In this document: piece after piece, positions 1-6,961 of the stretch | How positions within the stretch are numbered: the stretch's first letter is position 1 | Layout of the letters: each line of letters starts with the position of its first letter | Source: a virus | Lineage: Duplodnaviria > Heunggongvirae > Uroviricota > Caudoviricetes | DNA length: 6,961 nt | Virus record (IMG/VR): IMGVR_UViG_2531839579_000008 | Strand: one strand, 5' to 3' | The notes under the pieces: generated by a model | Told to the model about the DNA's origin: nothing | The model's database searches: none | The model's input: only the letters and a program-made list of their open reading frames with translations | Position numbers and translations under genes: made by a program

Positions 1-226
1 TAATTGTATTATCAATAAAATAAAAGCTTGGGCGAGCGCATATAAAGTATATATGGCATTTTGAAAGTTGTTTTTCTTGTTCTAAATTAATTTTTGCATC
101 AGACGTTAGTTGCTGAGCAGTAAGCATCGCTGTAAAACTATTTAAGTATCCAAAAGCAAATTCGTGTATGAATTTTCTTTTCACTCGAAATATCCTCACT
201 AGAAATGAATAATATTGGTTTTTCAT
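1..226 (-). CDS. Hypothetical protein, N-terminal 75 codons only (gene runs off the left edge); candidate accessory/moron gene
   Basis: Reverse-strand frame is open for 75 codons from ATG (complement of 224-226) to position 2, with an in-frame stop (complement of 236-238) just upstream, so this ATG is the first possible start. An uninterrupted frame this long is unusual in DNA of about 30% GC (my count: 26% in 1-100, 35% in 101-200). Translation begins MKNQYYSFLVRIFRVKRKFIHEFAFGYLNSFTAMLTAQQLTSDAKINLEQEKQLSKCH; I recognise no family. No convincing Shine-Dalgarno. Missing from the supplied ORF track probably because it is edge-truncated. Confidence 0.45.
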   Translation of the reverse strand, partial: MKNQYYSFLVRIFRVKRKFIHEFAFGYLNSFTAMLTAQQLTSDAKINLEQEKQLSKCHIYFICARPSFYFIDNTI

Positions 227-555
227 GATAATACTCTATTGATCCTAGACTTACCATTTAAAAAACGAACTGACATGCTCCCGTTGATTAATAAGCTGTA
301 AGGTTAGCAATTCTTTTGGCGTTGAGAACAACTGCGAACTTCCGTTCCTTGCTCAAAGCAGACTGTTAGATTTGATAGCGTTTGGGCTATGTAAGTAGCC
401 AGTTGGAGAATGAGTGAGTGCAAATCAGGACTGGCGGGCGAATTGCCTGCATTTTCTTTATCTGTTGTTTCATCCACTGACCAGCCAGGTCAAATAGCGT
501 CTTATGCTCTGCACAACAGAAAATAGTTGCACCCATTAACCACGGAGTTAAACGG
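227..555. promoter_or_regulatory. Divergent intergenic region; expected to hold the promoter of the reverse-strand ORF and the late promoter of the FI-FII-E-T-U-D operon
   Basis: 329 bp with no ORF of any size worth calling, lying between two divergently oriented genes, and a composition shift from AT-rich (left) to GC-rich (right). Shine-Dalgarno GGAG at 545-548, 7 nt before the FI ATG. I scanned 420-555 for the Ogr-type TGT-N12-ACA dyad of P2 late promoters and found no exact match, so no promoter position is called. Confidence 0.3.
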
Positions 556-1741
556 ATGAGTGACTATCATCATGGCGTGCAGGTGCTGGAGATTAACGAC
601 GGCACCCGCGTCATTTCCACCGTATCCACTGCCATTGTCGGCATGGTCTGCACGGCCAGCGATGCGGATGCGGAAACCTTCCCCCTCAATAAACCGGTGC
701 TGATTACCAATGTGCAAAGCGCAATTGCAAAGGCCGGTAAAAAAGGCACGCTGGCGGCATCGTTGCAGGCCATCGCTGACCAGTCAAAACCGGTCACCGT
801 TGTCGTGCGCGTGGAAGACGGCACCGGTGATGACGAGGAAACGAAACTCGCGCAGACCGTTTCCAATATCATCGGCACCACCGACGAAAACGGTCAGTAC
901 ACCGGACTAAAAGCCCTGCTGGCGGTGGAGTCGGTAACCGGTGTTAAACCGCGTATTCTCGGTGTGCCGGGACTGGACACCAAAGAGGTGGCTGTTGCAC
1001 TGGCATCCGTCTGTCAGAAGCTGCGCGCTTTCGGATATATCAGCGCATGGGGCTGTAAGACCATTTCCGAGGTGAAAGCCTACCGCCAGAATTTCAGCCA
1101 GCGTGAGCTGATGGTCATCTGGCCGGATTTCCTCGCATGGGATACGGTCACCAGTACCACCGCCACCGCGTATGCCACCGCCCGTGCGCTGGGTCTGCGC
1201 GCTAAAATCGACCAGGAGCAGGGCTGGCATAAAACGCTGTCCAACGTCGGGGTAAACGGTGTTACCGGCATCAGCGCATCTGTATTCTGGGATTTGCAGG
1301 AGTCGGCACCGATGCTGACCTGCTTAACGAGTCAGGCGTCACTACGCTGATTCGCCGCGACGGTTTCCGTTCTGGGGTAACCGTACCTGCTCTGATGACC
1401 CGCTGTTCCTCTTTGAAAACTAACCCGCACCGCGCAGGTGTGGCCGACACGATGGCTGAGGCGCACATGTGGGCGGTGGACAAGCCCATCACCGCAACGC
1501 TGATTCGCGACATCGTTGACGGCATCAATGCCAAATTCGTGAGCTGAAAACAAACGGCTATATCGTGGATGCGACCTGCTGGTTCAGCGAAGAATCCAAC
1601 GATGCGGAAACCCTCAAGGCCGGAAAACTGTATATCGACTACGACTATACACCGGTGCCTCCTCTTGAAAACCTGACCCTGCGCCAGCGTATTACCGATA
1701 AATACCTGGCAAATCTGGTCACTTCGGTTAACAGCAATTAA
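556..1741 (+). pseudogene. FI: Tail sheath protein gpFI (P2 family), reading frame interrupted; intact only for 556..1350 (264 aa)
   Basis: N-terminus MSDYHHGVQVLEINDGTRVISTVSTAIVGMVC matches P2 gpFI as I recall it. The ORF stops at 1348-1350, but coding continues in shifted frames: frame 0 (1308-1370) TDADLLNESGVTTLIRRDGFR, frame 2 (1373-1420) WGNRTCSDDPLFLFEN, frame 1 (1423-1440) TRTAQV, frame 0 (1443-1538) ADTMAEAHMWAVDKPITATLIRDIVDGINAKF, frame 2 (1541-1738) ELKTNGYIVDATCWFSEESNDAETLKAGKLYIDYDYTPVPPLENLTLRQRITDKYLANLVTSVNSN, with stop TAA at 1739-1741 overlapping the FII Shine-Dalgarno. Each hop is a -1 step, so five single-base losses near 1305, 1371, 1421, 1440 and 1539. Corrected length would be about 396 aa, the typical sheath size. 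Confidence 0.85.
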
Positions 1742-1753
1742 GGAGCCTGACCG

Positions 1754-2272
1754 ATGGCAATGCCGCGCAAACTCAAGTTAATGAACGTCTTTCTGAACGG
1801 CTACAGCTATCAGGGCGTTGCAAAGTCCGTCACGCTGCCAAAACTGACCCGTAAGCTTGAAAACTATCGCGGTGCGGGGATGAACGGCAGCGCACCGGTA
1901 GACCTCGGCCTTGATGACGATGCGCTGTCAATGGAGTGGTCGCTCGGTGGCTTCCCGGATTCGGTTATCTGGGAGCTTTACGCCGCAACCGGCGTGGATG
2001 CCGTCCCGATTCGTTTTGCAGGCTCTTACCAGCGCGACGATACCGGCGAAACGGTGGCCGTTGAGGTGGTCATGCGTGGACGTCAGAAAGAAATCGACAC
2101 CGGCGAGGGTAAACAGGGAGAAGACACCGAGTCGAAAATCTCCGTGGTCTGCACCTATTTCCGGCTGACGATGGACGGTAAGGAGCTGGTCGAAATCGAC
2201 ACCATCAACATGATTGAGAAGGTGAACGGCGTCGACCGGCTGGAGCAACACCGCCGCAATATCGGCCTGTGA
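1754..2272 (+). CDS. FII: Tail tube protein gpFII (P2 family)
   Basis: Intact 172-aa ORF beginning MAMPRKLKLMNVFLNGYSYQGVAKSVTLPKL, matching P2 gpFII in sequence and length as recalled. Strong Shine-Dalgarno AAGGAG at 1740-1745. Immediately follows the sheath gene as in P2. Confidence 0.9.
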   Translation: MAMPRKLKLMNVFLNGYSYQGVAKSVTLPKLTRKLENYRGAGMNGSAPVDLGLDDDALSMEWSLGGFPDSVIWELYAATGVDAVPIRFAGSYQRDDTGETVAVEVVMRGRQKEIDTGEGKQGEDTESKISVVCTYFRLTMDGKELVEIDTINMIEKVNGVDRLEQHRRNIGL

Positions 2273-2279
2273 TTTTCAT

Positions 2280-2300
2280 CCGGTCAGCCTGGCTGACCGG
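2280..2300 (+). other. Perfect palindrome / stem-loop between FII and E
   Basis: CCGGTCAGCC-T-GGCTGACCGG: two 10-nt arms that are exact reverse complements around a single central T, starting 8 nt after the FII stop. It is followed by TTAACCCC, not a U-run, so it is not a canonical intrinsic terminator. Confidence 0.35.
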
Positions 2301-2328
2301 TTAACCCCGATTCATAAGTGAGAAAACC

Positions 2329-2604
2329 ATGAACAAAGAAAATGTGATTACCCTGGACAATCCGGTCAAACGTGGTGAGCAGGTTATCGAACAGGTCACG
2401 CTGATGAAACCCAGTGCCGGGACGCTGCGCGGTGTCAGTCTGGCAGCGGTCGCAAACTCCGAAGTCGATGCACTGATTAAGGTGTTGCCGCGCATGACGG
2501 CACCGATGCTGACCGAGCAGGAAGTCGCCGCACTGGAACTGCCTGACCTTGTGGCGCTGGCCGGTAAGGTGGTCGGTTTTTTGTCGCCGAACTCGGTGCA
2601 GTGA
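2329..2604 (+). CDS. E: Tail assembly chaperone gpE (P2 family)
   Basis: Intact 91-aa ORF MNKENVITLDNPVKRGEQVIEQVTLMKPSAGTLRGVSLAAVANSEVDALIKVLPRMTAPMLTEQEVAALELPDLVALAGKVVGFLSPNSVQ, matching P2 gpE in sequence and length as recalled. Confidence 0.9.
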   Translation: MNKENVITLDNPVKRGEQVIEQVTLMKPSAGTLRGVSLAAVANSEVDALIKVLPRMTAPMLTEQEVAALELPDLVALAGKVVGFLSPNSVQ

Positions 2605-2756
2605 CGTTCCCGAAAAATCTGTCGGTCGATGACCTGATGGCGGATGTGGCAGTGATATTTCACTGGCCGCCATCAGAACTGTATCCCATGAGCCTGACCG
2701 AACTCATCACATGGCGCGAAAAGGCGCTCCGGCGAAGCGGAAACACGAATGAGTAA
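2329..2756 (+). CDS. E': gpE+E' fusion made by programmed -1 ribosomal frameshift near the 3' end of E
   Basis: Slippery run TTTTTTG at 2577-2583 inside the last codons of E. The -1 frame from 2583 is open to TAA at 2754-2756 and reads VAELGAVTFPKNLSVDDLMADVAVIFHWPPSELYPMSLTELITWREKALRRSGNTNE. Total about 142 aa, the size I recall for P2 E+E'. The E' stop overlaps the T start at 2749. Confidence 0.8.
2577..2583 (+). other. Programmed -1 frameshift slippery site (T6G) for E/E'
   Basis: TTTTTTG heptamer, 20 nt before the E stop codon, with an open -1 frame downstream. This is the arrangement of the conserved tail-chaperone frameshift in P2 (gpE/E') and lambda (gpG/GT). Confidence 0.75.
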
Positions 2757-5174
2757 CAATGTAAAATTACAGGTATTGCTCAGGGCTGTTGACCAGGCAT
2801 CCCGCCCGTTTAAATCCATCCGCACAGCGAGCAAATCGCTGTCGGGGGATATCCGGGAAACACAAAAATCACTGCGCGAGCTGAACGGTCACGCATCCCG
2901 TATTGAGGGATTCGCAAGACCAGTGCACAGCTCGCCGTGACTGGTCATGCACTTGAAAAGGCACGGCAGGAGGCCGAAGCCCTTGCCACACAGTTTAAAA
3001 ACACCGAACGTCCGACACGTGCTCAGGCGAAAGTGCTGGAATCGCAAGCGGCGGCGGAGGACTTACAGGCGAAATATAACCGCCTGACGGATTCCGTTAA
3101 ACGCCAGCAGCGGGAACTGGCCGTTGTGGGAATTAATACCCGCAATCTTGCACATGATGAGCAGGGACTGAAAAACCGTATCAGTGAAACCACCGCCCAG
3201 CTTAACCGGCAGCGTGACGCGCTGGCGCGTGTCAGTGCGCAACAGGCAAAACTTAACGCAGTCAAACAGCGTTATCAGGCCGGAAAGGAACTGGCCGGAA
3301 ATATGGCCTCAGTGGGCGCTGCCGGTGTGGGGATTGCTGCTGCGGGAACGATGGCCGGAGTTAAGTTGCTGATGCCCGGTTATGAGTTTGCGCAGAAAAA
3401 CTCAGAATTGCAGGCTGTGCTCGGTGTGGCAAAAGACTCCGCCGAAATGGCCGCGCTCCGCAAGCAGGCGCGCCAGCTCGGCGACAATACCGCAGCCTCG
3501 GCAGATGATGCAGCCGGTGCGCAGATTATTATTGCGAAAGCCGGTGGGGATGTTGATGCCATTCAGGCGGCAACGCCGGTCACGTTGAATATGGCGCTGG
3601 CGAACCGCCGCACGATGGAAGAAAACGCCGCCCTGCTGATGGGGATGAAATCCGCCTTTCAGCTTTCAAACGATAAGGTCGCTCATATCGGGGATGTTCT
3701 CTCCATGACGATGAACAAAACCGCCGCCGATTTTGACGGTATGAGCGATGCGCTGACCTATGCCGCACCTGTGGCAAAAAATGCCGGTGTCAGCATTGAA
3801 GAAACCGCCGCAATGGTCGGGGCGCTGCATGATGCAAAAATCACAGGCTCAATGGCGGGGACGGGAAGCCGTGCCGTGTTAAGCCGCCTGCAGGCACCGA
3901 CGGGAAAAGCATGGGATGCACTCAAAGAGCTTGGAGTGAAAACCTCAGACAGCAAGGGAAACACCCGGCCAATATTTACCATTCTGAAAGAAATGCAGGC
4001 CAGTTTTGAGAAAAACCGGCTCGGTACTGCCCAGCAGGCTGAATACATGAAAACCATTTTCGGGGAGGAGGCCAGCTCAGCCGCCGCTGTGCTGATGACT
4101 GCCGCCTCAACCGGAAAGCTGGACAAACTGACCGCTGCGTTTAAAGCCTCAGACGGGAAGACCGCAGAGCTGGTAAATATCATGCAGGACAACCTCGGCG
4201 GTGACTTTAAGGAGTTTCAGTCCGCTTATGAGGCGGTGGGGACGACCTGTTTGACCAGCAGGAAGGCGCACTGCGTAATCTCACGCAGACGGCCACAAAG
4301 TATGTGTTAAAACTCGACGGCTGGATCCAGAAAAACAAATCACTGGCGTCAACCATCGGCTCATTGTCGGTGGGCCTGGCCTATTGGTCATCGGTGCCAT
4401 TGGCTGTAGCCTGGCCGGTTATCACGGCATCAATGCCATCATCGCGGCAGCAGGCGCAATGGGGGCATCTTCACGACGGTTGGCAGTGCTGTTATGACGC
4501 CATCGGGGCGATTAGCTGGCCGGTTGTGGCCGTGGTGGCCGCCATTGTCGCCGGGGCGTTGCTTATCCGTAAATACTGGGAGCCTGTCAGCGCATTCTTT
4601 GGCGGTGTGGTGGAAGGGCTGAAAGCGGCATTTGCGCCGGTGGGGGAACTGTTCACGCCACTTAAACCGGTGTTTGACTGGCTGGGCGAAAAGTTACAGG
4701 CCGCGTGGCAGTGGTTTAAAAACCTGATTGCCCCGGTCAAAGCCACCCAGGACACCCTGAACCGTTGCCGTGACACGGGCGTCATGTTCGGGCAGGCACT
4801 GGCTGACGCGCTGATGCTGCCGCTTAATGCGTTCAACAAACTGCGCGGCGGTATTGACTGGGTACTGGAAAAACTCGGCGTCATCAACAAAGAGTCAGGC
4901 ACGCTTGACCAGACCGCCGCCAGAACTCATGCCGCCACGTATGGCACCGGTGGTTATATTCCGGCGACCAGCTCTTATGCAGGTTATCAGGCTTATCAGC
5001 CGGTCACGGCACCGGCTGGCCGCTCTTATGTAGACCAGAGTAAAAACGAATATCACATCACCTGACGGGGGTACTCGCCGGGGAACAGCTCGACCGCCAG
5101 TTACAGGATGCCTCGAAAAATACGAGCGGGATAAACGTGCGCGCGCCCGTGCCAGCATGATGCATGACGGTTAA
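2749..5174 (+). pseudogene. T: Tail tape measure protein gpT (P2 family), reading frame interrupted at several points
   Basis: N-terminus MSNNVKLQVLLRAVDQASRPFKSIRTASKSL matches P2 gpT as recalled. The track splits the gene into 2749..2940 (frame 1), 2937..4310 (frame 0) and 4304..5065 (frame 2). Frame hops: near 2913 (IEGF then RKTSAQLAVTGHAL in the next frame); near 4244 (EAVGT then LFDQQEGALRNLTQTATKYVLKLDGW); three hops in 4362-4499 within a hydrophobic segment; near 5062 and 5112, after which frame 0 reads LEKYERDKRARARASMMHDG to TAA at 5172-5174, which overlaps the U Shine-Dalgarno AAGGAGG (5173-5179). Corrected length about 810 aa, against about 815 aa recalled for P2 gpT. Confidence 0.85.
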
Positions 5175-5188
5175 GGAGGTGACGAAAA

Positions 5189-5662
5189 ATGATGCTCGCG
5201 TTAGGTATGTTTGTTTTTATGCGCCAGACGCTGCCACACCAGACCATGCAGCGTGAATCAGATTATCGCTGGCCGTCAAATTCCCGTATCGGTAAACGGG
5301 AGCTTTCAGTTTCTCGGTGTGGGAGGAAAACATCACGCTTGCCGGTGTGCTTTATCCCGACTGACCGGCGGAAGCTGACGATGACCACGCTCAGGCTGAT
5401 GGCAGAGGAAGGCCGGGCGTGGCCGTTGCTGGATGGCACCGGCATGATTTACGGCATGTATGTCATCAGCAGGGTGAGTGAAGCAGGGAGTATTTTCTTT
5501 GCAGACGGCACACCCCGAAAAATTGATTTTACGCTGTCGCTTACCCGCGTTGATGAATCACTGGCCGCGCTTTATGGCGATATCGGTAAACAGGCGGAAT
5601 CGCTCATCGGTAAGGCTGGCAGTATGGCGACTAAATTCACGGGTATGACGGGGGCGGGATAA
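5189..5662 (+). CDS. U: Tail protein gpU (P2 family); full-length frame but with an internal 25-aa stretch that appears to be read out of frame
   Basis: 157-aa ORF with Shine-Dalgarno AAGGAGG at 5173-5179. The N-terminus MMLALGMFVFMRQTLPHQTMQRESDYRWPSNSRIGKR and the C-terminus KLTMTTLRLMAEEGRAWPLLDGTGMIYGMYVISRVSEAGSIFFADGTPRKIDFTLSLTRVDESLAALYGDIGKQAESLIGKAGSMATKFTGMTGAG match P2 gpU as recalled. The middle segment ELSVSRCGRKTSRLPVCFIPTDRR (5300-5371) is Arg/Cys-rich, while the other two frames over the same bases read FQFLGVG, EENITLAGVLYP and LTGG. Confidence 0.85.
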   Translation: MMLALGMFVFMRQTLPHQTMQRESDYRWPSNSRIGKRELSVSRCGRKTSRLPVCFIPTDRRKLTMTTLRLMAEEGRAWPLLDGTGMIYGMYVISRVSEAGSIFFADGTPRKIDFTLSLTRVDESLAALYGDIGKQAESLIGKAGSMATKFTGMTGAG

Positions 5663-6825
5663 TGCTGGATGCGCTGACATTTGATGCAGGCAGTACGCTG
5701 ACGCCGGATTACATGCTGATGCTCGACAGCAGGGATATTACCGGCAATATCAGCGACCGTCTGATGAGCATGACCCTGACGGATAACCGGGGCTTTGAGG
5801 CTGACCAGCTTGATATTGAACTGAACGATGCCGACGGGCAGGTCGGGCTACCGATTCGTGGCGCTGTCCTGACGGTGTATATCGGCTGGAAAGGTTTTGC
5901 CCTGGTATGCAAAGGGAAATTTACCGTTGATGAGGTTGAACACCGGGGCGCGCCGGATGTGGTTACCATCCGCGCCCGGAGTGCAGATTTCCGCGGGACG
6001 CTTAATTCCCGCCGGGAAGGCTCCTGGCATGACACCACGCTCGGTGCGATTGTTGAGGCGATAGCCTCCCGTAACAAGCTGGAGGCCAGTGTCGCTCCGT
6101 CACTGGCCGGAATTAAAATCCCGCACATCGACCAGTCGCAGGAGTCTGATGCGAAATTCCTGATCCGTCTTGCTGAACGCAACGGCGGTGAGGTGTCGGT
6201 AAAAATGGGAAAACTGTTGTTTCTTAAGGCGGGGCAGGGGGTGACGGCCAGCGGTAAAAAAATCCCGCAGATTACCATCACCCGCAGCGACGGCGACCGT
6301 CATCATTTTGCGATTGCTGACCGTGGAGCCTACACCGGTGTAACGGCAAAATGGCTACACACCAAAGACCCGAAGCCTCAAAAGCAGAAGGTAAAACTGA
6401 AACGTAAAAAGAAAGAGAAACACCTGCGCGCACTGGAGCACCCGAAAGCGAAACCGGTCAGGCAGAAGAAAGCGCCTAAAGTACCGGAAGCGCGTGAAGG
6501 TGAATACATGGCCGGTGAGGCTGACAACGTTTTTGCCCTGACCACGGTATATGCCACGAAAGCACAGGCCATGCGTGCCGCTCAGGCGAAGTGGGATAAG
6601 CTGCAACGGGGTGTAGCGGAGTTCTCCATCAGCCTGGCTACTGGTCGGGCAGATATTTACACGGAAACACCGGTTAAAGTGTCAGGCTTTAAGCGCGTCA
6701 TAGACGAGCAGGACTGGACAATCACTAAGGTGACACATTTTCTGAATAACAGCGGCTTCACGACGTCCCTGGAGCTTGAGGTCAGGCTTTCTGATGTGAA
6801 GTACGAAACAGAAGATGATGAGTGA
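5662..6825 (+). CDS. D: Tail protein gpD (phage late control gene D family, P2 family)
   Basis: Intact 387-aa ORF MLDALTFDAGSTLTPDYMLMLDSRDITGNISDRLMSMTLTDNRGFEADQLDIELNDADGQ, matching P2 gpD in sequence and length as recalled. Its start overlaps the U stop (TAATG at 5660-5664). Contains the lysine-rich basic stretch typical of gpD. Confidence 0.9.
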   Translation: MLDALTFDAGSTLTPDYMLMLDSRDITGNISDRLMSMTLTDNRGFEADQLDIELNDADGQVGLPIRGAVLTVYIGWKGFALVCKGKFTVDEVEHRGAPDVVTIRARSADFRGTLNSRREGSWHDTTLGAIVEAIASRNKLEASVAPSLAGIKIPHIDQSQESDAKFLIRLAERNGGEVSVKMGKLLFLKAGQGVTASGKKIPQITITRSDGDRHHFAIADRGAYTGVTAKWLHTKDPKPQKQKVKLKRKKKEKHLRALEHPKAKPVRQKKAPKVPEAREGEYMAGEADNVFALTTVYATKAQAMRAAQAKWDKLQRGVAEFSISLATGRADIYTETPVKVSGFKRVIDEQDWTITKVTHFLNNSGFTTSLELEVRLSDVKYETEDDE

Positions 6826-6906
6826 TGTTTTGTTTTTATCTGTTTGTTTTATAAGGATAAATTAACTAAAATGGCACCATCAACAAAACCGGAAGAGGTG
6901 CTCGCG
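6826..6906 (+). promoter_or_regulatory. D-ogr intergenic region, presumed to carry the ogr promoter and ribosome-binding site
   Basis: 81-bp AT-rich spacer containing a TATAAG -10-like hexamer at 6850-6855 and a Shine-Dalgarno AAGAGG (about 6893-6898) 8 nt before the ATG at 6907. I could not find a well-spaced -35 element, and there is no GC-rich hairpin after the D stop. Confidence 0.3.
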
Positions 6907-6961
6907 ATGTTTCATTGTCCTTTATGCCAGCATGCCGCACATGCGCGTACAAGTCGCTATA
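6907..6961 (+). CDS. ogr: Ogr zinc-finger late-gene transcriptional activator, 5' end only (runs off the right edge)
   Basis: Translation from ATG 6907 reads MFHCPLCQHAAHARTSRY, which is the N-terminus of P2 Ogr as I recall it and includes the CxxC zinc-binding motif. It sits directly after D as in P2. An in-frame ATG at 6871 would add 12 residues (MAPSTKPEEVLA) but has a poorer ribosome-binding site. Confidence 0.85.
   Translation, partial: MFHCPLCQHAAHARTSRY

Follow-up and report, generated by a model that had tools for sequence, protein, structure and literature searches.

A solitary gene with a predicted GIY-YIG nuclease core at the Z/fun position of a P2-like prophage

The hotspots of P2-like prophages have proved to yield new immune systems, and the Fun(Z) protein of P2 is the product of a lysogenic-conversion gene that blocks T5. 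The fun locus was a second defence-enriched P2 locus in the study of Vassallo et al., where it accounted for three of their validated systems. According to a 2026 survey (PMC13586616), the unknown genes of P2 and P4 hotspots are often antiviral; the same survey describes rapid swapping of hotspot cargo and leaves its mechanism open.

Nucleases of the GIY-YIG type are known from several settings. CMoRE/PD-T4-3 (PMC12923530; PDB 9u75) is a proven single-protein type IV enzyme of this kind, specific for DNA containing hmC and glucosyl-hmC, in which an N-terminal GIY-YIG domain is followed by a C-terminal sensor. SNIPE (bioRxiv 10.1101/2025.11.03.685801) is a proven defence, in which a membrane-anchored DUF4041 protein carries a GIY-YIG nuclease. 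The fold also occurs in the Eco29kI family (PF09517), and with other accessory domains it works in repair (UvrC), in the degradation of host DNA (T4 EndoII) and in homing (I-TevI).

We examined a 6,961-nucleotide stretch of a P2-like prophage (IMG/VR record IMGVR_UViG_2531839579_000008; hereafter the window), whose left edge carries the beginning of a cargo gene. The reference locus was that of E. coli 05-3629 (L001), where position n of the window corresponds to L001 9000+n. The features discussed below are as follows.

1-336, unstranded: right part of the AT-rich cargo cassette (32% GC), which spans about 1.4 kb in all (L001 ~7923-9336), delimited by GC content and by alignment with P2 and Providencia.
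2-184, minus strand: first 61 of the 327 codons of the cargo gene, encoding a predicted N-terminal beta-rich domain and the H-I-Y motif, placed by the GTG start, the conserved MKRKF and identity to WP_223675583.1.
185-226, minus strand: in-frame 14-codon extension from ATG 226, probably a 5' untranslated leader, missing in homologues and beginning with ATA in Providencia.
193-197, minus strand: Shine-Dalgarno sequence GAGGA, 8 nt before GTG 184, read from the sequence, its AGGA conserved in Providencia.
228-256, minus strand: candidate promoter with a -10 element TATTAT (233-228), a weak -35 element TGGTAA (256-251) and an A/T tract upstream, read by eye and conserved in Providencia.
338-372 (L001 9338-9372), unstranded: right-hand member of an imperfect 35-nt inverted repeat that brackets the cassette; the left arm (L001 7889-7923) lies outside the window.
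434-459, plus strand: terminator-like hairpin GCGGGCGAATTGCCTGC (434-450, L001 9434-9450) with a T-run, conserved in P2 and adjoining the G stop in Yersinia phage P37.
463-532, plus strand: late promoter region pF, with the counterpart of the P2 binding site for the activator Ogr at 463-488 and the F-operon start at about 530-532, mapped from the P2 annotation by alignment.
556-1741, plus strand: tail sheath gene FI, broken here by five 1-nt deletions, as judged by comparison with relatives.

A sequence-only reading of the window had drawn attention to an AT-rich left end abutting a GC-rich tail operon, and to a 75-codon frame on the reverse strand that runs to the window edge. Both observations hold. 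GC content is 30.5% in positions 1-200, 29.2% in 1-226 and 31.8% in 1-336, against 55.9% in 556-6825, where the tail genes range from 50 to 61%; the frame is free of stops from ATG 226 to position 2, and when the AT-rich segment was shuffled 20,000 times with its composition preserved, 216 shuffles (about 1%) had a stop-free stretch of this length in at least one of the six frames. Six complete E. coli chromosomes match positions 1-560 at 98.9% identity with zero gaps, and in these relatives the frame continues unbroken for 266 codons past the edge, so that reading leftward recovers a full gene of 327 aa (RefSeq WP_223675583.1, hypothetical) with its stop at L001 8201. Over the visible part, the 75 residues agree in full with the E. 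coli 05-3629 protein. The open frame belongs to a genuine gene, the AT-rich tract amounts to a gene cassette of 1.4 kb rather than a short low-GC spacer, and the full product is not an ordinary tail-fibre or assembly protein. The window's own copy is visible for 61 codons only, in a sequence with many frameshifts elsewhere, which counts against the explanation of the cargo proposed below.

Those frameshifts are 31 deletions of one or two bases relative to all close relatives, with no insertions; they span positions 1304-5372, and there are none in 1-560. They break FI, the tape-measure gene (2749-5065) and U. Because they are clustered (five clusters), are always deletions and fall outside homopolymers, they are probably sequencing or assembly errors; the closest records to the window (E. 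coli genomes and IMG/VR), 97.3-98.4% identical, lack them. At the right end, GC content drops to 41% in 6701-6961, past the end of gene D (6825), and comparison with L001 places the start of an ogr-type late activator gene at about 6907.

The earlier reading had the gene begin at ATG 226, and on this point it was probably mistaken. RefSeq places the start at a GTG (184-182), and we consider this most likely the true start, because the equivalent of MKRKF forms the N-terminus in all 23 homologues compared, down to 30% identity, and because the gene of Providencia rustigianii (92% identical) lacks the upstream ATG. The 14-residue upstream extension is absent from every one of these homologues; in P. 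rustigianii the GTG and AGGA are kept, and the ATG is replaced by ATA, followed by a 1-nt deletion. We therefore rejected ATG 226 in favour of the GTG. The window therefore contains 61 codons of the gene and not 75. The assignment of a cargo promoter at 228-256 is conjectural, and the candidate scores below the threshold of a consensus scan; the position of its TATTAT would predict a transcription start near 220, downstream of ATG 226. At the other end of the cassette a minus-strand hairpin with a 12-bp stem and a T-run (L001 8094-8122) follows the cargo stop codon at a distance of 79 nt; it is likely the cassette terminator, and it too is kept in the Providencia copy. An Rfam scan of the cassette gave no credible match.

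The position of the gene is exactly that of fun(Z) in P2, in both slot and orientation, as the sequence-only reading had proposed. In P2 (AF063097), minus-strand fun(Z) occupies 15675-17261 and plus-strand FI begins at 17652; the corresponding starts in the window are 184 for the cargo gene (minus strand) and 556 for FI (plus strand), so that the distances from start to start are 390 bp and 371 bp respectively. In E. coli 05-3629 the gene is flanked by homologues of G (tail-fibre assembly, 7309-7836) and FI (sheath, 9556-10746), in a P2-like prophage that adjoins yegQ. Alignment of P2 with the window starts only at about position 337 and runs rightward, with none to the left, and therefore all DNA leftward has been swapped in. 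By position the gene is thus P2 Z/fun hotspot cargo, lying between G and FI on DNA not shared with P2. What it shares with Fun(Z) (AAD03288.1) is the slot, the divergence from FI and the backbone flanks: Fun(Z) has 528 aa against 327 aa here, and the two proteins are unrelated in sequence (BLASTP E 1.6). The same prophage carries a second divergent hypothetical gene (L001 1824-2609, minus strand, 261 aa) between the virion-morphogenesis (S-like) gene and baseplate gene V; it has no PADLOC match, and its site may be another cargo slot.

P2-like prophages occur in roughly one quarter to one third of the complete E. coli genomes searched, and the junction proved to be as variable as had been supposed. 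The FI-proximal part of the query was matched in 1,514 of 5,426 E. coli genomes and this cargo was present in six, the remaining alignments of that query beginning at window positions 323-337. The four other prophages inspected carry at the G-FI junction a RES-family NAD+ phosphorylase (two cases), GapS4a/GapS4b, or two other hypothetical genes. Yersinia phage P37 (MT239398; L122 1637-1771) presents an empty hotspot, in which the counterpart of hairpin 434-450 lies only a few bases past the G stop codon, with neither cargo nor inverted-repeat arms.

The arms of that repeat are perfect over their outer 11 nt (AATCTGACAGT / ACTGTCAGATT). The same arms bracket GapS4a/b, RES and other cargo in other prophages (L093 2232-2266/4505-4539; L092 1483-1518/4515-4550; L095 1330-1365/4500-4535 and 3439-3509), and they also lie around Fun(Z); where a prophage carries two cassettes, an additional arm pair stands between them. 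Because the arms frame unrelated cargo, the repeat belongs to the hotspot and not to the cargo gene, and it may be a frame for the swapping or inversion of cassettes. The P2-hotspot papers cited here do not mention it.

The cassette is found outside prophages as well. P. rustigianii (NZ_GG703819; L009 9825-11283) has a stand-alone copy of 1.46 kb, 90% identical to L001 7902-9361 and complete with promoter region and downstream hairpin terminator. A fimbrial operon adjoins it on one side and a LysR gene on the other, and no P2 gene lies less than 10 kb away; the homology stops within each arm, where the perfect 11-mer has its inner edge. For the E. coli-Providencia gene pair dS is 0.20 and dN 0.036, and the ratio of 0.18 indicates purifying selection on the cargo gene.

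No curated library names the protein, in keeping with the earlier suggestion that it might be uncharacterised. Pfam, NCBIfam and PADLOC returned nothing above threshold for the full 327 aa, none of the families in the PADLOC 2.0 models matched, and the sole return from PHROGs was the unannotated family phrog_15714. Below threshold, Pfam gave PF09517 at 12 bits (cut-off 30.8) and PF20815 at a best E of 0.015, and NCBIfam gave the UvrC model only (E 0.11); the weak library matches, to the Eco29kI endonuclease and the UvrC N-terminus, are both to GIY-YIG enzymes. Among 93 family members, sub-threshold Pfam matches were to RE_Eco29kI in 25 and to GIY_YIG_2 in seven. Searching solved structures with the single sequence produced nothing above noise, and Foldseek found no match at E <= 0.001 in the PDB or among the viral structures of BFVD. 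Remote homology and structure prediction, which the sequence-only reading had recommended, point to a remote GIY-YIG nuclease. The predicted structure (pLDDT 85) contains the GIY-YIG alpha/beta catalytic fold, and structural comparison gave figures of 7.1 for T4 EndoII, 6.0 for the UvrC GIY-YIG domain (76 of 89 residues overlaid at 2.3 A, 26% identity), 5.8 for Eco29kI, 5.5 for I-TevI and 4.8 for PD-T4-3/CMoRE. In a profile search of PDB sequences, E236 and N248 of the family align with E76 and N88 of UvrC, and also with the EAALIK...N motif of Eco29kI. On the basis of the structural matches, this alignment and the weak Pfam matches, we assign the central third of the protein as a GIY-YIG nuclease core, whose catalytic set is intact and does not vary within the family.

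In an alignment of 93 homologues reaching down to about 29% identity, the invariant residues (numbered as in the 327-aa protein) are Y46, Y146, G148, R162, H166, Q170, P181, E236, A237, L239, I240, Y242, F243, P245, N248 and H298. The catalytic core, at about residues 140-255, comprises Y146-I-G148, R162-x3-H166, E236 and N248, and so has the Y-I-G strand followed by the helix arginine, the metal-binding glutamate and the downstream asparagine. There is no conserved tyrosine some 10 residues before Y-I-G, the usual place of the GIY-strand tyrosine; an invariant H44-I45-Y46 strand lies 100 residues upstream, its codons at window positions 55-47. H-I-Y46 may supply the first GIY tyrosine, in which case the motif would be split and the roughly 95 residues between would be an insertion. 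In the model the core is flanked by two unrecognised domains, one N-terminal and rich in beta structure, the other C-terminal and small; the former gave only low structural matches, to small DUF971-like folds, and the latter gave none.

Measured against the described enzymes, the protein shares the catalytic fold and residues of the UvrC N-terminal domain, T4 EndoII and I-TevI. The nearest sequence family is Eco29kI, with which it has in common the motif E-A-A-L-I-x-x-[FY]-x-P-x-[YW]-N and the strand Y-[IV]-G-[QK]-A; it differs in its score far below the family cut-off, in its extra N- and C-terminal domains and in having no partner methyltransferase. In CMoRE the nuclease is N-terminal, whereas here it is central between two domains; neither the CMoRE signature GIYxY-YIG nor a PADLOC match to PD-T4-3 was seen. 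SNIPE offers a precedent for a single protein with a GIY-YIG nuclease as defence effector, but its transmembrane helix, DUF4041 and C-terminal nuclease were not detected in the cargo protein.

The family is large and widely scattered. Word-indexed searching returned 139 homologues from Enterobacterales, Pseudomonas, Xanthomonas, Acinetobacter and others, every one labelled hypothetical. HMMER matched 1,299 of 1.84 billion cluster representatives (50% identity level) at E <= 0.001, of which 561 passed E <= 1e-30; almost all have 300-345 aa and align end to end, while a few longer homologues have N-terminal extensions with no Pfam domain, which are probably gene-calling artefacts. Scanning one genome per species confirmed 129 relatives, among them Bacteroidota, Planctomycetota, Cyanobacteria, Neobacillus, Streptomyces and candidate-phyla bacteria. 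A literature search, including by accession, found no paper describing the family.

Its members reside in prophages, ICE cargo, plasmids and small islands, and at 79 of 80 species-level loci the surroundings are free of P2-type tail genes. We found no relative by tblastn in 50,697 phage records, nor among the viral structure models of BFVD; IMG/VR contains a relative on 26 (pro)viral contigs. Two of these, L098 (8001-8984) and L099 (8001-8978), encode 50%-identical homologues in two other P2-like lineages, whose tail proteins are 40-50% identical; one gene lies between U and the tail-fibre module and the other beside D, and therefore the family recurs as cargo at tail-module junctions.

Wherever it occurs, the gene is solitary, with no conserved methylase, antitoxin or other partner. 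No neighbour family recurs among the three nearest genes per side at 80 species-level loci (88 fetched), duplicate loci aside, and a Pfam scan of 296 neighbours (two nearest per side) revealed no recurrent family and no methyltransferase, ruling out a conserved partner gene. Most neighbours in these 80 genomes are ordinary or unannotated genes, and a few are defence genes (Old, GajB, AriA, DRT, mad3), so that the association with defence genes is modest. In P. syringae the gene lies in the cargo region of an ICE; in an Acinetobacter island it stands beside a Cap15 effector, DACNG/DACNH, RelB and an integrase; in a Serratia islet it is next to an OLD-like AAA_15/DUF2813 ATPase; and on a small Acinetobacter plasmid it is found among transposases.

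The best explanation of the cargo, which we hold to be moderately probable, is a solitary anti-phage nuclease. It would account for a self-contained moron in a toxin/defence slot, for the patchy, mobile-linked spread of the family and for purifying selection. Against it stand the absence of a PADLOC match, the mostly ordinary or unannotated neighbours of the homologues and the missing first tyrosine at its canonical spacing. Positions 1-336 would be the promoter-proximal end of a horizontally acquired, self-contained cassette (a 'moron') in a P2-like prophage. Its gene would be read leftward, away from the late tail operon and probably under a promoter of its own, with GTG 184 as start codon and a hairpin terminator of its own beyond the window edge. 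The product would cut the DNA of superinfecting phages and so protect the lysogen. With no methyltransferase, antitoxin or other partner, host DNA would have to be spared either because the enzyme selects modified bases or a DNA form peculiar to phages, the strategy of CMoRE and other type IV enzymes, or because it is autoinhibited and released by infection; the flanking N- and C-terminal domains would do the sensing.

T4 EndoII, with which a phage degrades host DNA, heads the structural matches, and UvrC-type GIY-YIG domains work in repair; both facts would also suit a nuclease in the service of the phage or element itself, degrading host or competitor DNA in lytic growth, acting in recombination or repair, or countering host defences. 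We judge this unlikely: the gene lies outside the late operons and diverges from them, it has promoter-like and terminator-like signals of its own, it is missing from most P2-like phages and from all the sequenced phage isolates searched, and it also stands alone in chromosomes, ICEs and plasmids devoid of phage genes.

The fold, the presence of I-TevI among the structural matches, the location between conserved phage genes and the framing by an inverted repeat could instead suggest a free-standing homing endonuclease, like T4 Seg, that cuts the empty G-FI junction and is copied in by repair; the Providencia cassette, with short P2-type flank pieces at an unrelated chromosomal site, would fit as well. 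Homing enzymes of this type have an N-terminal catalytic domain and a C-terminal NUMOD or HTH DNA-binding domain. The domain order here is different, with the nuclease central; the family is missing from the phage genomes and viral structures searched and is nearly always remote from P2-type tail genes; the repeat is common to RES, GapS4 and Fun(Z) cargo; and the gene is single-copy in each plasmid record, each fetched genome locus and each cassette-bearing E. coli chromosome. Homing is for these reasons very improbable.

Least probable of all is an orphan type II restriction endonuclease like Eco29kI, or the decaying remnant of a restriction-modification system, for which the commonest weak Pfam match and the structural likeness to Eco29kI would speak, since no methyltransferase adjoins the gene here (the neighbours are G and FI) or at the homologues examined, the dcm of the Acinetobacter plasmid being 5.6 kb away and non-adjacent, since the cassette moves alone, and since purifying selection and an intact catalytic set show that the gene is not decaying.

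We propose tentatively, and at somewhat less than an even chance, that the gene founds a new and widespread family of single-protein anti-phage nucleases (about 1,300 clusters, from Proteobacteria to Actinobacteria, Cyanobacteria and CPR), with a GIY-YIG motif split by a beta-rich insertion of about 95 residues (H-I-Y46 ... Y146-I-G) and two undescribed domains that would sense infection or the state of the DNA. The hotspot, in turn, may be built as a series of cassettes that all stand between copies of one 35-nt inverted repeat. The repeat frame may help to explain the rapid exchange of cargo whose mechanism was left open (PMC13586616). The family itself is sizeable and unnamed in curated libraries, combining a predicted nuclease core with two unknown domains, and since it needs no partner gene, the cargo is easy to clone and test. 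Should it prove protective, a compact restriction-like enzyme would be added to those known, and its target may be a particular DNA modification or structure.

What the first reader, a model, noticed from the sequence alone, without database searches (positions are those of the whole stretch)
1290..1741. Tail sheath gene FI broken by five successive -1 frame hops in its last 440 bp
The FI frame stops at 1350 after 264 codons, yet protein-like sequence continues through frame 0, frame 2, frame 1, frame 0 and frame 2 down to a TAA at 1739-1741 that sits exactly where a sheath gene should end, just before the FII ribosome-binding site. The final frame is open for 66 codons. Every hop goes in the same direction, so each is a single-base loss. 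The first 750 bp of the gene show no such events.
Basis: partly seen in the sequence, partly recalled or inferred. Interest (0 to 1): 0.65.

Follow-up and report, generated by a model that had tools for sequence, protein, structure and literature searches.

The report
Assembly artefact breaking a prophage sheath gene
The five frame shifts in this P2-type tail sheath gene are almost certainly not biology: they are single bases dropped by a draft assembly wherever two slightly different prophage copies, merged into one contig, disagreed.

Summary
FI (556-1741) has lost exactly five single bases, after window positions 1303, 1369, 1422, 1440 and 1537. Restoring them gives an uninterrupted 396-codon sheath gene, one residue different from E. 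coli S88 FI.

The losses are not confined to FI. The window lacks 33 bases and has no extra base relative to every intact P2-like reference: 5 in FI, 22 in tape-measure gene T and 6 in U.

The missing bases are not in homopolymers. They sit on sites where P2-like alleles differ. Merging two alleles (S88-type and ETEC 120899-type) and deleting every column where they disagree reproduces window 1258-1641 exactly, and the same rule reproduces every other cluster.

The window is a whole 6,961-bp contig (AQBU01000162.1) of a draft assembly. Three P2-like contigs from other draft assemblies show the same deletion-only pattern at other subsets of the polymorphic sites. No listed complete-genome match shares the losses.

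Verdict: this is a consensus artefact of co-assembled prophage copies, not a pseudogene, recoding or a real feature. Which software step did it is unknown. Interest is low, apart from a data-quality warning.

The parts
556..1741 (+). P2-type tail sheath gene FI, as deposited split over six frame segments (556-1303, 1304-1369, 1370-1422, 1423-1440, 1441-1537, 1538-1741). The called product is truncated at TGA 1348-1350.
   Evidence: Repair with five bases gives 396 aa with no internal stop and 1 aa difference from S88 WP_001286719.1. Pfam PF04984, PF22671 and PF17482 hit the fragments.
1303..1304 (+). Dropout 1: the C/T column of codon TCC/TTC is missing (S88 C, 120899 T).
1369..1370 (+). Dropout 2: the A/C(/G) third-codon column is missing (S88 A, 120899 C).
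1422..1423 (+). Dropout 3: the C/T third-codon column is missing (S88 C, 120899 T).
1440..1441 (+). Dropout 4: the A/C column is missing (ATG Met in S88, CTG Leu in 120899 and P2).
1537..1538 (+). Dropout 5: the C/T third-codon column is missing (TTC in S88, TTT in 120899 and P2).
1258..1641 (+). Merge zone. These 384 bases equal the S88 and 120899 alleles merged with their five discordant columns removed. The contig follows the S88-type allele to the left and the 120899-type allele to the right.
1754..2272 (+). Tail tube gene FII, intact (172 aa).
2329..2756 (+). Tail chaperone genes E and E+E', with the natural slippery run GGTTTTTTG at 2575-2583. Intact.
2749..5174 (+). Tape-measure gene T, broken by 22 dropped bases: 2910; 3042-3050 (3); 4243; 4359-4498 (12); 5060-5111 (5). 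All are at allele-discordant columns.
   Evidence: Repair gives 815 aa.
5189..5662 (+). Tail gene U, garbled by 6 dropped bases at 5301-5371. The loss is a multiple of three, so the ORF stays open but about 23 codons are wrong.
   Evidence: Repair gives 159 aa.
5662..6825 (+). Tail gene D, intact (387 aa).
1..6961 (.). The whole window is contig AQBU01000162.1 of draft assembly GCA_000358575.2. It starts in allele-specific cargo upstream of FI and ends inside ogr (from 6907).

Best explanation
The window is a chimeric consensus contig from a draft E. coli assembly. Reads or sub-contigs from at least two P2-like tail modules about 97-98% identical were piled together. Most likely these were two prophages resident in the same genome. 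In the stretches where both alleles were present, every column where they disagreed was left out of the consensus instead of being called as one base. Each omission reads as a 1-nt deletion, so FI, T and U look frameshifted. The real prophages most probably carry intact genes.

Shown: the losses, their exclusive direction, their coincidence with allelic differences, the exact two-allele reconstruction, the draft-contig origin, and recurrence in other draft contigs.

Inferred: that the two alleles come from co-resident prophages rather than a mixed culture or a merge of assemblies. The software step is also inferred.
For: (1) Against S88 the window has 31 indel events, all deletions (33 nt), and no insertion. 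Every full-length reference listed spans 6994 nt against 6961.
(2) In a 10-reference alignment all five FI gaps, and at least 23 of 33 gap columns overall, are polymorphic, against 10.7% of columns. With 12 intact references the strict count is 19 of 33 (24 of 33 allowing equivalent gap placement), binomial P = 9e-11.
(3) S88 and 120899 differ at exactly five sites in 1258-1641. These are the five FI deletions, and the window equals both alleles elsewhere.
(4) Merging two alleles and dropping discordant columns reproduces exactly 1258-1641 (5 sites), 3025-3070 (3), 4328-4463 (10), 4465-4540 (2), 5033-5150 (5), 5294-5394 (6) and the single sites 2912 and 4243. No single allele does.
(5) The window follows the S88-type allele in 556-1257 (2 mismatches against 21) and the 120899-type allele in 1642-2892 (7 against 23), so the FI cluster lies at an allele switch.
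(6) Zero substitutions accompany the five deletions inside the zone.
(7) 21 of 33 missing bases are in runs of length 1 and none in runs of 4 or more. 27 of 28 homopolymers of 5 or more are identical to the reference; the exception is a substitution.
(8) Restoring the 33 bases gives FI 396, FII 172, T 815, U 159 and D 387 aa.
(9) The window is an entire 6,961-bp contig of a draft WGS assembly.
(10) Three other short draft contigs show 14, 26 and 9 missing bases, no extra bases, at polymorphic columns (P from 3e-5 to 2e-16), in different but overlapping subsets.
(11) No listed match among 5,426 complete E. coli genomes or 50,697 phage records shares the losses, and exact deletion-spanning patterns are absent from 185,579 representative genomes.
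(12) Genomes with 2-4 P2-like places are common.
Against: No reads or coverage data could be inspected, so the two-allele pile-up is inferred from the product.

For four clusters the second parent had to be taken from sibling draft contigs (L011-L013), which carry the artefact elsewhere and may themselves be chimeric.

No single complete genome was shown to hold both FI parents. The two copies examined in ETEC 602354 share one FI allele.

Between clusters the window matches no panel member perfectly, so the true parents are not in the panel.

The responsible program is unknown, and no paper describing this exact behaviour was found.
Confidence: 0.95

Rival explanations
1. A truly decaying (cryptic) P2-like prophage whose FI, T and U genes have accumulated real 1-nt deletions.
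For: Defective P2-like remnants exist in E. coli, and deletion bias is normal in bacterial pseudogenes (general knowledge). The record as deposited does carry the deletions.
Against: Real decay would give substitutions as well as indels, some insertions, and positions unrelated to polymorphisms between two other intact alleles. Here there are 33 deletions and no insertions, no substitutions inside the FI zone, and exact coincidence with allele-discordant columns. FII, E and D in between are perfect. No listed complete genome shares any of the pattern. Different draft contigs show different subsets at the same class of sites, which inheritance cannot explain.
Confidence: 0.02
2. Ordinary random sequencing error: homopolymer miscalls (454, Ion or nanopore) or poor read ends at low coverage.
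For: The errors are clustered and deletion-only, as in poor read tails. The contig comes from a fragmented 2013-era draft.
Against: The missing bases are mostly outside homopolymers, and all long homopolymers have the reference length. Random errors would not fall on allele-discordant columns (P = 9e-11). They would not be reproduced exactly by a two-allele merge.
Confidence: 0.02
3. Programmed ribosomal frameshifting or another recoding mechanism that reads through five -1 shifts to make full-length sheath protein.
For: P2 does use one programmed -1 shift nearby, in E/E+E' at 2575-2583.
Against: The references examined encode FI in one frame. The five sites (GAGTCGG, TCCGTTC, ACTAACC, GGTGTGG, AATTCGT) have no X XXY YYZ slippery heptamer, read directly. 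Five consecutive shifts would leave essentially no product.
Confidence: 0.003

Closest known systems
Bacteriophage P2 gene FI (contractile tail sheath, Pfam Phage_sheath_1 and Phage_sheath_1C) in the FI-FII-E-E'-T-U-D-ogr late operon
   Same: 97.5% DNA identity to P2 and 99.4% to the S88 prophage over 500-1800. Gene order is identical. The repaired product is 396 aa, 1 aa different from S88 FI and 6 aa from P2 FI.
   Different: As deposited it lacks five bases and is called as fragments of 264, 50 and 58 aa.
Collapsed-repeat or merged-haplotype consensus errors in draft assemblies
   Same: A short contig bounded by variable sequence. A chimeric allele path. Errors only where the copies differ. 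Absent from finished genomes. Recurs in other drafts.
   Different: The usual outcome is a majority base or an ambiguity code. Here the discordant column is removed outright, giving frameshifts. I found no description of this exact behaviour, and the assembler is unknown.
P2 E/E+E' programmed -1 frameshift
   Same: It is a -1 frame change in the same operon and is present and intact in this window at 2575-2583.
   Different: It is a single conserved slippery site found in all relatives. The FI hops are absent from all relatives examined and lack slippery sequences.

Membership tests
P2-type tail sheath gene FI | Full-length sequence homology to gpFI | tested here: met
   colinear over the whole gene. 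The repaired product is 396 aa and 395/396 identical to S88 FI.
P2-type tail sheath gene FI | Synteny with FII, E/E', T, U, D and ogr | tested here: met
P2-type tail sheath gene FI | Single uninterrupted reading frame of about 396 codons | tested here: not met
   stops at codon 264 as deposited. This is attributed to the artefact, not to the phage.
Consensus artefact of co-assembled near-identical copies | Errors confined to positions where the copies differ | tested here: met
   5 of 5 FI sites. In the whole window 19 of 33 strict and 24 of 33 allowing equivalent gap placement, against a 10.9% baseline (P = 9e-11). All 33 are explained by pair merges.
Consensus artefact of co-assembled near-identical copies | The sequence can be regenerated from two real alleles by a simple rule | tested here: met
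   exact reproduction of all eight zones. No single allele reproduces any zone.
Consensus artefact of co-assembled near-identical copies | Comes from a fragmented draft assembly and is absent from finished genomes | tested here: met
   (whole 6,961-bp WGS contig)
Consensus artefact of co-assembled near-identical copies | Reads show two alleles and roughly double coverage at the sites, with no read carrying the deletion | not testable with these tools
   No read data are available here.
Pseudogene in a decaying prophage | A mixture of substitutions, insertions and deletions at positions unrelated to polymorphism in intact relatives, inherited by related genomes | tested here: not met
   33 deletions, 0 insertions, no substitution in the FI zone, sited on polymorphic columns. 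Not shared by any listed complete genome.
Programmed ribosomal frameshift | A slippery heptamer, and conservation of the two-frame arrangement in homologues | tested here: not met
   no slippery motifs at the five sites; homologues are in one frame.

The most novel reading that the evidence does not exclude
The deletions are real and arose in vivo. Recombination between two co-resident P2-like prophages made heteroduplex DNA, and an aberrant repair process removed one nucleotide at every mismatch. This would leave a 'mismatch-deletion scar' tract in FI, T and U, repeated independently in sister strains.
Probability: 0.005. Interest if true: 0.8.

Novelty: not a real feature. Interest (0 to 1): 0.06.

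Why it matters
Biologically it does not matter. The sheath, tape-measure and U genes of this prophage are almost certainly intact.

It matters for data quality. Public draft assemblies, and viral catalogues built from them, contain P2-like contigs whose frameshifted genes are consensus artefacts. At least three IMG/VR entries were found here. Such contigs can be miscounted as pseudogenes, defective prophages, recoding events or novel short proteins.

The signature is easy to screen for: deletion-only differences that fall exactly on sites polymorphic among close relatives, clustered where the contig switches allele.

Tried and rejected
- Exact deletion-spanning patterns in 185,579 representative genomes gave no hit.
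- Searches of papers for AQBU or GCA_000358575 found nothing. The ETEC mSystems paper and its supplements do not mention the project, and its drafts were SPAdes assemblies from a later date. The strain name and assembler remain unknown.
- Literature searches for a description of base dropout at polymorphic sites in collapsed consensus gave nothing specific.
- Pair merges using only intact references reproduced just the FI and T-3' zones. The other zones needed sibling draft contigs as parent proxies.
- I looked for both FI parents in one complete genome. The two copies of ETEC 602354 that I fetched share the same FI allele, and the S88-type FI allele was not among the ETEC genomes. Co-residence of the two parents is therefore not demonstrated.
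- Homopolymer error was rejected.
- Pfam and PADLOC searches on the upstream cargo protein gave no hit.
- An Rfam scan of the window gave no hit.
- I could not distinguish flow-space averaging, a tie called as a gap, and stripped IUPAC codes from the sequence alone. All three predict the same product.

Full report
WHAT IS THERE

The window is the late tail operon of a P2-like prophage. It runs from a cargo gene start (minus strand, 1-184) through FI (556-1741), FII (1754-2272), E/E+E' (2329-2756), T (2749-5174), U (5189-5662) and D (5662-6825) to the first 55 nt of ogr (from 6907). This is shown by colinear alignment to the annotated prophage of E. coli S88 and to P2 itself. Over 500-1800 it is 99.4% identical to S88 and 97.5% identical to P2.

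CHECKING THE OBSERVATION

The ORF from ATG 556 ends at TGA 1348-1350 after 264 codons. Pairwise alignment to S88 and to P2 shows five single-base gaps in the window inside FI, after 1303, 1369, 1422, 1440 and 1537. There are no insertions and no indel in 556-1302. TAA 1739-1741 is the natural FI stop. Putting the five bases back gives a 396-codon ORF with no internal stop, differing from S88 FI at one residue (V124A).

THE SAME THING HAPPENS OUTSIDE FI

Across the whole window there are 31 gap events against S88, all of them deletions in the window (33 nt): 5 in FI, 22 in T and 6 in U. They are clustered at 1303-1537, 2910-3050, 4243-4498, 5060-5111 and 5301-5371. Every full-length E. coli reference listed spans 6994 nt against the window's 6961. 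Restoring the 33 bases yields the canonical set FI 396, FII 172, T 815, U 159 and D 387 aa.

WHERE THE MISSING BASES FALL

- They are not in homopolymers. 21 of 33 lie in runs of length 1 and none in runs of 4 or more. 27 of the 28 homopolymers of 5 or more in the module are identical to the reference, and the exception is a substitution.
- They fall on sites that vary among P2-like alleles. In an alignment with 10 references, all five FI gaps and at least 23 of 33 gap columns are polymorphic, against 10.7% of all columns.
- With 12 intact references the strict count is 19 of 33 (24 of 33 allowing equivalent gap placement), binomial P = 9e-11.
- Most telling, within 1258-1641 the S88 allele and the allele of ETEC strain 120899 differ at exactly five positions: C/T, A/C, C/T, A/C and C/T. 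Those are the five deleted positions, and the window agrees with both alleles everywhere else.

A GENERATIVE TEST

I took two alleles, kept each column where they agree and deleted each column where they differ.

- S88 + 120899 reproduces window 1258-1641 (384 nt) exactly. No single allele does.
- The same rule reproduces every other cluster exactly with some pair of alleles: 3025-3070 (3 sites), 4328-4463 (10), 4465-4540 (2), 5033-5150 (5), 5294-5394 (6), and the single sites at 2912 and 4243.
- For one fixed pair, the chance that five random columns of 389 are the five discordant ones is 1.4e-11.
- The contig follows the S88-type allele before the FI cluster (2 mismatches against 21 for 120899 in 556-1257). 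It follows the 120899-type allele after it (7 against 23 in 1642-2892). The cluster therefore sits where the contig switches allele.

PROVENANCE

The exact 264-aa truncated product is on record on one contig: AQBU01000162.1 of NCBI draft assembly GCA_000358575.2. That contig is 6,961 bp long, so the window is the whole contig. A short contig that starts in allele-specific cargo and ends in ogr is what a collapsed or merged repeat looks like.

Deletion-spanning patterns found three further short P2-like contigs in IMG/VR from other assemblies: L011, L012 and L013. They are not the window. They have the same signature:
- 14, 26 and 9 bases missing, and none extra.
- The gaps fall on polymorphic columns (P from 3e-5 to 2e-16).
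- The subsets of sites differ but overlap. For example, L012 lacks window positions 1194, 1200, 1237 and 1257, which are S88/120899 differences that the window retains.

Inheritance cannot give such a pattern. A pipeline artefact can.

None of the listed matches among 5,426 complete E. coli genomes or 50,697 phage records shares the losses, and the patterns are absent from 185,579 representative genomes. Many E. coli genomes hold 2-4 P2-like tail modules. The eight complete ETEC genomes carrying the 120899-type FI allele all have two or three.

MECHANISM

- Shown: the contig is a consensus of at least two alleles from which discordant columns were removed.
- Inferred: the alleles are two prophages of one genome whose reads or sub-contigs were piled together.
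- Unknown: which step removed the columns. I could not separate them, and I found no paper describing the behaviour.

RIVALS

- Real gene decay is contradicted by several facts: the 33:0 deletion-to-insertion ratio, the absence of substitutions in the FI zone, the siting on polymorphic columns, the perfect neighbouring genes, and the differing subsets in sibling contigs.
- Random or homopolymer error is contradicted and by the exact two-allele reconstruction.
- Programmed frameshifting is contradicted because the homologues examined are in one frame and the five sites have no slippery heptamer. The genuine E/E+E' slippery site at 2575-2583 is present and untouched.

CAVEATS

- No reads were available.
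- Four zones needed sibling draft contigs as proxies for the second parent.
- No single finished genome was shown to carry both FI parents.
- Between zones no panel member matches perfectly.

VERDICT

The cause is an assembly consensus artefact, not a real feature of the phage. Interest is low. The useful by-product is a simple signature for flagging such contigs in public collections.

Noticed in passing
window 2749-5174 and 5189-5662: The same single-base dropouts break tape-measure gene T (22 bases in five clusters, called as fragments of 63, 457 and 253 aa). They also garble about 23 codons of U (6 bases, so the frame is restored). Restoring the bases gives T 815 aa and U 159 aa.
   Followed up: yes
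window 1-350 (minus-strand ORF start at 184); L017 2321-3304: The left end carries the first 61 codons (61/61 identical) of a 327-aa hypothetical protein (WP_223675583.1 in E. coli 05-3629). It sits in the variable cargo slot between tail-fibre assembly gene G and FI, the P2 Z/fun position. It has no Pfam or PADLOC match. Other references carry quite different cargo there: DUF5677 plus an integrase-like gene in S88, and an S1 peptidase in 602354. It could be an uncharacterised defence or moron gene.
   Followed up: partly
L011 (IMGVR_UViG_2531839586_000013), L012 (IMGVR_UViG_2537561693_000014), L013 (IMGVR_UViG_2537561685_000016): Three IMG/VR P2-like contigs from other draft assemblies show the same deletion-only dropouts at polymorphic sites (14, 26 and 9 bases). 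The artefact therefore recurs in public viral catalogues and probably stems from one pipeline.
   Followed up: partly
window 2575-2583: The natural programmed -1 frameshift site of the tail chaperone pair E/E+E' (GGTTTTTTG) is present and identical to the references. It is the one real frame hop in the window.
   Followed up: partly
window 2280-2300: There is a perfect 10-bp inverted repeat, CCGGTCAGCC / GGCTGACCGG, just after the FII stop. It looks like a hairpin, possibly a terminator or attenuator, between FII and E. It was not analysed.
   Followed up: no
L015 and L016 (E. coli 602354, 4.98 Mb and 2.03 Mb): The 120899-type FI allele occurs at 100% identity only in eight complete ETEC genomes, each with 2-3 P2-like prophages. 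In strain 602354 two copies share identical FI, FII and E proteins but differ in T, U, D and cargo, which illustrates the mosaicism that makes these regions hard to assemble.
   Followed up: partly
window 6907-6961: The contig ends 55 nt into ogr, while sibling contig L013 continues about 2.7 kb further. The break point was not explained.
   Followed up: no

Follow-up and report, generated by a model that had tools for sequence, protein, structure and literature searches.

The window analyzed here is the entire 6,961-bp contig AQBU01000162.1 of draft assembly GCA_000358575.2, derived from the ETEC colony E. coli p0305293.11. The gene order FI-FII-E/E'-T-U-D-ogr, together with homology to P2, identifies it as a P2-like (Peduovirus) tail operon, and Pfam assigns the called genes to the sheath, tube, TAC_7, GpE, tape measure, GpU and GPD families. 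Coordinates refer to the plus strand, on which all the tail genes lie. The tail sheath gene FI (556-1741) is broken into ORFs of 264, 50 and 58 amino acids, and the tape measure gene T (2749-5174) into ORFs of 63, 457 and 253. Between them, the tail tube gene FII (1754-2272) is intact at 172 amino acids, as is the region encoding the tail assembly chaperones E and E+E' (2329-2756), including the -1 frameshift slippery site GGTTTTTTG. This site and its flanks are identical to the annotated frameshift site of P2, and it is the predicted programmed -1 site for E+E'. The tail gene U (5189-5662) remains in frame, encoding 157 rather than 159 amino acids with an internal frameshifted stretch, and D (5662-6825) is intact at 387 amino acids. 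The contig ends within ogr, of which only the first 55 nt (6907-6961) are present; the ORF called at 6844-6961 is an upstream over-extension of this gene, judging from alignment to the L001 and P2 annotations, which place the ogr start 82 nt past D.

The resemblance to the F operon of P2 (AF063097) is close: the two are collinear with 96.4% nucleotide identity over window positions 337-6961, and share gene order, spacing and the E/E' slippery site. They differ upstream, where the site of fun(Z) in P2 is occupied by a cargo ORF on the minus strand (1-184). The contig end truncates this ORF, which has a GC content of 30%, to the N-terminal 61 codons of a 327-amino acid product; the full coding sequence lies at 2201-3184 on the minus strand in the L001 annotation. 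Pfam and PADLOC scans of the cargo ORF produced no match. The second difference from P2 is the frameshifting of FI, T and U in the deposited record, which we regard as artifactual for the reasons developed below.

The frame hops in these three genes had been recognized in an earlier note made from the sequence alone, and alignment to intact P2-like references confirms that they reflect missing bases. We aligned the window globally against three independent intact references and against a set of 56 P2-like operons. It lacks 33 single bases in 31 events, which fall in seven patches confined to FI (5 bases), T (22) and U (6). The estimate of at least 16 deletions was therefore sound in kind but captured about half of the events. 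The same alignments placed no insertion anywhere in the operon, and no loss in FII, E/E', D or the beginning of ogr, in agreement with the observation that FII, E/E' and D are untouched. The count is sensitive to alignment method. MAFFT fused adjacent one-base gaps into blocks that masked the pattern, and we therefore used pairwise alignments in which isolated gaps are cheap; an overly harsh mismatch penalty, on the other hand, split the mismatches at 4174 and 6833 into paired gaps and inflated the count from the correct 33 to 35.

In FI, bases are missing after window positions 1303, 1369, 1422, 1440 and 1537. T lacks single bases after 2912 and 4243, and three more after 3042, 3045 and 3050. 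This triplet, which is frame-neutral with a net change of -3, was the one patch missed by the earlier note, all six of whose patches were correctly placed. A further block in T has losses after 4360, 4373, 4375, 4380, 4382, 4387 (2 bases), 4403, 4405, 4424, 4466 and 4498, and the 3' end of T has lost bases after 5060, 5067/5069, 5075, 5084 and 5111. Those in U follow 5301, 5302, 5322 (2 bases, or one each after 5319 and 5322), 5359 and 5371. The missing bases do not lie in the GG, TT and CC runs to which some had been attributed: for example, T1303 and C1304 flank a missing C/T, and G1369 and T1370 a missing C/A. When the 33 bases are restored, FI (396 amino acids), T (815 amino acids) and U (159 amino acids) all become full length without stops, and match the lengths of their P2 counterparts.

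The positions of the losses are explained by comparison with two intact haplotypes found elsewhere. Haplotype A is represented by the prophage of ETEC 120899 (L003), whose intact operon occupies CP025916 4165642-4172285, and haplotype B by L088. Type A resembles the prophage adjoining yegQ in ETEC 120899; type B carries the 327-amino acid cargo gene upstream, and its relatives adjoin fieF and pfkA. Over the 6,644 aligned nt, A and B differ at 189 sites, at which the window carries the B allele 99 times and the A allele 57 times, with 33 dropouts. Thus, all 33 losses fall on A/B-discordant sites, where a null expectation of 10.1% per site applies under the same criterion (P=1.5e-33). Private substitutions, those matching neither A nor B, number zero over the same 6,644 nt. 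The window is consequently an A/B chimera of 30 alternating blocks in 6.6 kb. It is purely B-type at both ends, with 26/26 informative sites in positions 1-1257 by block analysis and 41/41 in 5850-6961, and D is nearly all B-type; positions 1-360 are 100% identical to the upstream region of B.

Within the chimera, the losses are block-wise. Every A/B-discordant site is gone from 1303-1537 in FI (5/5), from 4360-4498 in T (12/12), from 5060-5111 at the 3' end of T (5/5) and from 5301-5371 in U (6/6), as are the three A/B sites of 3042-3050; counted over the main dropout intervals, the tallies are 5/5, 12/12 and 11/11. The single dropouts at 2912 and 4243 correspond to A/B sites T/C and A/T, respectively. 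The earlier note had remarked that the locally compensating losses in T and U would be odd under decay. This apparent restoration of frame arises because the losses track the density of SNPs between the two copies, and not the reading frame.

Two further tests used the operon population. The deleted columns were all polymorphic among the 56 P2-like operons, against an expectation of 35% (p ~1e-16), which provides a test independent of the A/B pair. Moreover, five of the seven patches were reproduced exactly by taking two real haplotypes and removing the columns at which they disagree; in 1303-1537, for instance, the pair L003 and L029 treated in this way gives the window exactly. No pair from the initial population fitted 4345-4515 or 5285-5340, because the right partner was absent from it, and the L003/L088 pair later fitted both. 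Indeed, none of the 56 IMG/VR operons could serve as a single B haplotype, the best candidate accounting for 27/33 sites, and L088 was located only by looking up the exact D protein of the window.

Both haplotypes are also present in the assembly from which the window comes. The p0305293.11 draft includes a second partial FI of 242 amino acids (ENG46155.1) on a separate contig, the A-type counterpart of window segment 1-1257 (P0009); typed from its protein sequence, it has 0 differences from A and 2 from B. This fragment stops at approximately window position 1281, 22 nt ahead of the first dropout, whereas in the window both the left flank and the 5' part of FI are B-type. Many complete genomes of E. 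coli, the closest ETEC genomes among them, carry two or three P2-like operons each.

Assemblies of sister colonies contain the same two haplotypes in other arrangements, with a left flank of A-type and a right flank of B-type among their contigs. In p0305293.7 (L084) the left flank is 100% A-type and the mosaic is different, with 26/26 dropouts on A/B sites (P=1.3e-26) and, again, zero private substitutions. There FI, FII, E and D are broken, D being truncated, and T is intact. The only loss block it shares with the window is that in U, from which the same six bases are gone, yielding an identical aberrant 157-amino acid product. The assembly of p0305293.1 (L086) has yet another mosaic, in which U and D are intact; it also has one genuine insertion in a homopolymer, where A6 has become A7. 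Three colonies thus give three different mosaics with different broken genes.

The dropouts on A/B sites, the second copy, the differing sister mosaics and the repairable genes together lead us to conclude, with high confidence, that the window is a chimeric, collapsed-repeat consensus of two co-resident, ~97% identical P2-like prophages, from which a base was lost where the copies disagree. The one-base "deletions" are not real mutations, but the product of merging two prophages from one E. coli strain. As in a collapsed repeat, two near-identical copies occur in the assembly, the consensus holds alleles of both and nothing else, the errors coincide perfectly with the differences between copies, and they are not reproduced between assemblies of clonal isolates. 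Both real operons are most likely intact.

We envisage the following sequence of events. E. coli p0305293 would carry two P2-like prophages with tail operons ~97% identical, which the overlap-layout-consensus assembler would have kept apart across the left flank and 0.7 kb into FI. Beyond that point, reads of both copies would have been pooled into one contig, and the consensus would have alternated in short blocks of A and B. Some intervals would have had no winning copy, and there no base would have been written at any A/B-discordant column; skipping bases at inter-copy SNPs in this way would make FI, T and U look frameshifted. The dropping step itself may have been a tie in the Celera consensus/multi-alignment, or the later removal of ambiguity characters.

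Published descriptions of assembly behavior bear on this scheme. Reads co-assembled from collapsed near-identical repeats disagree at correlated SNPs (Phillippy, Schatz and Pop 2008, PMC2397507). At the level of contig sequences, the window resembles that class in that two copies were assembled together and the consensus is wrong where they differ. It is also a short contig, and on the left the separate A contig breaks off just ahead of the merged zone, at what appears to be the point where the two copies can be told apart. The right end fits less well: it falls within ogr, at no obvious A/B divergence point, and the two haplotypes stay identical over at least 20 nt further. The usual outcome of such a collapse is a single allele with correlated SNPs, unlike the block-wise loss of bases and frameshifting seen here. 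As for the mosaic, the Celera consensus settles on the best allele within each variant window and mixes haplotypes from one window to the next (Levy et al. 2007, PMC1964779), which matches a consensus of 30 A/B blocks and sister mosaics that differ. That description concerns diploid alleles and makes no mention of dropped bases, whereas the present case has a haploid genome with two copies of a prophage; Celera behavior as described accounts for the A/B mosaic, but not for the dropout. The ETEC colony genomes of PMC4462620 (mBio) are described there as sequenced on the Illumina HiSeq2000 at >200x average coverage and assembled with the Celera Assembler. P0305293 is not mentioned in the available text; that p0305293 appears to belong to this collection is judged from its naming scheme and sequencing centre.

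The dropout can also be framed as a variant of the same explanation, in which N or IUPAC characters written at tie columns were stripped before submission and no gap was ever called. Such stripping would remove one base per discordant column and never insert one, as seen, and would leave a contig like the one stored at NCBI, whose 6,961 nt are pure A, C, G and T. It would leave unexplained why clean A/B blocks stand beside blocks in which every site was dropped, unless ties occurred block-wise, and we consider this version possible, though the less likely form of the final step. A direct search of the NCBI contig for ambiguity characters found none.

Alternatively, the second haplotype behind the same consensus artifact could have entered through a mixed culture or cross-contamination, instead of residing in the chromosome as another prophage. 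Co-residence is read here from the contigs of draft assemblies, and heterogeneous samples also yield correlated SNPs (PMC2397507). Against this, both haplotypes occur in all three separately sequenced colonies, A-type and B-type flanks lie on separate contigs in the p0305293 colonies, and multiple P2-like operons are, as noted above, common within single E. coli genomes. In addition, the subjects named as non-clonal in the available text of PMC4462620 are P0299917 and P0299438, and not P0305293. We therefore judge contamination to be very unlikely.

The earlier note offered two readings of its own, the first being a cryptic, decaying P2-like prophage that had accumulated single-base losses across FI, T and U. 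The deposited record does contain frameshifted genes, as do cryptic P2-like prophages of E. coli, to which the window bears a superficial likeness, and a sister assembly has the identical aberrant U. Real prophage decay is expected to be inherited clonally and to bring insertions, larger deletions, and private and non-synonymous substitutions. None of these signs is seen in the window: the sets of losses vary by sister, with T intact in p0305293.7 and U and D in p0305293.1; private substitutions, insertions and larger deletions are all absent; and the mutations are neither inherited by clonal relatives nor of the mixed spectrum that relaxed selection would allow. Relative to L003, the closest complete genome, 77/89 substitutions are at codon position 3. 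Of 1,656 complete E. coli genomes with a match to the 4300-4560 patch, none has its losses. Every loss falls on a site separating two intact haplotypes (P ~1e-33), within a sequence that is itself a 30-block chimera, and the repaired genes are full length. Pseudogenization is thus highly improbable, and already close to refuted.

The second reading, an error of assembly or base calling, was right as to kind, but the cause proposed for it, chiefly homopolymer under-calling in patches of low coverage and low quality, is unsupported. Such random error would be consistent with losses that are patchy and consist of deletions only, with the few gaps that can be placed beside runs of two or three bases, and with the homopolymer insertion in L086. 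Runs of at least two bases hold only 12/33 losses, versus 45.9% expected (p=0.90), and runs of at least three hold 3/33, versus 16.3% expected. Random error is not expected to hit an A/B-discordant site in all 33 cases, nor does it sit well with an Illumina platform at >200x, as reported in the available text of PMC4462620 for the collection to which naming scheme and sequencing centre tie this isolate. It is as improbable as decay. Least credible of all, to the point of being nearly negligible, are real losses through homeologous gene conversion between the prophages, with error-prone repair of heteroduplex tracts deleting one base per mismatch, which would have had to leave -1 tracts exactly at inter-copy SNPs and in differing tracts in each colony of one patient.

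The biological weight of the frameshifts is small, since they are not a real feature. Because both tail operons are most likely intact, the record is unfit for calling the prophage defective. The consequences lie in how such records are used. Chimeric prophage contigs are present in no fewer than three GenBank assemblies from this ETEC colony series (p0305293.1,.7 and.11). Two of these assemblies (p0305293.7 and.11) have artifactual frameshifts at inter-copy SNPs, and fragments arising from these frameshifts have been deposited as proteins (e.g., ENG46107.1, ENG46115.1, ENG46116.1, ENH53854.1 and ENH53861.1). Some 200 isolates went through the same pipeline, and near-identical repeat pairs in those drafts may share the signature, which is visible without reads as deletions only, clustered at third-codon polymorphic sites, with zero private substitutions. 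Where present, the artifact would raise pseudogene counts, spawn spurious "unique" protein clusters and recombinant haplotypes, and distort estimates of within-patient diversity.

A P2-like tail operon, mapped by its ORFs and by megablast, runs across the window, and its identity both to phage P2 and to hundreds of prophages in E. coli is 96-98%. It comprises FI (556-1741, split into pieces of 264, 50 and 58 aa), FII (1754-2272), E/E' (2329-2756), T (2749-5174, split into 63, 457 and 253 aa), U (5189-5662, 157 aa vs 159), D (5662-6825) and the beginning (55 nt) of ogr, which starts at 6907, 82 nt past D, by alignment to P2 and to the operon of E. coli 05-3629 (L001); the gene-called ORF at 6844-6961 (39 residues, to the contig end) is ogr over-extended upstream. 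The slippery sequence of the programmed E/E' -1 frameshift, GGTTTTTTG at 2574-2582, and its flanks are the same as in P2. An exact-protein look-up identified the window as the entire contig AQBU01000162.1 (6,961 bp, GCA_000358575.2), named in GenBank as Escherichia coli p0305293.11; the stored contig equals the window exactly and contains only the characters A, C, G and T.

Full-length matches exceed the window by 33 bases. The alignment to P2 that the earlier note had proposed for enumerating the indels was run globally with three independent intact references (L001; P2, AF063097; and L003, the prophage of ETEC 120899), and gave 31 deletion events, which remove 33 bases in all, and no insertions inside the operon. 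The clustered small deletions described in that note were thus confirmed, and every patch of frame loss was borne out; its count of at least 16 was about half the true number, and the frame-neutral triplet at 3042-3050 had been overlooked. Losses of the 4300-4560 patch occurred in none of 1,656 matching complete E. coli genomes, the best of which matched at 95.2% over a record span 12 bases longer, and none of 79 IMG/VR P2-like loci had a net loss. When the missing bases were put back, FI, T and U became full length with no stops, and 77 of 89 substitutions relative to L003 fell at codon position 3. The coding signal has thus not decayed.

The deleted columns, mostly third codon positions, were all variable among 56 P2-like operons, vs 35% expected (p about 1e-16; this alignment gave 35 gaps, two being split mismatches). 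In each patch, the window matched at least two distinct population haplotypes with zero mismatches, and these haplotypes disagreed with one another exactly at the absent bases. Removing the disagreeing columns from a real haplotype pair, of which L003 was nearly always one partner, reproduced the exact window sequence in five of seven patches. The window's exact D protein led to intact operons in three unrelated assemblies (L085, L087 and L088) and in the sister colony p0305293.1 (L086). Haplotypes A (L003) and B (L088) differ at 189 sites in 6,644 aligned bases (190 over the full 6,750 nt); of these sites, the window has the B allele at 99, the A allele at 57 and a dropout at 33, and no base in the aligned 6,644 nt was neither A nor B. 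All 33 dropouts lie on A/B-discordant sites, and 10.1% of positions qualify under the same lenient criterion, therefore P = 1.5e-33. The allele states form 30 blocks. Both ends (1-1257 and 5850-6961) are pure B, and between them A and B blocks alternate along with dropout intervals at 1303-1537 (5/5 A/B sites lost), 4360-4498 (12/12) and 5060-5371 (11/11). The contig ends inside ogr, at a point from which haplotypes A and B agree for at least 20 further nt.

Both haplotypes are present in the strain. A second FI, which is partial (242 aa, ENG46155.1), lies on another contig of the same assembly and is A-type (no differences from A, two from B), and the 5' part of the window's FI is B-type. ENG46155.1 ends 22 nt ahead of the first dropout, near 1281 in window coordinates, which is where separate assembly of the two copies ceases. 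The left flank of the window is 100% B (360/360), that of the contig from sister colony p0305293.7 (L084) is 100% A-type (1010/1010), and the L086 contig extends into the surroundings of fieF and pfkA, as the B-type locus L085 does. Unlike L085, L086 carries a transposase gene of the IS110 family between pfkA and sbp. Between FI and the tail-fibre genes, where P2 has fun(Z), the B-type prophage carries a low-GC (30%) hypothetical gene of 327 aa (window 1-340, ORF start 184, minus strand; whole in L088 at 2294-3277 and in L001 at 2201-3184, both minus) with no match in Pfam or PADLOC; among the matches listed, only five complete E. coli genomes cover this part of the window. The A-type prophage has different cargo in the same hotspot (L084 702-1637 and 2422-3288). 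Its 288-aa protein has no Pfam match, and its N-terminal 139 residues match the PADLOC candidate defence family PDC-S64 (E=4e-21), so it may be anti-phage cargo in a known P2 variable locus.

Sister colonies do not reproduce the loss pattern. The mosaic of L084 differs from that of the window (69 A and 99 B in the raw per-site counts), with 26 dropouts, every one on an A/B site (P = 1.3e-26), and no private substitutions; FI, FII, E and D are broken, T is intact, and only the six losses in U are common to it and the window. L086 (AQEK01000042.1), in which U and D are intact, shows yet another mosaic. Its T shows other error types, at window-equivalent positions of about 3775 and 4378: a homopolymer insertion has turned A6 into A7 and a single base off the A/B sites is deleted, together breaking the gene, and there are three private substitutions. 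Clonally inherited mutations would be common to sisters; assembler tie-breaks need not be.

The contig is therefore a chimeric consensus in which the near-identical operons of two co-resident prophages are merged, with bases absent only where the two copies disagree. When near-identical repeats collapse, reads with correlated SNP differences are assembled together (PMC2397507), and the Celera consensus takes the best-scoring allele per variant window, making a haplotype composite between windows (PMC1964779), which accounts for the A/B blocks. In some intervals, balanced read sets of both copies would let disagreement yield no base, either because a SNP is shown as staggered base/gap columns in the multi-alignment and the gap wins, or because an ambiguity character is written and later removed. 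P0305293.1 was isolated in Bangladesh in 2011, and its sequencing centre was GSCID (PMC4309559). An mBio study that covered several ETEC colonies from each patient used Illumina HiSeq2000 at >200x coverage and Celera Assembler, and its only non-clonal subjects were P0299917 and P0299438 (PMC4462620); from the naming scheme and sequencing centre we infer that the p0305293 colonies belong to it, because its text does not name P0305293.

A mixed culture could have supplied the second haplotype, but this is unlikely, as both types, with their respective flanks, occur in three colonies, and two to three P2-like operons are present in many complete E. coli genomes. Homopolymer or low-coverage error, which the earlier note had suggested, is right in kind, as the losses are artefactual, but wrong in cause: runs of at least two bases hold 12/33 losses vs 45.9% expected (p=0.90, no enrichment), the losses coincide perfectly with A/B sites, and the reported platform and depth argue against it. 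That note's other reading, genuine deletions in a decaying cryptic prophage, is rejected, given complete genomes lacking the losses, losses on polymorphic sites, a coding signal that has not decayed, a window made solely of A and B alleles, both haplotypes in the strain and sister colonies with different losses. Of novel readings just one is left, in which mismatches directed a real deletion process; it is exceedingly improbable.

The deletions are not a biological feature, and the finding is of value because it warns users of these records. GenBank holds protein entries for the frameshifted U and for artefactual fragments from these contigs (ENG46107.1, ENG46115.1, ENG46116.1 [listed as well with WP_001661088.1], ENH53854.1 and ENH53861.1). 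At 90% clustering the aberrant U of 157 aa is a singleton, and both a RefSeq WP accession and a UniRef100 entry are listed for it. Collapsed-repeat consensus error has a signature that can be read without reads: deletions only, at polymorphic, mostly third-codon sites, with no private substitutions.

Follow-up and report, generated by a model that had tools for sequence, protein, structure and literature searches.

A frame break in the tape measure gene of a P2-like prophage in a draft Escherichia coli genome is very probably an assembly consensus error

The tail operon of phage P2 has the gene order FI-FII-E-E'-T-U-D, and its gene T, lying between E/E' and U, encodes the Peduovirus tape measure protein gpT (NP_046782.1). 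The same operon holds an annotated recoding event, the programmed -1 frameshift that produces E/E+E', which is analogous to that of lambda G/GT. Prophages also decay, bacterial mutation is biased toward deletion, and the structural genes of defective prophages are found as frameshifted pseudogenes cut by small indels. Collapsed-repeat and chimeric contigs of short-read assemblies form a further system with which a broken prophage gene can be compared. The window considered here, a 6,961-nucleotide stretch analysed over its whole length, is the entire contig AQBU01000162.1 of the E. coli p0305293.11 draft assembly, GCA_000358575.2. A P2-like (Peduovirus) prophage tail operon fills it from FI to ogr; the sequence is collinear with P2 at 96.4% nucleotide identity (about 96-97%) and keeps the operon order of P2. 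Alignment with P2 placed FI (tail sheath) from position 556 on the plus strand, FII at 1754-2272, E at 2329-2604, E' at 2601-2756, U at 5189-5662, and D at 5662-6825. The tape measure gene T occupies 2749-5174 on the plus strand, and only the start of ogr is present, the window terminating inside that gene about 100 nt before its end.

Read directly, T begins with an ATG at 2749, and the open reading frame 2749-2940 encodes 63 aa (ENG46113.1) ending ...RIEGFARPVHSSP* at a premature plus-strand TGA (2938-2940), which closes this first fragment. Codon 55 is TTC (Phe) at 2911-2913, and the adjacent frame from 2913 reads RKTSAQLAVTGHALEKARQ... and stays open to 4310, the continuation after the break running RKTSAQLAVTGHAL... 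from 2913. This start, this stop and a continuation that shares base 2913 with the interrupted frame had been described in the initial annotation, and direct reading bears all of them out. In a tblastn search with P2 gpT, residues 1-57 matched in frame 1 and residues 54-597 in frame 3, and the matches as a whole ran through frames 1, 3, 2, and 3 in order. On the sequence evidence, a near-identical gpT continuation of 457 codons in the adjacent frame is far beyond what chance would be expected to give. This second fragment (2937-4310, plus strand, 457 aa, ENG46114.1) is matched by PF10145 PhageMin_Tail with E=7e-46, and a third (4304-5065, plus strand, 253 aa, ENG46115.1) carries the name hypothetical protein in the record. 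With a tail piece, these ORFs make up T as deposited, in three or four fragments; a single ORF of about 815 codons is absent from the deposited sequence and present after restoration of 22 bases.

At the break site (2911-2915, plus strand), the window has TTCGC where its relatives have TTCCGC or TTTCGC, one base being missing after 2912. Where the window reads GAGGGATT followed directly by CGCAAGAC, P2 reads GAGGGATT, then C, then CGCAAGAC, and the pairwise alignment with P2 T shows exactly one missing C at this point, with the gap after 2912. A base is present in this column in all 45 and in all 49 relatives of two multiple alignments, so that the proposal of one missing base at 2911-2915 is upheld by P2 and by the wider set. 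The identity of that base had been given as a C of TTC CGC. Relative to P2 this stands, and the column is likewise C in the related contigs L086 (p0305293.1), L094 (p0305293.4), and L088, the closest relative of the window; it is T in L091 (AQBT01000112.1) and in both prophage copies of the enterotoxigenic E. coli (ETEC) strain 602354. The window agrees with L091 at the variable sites on either side (2799-2924), and L091 has TTT CGC; the base truly lost at 2912 may therefore be a T instead of a C, the codon being Phe in both cases.

A functional break was considered, either as a programmed ribosomal frameshift at 2911-2915 or as two products, the second beginning at the GTG at 2937. Such a reading could draw on the programmed -1 frameshift of the neighboring E/E+E' pair, which is annotated in P2, and on the 4-nt overlap of the two T ORFs. 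The initial annotation had named shared sequence at this site and translation from an internal start near 2937 in homologous T genes as the finding that would overturn its own proposal. No homologue has the two-frame arrangement; all carry one more base and a continuous ORF of 815 codons, uninterrupted at this site. In the break sequence GGATTCGCAAG, ATTCGC is not a slippery heptamer of the form X XXY YYZ. Further breaks follow in T at 4243, 4360-4498, and 5060-5111, and FI and U are broken likewise. In intact T, the GTG at 2937 corresponds to Val codon 64 (...QLAVTGH...), read in frame; it is merely the first start codon in the frame of the second fragment and no real start. A programmed frameshift or internal start at 2937 was rejected since no homologue shares it and since there are many further breaks, and we regard a functional role for the break as barely credible. 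The E/E+E' site of the same contig provides the contrast. There, a genuine, conserved, and intact T TTT TTG heptamer lies at 2577-2583 on the plus strand, outside the artefact, and the frameshift annotation of P2 at L001 position 2985 maps to window position 2584. Both cases involve two overlapping frames in a tail gene of one operon, but the E/E+E' site has a slippery heptamer, an annotation in P2, and overlapping ORFs in other relatives, whereas the T break has none of these and occurs in one contig only.

The break had been taken as a single event. It is real, but 21 more bases are missing farther along in T, and the window lacks 33 in all. The pairwise alignment with P2 contains about 30 further one-base gaps besides 2912, all of them deletions, and when 45 and then 49 full-length relatives were aligned, there were 33 columns in which every relative had a base and the window had a gap (5 in FI, 22 in T, and 6 in U). 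In these alignments, none of the 33 gaps was shared by any relative and the coding part of the window had no private insertion; private substitutions outside the deletion clusters numbered only about 11. On the plus strand of FI, five bases are missing between 1303 and 1537, all at columns that vary among the relatives, and FI is split into pieces of 264, 50, and 58 aa. The further plus-strand gaps in T comprise three missing bases within 9 nt at 3042-3050, which are net in frame and turn ...LESAKRAAED... into ...LESQAAAED...; 13 at 4243-4498, with one at 4243 and twelve in 4360-4498; and five at 5060-5111, close to the T 3' end, four of which sit at positions that differ between the prophage copies of strain 602354. 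Six more plus-strand bases are missing from U at 5301-5371, which shortens the product from 159 to 157 aa and scrambles the stretch between them, and U as deposited is only 84% identical to P2 gpU.

Restoring the missing bases yielded a T of 815 aa with no internal stop, identical to P2 gpT at 803 of 815 residues (98.5%), together with an FI of 396 aa and a U of 159 aa, neither with a stop codon. Repaired FI and repaired U both had matches in an exact protein look-up, FI being equal to proteins of related assemblies. Repaired T had no exact match in the protein collection searched, probably because the restored bases and the mosaic differ from the true sequence. That the break is one of 33 missing bases private to a single contig argues for an assembly artefact, and we consider it very probable that the frame was lost at 2912/2913 through faulty consensus calling in a collapsed-repeat draft contig and that neither the phage nor the bacterium has this break.

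The distribution of substitutions bears on whether the deletions might instead be genuine mutations, with p0305293.11 carrying a decaying prophage in which T, FI, and U became true pseudogenes through single-base deletions. Prophage decay and the deletion bias of bacterial mutation would favor such an origin, as would the fact that the sequence is as submitted by its depositors and that broken T genes occur in other assemblies, for example in L086 and L093. Compared with its closest relative, L088, the window has 57 substitutions, all within four blocks, and none in 1-1947, 3741-4686, 4948-5409, and 5830-6961. Of the 33 missing bases, 29 lie in the first three of these intervals, that is, in 3,355 bp free of any substitution relative to L088. 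Mutation-accumulation studies put small indels in E. coli at roughly a tenth of the frequency of substitutions, and partly for this reason a natural lineage that gains 29 frameshifts with no substitution, insertion, or nonsense change is not credible. The losses are also one-sided in kind, consisting of 33 private one- or two-base deletions with no insertion, no larger deletion, and no nonsense substitution, and they prefer columns that vary between prophage copies, for which a mutational process gives no reason.

Neither is the lesion inherited or shared. T, FI, and U are intact, at 815, 396, and 159 aa, in two further members of the p0305293 series, p0305293.4 (L094) and AQBT01000112.1 (L091), and in p0305293.1 (L086) T is broken at two other sites, by an extra A in an A-run and by a lost G in GCACTGGCACTG. 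Neither a 35-mer nor a 22-mer across the deletion was matched exactly in IMG/VR or in any of 185,579 GTDB representative genomes, while the 35-mer with the extra C matched at least 80 IMG/VR contigs. Across 1,343 complete E. coli genomes with places matching window positions 2880-2945, the deletion allele was found at none of 1,531 such places; no place reached 99% identity to this segment, the best being 66 of 67 with one gap. Each of ENG46113.1, ENG46114.1, and ENG46115.1 was found on AQBU01000162.1 only. Taken with the substitution pattern, this makes genuine pseudogenization improbable. The window resembles the frameshifted pseudogenes of defective prophages in that structural genes are cut by small indels, and differs from them in that accompanying substitutions, nonsense mutations, and larger deletions are absent and the breaks are unshared. 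That p0305293.11 holds a real prophage copy with these 33 single-base deletions and no substitutions has hardly any likelihood at all. If true, prophage tail genes would have to be the target of a hitherto undescribed mutational process that produces deletions only; a host activity inactivating prophages through -1 frameshifts at certain positions in the sequence would be one example.

The source of the assembly was considered with regard to ordinary sequencing error. The ETEC isolate P0305293.1 comes from Bangladesh (2011), and GSCID is given as its place of sequencing (PMC4309559). In a study of multiple ETEC colonies per patient, genomes were sequenced by Illumina HiSeq2000 and assembled with the Celera Assembler into 36-687 contigs each, with an average coverage of >200x, and isolates were clonal in 10 of 12 patients, both exceptions being other patients (PMC4462620). 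From the naming scheme and this statement about patients, the p0305293 isolates would be clonal, P0305293 itself being absent from the main text of that study. Random read-level errors in homopolymers or at low coverage, unrelated to any repeat collapse, would be compatible with a set of errors that are all deletions, some of which fall in short runs (CC at 1303, 1537, 2912, and 3042; AAA at 3045). Many of the deleted bases lie outside runs, as with the C between CTA and ACC, the C between GGT and GTG, and the T between GAC and GAC, and indel errors are rare in Illumina data at the average coverage reported (PMC4462620). Moreover, the enrichment at copy-variable columns and the contig ends at repeat boundaries, both described below, point to mixed templates, so that random error is a very unlikely source. 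The deletion-only pattern would also be compatible with band compressions in an older Sanger record read from gels, or with nanopore or 454 homopolymer errors; these sources were rejected because the source is an Illumina and Celera draft and many of the gaps fall outside runs.

The surroundings of the prophage module were traced in related contigs, which were recovered by exact look-ups of gpD and of repaired FI and came from the same series as well as from unrelated projects. The module is joined to fieF-pfkA in L086 and L091 and to yegQ in L094, and several complete ETEC genomes with the same country of origin, including 602354 (Bangladesh), carry P2-like prophages at both sites. The ends of the window contig coincide with repeat boundaries. 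The contig of p0305293.4 stops within 6 bp of window position 1; upstream of about 340-350, the 602354 copies diverge in their genes (an S1 family peptidase in one and a hypothetical protein in the other), and here the window matches neither copy and its alignment with P2 ends; at the other side, the window ends inside ogr, ahead of the attachment-site junction. L094 and L091 have different small indels, located in E, E', or D. The nearest prophage lineage is represented by five independent assemblies (L085 and L087-L090), and no indel separates these from one another. The chromosomal flank of L086 is identical to that of L091 over 2.7 kb, yet the two differ at 86 sites inside the prophage, and consequently at least one of them is chimeric or the prophages differ.

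The positions of the missing bases were compared with the columns at which prophage copies vary. Among the 49 relatives, 19 of the 33 missing bases fall at variable columns against a background of 21% (odds ratio 5, p=6e-6), and mean per-column diversity was 0.167 at deleted columns versus 0.037 (p=3e-9). The enrichment was also seen within smaller sets. Eight of the 33 deleted columns, including 2912, vary among three related assemblies, compared with 1.8% of columns (odds ratio 19, p=7e-8), and ten vary between the co-resident copies of the complete ETEC genome 602354, compared with 4.3% (odds ratio 9.7, p=1e-6). Columns known to vary account for no more than about a quarter to a half of the missing bases. 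A test of distance to the nearest variable site in the related assemblies was not significant, the distribution being bimodal with eight exact hits and the rest far away; these remaining bases have a median distance of 55 columns from a variable site, against 27 at random. The deletion clusters showed no correlation with regional diversity (rho=0.01), and the most divergent part of T (3544-4143) has no missing base, which would fit copies too different there to be merged.

About 70 loci were tried in all pairings as parents of a clean two-parent mosaic, and none reproduced the window; even the most successful pair left at least 28 sites unexplained and accounted for 11-12 of 34 deleted columns. 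With L091 and L094 as parents, 69 window sites match neither, and with the 602354 copies as parents many sites match neither, strain 602354 being a different clone. It follows from these failed reconstructions that the true parental copies of p0305293.11 are not among the available sequences.

These observations suggest a consensus error that could have arisen as follows. A single collapsed-repeat contig would have been built from reads of two or more non-identical prophage copies. In calling its consensus, the assembler would then have lost bases at or close to discordant columns, with a preference for those at which the copies disagree; the Celera consensus step may have dropped bases at mixed columns in this manner. 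At 2912, the copies would disagree as T versus C, giving the synonymous Phe codons TTT and TTC. Since the break would then be a consensus error from pooled copies, the true T of isolate p0305293.11 is expected to be intact, with 815 codons. The biological significance of the T break would accordingly be nil, and its value would lie only in quality control. ENG46113.1, ENG46114.1, and ENG46115.1, along with the broken FI and U entries, would be artefactual fragments of P2-type genes and should not be taken as pseudogenes, novel small ORFs, or recoding events. Many one-sided single-base gaps unaccompanied by substitutions, concentrated at copy-variable positions on a short contig bounded by repeats, may serve as a signature for flagging similar cases in scans.

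In comparison with known systems, the gene itself is an ordinary P2-type tape measure gene, and the break matches no known biological mechanism. It shares with P2 gpT its position between E/E' and U, its PF10145 domain, and, once repaired, nearly all of its residues, and differs from P2 gene T in that the deposited version lacks 22 bases. The likeness of the contig is to collapsed-repeat or chimeric short-read contigs. It is short, stands alone, and starts at the break point of another contig of the series, and the lineage, as judged from related assemblies and complete ETEC genomes, carries two or more near-identical copies of the prophage. As in such contigs, the errors are concentrated at positions that vary between copies, and different errors occur in the same module of other assemblies of the series. 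Unlike them, the window carries an exceptionally heavy load of errors that all go one way (33 deletions, no insertions).

Deletion density in the contig peaks at window positions 4373-4387, on a short direct repeat that reads GCACTGGCACTG in the relatives. The single deletion of the related prophage assembly from E. coli p0305293.1 (L086) is located in this same repeat, and the coincidence of that deletion with the cluster in the window therefore marks the repeat as a spot that seems to have a particular tendency to consensus errors. Outside T, five missing bases at window positions 1303-1537 leave the tail sheath gene FI as fragments of 264, 50, and 58 aa, and six missing bases at 5301-5371 leave U as 157 aa with this stretch scrambled. 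The deletion pattern in FI and U is private to the contig, as it is for T.

Small indels in the prophage module differ by assembly, with L086, L094 (p0305293.4), and L091 (AQBT01000112.1) each carrying its own set, and the p0305293 batch as a whole seems error-prone within the prophage repeat. In L086 (AQEK01000042.1), T lies in three pieces, with indels at L086 positions 2590 and 3197; the E and D genes are broken in L094, and the E' gene is truncated in L091. L093, an unrelated metagenome scaffold (ENA ERZ28617149) with an identical FI protein, has T in pieces of 166, 404, and 228 aa and D in two (L093 2995-6862), and these broken genes may be a further mixed-copy or mixed-strain consensus problem.

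Two P2-like prophages (L100 and L101) are present in E. coli 602354, a complete ETEC genome from Bangladesh (NZ_CP025847.1), one adjoining fieF-pfkA and the other adjoining yegQ. The FI, FII, E, and E' proteins of the two copies are identical, whereas T, U, and D are different, with strong divergence in T at about window positions 3500-4170.

At the 5′ end of the window, the initial 340-350 bases have their matches in prophages, among them the one in strain 05-3629 (L084), with no match to P2 or to either 602354 prophage copy, and window 1-350 is a variable cargo region upstream of FI. The end of the p0305293.4 contig lies at most 6 bp from window base 1. Also upstream of FI, a 49-aa ORF on the minus strand (window 387-536), a putative gene called in the window record and also in L091 and L094, matched no Pfam family.

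The window retains an intact T TTT TTG heptamer at positions 2577-2583, ~330 nt upstream of the T break at 2912. This heptamer is the true -1 programmed frameshift site of the E/E+E' tail chaperone genes, and its counterpart in P2 is the annotated E/E+E' frameshift site.

Follow-up and report, generated by a model that had tools for sequence, protein, structure and literature searches.

The closest described counterpart of the gene analysed here is T of phage P2, which occupies the same slot of the same operon and encodes gpT (NP_046782), the tail length tape measure protein of 815 amino acids that contains the PF10145 domain. Directly upstream of T, in the same operon, are located E and E', the tail assembly chaperone genes of P2, which are linked by a programmed -1 ribosomal frameshift. 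On the technical side, draft short-read assemblies are subject to consensus errors at collapsed repeats or mixed haplotypes, the usual outcome of which is a chimeric or ambiguous base.

The DNA analysed in this study (hereafter the window, comprising the whole stretch of 6,961 nucleotides) corresponds to an entire draft contig, NCBI GCA_000358575.2 AQBU01000162.1, as established by exact look-up of its D protein followed by sequence identity. It covers the late operon for tail genes in a P2-like (Peduovirus) prophage, with a nucleotide identity of 97-98% both to P2 itself and to numerous prophages of E. coli. In comparison with P2 T, to which its nucleotide identity is about 97%, the deposited T gene is divided into four segments by changes of frame and includes scrambled stretches. 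This four-segment organisation belongs to the record and not to the phage, and the underlying gene is an ordinary P2 gpT. Similarly, the frame hop detected near position 4244 exists in the deposited sequence but has no biological reality. With a probability of roughly 96%, we attribute the base loss between 4243 and 4244 to a consensus-calling artefact, which would have arisen when reads of two ~97%-identical P2-like prophage sequences were merged in a draft contig.

Gene T in the deposited tail operon

The gene order in the window is that of P2, FI-FII-E/E'-T-U-D-ogr. The tail sheath gene FI lies at 556-1741, FII at 1754-2272, E/E' at 2329-2756, the P2-type tape-measure gene T at 2749-5174 (plus strand, stop codon at 5172-5174), the tail gene U at 5189-5662, and D at 5662-6825, followed by ogr, of which only the gene start falls inside the window. 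At its other end (positions 1-184, minus strand), the contig begins within a hypothetical gene encoding a 327-amino-acid product, present in full in the related prophages L123 (6701-7684, minus strand) and L127 (2294-3277, minus strand). This gene is located between the tail-fibre assembly gene and FI, a slot occupied in P2 by the non-essential lysogenic-conversion gene fun(Z). Its sole PHROG match is phrog_15714, of unknown function (E = 1e-218), searches of Pfam and PADLOC returned no match for it, and the region that carries it is present in just 6 of 5,426 complete E. coli genomes. The gene may encode an as yet uncharacterised cargo or defence function.

The identity of the interrupted gene as P2 T, proposed in a preliminary description made from the sequence alone, was borne out by three lines of evidence. 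A tblastn comparison of P2 gpT against the window covered all residues from 1 to 815 on the plus strand, distributed over residues 1-57 in frame 1 (2749-2919), residues about 54-500 in frame 0 (up to 4243), residues about 499-780 in frame 2 (4238-5071), and residues 780-815 again in frame 0 (5067-5171). The ORF at 2937-4310 matched the Pfam family PF10145 (PhageMin_Tail) with E = 7e-46, and the gene is flanked, within the late tail operon, by the E/E' chaperone genes on one side and by U/D on the other. As deposited, with 22 bases missing, T does not form the single ORF of ~815 codons typical of this gene, whereas the restored T does.

The preliminary description had also proposed that one base was lost around 4244-4246, and had suggested an alignment to P2 T as a check. 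This alignment was performed and confirmed each of the sequence-level points, placing the single missing base unambiguously between 4243 and 4244 of the plus strand, 1-3 nt from the initial estimate. In the alignment to P2 (NC_001895), an E. coli prophage, and other relatives, the references read GGGAC[T/A]GACCTG at this site. The missing base is the third position of the gpT Thr500 codon (ACN), at the junction between AYEAVGT and DLFDQQ, and corresponds to column 6049 of L002, at which the two parental prophages described below (A and B) are discordant: the codon is ACA in parent A, and ACT in parent B and in P2.

The reading frame with positions divisible by three (ORF 2937-4310) ends in EFQSAYEAVGTTCLTSRKAHCVISRRRPQSMC (also given as EAVGTTCLTSRKAHCVISRRRPQSMC) before a stop codon at 4308-4310. 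The loss at 4243/4244 is the cause of both this stop and the Cys/Arg-rich tail, which is the out-of-frame read-through TCLTSRKAHCVISRRRPQSMC at 4244-4310 (plus strand), as had been suspected. From 4247, the neighbouring frame encodes LFDQQEGALRNLTQTATKYVLKLDGWIQKNKSLASTIG and remains open for about 272 codons up to a stop at 5063-5065. Thus, the adjacent frame of 270 codons initially described is indeed open, but it does not correspond to clean T sequence, since 12 bases are missing at 4360-4498. This frame stays open past these positions by accident, because 12 losses are a multiple of three: the net loss amounts to four codons and the frame closes again, while ~46 codons in between are scrambled, with GSLSVGLAYWSSVPLAVAWPVITASMPSSRQQAQWGHLHDGWQCCYD replacing GLIVGGALALIGIIGAIGLVAWPVITGINAIIAAAGAMGAVFTTVGSAVMT.

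An exact scan of viral, genome and metagenome contig collections with the deleted 36-mer across the site gave 0 matches, and once the base was restored (as N), this 36-mer matched at least 120 IMG/VR viral contigs in its in-frame form. The truncated T product of 457 amino acids with the Cys/Arg tail is on record solely on the source contig, so that homologs do not carry this peptide, and T is a single 815-codon gene in all intact relatives examined, rather than two separate genes.

Two readings of the frames as deposited, programmed frameshifting during translation and a natural division of T into two genes, have to be set against these results. The first gains some plausibility from the genuine programmed -1 frameshift of E/E' in the same operon, whose slippery site GGTTTTTTG is intact at 2575-2583 of the window and identical to that of P2. 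However, no heptamer of the XXXYYYZ type occurs within 4200-4290, the intact relatives examined have an unremarkable Thr codon here, in frame within one 815-codon ORF, the shifted product occurs on one contig only, and the 21 further frame disruptions in T cannot all be decoded. Unlike the E/E' frameshift of P2, the hop at 4243/4244 lacks both a slippery site and conservation, and involves a base that is missing from the record. A programmed ribosomal frameshift at 4243/4244 was rejected because slippery heptamer and two-frame conservation are both absent. The E/E' frameshift is the only genuine recoding event in the operon and is unrelated to the hop in T, and the probability of either programmed decoding or a naturally divided T is practically nil.

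Distribution of the missing bases in FI, T and U

Compared with intact relatives (P2, L002, L123, L124, L126, and L127), the window exhibited 33 one-base deletions and no insertions. The deletions affect FI (5), T (22), and U (6), and are grouped in five clusters, one in FI (1303-1537), three in T (2912-3050, 4243-4498, and 5060-5111), and one in U (5301-5371). All positions given here refer to the plus strand. FI lacks bases after 1303, 1369, 1422, 1440, and 1537, and is called in the deposited sequence as three ORFs of 264, 50, and 58 amino acids. In the 5' part of T, four bases are missing after 2912, 3043, 3045, and 3050, the first of which constitutes the first frame hop in the gene. Downstream of the Thr500 site, the 12 losses mentioned above are located after 4360, 4373, 4375, 4380, 4382, 4387 (two bases), 4403, 4405, 4425, 4467, and 4498. 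Five additional losses in the 3' part of T, after 5060, 5069, 5075, 5084, and 5111, lead to the stop at 5063-5065. In U, six bases are missing after 5301, 5303, 5320, 5322, 5360, and 5371, leaving an ORF of 157 amino acids, versus the 159 expected, with a scrambled middle part. When the 33 bases were put back, using the allele of either parent, intact products were obtained for FI (396 amino acids), FII (172), E (91), T (815), U (159), and D (387).

The missing bases are not randomly distributed with respect to codon position, as 25 out of 33 (76%) correspond to position 3, a profile like that of the natural differences between parents A and B (144 out of 177 at position 3, 81%). A bias towards homopolymers was not detected: 21 of the 33 bases are in runs of length 1, against a background of 54%, and none is in a run longer than 3.

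Because P2 and the E. coli reference often differ at the deleted positions, a panel of about 115 P2-like loci from IMG/VR was built, gathered by means of the 36-mer with the restored base as N. The deleted columns were found to be polymorphic in this panel in 23 out of 33 cases with the BLAST placement (P 1e-10) and in 31 out of 33 with the best placement (P 3e-21), the background being 18%. For each deletion cluster, some natural pair of haplotypes, once stripped of its discordant sites, gives an exact substring of the window; for instance, 111 columns minus 10 haplotype differences reproduce positions 4344-4444 exactly. In a search for two parents over the whole window, the best pairs from the panel left 33-40 columns unexplained, because the true parent B is absent from IMG/VR loci of the panel; this was solved with L124 and L127.

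Two templates in one contig

Parent A is L002 and corresponds to NZ_CP025916.1:4165600-4172300; this prophage, which adjoins yegQ in the complete genome of ETEC 120899, was chosen as the best complete-genome match. Parent B, found by look-up of an identical D protein, is L127 (Logan ERR4899719_401) or, equally, L124 (ENA ERZ1034755 NODE_103, with a fieF-pfkA flank). The positions of the deletions played no part in the choice of either parent. Both prophages are intact, align with each other without gaps, and are ~97% identical, with 189 discordant columns out of 6,644 (2.8%).

The window is composed of these two templates, and every base that it lacks lies on a difference between them. None of the 6,611 bases at 351-6961 (plus strand) is foreign to both A and B. 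At the 189 discordant columns, the window carries the A base in 57 cases, the B base in 99, and no base in 33, arranged in runs of A alleles, runs of B alleles, and runs of dropped sites. There are no deletions at concordant columns, and all 33 fall on discordant ones (hypergeometric P = 5e-53). In the segment around the frame hop, 13 of the 14 A/B differences at 4226-4512 were dropped and the remaining one was resolved to B. Both the attribution of all bases to one of two templates and the restriction of errors to the differences between them support a two-template consensus artefact.

General knowledge of assemblers suggests how such a consensus may have been produced. Reads of both copies would have been piled into one multiple alignment, in which the correct base is emitted wherever the templates agree, and one allele, the other allele, or no base where they differ. 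The wobble position of Thr500, with A in one template and T in the other, would be one of the sites with no base, resulting in a frame shift on paper. Bases could have been dropped by two routes: the two alleles may have been placed in adjacent gap-containing columns, in each of which the gap won, or ambiguity codes may have been written and later stripped. As in other errors due to collapsed repeats or mixed haplotypes, the window is a short contig whose limits lie within a repeated element, the alleles of two templates alternate along it, errors are confined to inter-copy differences, and related assemblies show different outcomes. In contrast with the usual errors of this kind, a sixth of the discordant sites in the window were dropped outright, giving rise to frameshifts.

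Random indels of the sequencing platform, such as the homopolymer miscalls of 454, Ion Torrent, or nanopore reads, could in principle affect a single template unrelated to any second copy, and both the excess of deletions, typical of some platforms, and the nature of the source, a short contig of a 2013-era draft, are in line with this explanation. Nevertheless, the lack of homopolymer enrichment noted above, the exact coincidence of the losses with A/B-discordant sites, and the alternation of A and B alleles among the retained bases, not expected of a single template, make it exceedingly unlikely.

Under the preferred explanation of a merged consensus, both templates were presumably present in the sequenced sample. 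They may correspond to a pair of prophages of a single genome, at yegQ and fieF, or derive from a mixed template or culture; the chimeric draft contigs described below suggest that A and B may have been co-resident in one genome. The alternation of A and B blocks could also partly reflect a true recombinant prophage, but this would not explain the missing bases. A second P2-like copy in ETEC 120899 was considered as parent B and rejected, since this genome is devoid of the B-type upstream region and cargo gene. No exact match to the B sequence at fieF was found among the complete genomes of the E. coli collection (best, 98.4%). When an all-B haplotype was rebuilt for positions 4100-5500 and compared with complete E. 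coli genomes, the best match reached 99.1% and no exact parent was found, because the phase across clusters in such a reconstruction is arbitrary.

Sibling draft contigs and other damaged copies of T

Three additional IMG/VR records, L068 (IMGVR_UViG_2537561693_000014), L099 (IMGVR_UViG_2531839586_000013), and L115 (IMGVR_UViG_2537561685_000016), were found to be short whole contigs from other draft genomes, in which A and B sequence is likewise mixed and 0-3 bases match neither parent. The numbers of one-base deletions are 26, 14, and 9, respectively, insertions are absent, and all these deletions are located at most 2 nt from A/B-discordant columns. The subsets of sites lost differ from that of the window, with which they overlap only partially; at several sites dropped in the siblings the window carries the B allele, and all three siblings keep the base at column 6049 (the Thr500 site). 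In addition, L099 combines upstream cargo of A type with a chromosomal flank (fieF/pfkA) of B type. The loss of different subsets indicates that draft assemblies differed in how they merged the same two templates, and by comparison of these sequences the pattern fits a collapsed repeat or a mixed template, unlike inherited mutations.

These data bear directly on whether the window might represent a decaying prophage remnant with true one-base deletions in T, FI, and U. That all 33 indels are deletions would agree with the deletion bias of bacterial pseudogenes, and defective P2-like prophages are common in E. coli, including one genome (H31) with an IS2 element in T. However, decay would not be expected to place 33 of 33 deletions on the 2.8% of columns at which two intact prophages differ (P about 5e-53), nor 76% of them at wobble positions. 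Other lesions are absent and all six genes are intact after restoration, sibling contigs lost different subsets of the same sites, and the deleted form does not occur on other contigs of three large collections. Whereas the indels of a natural frameshift pseudogene would be independent of polymorphism and codon position, those of the window are associated with both, and the lesion at Thr500, expected to be inherited by close relatives, is not shared by L068, L099, and L115. Real mutational decay is, hence, highly unlikely.

The bases could also be physically absent if two resident P2-like prophages had recombined into a hybrid and an aberrant processing of heteroduplex mismatches had removed single nucleotides at the 33 positions. 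This would imply the loss of bases at a sixth of the mismatched sites and a dead tail operon, and the different subsets missing in sister strains would have to represent independent events; the probability of this scenario is extremely low.

As a consensus artefact, the hop in T is important solely as a caution on data quality. Counts of pseudogenes, split tape-measure genes, or recoding candidates should leave out the frameshifted T, FI, and U genes found here, and the same applies to at least three sibling contigs also included in IMG/VR, as artefactual frameshifted prophage fragments have entered a viral contig collection. Their signature, consisting of deletions only, biased to wobble positions, at sites that are polymorphic among relatives, and in a short contig inside a repeated prophage, is easily screened and could allow artefacts of this type to be flagged in draft genomes as well as in viral contig collections derived from them.

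Two other damaged copies of T were observed. In L125 (GCA_000356605.2 AQEK01000042.1), which has the fieF/pfkA flank and an identical D protein, T lies at 1560-4007 and is called as three ORFs of 351, 209, and 240 amino acids. Relative to parent A, this contig has a single deletion and a single insertion; its sequence is predominantly of B type, with 37 A alleles, and probably reflects a related consensus problem. In H31, the complete genome of E. coli strain 32-4 (NZ_CP048310.1), the homologous T is interrupted by an IS2 element, which is a real, biological breakage of the gene.

Follow-up and report, generated by a model that had tools for sequence, protein, structure and literature searches.

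Single-base losses confined to allele differences in the tape measure gene of a P2-like prophage on a draft Escherichia coli contig

Results

The stretch of DNA analysed here (the window, 6,961 nt) is identical to the whole of NCBI contig AQBU01000162.1, part of a draft assembly deposited in 2013 (GCA_000358575.2), and the protein records of this contig give the strain as Escherichia coli p0305293.11. The window contains the late tail operon FI-FII-E-T-U-D of a P2-like prophage, with every gene on the + strand, and shares 96-98% identity with phage P2 and with prophages in some 1,600 complete E. coli genomes (Table 1). Unique cargo lies 5′ of FI, at 1-350. The tape measure gene T lies directly 3′ of the E/E+E′ pair and 5′ of U and D, which is the order found in P2. 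In operons of the P2 type the E/E+E′ pair is expressed by a real programmed −1 frameshift, and its slippery run, TTTTTTG, is present at 2577-2583 of the window. Base-level alignments were made to two references, P2 (L001) and the closest prophage, L002 (E. coli 120899).

Table 1. Genes, clusters of missing bases and the hydrophobic region of gpT in the window, with the proteins obtained when the missing bases are restored. Identity is to the L002 protein.
Feature	Position	Strand	Remark	Repaired protein (aa)	Identity	Bases restored
FI, tail sheath	556-1741	+	split into three ORFs by 5 dropped bases	396	394/396	5
FI losses, cluster c1	1302..1537	+	5 bases; strictly reproduced by L002 + L035			
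FII	1754-2272	+		172	172/172	0
E	2329-2604	+		91	91/91	0
E′ overlap	ends 2756	+				
T, tape measure, true extent	2749-5174	+	815 aa once 22 bases are restored	815	810/815 (WP_000069946.1)	22
5′ T losses, cluster c2	2910..3050	+	4 bases; reproduced by L002 + L006			
T loss, cluster c3	4243..4244	+	1 base; frame shift leading to a stop at 4310			
DNA for hydrophobic, transmembrane-like region of gpT (about aa 538-612)	4355..4567	+	from hydropathy			
Interval losses	4359..4498	+	12 single bases			
3′ T losses, cluster c5	5059..5111	+	5 bases, leading to a stop at 5065			
U	5189-5662	+	157 aa as deposited, not 159; garbled stretch	159	159/159	6
U losses, cluster c6	5301..5371	+	6 bases, net in frame; strictly reproduced by L002 + L006/L061/L066			
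D	5662-6825	+		387	383/387	0
ogr, first 55 nt	6907-6961	+				

As deposited, T falls into four pieces: ORFs 2749-2940, 2937-4310 and 4304-5065, and a C-terminal remnant. A single frame of about 815 codons is absent from the deposited sequence and appears only after a 22-base repair, an absence that is attributed here to the assembly and not to the gene. An earlier note, made from the letters of the window, had described positions 4355-4505 as a hydrophobic segment of T readable only as a patchwork of three frames. The annotated ORF of that note, 4304-5065, is just one of the four T fragments, and T is also broken outside the noted interval, near 2910, at 4243 and at 5059-5111. The three translations quoted in that note proved exact on re-translation: ORF 4304-5065 reads ...ASMPSSRQQAQWGHLHDGWQCCYDAIGAISWPVV... 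in its own frame, the frame from 4363 gives IVGGPGLLVIGAIGCSLAGYHGINAIIAAAGAMG(A), and the frame from 4467 gives IFTTVGSAVMT, after which the first frame resumes with IGAISWPVVAVVAAIVAGALLIRKYWEP. Since the interval holds no stop codon in the called frame, the ORF list is blind to the disruption, as had been stated.

The called frame had further been judged implausible for a tape measure protein, and hydropathy agrees. Across the stretch KNKSLAST...IRKYWEP, the deposited frame has a mean Kyte-Doolittle hydropathy of 0.44 with 15 charged or polar residues, compared to 1.46 with 7 such residues in intact homologues, a contrast far beyond chance. Peptides of the WGHLHD type, which the called frame contains, occur in homologues only in a frame other than that of T. 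As markers in any frame, WGHLHD and SRQQAQW were tried and rejected, because they match nearly every homologue off the T frame; in the called ORF frame they are found in the window alone.

Each homologue has 2,523 nt in the T region where the window has 2,501. Relative to L001 and L002, the window lacks 33 single bases in all and has none inserted in its coding part, and these losses form six clusters, with 5 bases missing from FI, 22 from T (4 + 1 + 12 + 5) and 6 from U. Near the 5′ end of T, the loss near 2910 shifts the frame into the stop at 2940, and those at 3042, 3045 and 3050 are net in frame. Indels are likewise present within 4355-4505 on alignment to P2 T. Here bases are missing after 4359/60, 4373, 4375, 4380, 4381/2, 4386/7 (two adjacent bases), 4403, 4404/5, 4424/5, 4466/7 and 4497/8. 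The frame slips at 4360 and again at 4466/7 and 4497/8, which returns it to the starting frame; the prediction that the net effect of the losses restores the frame is thus borne out by the alignment. The three losses that had been proposed (at about 4362, 4466 and 4499) each lie 1-3 nt from a real one (4359/60, 4466/7 and 4497/8, respectively), but the actual number is 12. The remaining nine, at 4373-4425, sum to three codons and therefore cause no visible frame change, so that the middle frame had looked continuous. The patchwork that had been read as a clean segment is hydrophobic, yet the first ~22 residues of its middle frame (IVGGPGLLVIGAIGCSLAGYHG) are scrambled and lack three residues; the correct reading at this place is IVGGALALIG(I/V)IGAIGLVAWPVITG.

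Re-insertion of the 33 bases gives full-length genes with no internal stop (Table 1). The restored T protein exceeds the curated cut-offs of two family models, with 155.3 bits for PF10145 of Pfam (against 33.2) and 352.7 bits for TIGR01760 of NCBIfam (against 28.8). Among the deposited fragments, the 457-aa T fragment also carries PF10145, and the 253-aa ORF had no match in the profile search. The hydrophobic block of restored T reads NKSLASTIGLIVGGALALIGIIGAIGLVAWPVITGINAIIAAAGAMGAVFTTVGSAVMTAIGAISWPVVAVVAAIVAGALLIRKYW. In a hydropathy scan with a 19-aa window and a threshold of ≥1.6, intact alleles rise above the threshold at centres 541-607, compared to residues 71-83 only, the last segment, in the deposited ORF; as deposited, only the last third of the DNA for this region (from 4500) is in the right frame. 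The suspicion that a hydrophobic, transmembrane-like tape measure segment was hidden in the interval is therefore supported by the hydropathy of both the intact homologues and restored T.

A programmed origin for the arrangement, in which ribosomes would shift frame three times through the hydrophobic segment, has a precedent of a kind in the E/E+E′ frameshift of the same operon. This reading is refuted by the lack of conservation among homologues: the arrangement occurs on one contig only, and a single frame runs through the segment in 80 of 80 IMG/VR loci and in every listed E. coli or phage homologue. Moreover, the three-frame translation is itself wrong for 22 residues, with nine more bases missing than it allows for. 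The chance that recoding accounts for the segment is regarded as practically nil.

Many of the missing bases fell at positions where P2 and L002 differ, and a test of allele differences was therefore run. The 80 IMG/VR loci with a full-length T were fetched and placed on L002 coordinates, yielding 53 haplotypes of the interval. Only one pairing among these haplotypes reproduces the deposited interval once the differing columns are deleted, that of allele A (the type of L002, L005, L010 and L032) with allele B (the type of L003, L006, L020 and L028). The two alleles are 12 columns apart, and the interval 4355-4505 is allele A minus exactly those 12 columns. When 12 bases were instead deleted from allele A at random, none of 300 versions could be reproduced by any allele pair, and the probability of an exact coincidence with the allele-difference pattern is ~6e-18. 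The same holds along the contig, as all six clusters are reproduced by allele A together with a second natural allele, and in four of the six all differing columns are gone and no other column is removed. Every one of the 33 losses lies on a column that is variable in a panel of 74 intact homologues, including the isolated loss at 4243/4244 (minor allele count 27/74), whereas in 20,000 random draws the number on polymorphic columns averaged 9.4 and never exceeded 19.

Several sequencing platforms err most often by deleting single bases, and random indels of the homopolymer type that passed into the consensus would be one source of missing bases. The losses are not distributed as such errors would be: no homopolymer of more than 3 bases contains one, and 20 of the 33 are in runs of 1. 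Neither their complete restriction to polymorphic columns nor the exact allele-difference pattern is expected of random errors, and the losses, when tested, were not independent of allele differences. In addition, the project paper that fits the strain series describes Illumina sequencing at >200x (PMC4462620). We consider random sequencing error extremely unlikely.

The test was carried out cluster by cluster because P2-like prophages are too mosaic for a pair to be sought over the whole contig. Among pairs of L002 with the 80 IMG/VR loci and L086, a prophage that has the same left flank as the window and was included in the whole-contig search, no single natural allele pair accounts for the whole 6.6 kb; the best pairs explain 25-27 of the 33 losses and 49-61 of 99 substitutions. 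Judged from these comparisons, the two putative parental copies are known only locally.

As deposited, T, FI and U are all disrupted, and decayed P2-like remnants are known in E. coli, for example in ETEC4088. The window might accordingly hold a genuine pseudogene, in a decaying prophage that has accumulated single-base deletions in its tail genes. The composition of the lesions speaks against decay, with 33 deletions of 1 nt, no insertions and every deletion on an allele-variable column. Compared with the nearest allele, the stretch 4300-4560 (261 nt) has 12 gaps yet no substitutions (261/273 = 95.6%, the best match among 1,790 homologous places in complete E. coli genomes), and after restoration of the bases no nonsense mutation is left. 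The true remnant in ETEC4088 consists of one large deletion joining FI to D. Heritable lesions would also be expected in relatives, and the losses recur at none of these 1,790 places. Finally, the sister colony p0305293.7, described below, has an intact T and 20 different losses. A pseudogene is considered very unlikely.

The 253-aa product containing WGHLHDGWQCCYD is recorded on the source contig only. The garbled 157-aa U is found on one other contig, AQCC01000104.1 (L003), from E. coli p0305293.7. On that contig T is intact (815 aa) and carries the allele B base at 12 of 12 columns. It has 26 single-base losses of its own, all 26 on polymorphic columns: the window is intact at 20 of these sites (in FI, FII, E and D) and shares the other 6, in U. 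Losses confined to polymorphic columns were also found on further draft contigs, with 9 on L031, 2 on L028 and 3 on L042. The IMG genome numbers of L031 and L028 adjoin that of L003, and each of these two contigs has part of the same set of losses. The window, L003, L028 and L031, compared at 196 variable columns, never display more than two bases per column and alternate blockwise between two common states. The six U losses and three of the FI losses recur across several sister assemblies; this recurrence also fits a real inherited change, though nine of these nine losses are on polymorphic columns.

The NCBI taxonomy lists 15 strains in the series, p0305293.1 to p0305293.15. P0305293.1 is an enterotoxigenic E. 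coli (ETEC) isolate from Bangladesh, collected in 2011 and sequenced by the Maryland genome centre (PMC4309559). In the project paper matching the series, several colonies were taken from each patient, and Illumina HiSeq2000 reads were assembled with the Celera Assembler (PMC4462620). It reports clonal ETEC populations in 10 of 12 patients and mixed populations in 2 of 12, P0299917 and P0299438; P0305293 is not named in its main text. From this study design, we infer that P0305293 was among the clonal patients and that its colonies are clonal.

The mixed populations in two patients give some weight to the idea that a mixed template, from two strains or from contaminating DNA, supplied the two alleles, with the same artefact as the result. 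Against this, single colonies were sequenced (PMC4462620), and the mixed patients named do not include P0305293. A like merge is also seen in at least two colonies of the series and in two drafts with neighbouring IMG numbers, and the closest complete ETEC genomes already contain 2-3 P2-like places per genome. When allele B was used to search the closest complete ETEC genome for a second P2-like copy, the same place was returned. A mixed template is thought rather improbable.

Discussion

The results point to the scrambled stretch of T as a merged-repeat consensus error of the draft assembly and not a property of the organism, a reading to which we assign a probability of about 0.95. The read set would have held two P2-like tail operons, some 98-99% identical (about 1.5% apart), which the assembler would have fused into one contig. 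Where the copies agreed, the consensus would be correct; where they differed, one allele would have been taken or, in six stretches, no base at all. At 4359-4498 the alleles differ at 12 columns, and every one of these would have been dropped. One step by which an assembler might do this is to lay out a mismatch as two half-gapped columns, each of which would then be called as a gap. The proposed fusion predicts doubled read depth and a roughly even mixture of two bases at each site, the predicted pairs at 4359-4498 being C/A, C/T, G/A, G/A, T/G, CA/GT, T/C, T/C, T/C, G/A and C/G.

The same artefact might have arisen by another route, if ambiguity letters (Y, R and so on) had been written at the variable columns and stripped before deposition. 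Such stripping would leave one missing base per variable column, as observed. The NCBI contig already has the 6,961 nt of the window, so that any stripping must have preceded submission, and this route is considered unlikely.

As for the source of the two copies, the 2-3 P2-like places in the closest complete ETEC genomes favour two co-resident P2-like prophages in one genome as the most likely origin of the two alleles. With two such prophages in a cell, the losses could in principle have arisen in vivo, through recombination between them, with heteroduplex formation and faulty repair that deleted one base at each mismatch; sister colonies would then differ by way of different conversion tracts. 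The probability of such an event is put as low as that of random sequencing error. Under a merge of copies in the assembly, the gpT gene or genes of the strain itself are almost certainly ordinary and intact, encoding 815 aa with the usual hydrophobic region.

There is nothing new in the gene, which is that of P2 gpT. The three-frame patchwork is real in the deposited sequence, but it reflects an assembly error and not biology. The window is a clean example of how an error of this kind can imitate frameshift mutations and 'hidden' protein segments. Products invented in this way find a place in protein databases as though genuine: the garbled 157-aa GpU of this contig is entered in both RefSeq and UniRef. 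When pseudogenes, recoding or novel ORFs are being sought, a short draft contig from repeated prophage DNA deserves suspicion if its indels all lie on known variable sites.

The known counterpart of the gene is gpT of phage P2 (NP_046782.1; PF10145, TIGR01760). Over 2.5 kb the DNA of the window shows 96.8% identity to P2 T, and the two agree in gene order (FI-FII-E-E′-T-U-D), in protein length once the gene is restored (815 aa) and in the hydrophobic region at aa 538-612. It is the deposited sequence alone that differs from P2 T, with 22 bases fewer and four ORFs. Hydrophobic, putatively membrane-spanning regions are known from tape measure proteins. That of phage TP901-1 has two of them, each predicted to contain three membrane-spanning stretches (PMC5099701), and restored gpT resembles it, as judged by hydropathy, in a hydrophobic block of some 75 aa that includes two or three putative stretches. 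The arrangement as a whole is similar to the consensus errors that overlap-consensus assemblers make with collapsed copies, in which near-identical copies are likewise merged, errors are likewise confined to the sites at which they differ, and the outcome at a given site likewise varies between assemblies of sister colonies. The usual result of a merge is a mosaic of both alleles. In the window, unlike this usual outcome, whole runs of variable columns have been dropped, mimicking frameshift mutations.

Single-base losses in the sheath gene and in sister contigs

The tail sheath gene FI is read as three ORFs because it has lost five bases, of the same kind as those lost elsewhere in the contig. 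The losses at columns 1667, 1721 and 1740 (numbered on the closest prophage, that of E. coli 120899) are also present in L003, the corresponding contig of sister colony p0305293.7, and in the draft contig L031, while a further draft contig, L028, repeats two of them (1667 and 1740). The numbers of single-base losses in L003, L031, L028 and another draft contig, L042, are 26, 9, 2 and 3, respectively, and every one falls on a column that varies among intact homologues. Repeated prophage DNA throughout this assembly set is probably affected by the same problem. The IMG genome numbers of L003, L031 and L028 are adjacent.

Since six bases are missing from window 5189-5662, the GpU protein translated from this interval is both garbled and shortened, to 157 aa, two residues short. 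This form has been given entries in RefSeq (WP_001661088.1) and UniRef100 (UniRef100_UPI0002CA9777), for which the sole sources are two sister draft assemblies; a reference protein entry (GpU, WP_001661088.1) now stands for an artefact.

Coordinates of the recoding site, the interrupted sheath gene and the comparison loci.
Feature	Sequence	Coordinates	Description
P2 E/E+E' programmed -1 frameshift site, GGTTTTTTG	window	2575-2584	intact
FI	window	556-1741	broken into ORFs 556-1350, 1395-1547 and 1565-1741
L003	AQCC01000104.1	3569-10186	region with the same error class as the window
L087	E. coli ETEC4088	7756-8371	truly degraded P2-like prophage, yegQ site

The E/E+E' site is a known and genuine recoding signal within the same operon and has no connection to the garbled stretch of tape measure gene T.

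Contig boundaries and comparison with a decayed prophage

The first 350 nt of the contig precede the region common to other P2-like prophages, and its end lies within ogr, of which 55 nt are included (window 6907-6961). The contig lies almost wholly within the shared tail operon, and this near-complete confinement fits a repeat-bounded contig. Window 1-350 lies 5′ of FI, where P2 has the Z/fun cargo locus. This sequence is rare: of 5,426 complete E. coli genomes, just 6 match it at 100% identity, and in those six it forms the 5′ portion of a minus-strand hypothetical gene (WP_223675583.1).

The remnant in E. coli ETEC4088 provides a useful contrast: whereas the window carries scattered 1-nt losses, in ETEC4088 one large deletion fuses the 5′ portion of FI with the 3′ end of D, and a second deletion takes out part of the baseplate genes.

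Follow-up and report, generated by a model that had tools for sequence, protein, structure and literature searches.

The region at positions 5050–5174 is most probably the ordinary 3′ end of a P2-type tape-measure gene T, in which the reading frame was broken by an artefact of a mixed or collapsed P2-like consensus; judging from the sequence, we give this reading a probability of about 0.9. The organism itself almost certainly has T as an uninterrupted frame of 815 codons, ending in ...ASMMHDG at a TAA stop codon (5172–5174). The window, i.e., the whole stretch of 6961 bp that was analyzed, is identical to an entire NCBI draft contig, AQBU01000162.1 (assembly GCA_000358575.2), and carries the tail operon FI-FII-E/E′-T-U-D of a P2-like (Peduovirus) prophage (Table 1). 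FII, E and D are intact in the window.

On the right, the contig ends within ogr: the start of ogrK in L001, a prophage of the E. coli ETEC strain 120899, maps to ≈6907 of the window, and a called 39-aa "gene" (6844..6961) runs past the contig end. On the left, positions 1–350, upstream of FI, are absent from L001, the closest overall relative. This flank is 100% identical in only six of 5426 complete E. coli genomes (e.g., strain 05-3629), where it falls within a gene for a hypothetical protein, encoded on the other strand. When we searched for a complete genome matching the window, none of these six genomes was found to belong to the L001 group. The flank is a variable, moron-like region and shows that the contig end enters haplotype-specific sequence.

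Table 1. Features of the window and of the missing bases within it.
Feature	Position	Strand	Remark
Sheath gene FI, in three pieces	556–1741		
Gap patch in FI	1302–1537		
Tube gene FII	1754–2272		
E	2329–2604		
E′	2601–2756		
T, complete tape-measure gene of a P2-like prophage	2749–5174	+	815-aa T in references
Gap patches in T	2910–3050, 4243–4498, 5060–5111		
Last T fragment called as a gene	4304..5065	+	253 aa
Dropped base 1	5060..5061	+	Column A/G, Asn/Ser codon; panel A18/G59; L005 A, L003/L048/L007 G
Dropped base 2	5069..5070	+	Column C/T, synonymous Gly codon; panel C30/T44/G3
Dropped base 3	5075..5076	+	Column A/G, Thr/Ala codon; panel G73/A4
Dropped base 4	5084..5085	+	Column T/C, Ile/Thr codon; panel C73/T4
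Dropped base 5	5111..5112	+	Column A/G, synonymous Ala codon; panel A7/G70
Last 20 authentic T codons (LEKYERDKRARARASMMHDG) and stop TAA (5172–5174)	5112..5174	+	Same as P2 and L001 C-termini
U ribosome-binding site AAGGAGG (5173–5179), overlapping the T stop, and U start ATG (5189–5191)	5173..5191	+	
U	5189–5662	+	Called as an open 157-aa ORF
Gap patch in U	5301–5371		
D	5662–6825		
ogr, start only	right end of window		

T had been called as three separate ORFs, 2749..2940, 2937..4310 and 4304..5065, leaving its last 36 codons uncalled. The third of these ends ...NEYHIT at TGA 5063–5065, as described in the first-pass annotation, and follows the authentic T frame at 4499–5060 only. The annotation proposed that T continues beyond this stop, first in frame 1 (5062–5112) and then in frame 0, to end at the TAA at 5172–5174. 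Both translations were correct, giving LTGVLAGEQLDRQLQDA for the first segment and LEKYERDKRARARASMMHDG followed by the stop for 5112–5174, and the homologues examined end at the same place. The sequence MMHDG, named by the annotation as the gpT C-terminus, does indeed close the canonical P2 protein (NC_001895, ...ASMMHDG), whose C-terminus reads ...NEYHISLTGGTAPGTQLDRQLQDALEKYERDKRARARASMMHDG. When the stitched peptide was aligned with the last 61 residues of P2 gpT (NP_046782.1), 56 of the 61 were identical, and all mismatches were confined to a scrambled stretch. Over positions 4700–5400, the window is 97.2% identical in DNA to Peduovirus P2 records, and the match of the T 3′ end is not due to chance, since DNA identity of 97–98% is found to the T/U junction of 74 phage and 1576 E. 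coli records.

The organization of the T/U junction leads to the same result. The gene follows E/E′ and precedes U and D, as expected for P2 T, and its stop lies inside the Shine–Dalgarno sequence of U: the TAA is contained within TAAGGAGG, 14 nt before the U ATG at 5189, an overlap that had been correctly predicted. The 32-nt junction CATGACGGTTAAGGAGGTGACGAAAAATGATG is identical in the window, in P2 and in the intact L001 prophage. Stopping T at 5065 would leave a 123-bp spacer before U, which the annotation rightly doubted, as T ends 14 nt before U in all homologues examined. None of the annotated homologues that were checked stops at the equivalent of 5065 with a real spacer before U.

The nature of the breaks themselves turned out to be different from what had been proposed. 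The annotation described two frame hops, and the net result is indeed two frame changes, but alignment to intact relatives showed that five single bases are physically missing, after positions 5060, 5069, 5075, 5084 and 5111. Nor are the hops a property of gene T: they are consensus dropouts in one draft contig, and the homologues are without them. The true reading is CAC ATC A[A/G]C CTG ACG GG[C/T] GGT ACT [A/G]CG CCG GGG A[T/C]A CAG ... GAT GC[A/G] CTC GAA. The false stop at 5063–5065 is an out-of-frame triplet that arises because the first loss causes A[A/G]C CTG ACG to be read as ACC TGA. Loss of the second base creates a run of five G at 5067–5071. Losses two to four add up to −3, or one codon, which is why the frame-1 reading looks continuous; they turn the six residues GGT(T/A)PG(I/T) into the five residues GVLAGE. 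The middle residues VLAGE of the annotation's frame-1 reading are thus garbled from GT(T/A)PG(I/T), with one residue lost. The fifth loss shifts the frame again.

The same type of lesion occurs throughout the contig. In alignment with L001, the window has 33 bases missing and none inserted, in five patches, and none of the 33 missing bases falls in a homopolymer run. A homopolymer-type error, as in 454 or nanopore data, was rejected on these grounds. T alone is 2426 nt in the window and 2448 nt in intact relatives, i.e., 22 bases are missing from it, in four patches. As deposited, it does not form a single frame of ≈815 codons, and does so only when the gaps are refilled, whereupon it encodes an 815-aa protein with no internal stop and 811 of 815 residues identical to the L001 protein. 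We attribute the interrupted frame to the assembly and not to the gene. Similarly, FI is split into ORFs 556..1350, 1395..1547 and 1565..1741 by five one-base dropouts (after 1302, 1369, 1422, 1440 and 1537), three of which are common to two related draft contigs, L003 and L048. U has lost six single bases and stays open because these sum to two codons, yielding 157 aa instead of 159. The losses scramble some 23 residues in its interior, from KRDAFQFLGVGEENITLAGVLYPELTGGK to KRELSVSRCGRKTSRLPVCFIPTDRRK; the protein still matches Pfam GpU, and an identical scrambled protein is found on the L003 contig (AQCC01000104.1).

We then compared the positions of the missing bases with the variation among related phages. 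From IMG/VR, 80 P2-like loci were collected, of which the 76 without deletion-only patterns served as the panel. A column was considered polymorphic if the minor allele was seen at least twice, which applied to 17% of the panel columns. In the blastn placement of the gaps, polymorphic columns accounted for 24 of the 33, against this background of 17% (Fisher's exact test, p = 2e-12), and 28 of 33 did so if a shift within a run of the same base was allowed. The other nine bases in the blastn placement all adjoin a polymorphic column, except for the base missing after 5371; where a missing base directly adjoins such a column, the placement of the gap is ambiguous. All five gaps at 5060–5111 are on polymorphic columns of the 76-locus panel. 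In the patch at 4360–4405, removing every column that differs between L001 and L003 yields the window string, GGTGGGCCTGGCCTATTGGTCATC, exactly.

Several other draft contigs show the same deletion-only pattern. The numbers of missing and inserted bases were 26 and 0 in L003, 14 and 0 in L005 (IMGVR_UViG_2531839586_000013), 9 and 0 in L048 (IMGVR_UViG_2537561685_000016) and 2 and 0 in L007. L003 has an intact 815-aa T despite its 26 missing bases. At the five columns in 5060–5111, L005 has A,C,A,T,A, as does L001, while L003, L048 and L007 have the P2-like alleles G,T,G,C,G, and in the window each of them is a gap; related assemblies thus resolved the same columns to one allele, to the other, or to no base, as would be expected of a consensus drawn from two haplotypes occurring together. 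The gap sets of the window and its sister contigs lie at polymorphic columns and overlap partly, without being nested. The dropouts in L003, L005, L048 and L007 suggest that one systematic consensus problem affected a whole batch of assemblies. Separately, L011 and L030, two P2-like loci from IMG/VR, each carry a clean 9-nt in-frame deletion in T (at L001 positions 5259–5267 and 5785–5793, respectively); unlike the single-base dropouts, these seem to reflect true variation in tape-measure length.

Database searches gave no sign of the gapped sequence outside the contig. The window DNA is 97–98% identical to 74 phage records, P2 included, and to prophages in ≈1560 of 5426 complete E. coli genomes, and its gaps are shared by none of the 74 phage and 1576 E. 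coli records. Over positions 4700–5400, the best identity was 98.2%, which amounts to the gap count and a couple of SNPs, and the 50 best matches listed all span 712 nt for the 701 nt of the query. Neither IMG/VR nor the GTDB species representatives (one genome per species) contained an exact match to a 42-mer that covers four of the five gaps, so the gapped form does not circulate as an allele. In a search covering 153 billion gene positions, AQBU01000162.1 was the only contig with the broken 253-aa fragment.

Missing bases on columns where relatives differ, and absent from the homologues, are what we observe; they are best explained by a contig consensus built from reads of at least two slightly different P2-like sequences. 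In consensus calling from a multiple alignment or partial-order graph, a mismatch may become two alternative columns, each of which is half gaps, and an allele that does not beat the gap leads to no base being emitted. Wherever the versions differ and neither base wins the vote, the consensus would thus lack a base, and the outcome would be isolated one-base deletions exactly at polymorphic sites. The likeliest source would be two P2-like prophages of one genome, collapsed into one contig, in which case two alleles should be present in the sample, at doubled depth. Such a collapse is plausible because the closest complete E. coli genomes hold two to three P2-like copies each. The contig is short and consists mostly of the tail-gene region common to P2-like prophages, with 350 bp of unshared left flank; together with the copy number in the closest genomes, this agrees with the collapse of a repeat. 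The signature, and with it the verdict, would be no different for a mixed culture or for merged assemblies.

Identifying the parental sequences was less successful. From end to end, runs of A-like sequence, B-like sequence and gaps alternate in the window as a mosaic, which supports a mixed consensus. Painting it with two parental haplotypes, either L001 and L003 or L001 and L086, left 34–41 sites explained by neither. Haplotypes that paint the window cleanly were not among the pairs tried, which counts against a collapse. The top matches listed for the L003-type T did not include the second P2-like copy of ETEC strain 120899.

The first alternative to a consensus artefact is that the window comes from a cryptic prophage in which T, FI and U truly accumulated one-base deletions. 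FI and T each have several breaks, and U is open but scrambled, as might be expected of decaying genes, and nine of the window's dropouts (three in FI and six in U) are shared with L003, as inherited mutations would be. In principle, these nine could be real mutations of common descent, although most of them are on or beside polymorphic columns. However, decay gives no reason for 33 deletions and no insertions to fall on columns that are polymorphic in other phages. Lesions from decay should be nested among relatives and independent of polymorphism elsewhere, whereas those found here overlap without nesting, with an allele in one assembly against a gap in another, which is not compatible with descent. 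Furthermore, nonsense substitutions, larger deletions and IS elements are all absent from the window, its FII, E and D genes are undamaged, and the broken 253-aa T fragment occurs in no other assembly. We consider real pseudogenization to be improbable.

Slightly less probable still are random sequencing errors in low-quality or low-coverage stretches, with no mixture of haplotypes. The gaps are clustered in patches, as in low-quality regions, and the window is contig 162, of 6961 bp, in a draft assembly of many small contigs. Random errors would nevertheless not be expected to fall on polymorphic columns in 24 to 28 of 33 cases when the expectation is 17%, nor would they be deletion-only and outside homopolymers, or hit the same columns again when assemblies are made independently.

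The losses might also be real but connected to recombination, if gene conversion had taken place between two P2-like prophages of the same cell and each mismatch in the heteroduplex had cost a base when it was processed. We regard this as very unlikely; if true, the gaps would be a mutational signature of inter-prophage recombination, with different subsets in sister isolates. One genuine −1 frameshift site does exist in the tail operon, upstream in E/E+E′ (GGTTTTTTG at 2575–2583). A similar programmed frameshift or other recoding in T is scarcely credible and was refuted, since all homologues examined, P2 included, are single-frame here at 97–98% DNA identity, no slippery heptamer (X XXY YYZ) is present at 5060, 5069, 5075, 5084 or 5111, the only G5 run (5067–5071) exists through the dropped C/T, and ribosomes would have to shift by −1 five times in a row over 52 nt.

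The window T is thus an already known P2 gene on a contig with consensus errors, and its frame breaks are not biological. The relevance of this result is limited to annotation: FI, T and U on AQBU01000162.1 look frameshifted or scrambled through consensus dropouts, and it would be wrong to list them as pseudogenes, as cases of recoding or as novel short ORFs. Nothing new is learned about tape-measure proteins or P2 biology. As a practical matter, one-base gaps that occur without insertions, on columns where relatives are polymorphic, serve as a flag for collapsed near-identical repeats in draft assemblies.

In position between E/E′ and U, the window T resembles the gene for bacteriophage P2 gpT (NP_046782.1; NC_001895, 19850–22297), the tail length tape-measure protein. 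P2 gpT has 815 aa, as does the window protein once the gaps are filled, and the two have the C-terminus ...LEKYERDKRARARASMMHDG in common. P2 T is intact, whereas the window gene lacks 22 single bases, five of them in 5060–5111. The closest match in a complete genome is L001 (NZ_CP025916.1, T = WP_000069946.1), which is 98.0% identical over 351–6961 with gaps counted and has the gene order FI-FII-E-E′-T-U-D-ogr, as in the window. It differs from the window in being free of gaps, with A,C,A,T,A at the columns in 5060–5111, and in lacking the flank 1–350.

Draft errors from collapsed repeats or mixed haplotypes are single-base and deletion-only and occur exactly where the copies differ, as the gaps in the window do, and the choice of allele varies among assemblies of related isolates, as it does here; the window is assigned to this class by its sequence signature. 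The −1 frameshift of P2 E/E+E′ belongs to the same operon and is outwardly similar to the T breaks, with two overlapping ORFs (2329..2604 and 2601..2756). The T-rich slippery sequence in this overlapping pair is conserved and undamaged in the window; we take it to be the programmed −1 frameshift site of the P2 E/E+E′ tail assembly chaperone. E/E′ has a conserved slippery sequence and a two-frame layout in every homologue examined; the breaks in T lack a slippery sequence, and no homologue examined shows them. E/E′ is the only real two-frame feature of the window's tail operon.

Follow-up and report, generated by a model that had tools for sequence, protein, structure and literature searches.

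The window, that is, the whole stretch of DNA analysed here, is the entire contig AQBU01000162.1 (6,961 bp; L004 in our numbering) of the Escherichia coli draft assembly GCA_000358575.2, for which NCBI gives the source name E. coli p0305293.7. A P2-like tail gene module fills it, and the order T - U - D is kept, as judged from the open reading frames (ORFs) of the window, from the annotated relatives (L001, the closest complete prophage, of E. coli 120899; L002, which is P2; and L005) and from the Pfam families of the neighbouring genes. The features are the following, "drop-out" standing for a single base that is missing from the window:

556-1741, plus strand: sheath gene FI, split into three ORFs by drop-outs
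1754-2272: tube gene FII
2329-2756: E/E'
2749-5174, plus strand: tape-measure gene T, left as several ORF fragments by drop-outs
5189-5662, plus strand: gene U (P2 gpU, the tube-initiator protein), 474 nt, 157 aa, placed by the ORF list, PF06995 and the alignment to U of L001 (6591-7070)
5662-6825: gene D
right end of the window, after D: ogr, start only

The overlapping ORFs at 2329-2604 and 2601-2756 correspond to a tail assembly protein and a GpE-family protein in annotated relatives. P2 expresses both members of this E/E' pair by means of a programmed frameshift. The pair is intact in the window, and the matching region of a second draft contig, AQCC01000104.1 (L003), carries five drop-outs. 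At the left end, positions 1-350 have no match in L001 and are found at 100% identity in only six complete E. coli genomes. A hypothetical gene of 984 nt on the minus strand (WP_223675583.1) has its 5' part in the first ~184 bases; it sits between the tail-fibre assembly gene and FI, a variable cargo position of P2-like phages.

As for the source of the contig, P0305293.1 is an ETEC isolate from Bangladesh, dated 2011 and sequenced at GSCID (PMC4309559). A multi-colony ETEC study from the same centre combined Illumina HiSeq 2000 sequencing at >200x coverage with Celera Assembler (PMC4462620). P0305293 is not named in the main text of that study, and Celera Assembler is thus only the presumed assembler of the P0305293 series. 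A literature search on the WGS and assembly accessions gave no match.

Gene U of the window is a P2-type U (PF06995, Phage_P2_GpU) in its usual position between T and D. According to a 2026 preprint on the P2 structure, six copies of gpU on the gpD hub make up the tube initiator. A previous reading of this DNA, based on its letters and a list of ORFs (hereafter the sequence-only reading), had pointed out that about six bases were lost from U with a net in-frame result. Nucleotide alignment to L001 and P2 bears this out: there are six single-base deletions in the gene and, with respect to L001, zero substitutions anywhere in it, so that the difference consists of deletions and not of substitutions. 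They delimit the following features, in which the positions of the breaks are given with each gap set on the polymorphic column:

5300..5371, plus strand: scrambled stretch, 24 out-of-frame codons ELSVSRCGRKTSRLPVCFIPTDRR (residues 38-61) in place of the native DAFQFLGVGEENITLAGVLYPELTGG (26 residues)
5301-5302 and 5303-5304 breaks, plus strand: drop-out sites 1 and 2, third bases of codon 38 (GAT/GAC) and codon 39 (GCC/GCT) missing
5320-5321 and 5322-5323 breaks, plus strand: drop-out sites 3 and 4, third bases of codon 45 (GTT/GTG) and codon 46 (GGC/GGT) missing
5360-5361 break, plus strand: drop-out site 5, third base of codon 59 (GAG/GAA) missing
5371-5372 break, plus strand: drop-out site 6, third base of codon 63 (GGA/GGC) missing

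The translation of the other frames offered by the sequence-only reading was exact, with FQFLGVG at 5304-5324, EENITLAGVLYP at 5323-5358 and LTGG at 5361-5372, and the P2 gpU segment that it gave, DAFQFLGVGEENITLAGVLYPELTGGKLTMTT, does occur in P2 and L001. It had placed the scramble at residues ~38-62, with a size of 25 residues, and this has to be amended, since 24 residues (38-61) replace 26. Nor are the 157 residues a full-length gpU, as it had supposed: an intact U measures 480 nt and encodes 159 aa, two residues more, and this length is that of all the U genes in our panel (83/83). When the six bases are put back, the predicted protein has 159 aa and is identical to that of L001. The possibility of a programmed recoding of U was discarded, because each of the 83 panel genes is a single 480-nt stretch in which no frameshift is needed.

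Outside its 24 scrambled residues, the product of the window ORF equals that of the L001 prophage and is one residue off P2 gpU; the contrast with P2 lies in residues 38-61, which are out of frame, and in the length, two residues short. The segment is absent from all other members of the family, a point on which the sequence-only reading had made its proposal depend when it remarked on the Arg/Cys-rich composition of these residues. The only solved sequence homologue is PA0626 of pyocin R2 ('Ripcord', PDB 6U5B chain h), which aligns to gpU residues 8-126 with E = 6e-13 and which, unlike gpU, is a protein of 290 aa with an extra N-terminal part. This alignment includes the conserved motif G-x-G-E-E-x-I-x-L-x-G, and it is exactly this motif that the scrambled stretch of the window replaces. 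A scrambled gpU, if made at all, would lack the best-conserved motif of its family.

As the sequence-only reading had anticipated, gene finding takes this gene for an intact one: the NCBI gene calling accepted a U gene of 157 aa, and the window ORF reaches 99.9 bits against PF06995 (gathering threshold, 27.5), compared with 147.8 bits for the intact L001 protein. The 157-aa protein forms a singleton cluster among ~15 billion proteins and is encoded on two contigs only, AQBU01000162.1 and AQCC01000104.1. At the nucleotide level, a 701-nt query around U spans 708 nt in all of the phage and complete E. coli records among the matches listed, and among the matches listed, which were drawn from complete E. 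coli genomes (5,426) and phage records (50,697), none is a gap-free match to the U of the window.

The missing bases are not confined to U. Compared with L001 over positions 351-6961, the window lacks 33 bases, has no insertion and differs by 99 substitutions. Besides those in U, the drop-outs are distributed as follows:

1303..1538, plus strand: FI cluster, after 1303, 1369, 1422, 1440 and 1537
2912..3051, plus strand: T cluster, after 2912, 3043, 3045 and 3050
4243..4499, plus strand: T clusters, after 4243, 4359, 4373, 4375, 4380, 4382, 4387 (twice), 4403, 4405, 4425, 4467 and 4498
5060..5112, plus strand: cluster at the 3' end of T, after 5060, 5069, 5075, 5084 and 5111

The deletions are concentrated in FI, T and U, and for this reason the first two genes appear as several ORFs. 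The 27 drop-outs outside U make FI and T look like pseudogenes and share the same artefact signature.

Taken at face value, such a contig would be a piece of a decaying P2-like prophage with genuine mutations, where compensating frameshifts in gpU would have resulted in a non-functional tube initiator. The six deletions are indeed present in the deposited sequence, the U of a second assembly is identical, and the sheath and tape-measure genes of the contig are also broken, as in a defective prophage. The type of change does not suit this explanation, given the absence of insertions and of any substitution in U with respect to L001, and neither does the location of the missing bases. In a set of 35 natural P2-like haplotypes free of gaps, 15% of whose columns are polymorphic, polymorphism is seen at 32 of the 33 deleted columns when gaps are slid only among placements of equal score. 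The permutation null for this overlap is 6.9 +/- 2.1 and never exceeds 13 in 150 permutations; at the one remaining column P2 itself differs. Moreover, 26 of the 33 deleted bases fall on third-codon positions (binomial P ~1e-7). Decay would favour neither polymorphic sites nor third-codon positions. An allele of this kind would also be expected to turn up elsewhere, but it is absent among the matches listed from the complete E. coli genomes and the phage records, and its protein stands alone in its cluster. We therefore regard genuine mutation as very unlikely.

Within the 2,806 nt where L003 is intact, L001 and L003 are separated by 55 SNP columns, and all the deletions of the window in this region (18/18) are on them, including every site of the 4243..4499 clusters, each of which is an L001/L003 difference. 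At the other SNP columns the window has the L001 allele (A) in 17 cases and the L003 allele (B) in 18, with 2 unplaced, and these alleles come in runs. Explicit column tests were used for these comparisons because a five-way MAFFT alignment fuses adjacent gaps and gives too few coincidences.

In U itself, the two commonest haplotypes of the 83-gene panel (L001 type and L009 type) have six differences in a 105-nt segment around the scramble, at positions 114 (T/C), 117 (C/T), 135 (T/G), 138 (C/T), 177 (G/A) and 189 (A/C) of the gene, all of them at synonymous third-codon positions. Removal of these six columns yields exactly the sequence of the window. In the 83 panel genes site 1 is T in 67 and C in 16, and site 2 is C in 71 and T in 12, and the sister drafts described below have either T,C or C,T there. 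The two types also differ at positions 228, 231 and 290 of U, where the window has the L001 allele, so not every mixed column was dropped.

Five draft contigs show this behaviour. The identical 157-aa U is also carried by L003, in which T is intact and the sheath, tube, E and D genes have deletions, and three further draft contigs, L087, L088 and L093 (IMG/VR 2537561687_000006, 2531839586_000013 and 2537561685_000016), behave in the same way. Their identical flanks suggest that these three come from the same strain series. Deletions number 33 in the window, 26 in L003, 14 in L088, 9 in L093 and 2 in L087, and insertions are 0 in all five. The subsets of drop-outs overlap and yet differ among the five drafts; at the six sites of U, three drafts are intact, each of them with one or the other natural allele. 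The column at L001 2746 (after window position 1369) is absent from 5/5 drafts.

All substitution-variable columns among the five drafts (151/151) are strictly biallelic. One allele of each pair is that of L001, and no two drafts have the same arrangement of A, b and gap runs. Their unique flanks are virtually the same: L087 and L093 show 0 mismatches in 2,749 + 458 nt (3,207 nt), L003 and L088 show 1 mismatch in 2,148 nt, and the left 350 nt of the window are identical to those of L087 and L093. In the shared core, on the other hand, ~1% of sites differ in the same pairs, with 66-87 substitutions plus differing gaps. Genuine mutation would here need dozens of recurrent identical deletions and reversions to account for the differing subsets and mosaics. 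The sequence-only reading had seen four indel events in U (-2, -2, -1, -1), and this grouping holds; what is not supported is their attribution to mutation of the phage gene, since the subset of deletions present varies between contigs whose flanks are identical.

A second alternative would be random or technology-specific sequencing error (homopolymers, low coverage or low quality) in the absence of any second haplotype, which could produce deletion-only changes, clustered and in a short draft contig, as is the case here. However, the deleted bases lie in runs of length 1 in 21 of the 33 cases, of length 2 in 9 and of length 3 in 3, which is near background, with no homopolymer enrichment. 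Errors of this sort would neither coincide with natural SNP columns nor turn up again at identical coordinates in five assemblies, and the likely platform, Illumina at >200x (PMC4462620), does not have such indel rates. This explanation seems to us scarcely credible.

The combination of identical flanks, a randomly phased biallelic core and bases missing only at biallelic sites indicates collapsed copies instead of mutation. In the scenario that we favour, reads from two P2-like prophage haplotypes, different at ~2% of their sites, would have been merged into a single contig, and at each differing column the consensus would have taken one allele, the other allele or nothing, a skipped column being seen as a one-base deletion. 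All of six synonymous differences lying close together in U would have been skipped; since their number is divisible by three, reading returns to the original frame and the ORF keeps a nearly normal length. As for the software step, the two alleles may have ended up side by side in half-gapped columns, each of which was afterwards called as a gap, or ambiguity codes may have been stripped at a later stage. Whatever the origin of the two haplotypes, we are close to certain that the scramble arose in the assembly, and the more specific proposal, in which consensus building over two co-resident prophages in a draft assembly produced the scrambled gpU, is in our opinion very probable.

The residence of the two haplotypes deserves a separate discussion. 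The same consensus artefact could have been fed by a mixed template, either two strains or a cross-contaminated library, because a biallelic mosaic requires two haplotypes among the reads wherever they reside, and divergent isolates were found within 2 of 12 patients in the multi-colony ETEC study (PMC4462620). Against this, no fewer than five contigs, assembled separately and with identical flanks, show the artefact. The drafts also combine a single type of right flank with two types of left flank, an arrangement that two resident prophages explain more easily. Genomes with two or three P2-like copies are, in addition, common: ~15% of the complete E. coli genomes with a match hold them (1,844 places in 1,594 genomes). 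This frequency, together with the two left flanks on one right flank, makes two prophages resident in the ETEC strain the likeliest source, and we consider a mixed template improbable, albeit less so than mutation or sequencing error.

With a B-type query, many ungapped B-like prophages (99.5%) are found in complete genomes. Regarding a complete genome with both A and B prophages, the 120899 lineage is absent among the matches listed (60), and co-residence is for this reason something that we infer. The best pair of haplotypes in the panel, L001 + L093, lowers the number of unexplained events from 132 to 42. No pair explains them all, which implies that the true haplotypes of the strain are not in the panel. 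From ~160 nt past window position 6961 onwards, the right flank of L087, L088 and L093 is wholly unlike that of L001 and L005, which adjoins yegQ, so at least one of the two prophages would have neighbours other than those of the closest complete relatives. The right end of the contig was considered as the boundary of the repeat and rejected as such, given that the relatives stay alike for ~160 nt beyond it.

A physical version of the two-prophage scenario can also be conceived, in which single bases would be removed at heteroduplex mismatches during recombination between the co-resident prophages and clonal colonies would differ in the mismatches excised. We give this mechanism almost no credence.

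Collapsed copies, for their part, are a familiar problem of draft assemblies, where repeats merged into one show mixed read evidence wherever the copies differ (Pilon paper, PMC4237348). The contig studied here resembles such cases in being a biallelic mosaic with its errors on the SNPs between copies. It departs from them in that mixed columns usually end as one arbitrary allele or as an ambiguity code, whereas many of them have here been dropped outright; our search of the literature found no published description of a consensus that places gaps at SNPs. Positions 351-6961 of the window, the part common to both P2-like haplotypes, are a chimera even where no base is missing, passing in runs from L001-type to alternative alleles and back, and represent neither of the real prophage haplotypes.

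The sequence-only reading had concluded that gpU was probably non-functional in the organism. This conclusion is not supported, since the six sites are synonymous haplotype differences within a contig-wide set made up of deletions alone. The bacterium probably does not contain the scrambled protein, and the strain most likely carries intact gpU genes. The scramble is almost certainly no biological feature, and nothing new about phage tails follows from it.

The interest of the case, modest as it is, concerns the quality of data: ORF calling and the Pfam thresholds both let through a protein that is probably not real. In no fewer than five draft contigs the same signature interrupts genes of the tail module, those for sheath, tube, tail assembly (E) and tape measure as well as D, and pseudogene counts, calls of prophage "intactness" and pangenome analyses made on assemblies of this kind would be inflated. 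An in-silico screen for this class of error could look for deletion-only differences on sites that are naturally polymorphic and mostly at third-codon positions. The spurious 157-aa protein is at present found in GenBank, RefSeq and UniRef as ENG46116.1, ENH53860.1, WP_001661088.1 and UniRef100_UPI0002CA9777.
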